Shown one piece after another: positions 1-26,281 of a stretch of DNA of 26,281 bases; position 1 is the stretch's first letter, and each line of letters opens with the position of its first letter. Below the pieces are notes generated by a model. That model saw nothing but the letters and a program-made list of their open reading frames with translations. It had not been told where the DNA came from and did no database searches. Origin of the DNA: a virus (taxonomy: Duplodnaviria > Caudoviricetes); IMG/VR virus record IMGVR_UViG_3300046786_000823, positions 1 through 26,281 of that record; one strand, 5' to 3'. Made by a program: the position numbers and the translations under genes.

Positions 1-81
1 ACAAAGCGGGGGGGGGATATTAAAATGGCAATGCACAATGATCCGATGGCAAGAAAAACAAAATACGATGGCAAAGGATAA
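1..81 (+). CDS. Possible 3' end of an upstream gene (frame 1: TKRGGDIKMAMHNDPMARKTKYDGKG*), perhaps the N-terminal part of a split methyltransferase
   Basis: Frame 1 is open from base 1 to TAA at 79-81 and overlaps the ATG at 68 of the MTase frame. It contains a G9 run at 8-16. Confidence 0.35.
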   Translation, partial: TKRGGDIKMAMHNDPMARKTKYDGKG

Positions 82-952
82 GGCGAGAACGTTTGGGCAA
101 GACCTTATGCGCGGGGAGCATAAGGTTGGGGGTAGCAGGCAAACAGAGCCGGGCCTAACGTATGTTGGCGGCGATAGAAAATATGAAGACCTTGACGAGG
201 TAAGCCGAAAGATTCTTTCGGCTTCCGAATCTGGAACCTCTATTTTTGACCCCGTGCTTTGCGAGTTGTCATACCGTTGGTTTTGCCCCGATGGCGGCAC
301 AATAGTTGATCCATTTGCAGGCGGATCGGTTCGCGGCATCGTTGCGGCGGTTCTTGGCTACAATTACGTCGGCGTTGAACTTCGCCCCGAACAGGTGCAA
401 GCGAACAGGGACAACGCGGCGGAGGTTTTTGGCGAACAGGGCAAACACCCGGTTTGGCATTGTGGCGATTCGATAGGCATTGATGAAATATGCGCGGGCG
501 TTGAGGCGGATTTTGTTTTCAGTTGCCCGCCTTACGCAGATTTGGAGGTGTATAGCGATATGCCCGGCGATATTTCAAACATGAAATACCCCGAATTTTT
601 GGACGCCTACCGAACTATCATAAAAAAGTCGGTAGGGCTGCTAAAGCCCGACCGTTTTGCCTGTTTCGTGGTTGGCGACGTTCGCGATAAAAAAGGGTTT
701 TACTACGGGTTTGTGCCGGACACGATAAAGGCGTTTGAGGATGCGGGGGCTAAATTGTACAACGAAATTGTTTTGGTGAACGTTGCCGGTAGCCTACCAA
801 TCCGCGCCGGGCGGCAGTTTTCGTCAGGGCGCAAAGTTGGCAAAATGCACCAAAACGTTTTGGTTTTCTACAAGGGCGACCCAAAGGCGATAAAGGACAA
901 CTACGGCGATATTGATTTAAGCGGATTGGAAACCGAGGTAGAGGAATTATGA
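68..952 (+). CDS. Amino (N6A/N4C-type) DNA methyltransferase domain; start uncertain because the frame is open from the window edge
   Basis: SAM-binding motif I (VDPFAGGS), GVEL, and catalytic motif IV (FSCPPY); TSIFDPVLCEL.YRWF segment typical of phage MTases. The stop overlaps the next ATG (ATGA). Confidence 0.88.
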   Translation: MAKDKARTFGQDLMRGEHKVGGSRQTEPGLTYVGGDRKYEDLDEVSRKILSASESGTSIFDPVLCELSYRWFCPDGGTIVDPFAGGSVRGIVAAVLGYNYVGVELRPEQVQANRDNAAEVFGEQGKHPVWHCGDSIGIDEICAGVEADFVFSCPPYADLEVYSDMPGDISNMKYPEFLDAYRTIIKKSVGLLKPDRFACFVVGDVRDKKGFYYGFVPDTIKAFEDAGAKLYNEIVLVNVAGSLPIRAGRQFSSGRKVGKMHQNVLVFYKGDPKAIKDNYGDIDLSGLETEVEEL

Positions 953-1656
953 AAATAACAATCGAGCGGCACTATGGCGTTAATGTATTGCGCGACGATC
1001 TTTTGCCGGGCGGCACCAAGGCTTGTTTCATCGGCGAACTATTAAAGCCGGGCTTTGATTACTATGTTTATGCTTCGCCTGTTTACGGCGCGTTTCAAAT
1101 AGCCCTTGCGGAGTATTGCAGGGAGCAAAAAAGGCGGGCCGTGATTTTTTGCGCGAAACGCAACACGCCACACGAAAACACGCTAATGGCAAAGGCTGCC
1201 GGGGCAAGGGTTTTGCAGGTGCCTTACGGTTATTTATCAAACGTGCAGGCAAAGGCAAGGGCGTTTTGTAGTGAGAACAATGGGCAGTACCTGGAATTTG
1301 GCGCTCGCGGCGAGTTGGCCGTTCAGCGAATAGCAAAAAGGGCGGCACAGGTATTTGCCGCGCTGGGCCACATCCCGGACGAGGTTTTTTGCGCAGTAGG
1401 AAGCGGGACGTTGTTGGCTGGCATAGAACGCGCAACACATGGCACGACGTGCAAAATAACGGGCATTTGTGTAGGCGCAGAATACAAACACGAAATCCAA
1501 GAAAACACAAGGTTGGTTAAATACCCGGCCAAGTTTGATGTTCCATCTAAAATATCGGCACCGTTTAAAACGAGCAGAAACTACGATTTAAAGGCGTGGG
1601 AATACTGTTTGAAGATGCGCGGCGCGGGGAGCGTTTTGTTTTGGAATGTGTTTTGA
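949..1656 (+). CDS. PLP-dependent enzyme, fold type II (ACC deaminase/D-cysteine desulfhydrase-like); candidate DNA-modification enzyme
   Basis: VLRDDLLPGGTK resembles the KRDDL..GGNK Schiff-base lysine motif; CAVGSGT is the phosphate-binding loop; NYDLKAW resembles the C-terminal PVYTGKA motif. Confidence 0.8.
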   Translation: MKITIERHYGVNVLRDDLLPGGTKACFIGELLKPGFDYYVYASPVYGAFQIALAEYCREQKRRAVIFCAKRNTPHENTLMAKAAGARVLQVPYGYLSNVQAKARAFCSENNGQYLEFGARGELAVQRIAKRAAQVFAALGHIPDEVFCAVGSGTLLAGIERATHGTTCKITGICVGAEYKHEIQENTRLVKYPAKFDVPSKISAPFKTSRNYDLKAWEYCLKMRGAGSVLFWNVF

Positions 1657-1675
1657 AAAAAATCACAAAAACATT

Positions 1676-1704
1676 TTTGTGTTCAGTAAATTTACTTACC
1701 TTTA
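1676..1704 (+). promoter_or_regulatory. Bacteroidota-type sigma70 promoter candidate upstream of radC
   Basis: TTTG (1676-1679), 17-nt spacer, TACCTTTA (1697-1704), one mismatch to the -7 TAnnTTTG consensus, in an AT-rich intergenic gap. Confidence 0.5.
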
Positions 1705-1748
1705 CACCGTAAACAAACCACGGCGGCAACGTTACTCGGCACAACGGC

Positions 1749-2204
1749 ATGAAAAACGCACAAAGTATTCACCTGCAAAAATTGTCCATCCAGAAATTCG
1801 AGTCAAACGTGCTTTCACGCGATTTTAAAATAACCGACTCTGCATCGGCAAACCGAATTGCTCGCAGGTTTTGGGACGACTCAATCGAAATTTTCGAGTC
1901 GTTTAATATCATTTGCCTGAACAAGGCAAACTGCCCCATTGCATGGGTAGAACTTTCTCGCGGCGGGTTGGACGGAACGGTGGCAGATGTTAGGATGATG
2001 TTTTCCCACGCGCTACTTTGCAACGCAGCCGGGATAATTGTTTTTCACAATCACCCTTCCGGGAACCTTCAACCAAGCCAAGCAGATTTGGCCCTGACAA
2101 AAAGAATAAAACAGGCTGGCGAAATTTTGAGCATCCCGATCCTTGACCATTTGATTATTGCCGAAAATGGATACTATTCATTCGCAGACGAGGGTACAAT
2201 ATGA
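1749..2204 (+). CDS. radC: RadC-family JAB/MPN domain protein (JAB domain only)
   Basis: E-x-F, GGLDGT.AD.R, HNHPSG..QPS.AD metal motif and LDHLII...YYSF C-terminus; lacks the N-terminal HhH region. Confidence 0.92.
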   Translation: MKNAQSIHLQKLSIQKFESNVLSRDFKITDSASANRIARRFWDDSIEIFESFNIICLNKANCPIAWVELSRGGLDGTVADVRMMFSHALLCNAAGIIVFHNHPSGNLQPSQADLALTKRIKQAGEILSIPILDHLIIAENGYYSFADEGTI

Positions 2205-2437
2205 AACACAAAGAATTGTCCAAAGCATCCCTTGCCAAACTTGCGCGTTTGGCAAGGGAAAACGACATAAAAGACGTGCAACTGGCCGAGGTTTTAAATA
2301 TCCGGCCTCAAACCGTTGGGCAAACAATGCTTGGCAAGTTTCACCCCACGTTTGACCGCGTGTTTTTATTCCTTGATGCGATAAACCAGATAGCCGGTAA
2401 AAATTACACGCTTTCGGATATTGACCCCGAAAAATAA
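2201..2437 (+). CDS. XRE/Cro-like helix-turn-helix protein
   Basis: IKDVQLAEVLNIRPQTVGQTMLGKFHPT fits an HTH pattern; ATGA-coupled to radC. Confidence 0.75.
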   Translation: MKHKELSKASLAKLARLARENDIKDVQLAEVLNIRPQTVGQTMLGKFHPTFDRVFLFLDAINQIAGKNYTLSDIDPEK

Positions 2438-2456
2438 CTACGAAAAAACTACGAAA
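2436..2456 (+). repeat. 10-bp direct repeat AACTACGAAA x2 just upstream of the small terminase
   Basis: Copies at 2436-2445 and 2447-2456 (11-bp period). Confidence 0.6.
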
Positions 2457-2464
2457 TTTTATCA

Positions 2465-2908
2465 ATGCCTGGGGGCAAGTCAAACATAAGAGGCACGGAC
2501 GGAAACACGTTTTCCAGCACCAACCAGCCCGCAAACCGGGGCCGGAAGCCAAAGGTATTTACCCAACTTTCAAAGGACTGGCAAGAGCGCGGCATCGAGC
2601 GGGCAACGCCAGCCGTCGTGCAAGAGGCTTTTGAGTACATACTTGGCTTGCCACTCCTTGACGTGAAAGATTTGGCTGGTAAAGCGGATGATGAGGACAA
2701 TAATGTGCCTATGGCCGTCCGTCTTGCCGCCAAAGAACTGCTTGGCAAACGGGCAATCGAAATTTTCAAAGAAATGCTCGACCGGGCACACGGCAAGTCA
2801 ATGCAAAGGCAGGAACTTTCAGGCCAGGACGGCGCTCCGCTGTTCGGAATATCAAAGGCTAAGCAAGAAGACATTGACAAACTGCTTGATCTGATGGATG
2901 GGAAATGA
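2465..2908 (+). CDS. terS: Probable terminase small subunit
   Basis: Directly upstream of and overlapping TerL; N-terminal F...NQP..RGR.P motif, LDRAHGK, and ELSG.DG.PL C-terminal motif typical of TerS-like proteins. Confidence 0.75.
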   Translation: MPGGKSNIRGTDGNTFSSTNQPANRGRKPKVFTQLSKDWQERGIERATPAVVQEAFEYILGLPLLDVKDLAGKADDEDNNVPMAVRLAAKELLGKRAIEIFKEMLDRAHGKSMQRQELSGQDGAPLFGISKAKQEDIDKLLDLMDGK

Positions 2909-4334
2909 CCGCACGCTATTGTTGCCTATTGCCGCGTCACGCCGCGAAAGACTGACCGATGAACGGCGTGCCGAACTACGCGCAAACGGGCGCATCCCAT
3001 TTCTGATAAACGATTGCTACCTGCCCCACCTGTTCAGGCCGGAGCGCATACAAATACGCTACGGCGGTTCAGCGTCCGGCAAGTCCGACGTAACGGCCAC
3101 GGAACTGCTTATGAAGGCCATAGGGCAGCCCTATTTCAGGGGGTTGTTCGTGCGCAAATACCAGATAACGGTAAGGGACAGCCAATTTGCCCTTTTCCAG
3201 GATTTGATAAAGCGCTACGGCTTGCAAGACCTGTTCCGGGTCAACAAGTCCGACATGGACATTACCTGCATACCGACGGGAAATGTCTTAATGTCTGGCG
3301 GGCTTGACGACGTGGACAAGTTGAAGTCAATACCTGACGTTACCGACATTTGGATCGAAGAGCCTATTGACCGAAAGGGCAGCGTCACAGAGGCCGACTT
3401 TACGGAACTGAACAGGCGTTTGCGCTGCGAAAAGGCATCGAACCACATTTACCTCACCTTTAACCCGATAGCCAAAGAAAACTGGATACACCGACTGCTT
3501 TTTGAGCAGAACAATTACGACGTGTTTGCGCTCAAGACAACATACCGGGACAACGCATTTTTGCCGCCGGATACCGCAGCACAGTACGAGACGCTACGGC
3601 GCACAAACCCGGACGAATACCGGATTTATGGCGATGGGGAATGGGGAAGCCTTGACGACATGGCAATGCGCCTTTTCCGGGACGAATCAATCGAAGACCT
3701 GTTCACCAATGGCGGCTTTTTGCCGGACGGCGAACGGTACATCACCGCCGACGTGGCGTTCACCGGGGCGGATATGTTCGTGGTAATGGTGTGGAGTGGC
3801 TGGAAGGTATTGGACGTTCGCGTGTTCCCACGCACCGAAGGGGATGAGATTGTGTCGAAAATTCAGGCAATAGCCAACGAGTTCGGAGTGCCTGGGCAAC
3901 GCGTGACGTTCGATGCGGGCGGCGTTGGCATCGGCTTGCGCGGCTTTCTTCGCAGCGCTATACCGTTCGTCGGGGCCGCCGCGCCGGTGGATGACGCGCC
4001 GGAAAAGACAGATTTGCAAAGGAAGATATTGCCCCGCCCGGCGTTCAAGAACCTTCGCGCACAGGCGTACCACTATGCCGCGCAAAAGGTAAACGACTGC
4101 GAAGCGGCATTTCTGCCAAAAAGCGTACATTTGCAAAGCGTATTGGCGCAAGAATTGCGGGCCATACGCCGCCTTGATACGCCGGACGGGGGGAAATACC
4201 AGATTGTCGGCAAGGATGAGATAAAAAACCGCATAGGGCGTTCGCCTGACTATGCGGACTGCTTTTCGATGCGGGCCGTTTTTGACCTTCAACAACACAA
4301 ACAACGCCGGGCGCGGTTGACGCGGGCCGGGTAA
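2898..4334 (+). CDS. terL: Terminase large subunit (PBSX/SPP1-like ATPase + RNase H nuclease)
   Basis: Walker A YGGSASGKS, Walker B IWIEE, motif III TFNP, and nuclease acidic motifs ITADVA, FDAGGVG and RSPDYAD. Confidence 0.95.
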   Translation: MGNDRTLLLPIAASRRERLTDERRAELRANGRIPFLINDCYLPHLFRPERIQIRYGGSASGKSDVTATELLMKAIGQPYFRGLFVRKYQITVRDSQFALFQDLIKRYGLQDLFRVNKSDMDITCIPTGNVLMSGGLDDVDKLKSIPDVTDIWIEEPIDRKGSVTEADFTELNRRLRCEKASNHIYLTFNPIAKENWIHRLLFEQNNYDVFALKTTYRDNAFLPPDTAAQYETLRRTNPDEYRIYGDGEWGSLDDMAMRLFRDESIEDLFTNGGFLPDGERYITADVAFTGADMFVVMVWSGWKVLDVRVFPRTEGDEIVSKIQAIANEFGVPGQRVTFDAGGVGIGLRGFLRSAIPFVGAAAPVDDAPEKTDLQRKILPRPAFKNLRAQAYHYAAQKVNDCEAAFLPKSVHLQSVLAQELRAIRRLDTPDGGKYQIVGKDEIKNRIGRSPDYADCFSMRAVFDLQQHKQRRARLTRAG

Positions 4335-4347
4335 ACAAACAAAAAGC

Positions 4348-4959
4348 ATGGCAGACGTTACAAAAGAAGAAGCCTTACAGGCAATCACAACCGTTTACCG
4401 ATACGCCCTTTCGCTGGGCAATTCTCACCCGATGGCCCGTGACATTTCCGTGTGGATGGTGCGACAATGGAACCTTTCCGGCACAATGGCCGTGCAGGCT
4501 GTGCAGCGCGAAAAGAACGCAAACGCAAAGTCCGCAAAAGCCGCTCCGGTAAACACGACCGATCAACCGGGCCGGGTCAAGTTCGTACACCCGAAAAGCC
4601 CGCAGGCGCAAGCCGTAGAACCGGAACCGACACCGGCTTTTCAGTCACCTCTCCAGCCGGAGACGGCCCAATCTGGGGAGGGCCAAGATTCGCAGCAGCG
4701 CCGGGGCCGGAAACAGAAACACAAGACGGAACAACCGGAAACGGCACAACCTCAAGAAGGAGAAGAAAGTCCTGTTGTGGCGGCTGACCCGCTGAACAGC
4801 GCCGAACTTTCGGAGGTAAAAGGCATGGGCATTCGGGAAATCCTGCACACGTTTGGCGAGGCCCGTTTGACGGCAACGCTCGAAATCCTTGAGATTGAAC
4901 ACGCCGAACTTTCAGGATCCCAAAAGGCAGCCGCCGTAAAGGCAAACGCTGGAAAATGA
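4348..4959 (+). CDS. Hypothetical phage protein: helical N-terminus, P/Q/E-rich disordered linker, small helical C-terminal domain
   Basis: 203-aa ORF with an A-rich start, ATGA-coupled to the next gene; QPETAQ occurs twice in the linker. Confidence 0.7.
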   Translation: MADVTKEEALQAITTVYRYALSLGNSHPMARDISVWMVRQWNLSGTMAVQAVQREKNANAKSAKAAPVNTTDQPGRVKFVHPKSPQAQAVEPEPTPAFQSPLQPETAQSGEGQDSQQRRGRKQKHKTEQPETAQPQEGEESPVVAADPLNSAELSEVKGMGIREILHTFGEARLTATLEILEIEHAELSGSQKAAAVKANAGK

Positions 4960-5846
4960 AAACAGCCCGCCTACTTGCCGCCGGGCGCGAGGTAGCCGCC
5001 ATTCCGTTGTACTCATCCCTGTACGACGTGCCGCTTTCGCGGTGCATTGACTTTTTGAAAGCCCGCGAACCGTTCGACAACAAAACCGCAATGGAGCGGG
5101 GCGAAGTGAACGAGGCCCGCGTGATGGTCAAGGCCGTAGGCGCGTTCTTCGGACTTGAACTTGATCAGATGATCGGCGTGGACGCGATAGACGCGGGTGA
5201 CGTGGCCGACGGCATAGAATCCATGTACGCATGGATCATTGACTTGCTTGGCACGTTCACCGGCAGGATGCGCACGTCGCAGGACTGCTCGTTCAAGTAC
5301 AAAGGCGACACCTACACAATTCCGGTTTTGTCCATTCGGGCAATGACCGGGCTGCCCGGCGTTCCGGCAAATCTCGCCGCCGGGGAAATGATCGAGGCAT
5401 ACGAAATCAAACGCCTTGCGCAAACCCGCATTGGTGAAGGCGACCCGGACGGGACGTACCTGTACACCTACTACCTGCAACTGCTTGCCGTGCTGGCACG
5501 CAAAGAGGGCGAAAAGTTGCCGTATTCCGATTCGGAGTGTGCCGACTTCATCGAACGCCGCACGGTGCATTTTCAGGAAATAGACGCGGGTACGGCTTTA
5601 GACGTGGATTTTTTTTTAGCCATGCAGATGCAGCCGTCCGACAAGACCCGGACTGCCGTTGGATATTTGAGCAACCTGGTTTTCGCCCTCGTTCACGCGA
5701 CACGAAAACGCGGGCGGCTGAACACGAGGCGTTCAACGAAGCCGTCCGGCGCAGCGAAGAAGCCTTTGCGCGTACTGGGTGGCGCTCGCTATACCTCAAA
5801 ATTCTCGAAAGAGGATGGTTCACGGAAAGCGGCAAAAGCCCGATAG
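4956..5846 (+). CDS. Probable tail assembly chaperone (0-frame product, G-like)
   Basis: Contains the slippery run GAT TTT TTT TTA (5607-5618; VDFFL). After the run the 0-frame tail is K/R-rich and low in complexity. Confidence 0.6.
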   Translation: MKTARLLAAGREVAAIPLYSSLYDVPLSRCIDFLKAREPFDNKTAMERGEVNEARVMVKAVGAFFGLELDQMIGVDAIDAGDVADGIESMYAWIIDLLGTFTGRMRTSQDCSFKYKGDTYTIPVLSIRAMTGLPGVPANLAAGEMIEAYEIKRLAQTRIGEGDPDGTYLYTYYLQLLAVLARKEGEKLPYSDSECADFIERRTVHFQEIDAGTALDVDFFLAMQMQPSDKTRTAVGYLSNLVFALVHATRKRGRLNTRRSTKPSGAAKKPLRVLGGARYTSKFSKEDGSRKAAKAR

Positions 5847-5914
5847 AATCAATGAAACGCGCCCCGTTTGTTGACGTAGCGCGGCTTATTTCACTCGAAA
5901 ACGCATCGTTATGA
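5618..5914 (+). CDS. -1 frameshift extension of the 4956 gene (GT-like product of about 319 aa in total)
   Basis: The -1 frame is open across the T9 run, encodes protein-like helical sequence (GWRSLYLKILERGWF...PIESMKRAPF) and its TGA overlaps the next ATG (ATGA 5911-5914). Confidence 0.7.
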   Translation, partial: SHADAAVRQDPDCRWIFEQPGFRPRSRDTKTRAAEHEAFNEAVRRSEEAFARTGWRSLYLKILERGWFTESGKSPIESMKRAPFVDVARLISLENASL

Positions 5915-6660
5915 CAGTCACCTTGCCCGATATTTACTCCGCGTTCCGCGATGCCGTCCGGTACTACCCGGCACAGGACACGACGTGCAAGCGCCTGCAA
6001 ACATGGCGCGTGTTCCAGCAATCTTTAGGGGTTGAGGTGTCAACGCCTAATTTAGGCGCAACCATTTGCGACAAGGATAAACCATACTTTTGGTCGCGTG
6101 ACTGGCACGAAAAAAAGTACAACCCGAACGGCATAACGTGGAAATTTCCGCTGCTTTTCGTCTTTGAAACCGAAGGCGCAATGATCGGCCCGTTCGGGTT
6201 CGGTGGCGAGACAAAAATGGTGTACACGTTGCAAGTAGGCGTGTTGGATGTTCTCATTGATACACCGGACGGGAGGAAGTGTGTAGGCTGCCAATCCCGC
6301 ACGGTGAACGAAATATATGCCGACACGGAAAGCCTTTTGCTGTCTGCCCTTCATTTTGTGTCCAACGTCAACCAGACTGGAATAGACGGCGTGGACGTGT
6401 GGGCAAACTCCGACCTTGTTTCACAGGGCGAAGCGTCCGGGGCGCTTAACGTGACCGGAAAAACATCCATTTCAATTCTTGACGCATCACAGAAATACAA
6501 CCAGGAAGCGCCGTTTTTTCGCATCGAAAGGATCGGAAACATCTACGGCACGGCAATGAATATACGCGTGGCGGCAAGCGTATGCCCCACGGTGGACTGG
6601 AATTTCACAGAAACAGACTTCGGTATCCTTGCGCAGGAGGCCGGGTGCAAAACGTGTTAG
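5911..6660 (+). CDS. Virion structural protein, possibly tail terminator/completion
   Basis: Position in the tail module; FPLLFV and beta-strand patterns as in tail-terminator-like proteins; CxxC motifs (CVGC, terminal CKTC). Confidence 0.55.
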   Translation: MTVTLPDIYSAFRDAVRYYPAQDTTCKRLQTWRVFQQSLGVEVSTPNLGATICDKDKPYFWSRDWHEKKYNPNGITWKFPLLFVFETEGAMIGPFGFGGETKMVYTLQVGVLDVLIDTPDGRKCVGCQSRTVNEIYADTESLLLSALHFVSNVNQTGIDGVDVWANSDLVSQGEASGALNVTGKTSISILDASQKYNQEAPFFRIERIGNIYGTAMNIRVAASVCPTVDWNFTETDFGILAQEAGCKTC

Positions 6661-6673
6661 AACATGACAGGCG

Positions 6674-7210
6674 ATGCGTAACCTAACCGACATAATCACC
6701 GTCGCAATGGAGGACATACGGAAACTGCTCATTGCAGAACTTTCCGCACAGGGGCACCGTAACACGGGCGCTCTGGAAAAGTCGTTGTCCTACGAGGTGA
6801 AGCGCGAAGGCGACGGCATTGTGGCGGTTATGACAGCCTTTGAGTACGGTCTTTACGTCGAGTTCGGCGTGCCCGCTTCGCGCATACCGTACACGCCGGG
6901 CGGTCGCAAGCGAGGGGGGAAAAGCAAATACATTCAGGGGCTTGTTACATTTTTCTCACACAAAGGGCTTTCGCCCCGCGAGGCGCTCGGGGCGGCGTTC
7001 GCAACGGCACGCAAGCACAAACGCGAAGGGATGCCGACGCGGGGCAGTTATGCGTTTTCGTCCAATGGACGGCGCACAGGCTTCACCCAAAACACACTTG
7101 AGCAGTATTTGCCCATCCTTGCGTCCAAGATCGGCGAAGGCGCTGGATCAATAGTTGAGTTAATAATCGGCAGGGACTTGCGTCTCGAGCCGTACAAAAT
7201 AGCAGCATGA
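6674..7210 (+). CDS. HK97 gp10-like neck/tail-completion protein
   Basis: NTGAL.KSL and YGLYVEFG motifs, basic composition, typical size. Confidence 0.72.
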   Translation: MRNLTDIITVAMEDIRKLLIAELSAQGHRNTGALEKSLSYEVKREGDGIVAVMTAFEYGLYVEFGVPASRIPYTPGGRKRGGKSKYIQGLVTFFSHKGLSPREALGAAFATARKHKREGMPTRGSYAFSSNGRRTGFTQNTLEQYLPILASKIGEGAGSIVELIIGRDLRLEPYKIAA

Positions 7211-7461
7211 TTATGAAAATAAATGTTTGTATTATCGCAGATACAATAACGGACTGGATGGAGGGCGATCAAGATATTCTTAAGTCAGTTTGTGAAATGT
7301 ATGTATCTAAATTTAACAGGTTGCCAGATGTTGGGATGTATGTTGATTCTGAATCATGCTCATATAAGATATTTCAAATAGTAATATATGATACGCTTGA
7401 GTATACGGAAACTAATTTGGGTGTACTAATTAAGGTTTTCCCAGATAACGAGGGGCTATAA
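7207..7461 (+). CDS. AT-rich hypothetical protein (moron-like insertion)
   Basis: 84-aa ORF, about 33% GC by manual count, clearly below the flanks; ATGA-coupled. Confidence 0.65.
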   Translation: MIMKINVCIIADTITDWMEGDQDILKSVCEMYVSKFNRLPDVGMYVDSESCSYKIFQIVIYDTLEYTETNLGVLIKVFPDNEGL

Positions 7462-7490
7462 AGACATAACCGACCGGAGCACGTCGGACA

Positions 7491-10400
7491 ATGCCAACGC
7501 AAAAGATAATATTCCAGTTAGTTGTTGAGGATGCCGGGCTAACGTCCCGCATTGAACAGGCACGGGCAACGATCCGAAGCCTGAACAAGGAAATACGCGC
7601 CAATCCGGGGCCGGAGCGGTTTGCCGAATTGACCGGCGAACTGGCAAAGACGCGGCGCGGACTTGCCGACATGGTTGCTGAACAAAAGCAACTCAACCGG
7701 GAATTTCAGGCGTTGAAAGTCCCGAAGGACAGCCTTGCCGGGCTTCGACTTGAGTACGGGCGCTTGTCGGCAGCGCTTGCAAACCTTACGGCGGAGGAAC
7801 GTAAGTCCAAGTTCGGGCAGGCCATAATCCGGGACGCGGCACGGGTCAAAAAAGAGATTGACGGCATTGAACAGTCAATCGGGCGTTTCACGGGCAACGT
7901 CGGAAATTACCAATCGGCCCTGAACGGCATAGGCTCTGCATTCGCGGCGCTCGGCATCGGGGCGAGCATCGGCGAAATAGTCAACGCAAACGCCCGCGTG
8001 TCGGATTCGATAGCCGACGTGGCAAAAACGGCAGGCATCACTACAGACGAGGCGCAAAAACTTGCCGATACCCTTGAATTTCGGGACACGCGCACGTCCC
8101 TGGTTGACCAACTTCAAATAGCGCAGATTGGCGGGCAGTTGGGCGTAGCGCGGGAACAGTTGCTTGGTTTTACGGAAAGCGTTGATGTGCTGAATGTATC
8201 GCTTGGTGACCAATTCGGAGGCGTTGAGGAAATTACCCGCGTAATTGCCGGGCTTCGCAACGTGCTCACAGACTTTCGTACAGATGACGTTTCGGCAGAT
8301 GTTTTGAAGATCGGCAACGCGCTCAACTTCCTGGAAGCGCAGGGCGCGGCTACGGCACCTACCATTGCCGAGTTCGTAAACCGTATTTCCGGTTCGGCTA
8401 TCCCGCTTGGCGTTACCACACAGGAAATATTTGGCCTTTCGTCTGCGCTTGCCGAATTGAGCATTAACCCGGAACGCGGGGCAACCGCAATAAGCGGGCT
8501 GTTGATCGAAATTTCACGCGCCCCGGAGGTATTTGCAAAGTCGCTTGGGTTCACCAAGCAGCAAACAGAGGAATTTACCAAGCAGGTAAACACGGATTTG
8601 GTCGGGGCGCTTGCCCTTGTTTCCAAGACCATTGCAGAGGGCGGAGACGGCACAAAGAACTTTGCACAAACCCTCGACGAAATAGGCATCGGCAGGCAGG
8701 GGGCAATCGAGGCGCTCGGCAAGTTGGGCGGGAATACCGAACTGCTCACGCAGCGCATCGCTGAAAGCACGGACGCGCTGCAATCCACAGACAGCGTGTA
8801 CGCGGAGTTTGACAAAAAGAACAACAATGCCGCCGCTGCCGTCGAAAAACTCAAAAACGCCGTTGTTAACCTGATAACCAGCGAAGGGGCACAGGACGCG
8901 CTCGAAGCCGTTGCAAAGGCAGCAACCGAATTGATAAACGTGCTATCTGATACCGCCGACGTGGTGGCCGAAAACAAGGAACTGTTTGCAGCGCTTTCCA
9001 TTGTCCTGTTTTCGATGACCGGGCCGGGCAAGGCTGCCAATGCCGCAATACTGAACGTGGTGGCTTCGATGCGTGCGGCGGCGCTTGCCACAACGACAAT
9101 GACCACAGCGACGGCGGCAAATACCGTGGCCACGAACGTAAGCGCAGCCGCTACACGCGCCCTTGCAGCGGCACAGGCGGCGCTACCGTTGCTCGCATTG
9201 GTTGCAGGCATCTACCTTGTCATAAAGGCGTTCGATTCGTACAACAACTCGCTTAGCGCAGCCGAAAAGGCAAGCCGGGCCGTATCCGAAGCACAAAAAG
9301 ACATTGCCGAATCCAGCGCAGCGGAAATTGTTGCCCTTGAGTCTTCGATAGGGGTTCTCAAGGAATCAACGTCAACGCAGGAACAGCGGGCTGCGGCGAT
9401 AAAGTCGCTTACGGACAAGTACCCGGAATACCTGAAAGGTATTGACCTGGAGACGCAAAGCGTTGCCGCACTTACGACAATTCAGCGTGAACTTACAGAG
9501 GAAATAATCCGGGGCGCGGCGGCGCGGGCAAAGACGGCGGCGCAGGAGACTATCGTAAGCAAGATAATCGAAAAGGAGTTAAAGGTGGCCGAACTTCGCC
9601 GGTCAATCCAGGCGGGTGAGTTTTCGTTTCAGGATCGAGAGTTTATTATTGGCACAGAGACGGCCAAACTTGCCAAACTTCGTGAAGAACTGGAGCAGAC
9701 AGGCAAGCAGTTTGACGATGTTTTCAAACTCAACCAGCCCGTAAAATCTTCGGTGCTGCCTGTTGTTGACCCAAAGGCAATTCAGGGACAAGGCGACGCG
9801 GCAAAAAATGCAGCCAAAAAGGTCGGCGAAGAACTGACCAAAGAAGAAAAGGCAGCAGCCGACAAAGCCAAAAAAGAGCGTGAACGGGCAGCCGACAAAG
9901 ACAAAAAAGAGCGTGAACGGGCAGCCGATGAAGAAGCCAAGCGCGTAGAGGATCAGCAAAAGCGTATCCTTGACATTCAGCGCACGGTGCGTGACCTGAA
10001 CATCACAGAGGAAAGCGAGTTTCAGCGCAAGGTTGAAGAACTGGACAACCGCCGCACGGATGCACTCACACAGAACCGACAGCGCATTGACGCGCTACGC
10101 AAGACGGTAGAGGATCGAACCGGCACTAAGATCACGGGAGACGTGTCCACCGGCGCGGCGCTTGCCGCACAGATACCGAACGCCCGACCGGCGGACATTA
10201 CAGAGGCCAATCTGATTGACGCGGAAACAGAGGCGCTGAAAAAGTCGTTCGACAAGCAGCGCACGGAACTTTTCGCCGAACGCAAAAAGACGCAGGAAGC
10301 ACAGGAAGCGCAACTACGGCAACTGCTTGCCGAGACTGCACAGATAGCCGCCGATAACGAGGCACAGGTAGCCGTGTCCGTTCAACAGGACGTACAAAAA

Positions 10401-11852
10401 TCGTTCACGGAACGGCGCGAACTGATTGAAAAGGAGTTTGCGCTACGGCAGTCTGCCAACGAAACGGCATTGGTGCGCGGCGAGATCAACCGAAAGGAGT
10501 TTGAACAGCGCGAACTTTCCGACAGCATCGAGCAGACAAACCGGAAACTTCAACTCGAAACCGAATACGCAACGCGCATTTCCGAAATCGTTACGCAGGT
10601 GCGTGACGTGAAGGTGGCAGCCGCACAGGCCGAACTTGACGCGCAACTGCTTGCGATTGAACAGCGCAGAAAGCAGGACGTTACCGGGGCAGAAACAACG
10701 GCAAAGGAAACCGGAACGGACGCAAGTGCGCAGGTGTCGGCTATCAACGAAAAAGCGGCAACGGATGCCGATGCAGCACAGATACGTTTTGCCGATGCGG
10801 TGAAGCAAACGACCGAGGATGCAAAGGCAACGCAGTTGCAGGCGATTGATTCGGTAGACGCGGCAAGGCAGGTGGCCCATGATGCCGAACTTGCCCGCGC
10901 AGAGGAGGAAAAGCAAAAGCGGGCCGAAATCCGAGACGCGGCAATAAGCACCGCCGGGGAACTTGCATCGGGCATTCTTGCCATTCAGCGCAACAACGAT
11001 GAAGCCGAAAAAGAGGAAAAACTGGCTGCCATTGATGAAGAGTACGAAGAAAAGAAGAAAGCCGCGCAGGGCAACGCCAAACTGATCGAAAAACTCGAAA
11101 AGGAGCAGGCGAAGAAAAAGGAGGCTGTTGAAAAGCAAGCCGCCGAAAAGCGCAAGCAGCAGGCGATTATCGAGGCCATAATCAACACCGCGCAGGCAAT
11201 TATCAAAGCAGCACCAAACCCGATACTCATGGCCTTTGCCGCCGCCGTCGGGGCTGTTCAGGTGGGCGTTATTTCTTCGCAGAAATTTGCCAAAGGCGGT
11301 TTCACGGACAAGGACGGCGAAACTGGAATCTACCCGAAGCCGCTGTACGATGCGCTGCCAGACTTTACGCTGGGCGGAATGACGGGGGCCGGAACTTCAC
11401 ACCGTGACGACACGGGCCGCCGTGTAGCCGGGAAAATTCCAGGCAGCAACGCCGTGGTACACGCCGGGGAGTATGTCGCACCCGCTTGGCAGGTGCAGGC
11501 AATGCCCCAACTTTTCGGGGGGCTGGATCAGCAGCGCCGCACCCGTTCAAAGCCTTTTGCACAAGGCGGGTTTACAAAGAAAAATTTTGGTAACTTTGTG
11601 CATGTTAAGCCGTATGCAACCGGCGGGTTTTCGGATCCGATAATCGGGCTGCCAAACTCCACCGAATTTCAGCGGCAAACGATAGCCGTGACGGCATCGG
11701 CTGAATTTACCGACGCGCAGGTTGCACAGATTGGCCGCATAATTGCACTTGAAAACGGTCGGGTTGTGCGCACGGCGATTGGCGAAGGGCTTGGGGACGC
11801 AAACCGGCGCTTGGAGCGGGAACGCTCACTTGAGGAACAAAGAACAATTTAA
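7491..11852 (+). CDS. Tail tape measure protein
   Basis: 1453 aa, Ala/Glu/Lys-rich and helical; F.GNVGNY motif, TP901-like core, hydrophobic segments, and C-terminal FAKGG/VVHAGEYV motifs. Confidence 0.93.
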   Translation: MPTQKIIFQLVVEDAGLTSRIEQARATIRSLNKEIRANPGPERFAELTGELAKTRRGLADMVAEQKQLNREFQALKVPKDSLAGLRLEYGRLSAALANLTAEERKSKFGQAIIRDAARVKKEIDGIEQSIGRFTGNVGNYQSALNGIGSAFAALGIGASIGEIVNANARVSDSIADVAKTAGITTDEAQKLADTLEFRDTRTSLVDQLQIAQIGGQLGVAREQLLGFTESVDVLNVSLGDQFGGVEEITRVIAGLRNVLTDFRTDDVSADVLKIGNALNFLEAQGAATAPTIAEFVNRISGSAIPLGVTTQEIFGLSSALAELSINPERGATAISGLLIEISRAPEVFAKSLGFTKQQTEEFTKQVNTDLVGALALVSKTIAEGGDGTKNFAQTLDEIGIGRQGAIEALGKLGGNTELLTQRIAESTDALQSTDSVYAEFDKKNNNAAAAVEKLKNAVVNLITSEGAQDALEAVAKAATELINVLSDTADVVAENKELFAALSIVLFSMTGPGKAANAAILNVVASMRAAALATTTMTTATAANTVATNVSAAATRALAAAQAALPLLALVAGIYLVIKAFDSYNNSLSAAEKASRAVSEAQKDIAESSAAEIVALESSIGVLKESTSTQEQRAAAIKSLTDKYPEYLKGIDLETQSVAALTTIQRELTEEIIRGAAARAKTAAQETIVSKIIEKELKVAELRRSIQAGEFSFQDREFIIGTETAKLAKLREELEQTGKQFDDVFKLNQPVKSSVLPVVDPKAIQGQGDAAKNAAKKVGEELTKEEKAAADKAKKERERAADKDKKERERAADEEAKRVEDQQKRILDIQRTVRDLNITEESEFQRKVEELDNRRTDALTQNRQRIDALRKTVEDRTGTKITGDVSTGAALAAQIPNARPADITEANLIDAETEALKKSFDKQRTELFAERKKTQEAQEAQLRQLLAETAQIAADNEAQVAVSVQQDVQKSFTERRELIEKEFALRQSANETALVRGEINRKEFEQRELSDSIEQTNRKLQLETEYATRISEIVTQVRDVKVAAAQAELDAQLLAIEQRRKQDVTGAETTAKETGTDASAQVSAINEKAATDADAAQIRFADAVKQTTEDAKATQLQAIDSVDAARQVAHDAELARAEEEKQKRAEIRDAAISTAGELASGILAIQRNNDEAEKEEKLAAIDEEYEEKKKAAQGNAKLIEKLEKEQAKKKEAVEKQAAEKRKQQAIIEAIINTAQAIIKAAPNPILMAFAAAVGAVQVGVISSQKFAKGGFTDKDGETGIYPKPLYDALPDFTLGGMTGAGTSHRDDTGRRVAGKIPGSNAVVHAGEYVAPAWQVQAMPQLFGGLDQQRRTRSKPFAQGGFTKKNFGNFVHVKPYATGGFSDPIIGLPNSTEFQRQTIAVTASAEFTDAQVAQIGRIIALENGRVVRTAIGEGLGDANRRLERERSLEEQRTI
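9855..9929 (+). repeat. 33-bp in-frame tandem repeat (AADKAKKERER / AADKDKKERER / AAD) in the tape measure gene
   Basis: Units at 9855-9887 and 9888-9920 differ at one base; a partial third copy follows. Confidence 0.9.
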
Positions 11853-11858
11853 AAAAAT

Positions 11859-13535
11859 ATGGCACTTACGCCCGTACTCGCACCGGCGCTTGCCGCCGAC
11901 GGCCCGATACCAATTTCCGACTGCCTGCTCTGGACATTCGCGCCCGATGACGCGGACGTGGTTTCAACGCCCGGTGTTGCCGCTTCGCTCGTTGTGGTGT
12001 TCCCGTCCAGCCCGTCGGCCCCGTCGAACGGAACAGAGTTCACGATATGGGGAAACGTGTTCCAAATTCAATCCGGCACCGACTTTACGGCCAACTCGTT
12101 CAAGGTTGTGGCCGGGGACGCGAACGACACTATCAGCAACTTTGTGAGCATGGTTTTGGCAAACTACTTTTTTGCCAGCGCCGTGACGGTTGATGCCGAC
12201 TACGGCACGCGAACGGTCACGCTCACATGGAACGAGTGCGGTGAACAGCCGCTTTTCGGAAGCGAGCAAATGGACTTTACGGACATAATCAGCGCGGCGG
12301 TAACGTCTGCAACGCCAACCAACGGCACTACACCGGTTTACGTTGACGGCTACAAGTTCGTGTACAGGATGCTTCGCACCGACATTGTGAACGATGCCAA
12401 CAGCGGATATGTGACGGCATTCGAGGCCATTGACCCGAACAAGGACTGCACGGGAGGTGATGACGTTGGTTTCAACGGAATGCCCACGGCGCGGCGGTTG
12501 CTGAAAACGGAAATACCTCCGCTGGACAACTCGCACCCGGCGGTGGCATTTGACGGGCCGATTCAGTATTTTTCCCTGCAATACGGATTGGTGTACCGGG
12601 ACGCAAATGCAAATGCCCGTTCAGGGGAGCTTGCGACAACCAGCCGTAGCGCGGTTTGGAACGCCTACTTTGAGCCGGACGACGTGTACAAGGTTCGGCG
12701 GTACTGGCCCGGCGCTACGGGCGGGCTGCCAGGCGGGCAAACATTCGTAAAGATGCTGACACAACAGCCCAACCCGCACCAACTTTTGAAAAAGTCAAAA
12801 GCCTGGTTCTGGTATATGGTGAACGATGCGGTGCAGACGTACACGAACATCCGCATGCGCATAAGGGCATACAAGAAGGACGGTAGCGCGGTAACGGACA
12901 CGCACATAGTGCCAAATTCGTCTTACGGAATCAACGCCGTAAACGTGTCGCCGTCCTACGTCGTATCGCTTGGCCTTTCTGGCGTTACGATTGACACCCT
13001 ATCCTATTACGACGTAGCGATTTTCAAGCAAAACAGCGCAACGCCTACCGACGTGACACAGATCACAGAGGCGCACACGCTCTACGTCATTGACATTTGC
13101 GACAGCGACCGGCACACGGACGTTTACTTTCTTGACAAACTCGGCGGCATAGGCGCGCTGCCGATGGAAATAATTGAAGAAACCGCAAGCCAGACCGGGG
13201 ACGAAATCCTGTTGGACGTTCCGTGCAGCGCAAGCCGGGCCGACAAAGCAGCCTACGGCGGTCGCACGCTGTCAAACATCCGCTCGAACATGGTGCTTAC
13301 GCTCCGCACGTTTTTCAAGGGCGGGGATGAGTACGTCAACTTTTTCAGAAGCATGAAACTTTCGCCCCAGAGGTGGATACGCACGACAGACGAAACCGGG
13401 GCGTTTATTGCCCGCAAATTCATCGTTGAGCCGGGCGGTGTAAAGGTGTTTCATGAAGGCCAGAAGGTATCGCTTGAGGTGTCCGGGTACATGGGCGACA
13501 TTGTGATCCAATCCGGCTCTGAACCTGAAATTTAA
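11859..13535 (+). CDS. Tail tip/baseplate structural protein
   Basis: First gene after the TMP; beta-rich; C-terminal VYFLDKLGG...LSPQ.W segment resembles Bacteroidota phage tail proteins. Confidence 0.72.
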   Translation: MALTPVLAPALAADGPIPISDCLLWTFAPDDADVVSTPGVAASLVVVFPSSPSAPSNGTEFTIWGNVFQIQSGTDFTANSFKVVAGDANDTISNFVSMVLANYFFASAVTVDADYGTRTVTLTWNECGEQPLFGSEQMDFTDIISAAVTSATPTNGTTPVYVDGYKFVYRMLRTDIVNDANSGYVTAFEAIDPNKDCTGGDDVGFNGMPTARRLLKTEIPPLDNSHPAVAFDGPIQYFSLQYGLVYRDANANARSGELATTSRSAVWNAYFEPDDVYKVRRYWPGATGGLPGGQTFVKMLTQQPNPHQLLKKSKAWFWYMVNDAVQTYTNIRMRIRAYKKDGSAVTDTHIVPNSSYGINAVNVSPSYVVSLGLSGVTIDTLSYYDVAIFKQNSATPTDVTQITEAHTLYVIDICDSDRHTDVYFLDKLGGIGALPMEIIEETASQTGDEILLDVPCSASRADKAAYGGRTLSNIRSNMVLTLRTFFKGGDEYVNFFRSMKLSPQRWIRTTDETGAFIARKFIVEPGGVKVFHEGQKVSLEVSGYMGDIVIQSGSEPEI

Positions 13536-13539
13536 CGGC

Positions 13540-13728
13540 ATGAAAACCGCTTTGACAATCGTATTTTTTGCGGCGCTGCTTTTGCCTTGGATACTTGAGT
13601 ATTTCAGGCGAGACAACGGCGCGGGCCAATTTTGCGACAACTGCGACGGAGAAGGGTATTTGCCAAAGCCGGATTCAACAGATAACACCCCTTGCAAAAA
13701 ATGCGGGGGCAAAGGATACACAAACTAA
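13540..13728 (+). CDS. Small membrane-anchored protein with a DnaJ-type zinc finger
   Basis: Hydrophobic N-terminus followed by CDNCDGEG and CKKCGGKG (two CxxCxGxG motifs); fills the gap between two tail genes exactly. Confidence 0.7.
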   Translation: MKTALTIVFFAALLLPWILEYFRRDNGAGQFCDNCDGEGYLPKPDSTDNTPCKKCGGKGYTN

Positions 13729-16458
13729 ATGCCTACACGAATCCTTGCACGCGACCTGCACCAGGCGGCATCCGCCCGCCTTGGCGGAATGACAGAGGTC
13801 TATCTGGATACGCCGGAAAATTTCCGCATGCCGATGAGTAAGGACGTGGAGCGGTTGAGCGACCTGAACAAAATCCGTGTAGAGGGGGCGTTACGGACTT
13901 CGCTTGACAGGACGGACACGAACGACGCTGTGTTGGTTGAATACCTTACGCCTTTGACGCTGGACAAGCGCAGCAAATGGCTGAATGTCGTTATCGAGGT
14001 GGACGGTATCGCAATGGCGTTCACGCGCCTTTACATAATCGCAAAGAACGATGACACGGCAAAATGGGAAGTTGAGGCGGCGCTGCCGGAAGATCATTGG
14101 GCCGAACTTGCCAGCCAAAAGAAAATAAACACTATTGACTTCGGTGGCTACACGCTGAACGCCGACAACGTGCAAACGTCTTGGGAGTACCCGACCTACG
14201 ACGGTGACTACACGCCAACGCAGGACGTGGACGGGTGGAACGGTGCCTACGGAATGTGGCCGGTTGACTACGGGGGTTGGGTTGATCGTTCGATACCAGA
14301 CCCGAACACGATCAAGCCGGTCAAAATGATGGCGCAGGAGGATTTGCGTCCGCACGTCAACAAAATGTACCTGCTAAAGCGGGGCATGCGTGAAATCGGG
14401 TGGGAACTTGCCGGGCTGTTGCAGGAAACCGAATGGGCGCGTTCGCTGTGGGCGTATTTGCTTCGCCCCGAATACTGGCAGGGCAAGGGGTACGACGGGG
14501 TTGAGTACGGGAAGTTTTGCCGGATAATCGGGCGGATAATTGAATCTGCAGAAATACCGGCTGAAAACATAGGCGGCGCTATTCTTTTACCATATTTTGA
14601 CGCGCTTGATTTTGAGCCGCCGTCAGGAGTTTTGCCATACACGTCCCCGTTTTTCCCAGGCCCGCCGGACAAGTGGCTTTGTGGCATACAAAATCACCTT
14701 CCATTCAGGGCAAAGTTCAGGTTTGTTTTCAGGGGCAATGTGAGAAACCCTTCGCCGGTTGTGGCCCAATGCGTTTTTACGGTAGCGGAAATAACCGACA
14801 GTAATGCACTCAACAACACGATAACAGGGCAGATACTTTCCGACGATGTTGTTTTTGAAATTGGAGTAAGCGAGACAAAGTTTGTTTCATTCGATTTTGA
14901 GTTCGAACTTGACCCTGGGCAAAAGGGCGCGTTGTTTATGAGCGCATCAGCCATTTTCTACATCCAAAAAGGCTTTTGGTTTCGGTGTGAACCAGCAAAC
15001 AAGTCCTTTACGCGGAACGATGAAATTGACCTTCGCACGGCGCTCGACCCCGACCTCACCCTTTTGGACATGCTAAAGGCGTGGGTGCATCTGGTAAACG
15101 GGCGCATCGAGACGAACATGGTCACAAAGACCATTTACGTCCACCCGGAACGGTCAAGCATCGTTTACGATTCAACGGTGCCCGGATTTGTTCGGGATGA
15201 CATTCCGGCTATTGACGTGTCCAACCGCGTTTTGCCGAACTCGGTGAAACTGCAATTCATCCGCCCGGAACTGAAACGCTACACCCTGCTTTCGTTCGCC
15301 GATTCAACGGACGCGCACATTGAAGATAACCTTGTGCTTACCGAACCTTTGCACAGCCGTCGCATACTGAACGGCGAAGACCTGCCGAACGACACCGACG
15401 AACAATCAAACCCGGTGTACGAGCCGACGGCAGAGGGGCAAAGCCCGCTGTTGAAGCAAAACGACTTTTCGATTGTAAACCGCCCGAACGCGCCGGTGCC
15501 GTGGTTGCCGCGCTATTGGGACAACACGAACGGGGAGCGGTCTTTCGACATCGGCCCGCGCATACTGTTTGCGTTTGGGTATGTCAGGCAGTTGAACCCG
15601 TCGCCAATAGGCACGACCGACGAGGCAGCAAACTACTACTTTGATGACTATGATAACCCGCTGGAGGATATAGGCTACGCCACGCAGTTGCGCACATGGG
15701 AACTTGACCCGGCACCAACGCTGGACGGCAACGTAGTGTTTGGCCGTGCCGCCGCCGATCTGTTCGTTAATTTCTACATAGGGCTTACGCAGGACAACCG
15801 GGGCGGCGTTGTCGTTGACCTGCTTCAGCGCATCACAGCCGCCGAATACTCCACCTACAATTTCCGCGTACCATTCAAGTTCGACTACGAGGGCCGGGAA
15901 TTGCGTTTGCCGATGACAAGCATCCGGGACTTCAACCCCGATCTGCCTACGCCTGTGACGTATTTCGGCAGTCCGGCGGAAACCGGCGTTTGCGACCTGC
16001 CCTGTAATTGCAGGTTTGAGACGTGCGACTACTACCAAGACCTGGGCACCTTCATTTTGCAGTCAACTATGGACGCGCTAAGCGTAACGTCGTTCAAGAT
16101 TGACGACGTGGAGCAGTTGACAACGCCCGTGCCGCTTGGCCAGTTGAACGTCGTGGACTTGGGCGGCAGCGGGTACGTCACGAACCTGGTGGACGCGCTG
16201 AACAGCATCGGAGCGCCGTATTTTGCGTTCGAGTATTCGAGCCGACAGCACCCGACAAGGGGTGCACGGTATTTCAGGATAAAGCGCCCGGCGTGCCAGG
16301 CGTTTGAGATAATCGTTTCAGACGGCGGCGATCCGGTGTACCGCTATACGCACAATGCACAGCAGGAACAATGGTTTGCCGGTTCGTGGGGCGCTATCGG
16401 GTACGGTGGCACGACGTACACAGCCCCGGATAATTGCACAACAACAATTGAATATTGA
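13729..16458 (+). CDS. Large tail tip/hub structural protein
   Basis: 909 aa, second large gene after the TMP; YLD..E, PVDYG, LRP, PRIL motifs seen in Bacteroidota phage tail proteins; Cys cluster CDLPCNCRFETC before the C-terminal domain. Confidence 0.72.
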   Translation: MPTRILARDLHQAASARLGGMTEVYLDTPENFRMPMSKDVERLSDLNKIRVEGALRTSLDRTDTNDAVLVEYLTPLTLDKRSKWLNVVIEVDGIAMAFTRLYIIAKNDDTAKWEVEAALPEDHWAELASQKKINTIDFGGYTLNADNVQTSWEYPTYDGDYTPTQDVDGWNGAYGMWPVDYGGWVDRSIPDPNTIKPVKMMAQEDLRPHVNKMYLLKRGMREIGWELAGLLQETEWARSLWAYLLRPEYWQGKGYDGVEYGKFCRIIGRIIESAEIPAENIGGAILLPYFDALDFEPPSGVLPYTSPFFPGPPDKWLCGIQNHLPFRAKFRFVFRGNVRNPSPVVAQCVFTVAEITDSNALNNTITGQILSDDVVFEIGVSETKFVSFDFEFELDPGQKGALFMSASAIFYIQKGFWFRCEPANKSFTRNDEIDLRTALDPDLTLLDMLKAWVHLVNGRIETNMVTKTIYVHPERSSIVYDSTVPGFVRDDIPAIDVSNRVLPNSVKLQFIRPELKRYTLLSFADSTDAHIEDNLVLTEPLHSRRILNGEDLPNDTDEQSNPVYEPTAEGQSPLLKQNDFSIVNRPNAPVPWLPRYWDNTNGERSFDIGPRILFAFGYVRQLNPSPIGTTDEAANYYFDDYDNPLEDIGYATQLRTWELDPAPTLDGNVVFGRAAADLFVNFYIGLTQDNRGGVVVDLLQRITAAEYSTYNFRVPFKFDYEGRELRLPMTSIRDFNPDLPTPVTYFGSPAETGVCDLPCNCRFETCDYYQDLGTFILQSTMDALSVTSFKIDDVEQLTTPVPLGQLNVVDLGGSGYVTNLVDALNSIGAPYFAFEYSSRQHPTRGARYFRIKRPACQAFEIIVSDGGDPVYRYTHNAQQEQWFAGSWGAIGYGGTTYTAPDNCTTTIEY

Positions 16459-16459
16459 T

Positions 16460-16816
16460 ATGGAGCAAGCAACAGACAACTACACTAAAGATAACGTTCG
16501 ATCATGCTTTTTGGCGCTGGTTCTGATTCTCGCAGCCGCCGCGCTTGCCATATTTGGCCGCTGCGCAAAGGCCGAACAAGGCCAGCCGGACATGACCGGG
16601 CAATGGTGCCGCGATGACAGCGACGTGACGTACAGTTTCTTCGATGACAGCCGCTTTCAGCAGTCCTATCGGCCCGGAGAGCAATGGATTTGGAAGCAGG
16701 GCGCGGGCCGCGTTGACCTGCTTGGGAATCCGCAGCGCCTTTGGCTTACTGCCTTTGACGGCGCGAACGAGGTACGGGTTATCGAAGCCGATACTTTTAT
16801 AATTTACCGGCAATGA
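16460..16816 (+). CDS. Membrane-anchored or lipoprotein-like exported beta-protein
   Basis: ATG 1 nt after the upstream stop; hydrophobic stretch FLALVLILAAAALAIFG-RC, then a lipocalin-like TGQW motif and beta-strands. Confidence 0.6.
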   Translation: MEQATDNYTKDNVRSCFLALVLILAAAALAIFGRCAKAEQGQPDMTGQWCRDDSDVTYSFFDDSRFQQSYRPGEQWIWKQGAGRVDLLGNPQRLWLTAFDGANEVRVIEADTFIIYRQ

Positions 16817-17508
16817 CTACACCGAGGGCGCTATACAAACGGTTCCGAGAAATTCACCCGCGCTCGCTTGAGCCGTACAACCCGACACCGGCCAACGTGC
16901 GGCGCTGGGCGTGGCATATCCGGCAAGCGGGTACGCACCCAAAGTACACGCGCTATGTACCGGAAAAGTGCAAGGATTTTGAGGAACTTGTCAAAATTCG
17001 CCGCGTGCGGTCGTTTGATGACCTTGAGGTGTTCGACAAACTGATTTTCCAGCGCATTGCCAATTGCTTTACCGGGCCGGTGTACGCCTGCGGGAGCCGT
17101 GTGCGCGGGGATTACATCGAGATTACAGACCCGCCGGAGGTTGCTGAATGGCGCAAGCGTGCCGGGAAGCCGCCAAAAGAGGTGAGTGATTACGATTTTT
17201 GGACACCGGCGGACTCTTTCCAGGTGTGCGAAGAACTGCCCAAAAATGCCGACCGCCTACGGCACGGCGTTGATGACAAAGAAAAAATACTGATACCTAA
17301 AAGCATGGAAGGTTGGGACTTTTCCAAACTGCCCGAACACGAACACGGGCGCGTCATTGAACTGTACAAGGCCGGGCGTTGGGCCGATCTTGCGGCAATT
17401 CACGACAAGTACAATTTGTCGAACTACTCGTATTGCTGCGACCTGTCAGGGCTGAAAGTGTGGTACAAATTTGGAATTGAACAGGGCAAAATAAAATCGA
17501 ATGGTTGA
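16813..17508 (+). CDS. Pol-beta superfamily (minimal) nucleotidyltransferase-domain protein
   Basis: VYACGSRVRG (G94-S95) and SDYDFW (D126, D128) match the hGS...DxD signature; extra N- and C-terminal regions. Confidence 0.72.
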   Translation: MTTPRALYKRFREIHPRSLEPYNPTPANVRRWAWHIRQAGTHPKYTRYVPEKCKDFEELVKIRRVRSFDDLEVFDKLIFQRIANCFTGPVYACGSRVRGDYIEITDPPEVAEWRKRAGKPPKEVSDYDFWTPADSFQVCEELPKNADRLRHGVDDKEKILIPKSMEGWDFSKLPEHEHGRVIELYKAGRWADLAAIHDKYNLSNYSYCCDLSGLKVWYKFGIEQGKIKSNG

Positions 17509-17785
17509 AGAACAGCCTACGGAAATTTTCAAAAAGAGGGCCGTTGAGGTCGCCCGCCTGTTCGACATTGCCGACGTGCAGGAATGGGAGCAGTTGCCGG
17601 ACGGATACCGGCGTTTCCTTGTGGTTGTTGATTACAAGGTGATGGTCGTGCCGCTGGTGTACCGCGACCGGGGCAACGGATATTCGTGGCAGGCGCTTTC
17701 GATCAAGTACGACCTTTCAATCAAGGAGGTGCGTACAATCTGCCAAAGGCCATATTACAAGGCCAAGATCGGGCGTAAAAAATAA
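17501..17785 (+). CDS. Mor/C-like HTH transcription regulator (possible late activator)
   Basis: C-terminal GYSWQALSIKYDLSIKEVRTI resembles the Mor-family HTH. Confidence 0.55.
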   Translation: MVEEQPTEIFKKRAVEVARLFDIADVQEWEQLPDGYRRFLVVVDYKVMVVPLVYRDRGNGYSWQALSIKYDLSIKEVRTICQRPYYKAKIGRKK

Positions 17786-17798
17786 ATTTGTGCAAAAA

Positions 17799-17830
17799 TT
17801 TGCGCGGGTTTGCGCTTGTGCCTATCTTTA
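17799..17830 (+). promoter_or_regulatory. Bacteroidota-type promoter candidate
   Basis: TTTG (17799-17802), 20-nt spacer, TATCTTTA (17823-17830). Confidence 0.55.
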
Positions 17831-17944
17831 GGGCATGAACTCTTGGATGTACGCCCGTGCCGCGAGTTAGTCTTTTGAGCGTTGGCTTTTGCAGCATAGT
17901 CGTACATCCTTTGTTCTACGAATCACACTTAATTATTATACAAC

Positions 17945-18169
17945 ATGAATCTATCAACAGGCTGCAATTATTGCAAAAATTTGGAATGCACAGACAATCC
18001 CAAGTCCTTGCTCTGCAACTTCATTTGCCTTGCAAATCCCGAAAGGATGATAGGAAACGCAGGAGCGTGTTTTGTTGAGAAAAAAGACGGGCAAACAAAA
18101 ATTGTCCAAAATTGCCCCGACTTCCAAGAGCGGGAGCAGGGTGTAGTTTTAGGTTCTATTTTTTCGTAG
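17945..18169 (+). CDS. Small Cys-rich hypothetical protein
   Basis: 74 aa with 7 Cys (CNYC, C, C, C, C, CPDF), AT-rich, A-rich start context. Confidence 0.55.
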   Translation: MNLSTGCNYCKNLECTDNPKSLLCNFICLANPERMIGNAGACFVEKKDGQTKIVQNCPDFQEREQGVVLGSIFS

Positions 18170-18289
18170 AACTCTAATTACACGCAACTCGCCATAACAA
18201 TAAATAGGTGTCTGTTGCGCGAAATCAAGAAAACGCCTATTTTTGTATTCAAGTATTCAAGTTTTCATTTGGTTTTTTGGGGTTTATAT

Positions 18290-18322
18290 GCCGTCGTTCT
18301 GCAAAGAGCGGCGGCTTTTTTT
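18290..18322 (+). terminator. Intrinsic terminator
   Basis: 11-bp stem GCCGTCGTTCT/AGAGCGGCGGC (two G-U pairs), GCAA tetraloop, followed by T7. Confidence 0.85.
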
Positions 18323-18383
18323 ATCCTTGCCCAAAACGGCAAGCATTTGCACAAAAACAGCCCGCGCAATAGCCGCATGGCCC

Positions 18384-18391
18384 CACCTTTG
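18384..18391 (+). promoter_or_regulatory. Possible -7 element of a head-operon promoter
   Basis: CACCTTTG (one mismatch to TAnnTTTG) lies between the terminator and the protease ATG; no properly spaced -33 TTTG. Confidence 0.35.
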
Positions 18392-18416
18392 CAGCACGCA
18401 AACGCAAAAGGTGCAA

Positions 18417-19352
18417 ATGCAGGAACATACAACGGCGCTACGCCGAAACCCGGCCATAGAGGCCATACTGGCAAACAGCCAACTCGCTATCGAGGCGGGA
18501 TTCGGGCTTCAATGCCTGAACCAATACCTTTCCGACCTTGCCTTGCTTTCAAACGGCGCATCGTATTCCGACCTTGGAATCGAGCAGCGCCGCCGGGAAT
18601 CCGACCCGCACCTTATTGTCCGCACGGGTGCCGCAGCGGTCACGATCAACGACAGATACCTACTTTTAAACCCATCGCTTACCCCGCCCGGCGCTATTGC
18701 CGTGCTCAAGGTTTCAGGTTTCATGCAGACCGAAAGTAGCGGGGGTAGCGCTGGTGCCCGTGGTATGCGCGGCTTTGCCGAAGACCTGCGGGCCGCTTAC
18801 TCAAATCCGAACATTGCCGGAATCCTGATTGAAATAAACAGCGGCGGCGGCGAGGTACTCGCTATGGAGGTCGCCGTGTCGGCAATTCAAGAGCGCAACA
18901 AGCCTGTACTATCACATGTATATTTTGCCGCGTCCGCTGCATACGGAACGGCAGCCTCTACCGATGAAATTGTTGCCCTTTCGGACATGGTTCGATTGGG
19001 CAGCATCGGCAGCGTTATTTCCCTGAACAAGGCCGCACTTGCTGAATACGCGGAGCAGTACATTGACCTGTACGGCAGCAACGCCCCGCGCAAGAACAAA
19101 GAATTTCGCGCTGCCCTTGACGGTGACTACTCGGCACTTCAGCAGGTGGTTGACGAAGCCACGGACAAATTCCAGGCAAAGGTGAAGGCCATGCGCCCGC
19201 TACGGGGTTCGGAAAACAAAATAAAGGACACCCTTTCAGGCGACGTTTTTGCCGCCGATGAGGCACGCCGCCGGGGTCTTGTTGACGGCATCGGCAGCAC
19301 AGAATACGCACTAAAACGGCTCGAAGCGTGGATCAAGCGCGGGCGGGCATAA
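18417..19352 (+). CDS. S49 (SppA/ClpP-like) prohead maturation protease
   Basis: ILIEINSGGGE, KPV, AASAAY (catalytic Ser), GSIG and GLVDGIG motifs. Start reassigned to ATG 18417, downstream of the terminator. Confidence 0.92.
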   Translation: MQEHTTALRRNPAIEAILANSQLAIEAGFGLQCLNQYLSDLALLSNGASYSDLGIEQRRRESDPHLIVRTGAAAVTINDRYLLLNPSLTPPGAIAVLKVSGFMQTESSGGSAGARGMRGFAEDLRAAYSNPNIAGILIEINSGGGEVLAMEVAVSAIQERNKPVLSHVYFAASAAYGTAASTDEIVALSDMVRLGSIGSVISLNKAALAEYAEQYIDLYGSNAPRKNKEFRAALDGDYSALQQVVDEATDKFQAKVKAMRPLRGSENKIKDTLSGDVFAADEARRRGLVDGIGSTEYALKRLEAWIKRGRA

Positions 19353-19366
19353 ATACAAACTCAACT

Positions 19367-19879
19367 ATGTGGAACGCAACCAATAGCAAATTCTACGCAC
19401 AAATAATGGACAGCCTTGCATCGTTCTTTGGCCGCAAGCCGGAAGAAACCACAGAGGCCGAACTTCACCAGATGCTGACAGAGGCGCAAACCCGTGCCGA
19501 CTTGGCAGAACAGGCAAAGGCCGACGGGCTTGCCGCAGCCGCCGCCGAACTGGCCGCGCTACGCGCCGATGTGGCCCGGTTGACTGCCGAACTGGACGCT
19601 GAATCCGAAACGGCACAGACTGCAACGGCATCGCTCGAAACGGCACGCGCCGAACTTTCCGCTGCACAAAACGACCTTGCAGCCGCAAACAGCGCAATGG
19701 CTGTACTGGTAAAAGAGAAAAACGCCCTTGCCGGCGAGGTAGCACGCCTGACCGCCGGGAAACCGCCCGCATCAACAACGGCAAACGACGACGACGAACA
19801 GTTCGAGAAAGCACCAGCCGGAAACGGCATGACCGTAAAGGCCGATTGGCTGGAAAAGTCCATTTTCGGAAAGAACTGA
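19367..19879 (+). CDS. Probable capsid scaffolding protein
   Basis: Ala/Glu-rich coiled coil between protease and capsid genes; start reassigned to ATG 19367. Confidence 0.7.
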   Translation: MWNATNSKFYAQIMDSLASFFGRKPEETTEAELHQMLTEAQTRADLAEQAKADGLAAAAAELAALRADVARLTAELDAESETAQTATASLETARAELSAAQNDLAAANSAMAVLVKEKNALAGEVARLTAGKPPASTTANDDDEQFEKAPAGNGMTVKADWLEKSIFGKN

Positions 19880-19946
19880 CCACAATTTGAATTTTGAAAA
19901 AGACCGGGGCAAAAAGTCATTTTTCAAACATTCAAAAAAGAACAAT

Positions 19947-21191
19947 ATGCGCGAAGTATCGGGCAATATCTGGCCCACCACGCTACTCGACGGCAACAAC
20001 AACCCGATGGTTGTCCTTGACCGCACCCGCGACACGCGGTATTTTGAAATGCGCACAGAGGCCATGATGCGCTTCTTCGACAAGATCGGCGTAAAGGACG
20101 GGGACATCAACGCCGACATGCTCGGCATATATTCCCGCATGAACGTCGGGCGCGACCTCAAGGCCCGCGTTGGCCACCTGACAACGCCGAACCACCTTTT
20201 CAGCAGCCGCAAAAACGGGTGTGTGTGGACACCGAAAGGCCGCATCCGCCTGAAAACAAACGAGGTCGAAACCTACCCCATTGAGGTGAACATGGAGCAA
20301 TGCCCCGACGCGCTTTGGGGTGACTGCATGGAAATGCTCTTTGGCCCTGGCAACGCAGTGCGCGACATGCTCTCCACGCCGGAGGGCCGTGCGCTGTACG
20401 AGCAGTTCCTACGTCAGGTGTTCCTCGGCATCGGCAATTCGTTTTTCATGCTCACGGCGTTTGCCAATCACCCGATGATCACGACGGCCAACACGCTCGG
20501 CTTCTACTCGACGTACACCGACGCTGCCGATTGGGCCGCGTTCTACGATCAGATGACGAGCACCCTGCTTGGCGGATACATTACGCTGCTTGACGATCTT
20601 GCCGCCGAAGGAACACCGGGCTACGATGTGGTCATTTCCGATGCCGACCTGGACGCGAACGGCAAGTACACGGGCGACATCATTGCCCTGCTCGAAAGCA
20701 TGAAGGGCAAGGCCCGTGGAGACTTCCGCGCCATGATTCGCGCCGAACAGCGCCCCGGCCAGCCGCGCCCGATCTTCCTGCTTTCAGACTCCCTGTTCGA
20801 TGCTTACCGCGAACACATCCGCACGACCTACACGGGTATCAGCGAAGGCTACCGCTTTATGATTCAGGGCCAGGACGGCACCGTTGTCCGCGCACAGAAC
20901 ATCCTCGACTTCGACGGCCTGCCCGTCGTTCGTTGGGACGTGTCGGAGCGCTTCGACAGCATCACCGGCGCAACCTCGCACCGTGCCGCGCTCATCGCCC
21001 CGGGACTTTTCGGCATCGCCTACTCCGGTGACGTTGCACAGCAGTACAGTGGCATGGGCCTGAAAGTGATTCAGCGCCTTGAGGCTCCGTACCAGGGCAA
21101 AATCTACCTGGACACGACCTTGCGCGTAGGCGCTGCGCTTGCCGATCAGGACTTTGCCGTGTACGGCAGCAACATCACGCACCCCGTATAA
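19947..21191 (+). CDS. Major capsid protein
   Basis: About 414 aa after protease and scaffold; strongly C/G-ending codon bias suggesting high expression; FDGLPVV P-domain-like motif; start at ATG 19947. Confidence 0.8.
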   Translation: MREVSGNIWPTTLLDGNNNPMVVLDRTRDTRYFEMRTEAMMRFFDKIGVKDGDINADMLGIYSRMNVGRDLKARVGHLTTPNHLFSSRKNGCVWTPKGRIRLKTNEVETYPIEVNMEQCPDALWGDCMEMLFGPGNAVRDMLSTPEGRALYEQFLRQVFLGIGNSFFMLTAFANHPMITTANTLGFYSTYTDAADWAAFYDQMTSTLLGGYITLLDDLAAEGTPGYDVVISDADLDANGKYTGDIIALLESMKGKARGDFRAMIRAEQRPGQPRPIFLLSDSLFDAYREHIRTTYTGISEGYRFMIQGQDGTVVRAQNILDFDGLPVVRWDVSERFDSITGATSHRAALIAPGLFGIAYSGDVAQQYSGMGLKVIQRLEAPYQGKIYLDTTLRVGAALADQDFAVYGSNITHPV

Positions 21192-21234
21192 CCGAGGCAA
21201 CCATATTTTTTAACACGAAAAAAGACATAAAAAC

Positions 21235-21792
21235 ATGGCTTGCACCTTAGCAGCACTAAATACGGGCACCTGCTCCAATTCGAGCGGAGGAGCCTTGTAC
21301 GCATACGCCACAAGCGCCGAATACATTTCAGCGATCACGGTTTCGTCCGGGATAATCACGGGCATCACAATGACCACGACCGATAAGTGGTGGAAGTTGA
21401 CCCCGAACAAGAACCAGACGTGCCGGTACGACGAAACCGGCGAACGCCCGTCCGAATTTTCGACACGGCTCACCTACGCATGTGAGGGCTTCGCGTACTT
21501 CGCCGGGAAAAACAACGCAGCCAAATTGGTTGCCGACGCTTACGGAGCATGCTGCCAGATCGTTGTGATCTGGGTTCTTGGCAACGGGGAGCGTGTGGTT
21601 CAGGGCTTGGAAATTGATGCCTCCGCCGCTGGTGGTTTCGTGACCTCGAAAGATGCCGACTGCCGCTGCACTCCGTCCCTGCTCTCCGACACCGCCGCAA
21701 ACGAGGCCCGCCTGGAATTGCTTTTCAATTCCCGCAACTCGCTCGCTTCGCCGTACACCGACCTGACAGACACCGAAATCGAAGCACTTTAA
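21235..21792 (+). CDS. Probable major tail (tube) protein
   Basis: MAC........C....GG N-terminus and size resemble Bacteroidota siphovirus tail-tube proteins; beta-rich. Confidence 0.65.
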   Translation: MACTLAALNTGTCSNSSGGALYAYATSAEYISAITVSSGIITGITMTTTDKWWKLTPNKNQTCRYDETGERPSEFSTRLTYACEGFAYFAGKNNAAKLVADAYGACCQIVVIWVLGNGERVVQGLEIDASAAGGFVTSKDADCRCTPSLLSDTAANEARLELLFNSRNSLASPYTDLTDTEIEAL

Positions 21793-21803
21793 AAAAAAGA
21801 AAA

Positions 21804-22082
21804 ATGGCAAAGAAATTAATAGTTGACCCGAAATTTTTGGAGCGCAACCCCACAGCGTTCACCGTTGTTCGTGGCAAATATCCAAAGCGGGTGGCCCTGC
21901 ACGGAGAGTGCGTCGTAGAGGTGCCGGAAGGTATCGGAGGGCCGACCAAGAAGGTCACGGTTCCCGCTCCGACGCAAGAAGACCTCGCAGTGCTTCAAAA
22001 ACACGGTGCCGTGTACGTCATCGAAGTGGATGAAAGCGCCGCCGGTTTCGCAAAGGACAAGAACATTGCAGCAACAACCTAA
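21804..22082 (+). CDS. Hypothetical phage protein
   Basis: 92-aa ORF filling the gap, A-rich start. Confidence 0.7.
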   Translation: MAKKLIVDPKFLERNPTAFTVVRGKYPKRVALHGECVVEVPEGIGGPTKKVTVPAPTQEDLAVLQKHGAVYVIEVDESAAGFAKDKNIAATT

Positions 22083-22088
22083 CCAGGG

Positions 22089-23471
22089 ATGAGCAACGTA
22101 CAAAACGGGTGCTGTGACGAAAACGAAACCGTCCTGCCCTCCCCGAAGGAGGAAATGCGCAAGCGCAAGTCCGCACGCATGCCCGTTTTGTACGAACTCG
22201 AAAACCCGATACCGGAGGAAATACGGGACACGGAAGAACTGAAAAGCGTCATTGACAAGTTCAAACTTGTTCCGTATGCCGGGAACGACAAGCACACAGG
22301 GCACAATACCCTGAACTGGTATTTGATGCTCGCAAAGTTGTCGCCGACGCACGGCGGGGCCATCGAGAAACTGACAAAGTATGCCGTTGGTGGACGGGCC
22401 ATGTTTGCCCGTTCAGAAAACCCGGACTACGACATCGGAGAAGAAACGCAGCCGTTGACGCGGGCAGAGAAAGAGCGGTACGAGGCGGCAATTACGCAGT
22501 TCATTGAATTTAAGGGCGGGGTAAGGGATTATCACAGGCTCCTCACAGCATCGCTAAAGGCTACCGGAAACGCATGGGTAGAAATGTCCGTTGCCGACCG
22601 CGCCGGGCAGCGCCGCGTGTCGCTACGGTTCGTGAAACAGCAAAACGTCATGTACCGAAAGTCGGCTTCCGATGAAATGCGCTTTGGGGTAATTTCCCCT
22701 ATCTGGACGGATGAGTACCTGAAAAAAAACGAGCCGTCGGTCATTCCGCTGTACCCGAATTTCGTCAAGGTTGACGGCGTTCAAAAAACGTTGTTTCACC
22801 TGAAAAACGGGGACTTCAACTGGTACGGACGGCCTGACAGCCAAAGCGCCGATCTGTACAAATATAGAGAGGTTCAAGACGCTATGTACATCGTGAAACA
22901 GGCGGCAAACAACTTCACGGGGCAACTGATAATCGAACTGGAGGATGATGGACAAGACCCGGCGATTGACGAAACGGGCGCATGGCAGGCGGGCTTCAAC
23001 TCGTTTGCCGACCGGATGATCGAGAACTACACGCAGCGCGGGAAAGACCCGATGAGCGTGTTTGTGACCAGCCGGGCATTCGGAGCAAAGCCGATGTTCG
23101 TTTTCCAGGTCGCGCCGAACACCAACGAAAAATGGTATGTAGAGACGGGCAAAATGTCCGAAAACTACATCCTTGGTTCGCACGGTTGCACGCTTCGGTT
23201 CATGGGCAAAGAGGCAGCAAACGGGTTCAGCACGGATGCCTTTGTGGCTGACTATGTGATGAACATGGAGCCGGTTATTAACGACTTGCGCACGACGGTA
23301 ATGGTTTTCTCGAACAGCATACTCACGACGGCATGGGAAGCGCTCGGAATGCAGGAAATGAACGACATAAGCCTGACCTTCCAAAGCCCGATACAGTCCA
23401 GAATTGACGAATACAAAAACGCGACAGCGCAAGGCATGGCCCCGCAGTCGCCACAAATACAGACGGTGTAA
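22089..23471 (+). CDS. Portal protein
   Basis: 460 aa; SPTHGGAI.K, TGNAWVE and WYGRPD motifs match portal-like patterns. Confidence 0.8.
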   Translation: MSNVQNGCCDENETVLPSPKEEMRKRKSARMPVLYELENPIPEEIRDTEELKSVIDKFKLVPYAGNDKHTGHNTLNWYLMLAKLSPTHGGAIEKLTKYAVGGRAMFARSENPDYDIGEETQPLTRAEKERYEAAITQFIEFKGGVRDYHRLLTASLKATGNAWVEMSVADRAGQRRVSLRFVKQQNVMYRKSASDEMRFGVISPIWTDEYLKKNEPSVIPLYPNFVKVDGVQKTLFHLKNGDFNWYGRPDSQSADLYKYREVQDAMYIVKQAANNFTGQLIIELEDDGQDPAIDETGAWQAGFNSFADRMIENYTQRGKDPMSVFVTSRAFGAKPMFVFQVAPNTNEKWYVETGKMSENYILGSHGCTLRFMGKEAANGFSTDAFVADYVMNMEPVINDLRTTVMVFSNSILTTAWEALGMQEMNDISLTFQSPIQSRIDEYKNATAQGMAPQSPQIQTV

Positions 23472-24148
23472 TGGCAAATCTGATAACGGCATACGAGGTA
23501 AAGCGGTTTTCCCCGGCAGGGGCAAACTACCCGGAGGTCAATATCTGCGAGGCCATTCCGCAGGTAGAGCAGGATTTGGGCTACAAATGCCTCGGTGAGG
23601 AACTGTACGAGTACCTTTTGTCCGTGTTGACTTCCTACCCGGATGATGTTGTCGAGTACGACCCGTCAACCGAATACGGGCTAAACGAACACGTTGTACG
23701 GCACGGGTGCCTTTTCAAGTCAACCGTAGCGTGCAACCGCACAGACCCGATGGAGCCGGACAACGACTGGACGGCGGTGGAAAAGTTCACCGTCGCTTGC
23801 GCAAACACACTTTGGACAAGTTACCTGCGCCGGATTTTGGCCCTTAGGGTGTATGAAACCGTAATGCTGTACGACACGCAGCAAAGCGGGGCAGGCGGTG
23901 TGGTGGTTGCGCTTGGTGACGGGTACAACGCCGGACAGCGGGCCGCAACAAAGGGAGAAATAGCCGATAGGGCAAAGCGCTTGGACGCGGACGCAAACAT
24001 GGCGGTTGAAAATATGTGGAGGTGGATGCAAAAGCGAATCGAGGCAGGCGACTGCACGGCGTTGCCGCTTCAAAGTTCGACGGCCTGTTGGTCGGCACAA
24101 TGCACGCAGCCGCGCCGGAACATTCGCCGCTTTGCGTTCAGGGTTTGA
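23471..24148 (+). CDS. Head-tail adaptor-like protein with a carbohydrate-binding-module-like insertion
   Basis: Directly after the portal (TAATG overlap); LIT..EV, LGEELY.YL, YL..ILA helical pattern; insertion Y63-W100. Confidence 0.65.
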   Translation: MANLITAYEVKRFSPAGANYPEVNICEAIPQVEQDLGYKCLGEELYEYLLSVLTSYPDDVVEYDPSTEYGLNEHVVRHGCLFKSTVACNRTDPMEPDNDWTAVEKFTVACANTLWTSYLRRILALRVYETVMLYDTQQSGAGGVVVALGDGYNAGQRAATKGEIADRAKRLDADANMAVENMWRWMQKRIEAGDCTALPLQSSTACWSAQCTQPRRNIRRFAFRV

Positions 24149-24168
24149 AAAAAAAAAGTAGTTGAAAT

Positions 24169-24468
24169 ATGAATTTGATCGAGCAAATAAAACATTACCT
24201 CGCCAAAGAAATCATTGTAAAGGAATACGTTGATGCGGAAACAAAACAGCAGAGATTCGACGTGTGCCTTGAGTGTGAACACCGCGATCCCGAAGAAAAC
24301 AAATGCAGGGCTTGTGCCTGTTTCCTTGACCTGAAAACCGGCAGCCGCGTGAACTGGAGGCCGTCAAAGAACCGAAACGAAATAACACATTGCCCGCTGG
24401 GCAAGTGGGATGATAAAGAAATTGCTAACGAGTACCGCCGTTTGGACGGGCTTCAACCATTGACATAA
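24169..24468 (+). CDS. Cys-rich zinc-binding protein (DUF6171-like)
   Basis: R..VCLEC...CRACACFL..K...CPLGKW pattern. Confidence 0.7.
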   Translation: MNLIEQIKHYLAKEIIVKEYVDAETKQQRFDVCLECEHRDPEENKCRACACFLDLKTGSRVNWRPSKNRNEITHCPLGKWDDKEIANEYRRLDGLQPLT

Positions 24469-24482
24469 AAACATTTTCAGCC

Positions 24483-25166
24483 ATGTATCAACCTATAGCC
24501 AACCCCGGACAGAACGCCAACAATTTGATGAAACGCTACGGCAACGACGACGTTTGCTGCGATTCGTACCCGACGGCGTGCCAGTACGACATCACCATCG
24601 CCACCGCCGCAACGGTGAACAACATCAAGTTCAAGAAAACCGCAGAGGGTGAAACCATCACCAAGGCGTTCACCGCTTCCGGCGGCACGGCAGTCGTGGC
24701 CGCGATCAAGGCCGCACTTGTTGCCGAAGGGTACGAGGAGGACAGCGACGAGGTGCAGGGCGTTACCAGCGCCGTCGTGTCCTCGAACACGATCTACTCC
24801 ATCACCGGCAGCCTGATCGTGGTTTCCATGACGCATACCACCAGCACGGTCGTTACCCCGACCACGAAGTGCAACCGCGTCGGCATCTGTGACCACTACA
24901 TCACGACCGCAGGCGGTGCCGCAAACGTGTTCGGCGTGGACGGCGTGGACGAAGACCTCGGCTCGCTGGTCATCGGCGTGGACAACGCCGCCGCCGTCAA
25001 GGCCGCGATCGAAGGCGCTACGGCATGGCCCGCAGGCTACACGGTAGCGGTAACGGAAGACGCGGATTTATACTACATCACTATCAACGGCCCCGGCACC
25101 GTTGTGTTCACCTGGAACGGCGACAAGTTCGCCAAGCAGGATTGTGTTGCCGGGTACATTGCCTAA
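24483..25166 (+). CDS. Abundant structural protein (decoration or tail accessory), function unknown
   Basis: Thr/Ala/Val-rich beta protein with capsid-like codon bias, two similar halves (AVVAAIKAAL / AAAVKAAIE), followed by a terminator. Confidence 0.65.
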   Translation: MYQPIANPGQNANNLMKRYGNDDVCCDSYPTACQYDITIATAATVNNIKFKKTAEGETITKAFTASGGTAVVAAIKAALVAEGYEEDSDEVQGVTSAVVSSNTIYSITGSLIVVSMTHTTSTVVTPTTKCNRVGICDHYITTAGGAANVFGVDGVDEDLGSLVIGVDNAAAVKAAIEGATAWPAGYTVAVTEDADLYYITINGPGTVVFTWNGDKFAKQDCVAGYIA

Positions 25167-25193
25167 TCACGGCTCTGGTCTTTTCAATTATAC

Positions 25194-25234
25194 GCGGCCC
25201 GCCCTATTTCGCACCGGGCGGGCCGCACTTTTTT
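25194..25234 (+). terminator. Intrinsic terminator
   Basis: Perfect 11-bp stem GCGGCCCGCCC/GGGCGGGCCGC, 11-nt loop, then ACTTTTTT. Confidence 0.85.
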
Positions 25235-25241
25235 CAACCGT

Positions 25242-25601
25242 ATGCCAAAAGTATCGTACAAGCCTGAACTACTTGAGATTGACGACTTCCCGCACGGGGA
25301 TACGTTTTTTTCGGATCAGATCGAGGTGACCGACACGGACACGGGCGACCCTATTGACCTGACGGCATACGAGGCAAGCATGAGGCTTGAGGAGCGGGAC
25401 GGCACAGAAGTAGTGACATTGACGCACCTTGACGGCATAACCCTCGGCGACGGGTTTATTCAATTCAATGCCGAAACCGTGGACTGGCCAAGCGCCTGCA
25501 CGATATACGGCGACCTTCAGTTTGTCACGCCGGGCGGAAATACGGAAACGTGGATTAAGGTGACAATCAAAATCATTCCCACAATAACACCACCAGCATA
25601 A
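25242..25601 (+). CDS. Small virion beta-sandwich protein (BppU-N-like fibre/baseplate adaptor)
   Basis: GDTF...PIDLT.Y...R and YGDLQ...T motifs common in tail-associated adaptors. Confidence 0.65.
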   Translation: MPKVSYKPELLEIDDFPHGDTFFSDQIEVTDTDTGDPIDLTAYEASMRLEERDGTEVVTLTHLDGITLGDGFIQFNAETVDWPSACTIYGDLQFVTPGGNTETWIKVTIKIIPTITPPA

Positions 25602-25611
25602 ATGAATCGGC

Positions 25612-26082
25612 ATGGCAGACATTGTAATAAAGGTCGGAAAGCCGAACTACACGCTTACGATACGCAAGCCTCGGTACACAATATCGCTAAGCCGTGGAAC
25701 GCAAGGCCCGCCGGGGCCGACAGGGCCAGCAGGGGGTACGGCGGTAACATTCCCGGCTGGGGAAAACTTGAGCGCAGCGCGGGTGGTGATGGTCTCCGGG
25801 GGGAGCGCGTACCATTTTCAGCCGGGGAACACGGCGCACCAAGGGCGTGCGTACGGAATAACAACAGCGGCGGCGGCAACGGGAGCGGATGCACAAATAC
25901 AAATTTCCGGGCAAATGGAACACGCGGCGTTCACGTTTGCGGCGGACCAGATACTTTACGTTTTCAACAACGGTGTCATCGTTGACACCGACCCCGAACT
26001 TGCCATAATGCAAATTGCCGGCATTTCGTCCGGGGCCAACAAAATGCGCATAGATTTTTCAATTTCAATAAAAAAAGCATAA
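25612..26082 (+). CDS. Structural protein with a short collagen-like repeat
   Basis: GTQGPPGPTGPAG followed by AGENLSA..VV in a beta-rich domain. Confidence 0.7.
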   Translation: MADIVIKVGKPNYTLTIRKPRYTISLSRGTQGPPGPTGPAGGTAVTFPAGENLSAARVVMVSGGSAYHFQPGNTAHQGRAYGITTAAAATGADAQIQISGQMEHAAFTFAADQILYVFNNGVIVDTDPELAIMQIAGISSGANKMRIDFSISIKKA

Positions 26083-26083
26083 C

Positions 26084-26281
26084 ATGGCAGAGAAAAAGCC
26101 ACTTTCCAGAACCGGGGCGCTATTGCAGGAAATGACCGCCTCTGACACCATCCCATCAGCAAACGTCCCGGCAATAAACCTTGCAGGAACAGGCCCCGGC
26201 GGCGTTACGGGTGACCTGCCACTCGGCAATCTTGCGCAAGAAGGCGCTACCGACGGGCAAAGCCTTTTGTGGAACAACGGG
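26084..26281 (+). CDS. 5' part of a probable tail fibre protein (truncated by the window end)
   Basis: ATG 26084 opens MAEKKPLSRTGALLQEM...GVTGDLPLGNLAQEGATDGQSLLWNNG with no stop; GQ.L.WN is a fibre-like repeat motif. Confidence 0.65.
   Translation, partial: MAEKKPLSRTGALLQEMTASDTIPSANVPAINLAGTGPGGVTGDLPLGNLAQEGATDGQSLLWNNG

Follow-up and report, generated by a model that had tools for sequence, protein, structure and literature searches.

The window analysed here is the entire viral record IMGVR_UViG_3300046786_000823 (26,281 b; CheckV completeness 38%). It opens on the + strand with a gene for a methyltransferase (MTase)-fold protein of the CPPY family (2..952), followed on the same strand by a gene for a compact fold-type II PLP enzyme of 235 aa (949..1656). 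All the motifs that the initial annotation had listed for the two proteins were found: the open reading frame at 38-952 (+) contains DPFAGGS and SCPPY, and that at 949-1656 (+) contains RDDLLPGGTK and GSGT. The MTase start that it had placed at position 68 did not hold. The frame runs open upstream to base 2 and the window protein lacks an N-terminal block conserved among its relatives (PPFSVLDT..WQxRKRxW), so the gene is most likely 5'-incomplete, truncated where the record begins and no further upstream sequence exists. The two genes meet in the sequence TTATGA, where the MTase stop (TGA, 950-952) shares bases with the PLP start (ATG, 949-951), exactly as first described. This ATGA overlap (949..952, +) suggests translational coupling of the two genes. 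It is not due to chance, because 33 of 34 related pairs are similarly tight: taking the first ATG, GTG or TTG as the start of each frame, 13 of the 34 called neighbour pairs overlap, 20 are separated by 0–2 nt and one by 77 nt.

A RadC-like JAB gene (1749-2204) and an HTH gene (2201-2437) lie between the PLP gene and a putative small terminase gene (2465-2908), beyond which stands TerL (2898-4334; Terminase_3 at 7.9e-48). The pair had been placed about 0.8 kb before terS/terL. The distance, 809 nt from the PLP stop to the start of the putative small terminase, and the identity of TerL both stand; terS is assigned by position only, its product matching phrog_15125 (function unassigned there) and no Pfam family.

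The MTase matched N6_N4_Mtase (PF01555) at 8.7e-13 (49.2 bits, against a gathering threshold of 26.7), as well as phrog_12517 (1.3e-99) and phrog_498 (2.8e-85). PF01555 was the only family reported at E values up to 0.01, with no membership of an aminopropyl or aminocarboxypropyl transferase family. Its closest solved structures are β-class DNA amino-MTases, whose two halves match in swapped order; the window protein is circularly permuted, motif I (DPFAGGSVRG) preceding motif IV (FSCPPY). Motif IV of amino-MTases is defined as (D/N/S)PP(Y/F), a rule from which the window protein departs in its first residue, a Cys. The same CPPY was present in 45/45 distinct MTases with a PLP partner and in 72 of the 80 best MTase-locus HSPs, the other eight not matching the pattern. 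We estimate that the CPPY family occupies ~2200 viral stretches, which makes it far larger than the PLP family. Its members mostly stand alone, adjoining terminase genes, and often carry a fused ParB-like N-terminal domain; no characterised member was found in the open-access PMC/bioRxiv literature. Judged from sequence, the window protein has an N6/N4-type amino-MTase fold, and DNA methylation would be the default function for a PF01555 protein.

The PLP protein matched PALP (5.2e-13; 49.4 bits, cut-off 35) and, with residues 8-234, positions 15-277 of the 279 in the profile of phrog_7093 (1.2e-30), the family to which M6 gp52 belongs (2.2e-159). Aligned by hhalign, the PLP family and gp52 scored 97.5% (E 6.1e-12, 219 columns) and had in common the C-terminal motif APFP..YDLKAW..FWN; the two proteins are 23.5% identical and 235 and 278 aa long. 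A tblastn search over 50,697 phage records returned three true homologues and then M6-like gp52 genes. A single-protein locus search of viral contigs found nothing and an alignment-based search was needed; the relatives number 845. In 25 aligned sequences K24, GSGTL, NYD.K and FWNV are invariant, and the family signature reads APF..S.NYDLKAWE...FWNV. We predict that K24, within RDDLLPGGTK, is the Schiff-base lysine and that GSGT is the phosphate loop. K24 aligns with the PLP-lysine region of TrpB and, in hhalign, falls at most two residues from K36, given as the PLP lysine of gp52 (Lee 2021, PMC8989533). The AF2 model (pLDDT 91) had only fold-type II matches in Foldseek, the best (TM 0.83) to 1j0a, the template used for ViI gp226 (Lee 2021, PMC8989533), at sequence identities of 12-20% across the structural matches. 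Among NCBIfam models the best was threonine synthase, at 32.8 bits against a cut-off of 266, followed by IlvA (19.1, cut-off 421) and SbnA (17.9, cut-off 350). A phmmer search of PDB sequences gave 0 matches at E up to 1, and the PLP profile retrieved only TrpB from the PDB (E 0.005). On these comparisons the PLP protein is closest, among characterised enzymes, to M6 gp52 and not to a metabolic deaminase, which agrees with the initial annotation's likening of it to DNA-acting decarboxylases. Since gp52 is described as decarboxylating an amino acid attached to DNA (Lee 2021, PMC8989533), we infer that the window protein is a decarboxylase.

The PLP family is rare in cells, with 35 loci among 185,579 species, the closer of which are MTase-linked; distant cellular homologues adjoin LysR regulators and cytochrome c genes. 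The closest cellular copies are those of Ferruginibacter and Chitinophaga, and the earlier assignment to a Bacteroidota phage is plausible because of them.

The MTase and PLP genes co-occur across viruses. In 51 of 80 viral PLP loci the PLP gene was paired with a CPPY MTase, which lay up to 150 nt upstream in 41, 151–2000 nt upstream in eight and downstream in two; 26 of the 80 had none within 10 kb despite room for it. The MTase adjoins the PLP gene in 17 of the 18 closer bacterial loci (L085-L102). CPPY MTases are fused to the PLP protein in P0124, R6L gp1, L073 and L123, a sister MTase with SPPY is fused to a PLP domain in P0121 and P0122, and Pam4 gp70 carries its PLP domain as an insertion within the MTase. 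These fusions are the only evidence on physical association of the two proteins. The R6L paper names its fusion simply a methylase. Among cultured phages, Microcystis phage Mae-JY30 and Mycobacterium phage Vincenzo carry the pair as separate genes, Erythrobacter phages R6L and ZS04 as a fusion and Pseudanabaena phage Pam4 in the inserted form, whereas Listeria phage B054 and Enterococcus phage phiFL3A have the MTase alone; the divergent PLP partner of the Vincenzo type escaped tblastn. Seen from the other side, the PLP gene was found in 19 (tblastn) or 20 (profile) of the 80 best MTase loci. By hhalign, two partners of MTase-less PLP genes, a 695-aa giant-virus ORF and the N-terminus of P0123, had no likeness to the MTase.

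A second decarboxylase occupies the same position. The AdoMet_dc enzyme of Croceibacter phage P2559S is a validated AdoMetDC that acts on free SAM (Li 2023, PMC9992855). Among 80 viral loci with AdoMet_dc of this type, a CPPY MTase gene immediately precedes the AdoMet_dc gene in 68 (gap -22 to +42) and occurs anywhere in the locus in 73; the motif ESHFAIHTFPE is kept in 79, and CPPY in 73/73 AdoMet_dc-linked MTase HSPs. PLP and AdoMet_dc genes never occurred together (0/80 and 0/80 loci), and tblastn with the P2559S AdoMetDC against the PLP and MTase loci first collected gave no match. The presence of AdoMet_dc in the place of the PLP gene looks like a non-homologous displacement. Li 2023 (PMC9992855) assigns the AdoMetDC gene to polyamine metabolism and nowhere uses the word "methyltransferase". 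In the open-access PMC/bioRxiv literature, neither an MTase-PLP nor an MTase-AdoMetDC module for DNA modification was found described.

On the MTase tree, the AdoMet_dc-linked proteins form one clade (support 100) marked by changes from G96 to D (57/57), R99 to F (56/57) and G143 to D (57/57). Their motif I loop reads GD(S/T)VFG in place of GGSVRG, which is kept in 76/76 PLP-linked and 55/55 solo MTases and is the loop of the window MTase. An Asp in the glycine-rich loop was found only in the AdoMet_dc-linked clade, in 57/57. PLP-linked and solo MTases are intermixed (25 changes, at least seven of them forced), and a search for alignment columns separating the two found none. A single chemistry for PLP-linked and solo MTases is therefore the simplest assumption. 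Enzymes that use decarboxylated SAM (dcSAM), such as spermidine synthase, have an acidic residue in the glycine-rich loop that binds the cofactor. From its place in motif I, R99 may contact the SAM carboxylate. The aminopropyl N of dcAdoMet is bound in spermidine synthase by two Asp residues (PMC4356361), a paper that gives these contacts but not a rule by which SAM is excluded. The loop pattern fits decarboxylation before transfer in the AdoMet_dc clade and after transfer in enzymes of the window type.

The initial annotation had proposed a thymidine-type hypermodification pathway around the pair, and this was not found. Homologues of gp51 (aGPT-Pplase2), gp54 (5-hmdU kinase) and the thymidylate synthase/hydroxymethylase family were present in 0/5 pair-carrying records, namely two cultured phages with complete genomes and three IMG/VR records of 100%, 92% and 74% completeness; the family search was positive in 10 of 14 control genomes, and gp51 and gp54 were searched as single proteins, with limited reach. 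Two of the five records are proviruses, and the window itself is incomplete. Across the 80 loci no other gene was conserved within 10 kb of the pair, which leaves SAM as the one evident source of an α-amino acid group. Several ORFs that intervene between the two genes or follow them had no match in Pfam. In three loci an AspH-like 2OG oxygenase gene separates the MTase gene from the PLP gene, as would be expected of a tailoring pathway. Sulfur chemistry was considered on account of a PAPS reductase near the R6L fusion and dropped, a conserved link being absent.

We propose, as a tentative but quite plausible reading, that a DNA base receives the aminocarboxypropyl group of SAM from the MTase-fold enzyme and that the PLP enzyme decarboxylates this adduct to an aminopropyl group. 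In a first step, the MTase-fold enzyme would put the 3-amino-3-carboxypropyl group of S-adenosylmethionine on the base; in a second, the PLP enzyme would decarboxylate the adduct after transfer and on the DNA, leaving aminopropyl. Solo MTases would leave the carboxylated adduct in place, and in the AdoMet_dc-linked clade SAM would be decarboxylated first, giving the same aminopropyl product. The group moved would thus presumably be aminocarboxypropyl (or aminopropyl) rather than methyl. That the PLP enzyme acts after transfer and on DNA we infer, as we do the base and atom modified. We know of no precedent for aminocarboxypropyl or aminopropyl transfer to DNA. Against the proposal stand also the 26/80 PLP loci with no CPPY MTase, an MTase family that mostly lacks the PLP gene, the intermixing of PLP-linked with solo MTases, and methylation as the default for a PF01555 protein. 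The idea of hypermodification survives in the relationship to gp52 and the conserved pairing, and is unsupported as regards the thymidine pathway and methylation of the amine of a hypermodified base. Nothing suggests the latter, and the context points instead to an MTase-fold enzyme supplying an amino-acid-like group from SAM.

It is possible, though we consider it unlikely, that the MTase is an ordinary N6-adenine/N4-cytosine DNA MTase and that the PLP enzyme, like AdoMetDC, decarboxylates or otherwise consumes free SAM. Depletion of SAM would starve SAM-dependent host defences, against which the T3 SAM lyase acts by depleting SAM, and the phage would still methylate its DNA, possibly from decarboxylated SAM. 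An ordinary methylase is what PF01555 membership, the solved DNA amino-MTase relatives, the mostly solo occurrence beside terminase genes and the indistinguishable PLP-linked and solo proteins would lead one to expect, and the loop of the AdoMet_dc clade also fits a methyl donor without its carboxylate. Consumption of SAM gains from an S-AdoMet lyase-like gene near the PLP genes in L077-L082, and from the free SAM on which the P2559S AdoMetDC acts (PMC9992855). Yet PLP-linked MTases retain the solo-type cofactor loop throughout (76/76), a domain that destroys SAM would, when fused to or inserted in a SAM-using enzyme, oppose its partner, the characterised relative gp52 uses a DNA-bound substrate (PMC8989533), and the oxygenase between the genes is left unexplained.

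The PLP enzyme might clear inhibitory S-adenosylhomocysteine (SAH) by PLP-dependent elimination, keeping a high-flux methylase active. Such a role would suit its linkage to MTases of at least two subfamilies (CPPY and SPPY), the neighbouring D12 Dam-like MTase in L031, L035, L036 and L043, and the top NCBIfam model (32.8 bits, far below the cut-off of 266), since threonine synthase is a fold-II enzyme performing γ-elimination. We nonetheless regard it as very improbable: it accounts neither for a SAM decarboxylase in the position of the PLP gene nor for homology to a decarboxylase, and we know of no PLP-dependent SAH lyase. M6/ViI-type thymidine hypermodification (5-hmdU, kinase, amino-acid:DNA transferase and PLP decarboxylase), in which the MTase would methylate the resulting amine, would agree with the homology to gp52, but there is little chance of it given the five near-complete genomes with none of the gp51-, gp54- or thymidylate-synthase-family genes (0/5; controls 10/14), the two proviruses, hard to reconcile with wholesale replacement of dTTP, and the lack of any conserved gene of that pathway within 10 kb in the 80 loci. 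An auxiliary metabolic enzyme unrelated to the methylase (ACC deaminase, D-cysteine desulfhydrase, cysteine synthase or threonine dehydratase) is what database names ("threonine dehydratase", "cysteine synthase", "ACC deaminase-like"), a similar fold and the LysR and cytochrome c neighbours of distant cellular homologues would indicate, but is highly unlikely in view of NCBIfam equivalogs nowhere near their cut-offs, the empty PDB sequence search with a profile match of only E 0.005, structural identities of 12-20%, a length of 235 aa against roughly 300-340 aa, the adjacency, fusion and insertion with MTases, and the rarity of the family in cells, where its closer members are MTase-linked.

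We return to aminocarboxypropyl transfer followed by decarboxylation. The wider proposal, which we hold with some reserve, is that the CPPY "orphan ParB-methyltransferases" upstream of terminase genes may be DNA aminocarboxypropyl/aminopropyl transferases, served by a gp52-like PLP enzyme or a phage AdoMetDC and yielding N-(3-aminopropyl) bases. The pair would then be a conserved two-gene DNA-modification module, and the predicted modification would be new to the literature. If true, it would provide a minimal, portable two-gene route to cationic DNA hypermodification with SAM as an alkyl donor new on DNA; the annotation of roughly two thousand viral "DNA methylases" would have to be revised. 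AdoMetDC, the "polyamine" gene most common in marine phages, would take on a second meaning, which would account for the many phages that have AdoMetDC but no spermidine synthase. The restriction, CRISPR and sequencing behaviour of carrier phages would be affected, and site-specific amine labelling of DNA would gain a new enzymatic handle. Were the MTase an ordinary methylase, a SAM-dependent enzyme with a built-in decarboxylase would still be an unexplained and testable phage manipulation of SAM. Every variant is represented by cultured phages.

Each element of the pair resembles a known system in part. Like the window PLP protein, M6 gp52 and ViI gp226, both PLP-dependent decarboxylases of amino acids attached to DNA (Lee 2021, PMC8989533), are fold-type II enzymes with a near-N-terminal lysine, phage-encoded near packaging genes, and gp52 falls in phrog_7093; the partners of M6 gp52 are a 5-hmdU kinase, an aGPT-Pplase and a radical-SAM isomerase, none of which was found in pair-carrying genomes, whereas the window protein is partnered by an MTase-fold enzyme. 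P2559S gp66-gp67 has a CPPY MTase (44% identity, FSCPPY) with overlapping genes in the same order and a Bacteroidota host, and in many relatives this type of pair also lies upstream of the terminase genes; its decarboxylase, however, is an unrelated pyruvoyl enzyme and its MTase belongs to the separate GD(S/T)VFG clade. The β-class MTases (2zie TTHA0409, 6pbd CcrM and the N4-cytosine enzyme 8s9n) have an FxGxG-type motif I and a PPY motif IV in common with the window MTase, whose family differs in being permuted (I before IV), in its invariant motif IV Cys and in its link to a decarboxylase. SAM-dependent aminocarboxypropyl transferases act on tRNA and rRNA (Tyw2, Tsr3, TapT). Enzymes of the spermidine synthase type, which are MTase-fold or SAM-binding, move the propylamine part of SAM or dcSAM to a nitrogen nucleophile, the dcAdoMet being made by AdoMetDC and its amine held by acidic residues (PMC4356361, PMC11107197); the window MTase has no sequence membership among them, and its proposed acceptor is DNA. 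The use of carboxy-SAM on phage DNA by CmoA/CmoX-type enzymes (PMC12783734) is alike in that a group other than methyl is transferred from an altered SAM that a partner enzyme supplies, and differs in its enzymes and in its product, a C5-carboxymethylation.

The window is one whole linear IMG/VR record (26,281 b; CheckV completeness 38%), with no DNA upstream of the MTase frame. On the + strand, this frame is open from base 2 to 952 (304 aa from the ATG at 38) and encodes DPFAGGS and FSCPPY (N6_N4_Mtase, 8.7e-13). Because the N-terminal block PPFSVLDT..WQxRKRxW of its relatives is missing and the frame is open up to the first bases, beside a G-run, the contig end has most likely truncated the gene; the start at 68 assigned in the initial annotation is wrong. 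The record begins with gcgggggggg and the motif WQxRKRxW reads WQCTMIRW (window 1-40), so the contig end may carry sequence errors in addition to the truncation. The PLP ORF follows on the + strand (949-1656, 235 aa; RDDLLPGGTK, GSGT; PALP 5.2e-13), its ATG (949-951) overlapping the MTase stop TGA (950-952) in the junction TTATGA. Further downstream lie a RadC-like JAB gene (1749-2204; PF04002, 1e-37), a small HTH gene (2201-2437), a small terminase that is probable from its position alone (2465-2908), TerL (2898-4334; Terminase_3, 7.9e-48) and, over the rest of the window, structural genes, with a tape-measure protein and an S49 protease among their products. The JAB and HTH genes (1749-2437), which separate the PLP gene from the terminase genes, show no conservation with the MTase-PLP pair.

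The PLP protein belongs to a large and tight family (845 proteins at E <= 0.001 among 2052 candidates; 228-262 aa among the 120 matches listed), with R15 D16 D17, G21 G22, K24, GSGTL, NYD.K and FWNV invariant in 25 aligned members. Searched by sequence against the PDB, the protein had no match, and its profile reached TrpB alone (E 0.005). The AF2 model (pLDDT 91.0, pTM 0.85) adopts the fold-type II PLP fold, with a best TM of 0.83 to 1j0a, a Pyrococcus ACC-deaminase homologue, and 12-20% identity to all structural matches; its top BFVD match is an 810-aa viral protein (33% identity). True homologues were found in 3 of 50,697 phage records (Microcystis phage Mae-JY30 and Erythrobacter phages R6L and ZS04), and next in rank came gp52 from Pseudomonas phage M6 and related phages (E 8e-3; 23.5% identity over 78% of the query). 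M6 gp52 (YP_001294560) matches phrog_7093 over its full length (2.2e-159), as does the window protein over its whole length (1.2e-30). Aligned by hhalign, the family and gp52 match over 219 columns (97.5% probability, E 6.1e-12) and have in common the C-terminal signature APFP..YDLKAW...FWN, whereas no NCBIfam equivalog came near its cut-off (best, threonine synthase, 32.8 bits vs 266). The comparison proposed in the initial annotation thus favours DNA-acting decarboxylases, over metabolic deaminases, as the group to which the protein belongs. Lee et al. 2021 (PMC8989533) report that purified gp52 turns C-alpha-glycinyl-thymidine in DNA into 5-aminoethyl-dU by decarboxylation and that K36 is its likely Schiff-base lysine; their model of ViI gp226 was built on 1j0a.

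An alignment-based scan of viral contigs yielded 168 pattern matches, 115 confirmed PLP relatives and 80 retained loci. At >= 40% identity to the window MTase family, an MTase was located upstream of the PLP gene within 150 nt in 41/80 loci and at 151-2000 nt in 8/80, and downstream on the same strand in 2/80; it was absent from 26/80 loci with at least 900 nt of upstream room and from 3/80 without room. This MTase, marked by the motif CPPY, is the sole conserved neighbour of the viral PLP gene. When the ORFs were called in 34 MTase-to-PLP pairs, 13 pairs overlapped, 20 were separated by 0-2 nt and one by 77 nt. The pairing proposed in the initial annotation thus recurs across viral genomes (51/80 loci), also as fusions. 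Across 185,579 species, each represented by a single genome, only 35 cellular PLP loci were found. The MTase adjoins the PLP gene in 17 of the 18 closer ones (L085-L102), the exception being a 1.5-kb contig, and is lacking from 15 distant ones (27-37% identity) in Bdellovibrionota, actinomycetes, myxobacteria and a Vampirovibrionales MAG, which may represent metabolic ancestors of the viral family. These distant homologues (L103-L116, L118) are ~265 aa long, and in the checked examples the neighbours are a cytochrome c gene and a LysR regulator in divergent orientation.

The two domains are also joined in single proteins. ParB-MTase-PLP fusions occur in P0124 (734 aa), R6L gp1 (830 aa) and locus L073 (948 aa), and an MTase-PLP fusion in L123 (571 aa); proteins P0121 and P0122 fuse PLP to a sister MTase with SPPY, not CPPY (hhalign 91% to the CPPY family), and P0123 fuses it to an N-terminal domain of no assigned kind. 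In gp70 of Pseudanabaena phage Pam4 (829 aa; L202:3044-5533), a ParB-like N-terminus is followed by an MTase that the PLP domain splits in two: residues 320-388 form the motif-I half and residues 644-818 the CPPY half. In Mycobacterium phage Vincenzo (L285:1-2275), gp1 combines ParB with a CPPY MTase, and the overlapping gp2 is a divergent PALP protein (Pfam 2.5e-10) that hhalign matches to the PLP family at 94% (E 1e-7); gp2 is annotated 'carboxylate deaminase', and the pair lies upstream of terS. An AspH-like 2OG oxygenase (Asp/Asn beta-hydroxylase-like; PF05118, 5e-17) separates MTase and PLP in three loci (L049:4859-5989, L050:5387-6517, L068:8868-10004) and may provide a further tailoring step.

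Other PLP genes have different surroundings. Six loci without a CPPY MTase (L077-L082, e.g. L078:9677-11900) show another SAM-linked context, the row thioredoxin, PLP, dUTPase and S-AdoMet lyase-like gene (PF23780, 1.6e-10). In L031, L035, L036 and L043 (~8700-10700), the PLP gene and the gene of a D12-class Dam-like MTase with a Rho_N domain are divergently oriented; L031 has a second N6_N4 MTase nearby, among glycosyltransferase genes. PLP variants of 270-353 aa in a giant-virus MAG and large viral contigs (L045, L047, L056, L059, L060, L067) follow a conserved ~690-aa ORF without a Pfam match, near RNR small subunit, TFIIB-like and glycosyltransferase genes, which places the family in nucleocytoplasmic large DNA viruses as well. 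Phage R6L has a PAPS-reductase-like gene (L084, 3810-4853) six genes from its ParB-MTase-PLP fusion; elsewhere no conserved link of this kind was seen.

In alignments to beta-class DNA amino-MTases (TTHA0409, N4-cytosine MTases, CcrM), the two halves of the MTase appear in swapped order. Motif IV is CPPY in 45/45 partner MTases, in 72/80 HSPs of MTase-seeded loci (the other 8 gave no pattern match) and in 73/73 HSPs linked to AdoMet_dc. With at least 595 viral relatives (~2200 stretches estimated), this family far exceeds the PLP family in size. A PLP gene was detected in 19/80 best MTase loci by tblastn (77 with >= 800 nt of downstream room) and in 20/80 by profile search; in the remainder, small ORFs and terminase genes lie downstream. 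The count of such 'solo' MTases is an upper bound, since the Vincenzo PLP branch was missed by tblastn with the window protein.

Searching cultured phages with the MTase (tblastn) led to Croceibacter phage P2559S (L201:3374-5015), in which the CPPY MTase gp66 is overlapped over 38 nt by gp67, an AdoMet_dc (PF02675, 2.1e-19). With gp67 as seed, a scan found 103 pattern matches and 99 relatives; of the 80 loci retained (L203-L282), 77 have at least 900 nt of upstream room. A CPPY MTase was present in 73/80 and missing from 7/80; it lay directly upstream on the same strand in 68/80 (gap -22 to +42 nt) and 359-1031 nt away in 5/80. The motif ESHFAIHTFPE, presumably the self-processing site of class 1b AdoMetDC, is kept in 79/80 loci. 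PLP and AdoMet_dc are mutually exclusive: tblastn found no AdoMet_dc in PLP- or MTase-seeded loci, and the PLP profile matched 0/80 AdoMet_dc loci. Li et al. 2023 (PMC9992855) show that E. coli without speD regains spermidine when it carries the P2559S homologue, which is therefore a real SAM decarboxylase; in relatives with 50-65% identity this activity is likely but not certain, because other phage homologues are now arginine or ornithine decarboxylases. The authors frame phage AdoMetDC as polyamine metabolism, and their text does not contain the word 'methyltransferase'; the linkage to CPPY MTases seems unreported.

To compare the MTases, HSPs were labelled by downstream partner (83 PLP, 71 AdoMet_dc, 60 solo; 5 without room dropped), leaving 188 rows after duplicate removal (76, 57 and 55), unevenly sampled as loci were chosen by similarity to one seed each. 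In the FastTree phylogeny, AdoMet_dc-linked MTases form one side of a branch with support 100, while the PLP-linked and solo ones do not separate (25 changes, of which well-supported branches force at least 7). A quick IQ-TREE analysis of 85 rows (the window and 28 rows drawn at random from each group) agreed (SH-aLRT 100; 15 changes, at least 4 forced). PLP-linked and solo MTases carry motif I as LDPFAGGSVRG, with G96 and R99 in 76/76 and 55/55, respectively, and no other changes; no alignment column splits the two groups. AdoMet_dc-linked MTases read FDxFAGD(S/T)VFG (G96D in 57/57, R99F in 56/57), with GDS changed to DDG (G143D in 57/57) and Y110F, W140Y and F261M, while CPPY is the same in all three groups. 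R99 presumably takes part in cofactor binding. In the spermidine synthase of Plasmodium, Asp127 probably lies in the glycine-rich loop, where an acidic residue would exclude SAM. In this enzyme, Asp127 and Asp196 hold the aminopropyl nitrogen of dcAdoMet (PMC4356361). The loss of an invariant Arg and the gain of two Asp around the cofactor loop in the AdoMet_dc-linked clade would be expected for a switch from SAM to dcSAM.

One slot behind one MTase-fold family is thus taken by two unrelated decarboxylases whose characterised relatives act on an amino acid carrying a nucleoside, namely SAM (AdoMet_dc) or a DNA-bound amino acid (PLP). This speaks for decarboxylation as part of the SAM chemistry of the MTase itself. 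PLP-linked MTases retain the SAM-type loop, and their partner resembles an enzyme working on DNA. In the scheme that accounts for all these observations, the MTase-fold enzyme would move SAM's 3-amino-3-carboxypropyl group onto a base, and the PLP enzyme would next decarboxylate this DNA-bound amino acid to an aminopropyl group; in the AdoMet_dc clade, decarboxylation would come first and give the same product. SAM is the only evident alpha-amino acid source for the PLP enzyme, as no other pathway genes were found, and the occasional AspH-like oxygenase fits a tailoring pathway. We consider this whole scheme quite possible but short of probable. For a PF01555 protein the default activity is methylation, no MTase lies near a third of the PLP loci, and the solo majority, being indistinguishable from PLP-linked MTases, would be required to produce a carboxylated adduct of which there is no report. 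In its main rival, an ordinary methylase is accompanied by a SAM-consuming decarboxylase as anti-restriction device, and the AdoMet_dc clade takes its methyl group from dcSAM. This view accounts well for the solo majority but poorly for a SAM-destroying domain fused to, or inserted in, a SAM-type MTase; we judge it rather unlikely.

The thymidine pathway of the initial annotation is very improbable. M6 gp51 (aGPT-Pplase2) and gp54 (5-hmdU kinase), sought by single-protein searches of limited reach, and the thymidylate-synthase family, whose family search was positive in 10/14 control genomes, had no match in any of 5 pair-carrying genomes. These were two cultured phages with complete genomes (Mae-JY30 and R6L) and three IMG/VR records with completeness of 100%, 92% and 74%, of which two are proviruses. 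Equally hard to credit are removal of SAH by the PLP enzyme and a free-standing metabolic role.

In the open-access full texts searched, neither MTase-PLP nor MTase-AdoMet_dc was found described as a DNA-modification system; the R6L fusion is listed as a 'DNA modification methylase' in the portion consulted of PMC5463345. If the aminopropyl scheme is true, it would be new chemistry on DNA. The window MTase is a permuted member of the PF01555 methyltransferases with Cys in motif IV; it is no member of the aminopropyl or aminocarboxypropyl transferase families but may work like one. By sequence and fold, the window PLP protein falls within the gp52-type family, where it represents a new and compact branch, but its genomic context is not that of the family. 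The MTase-PLP pair would be a variant of phage DNA hypermodification with a PLP decarboxylase.
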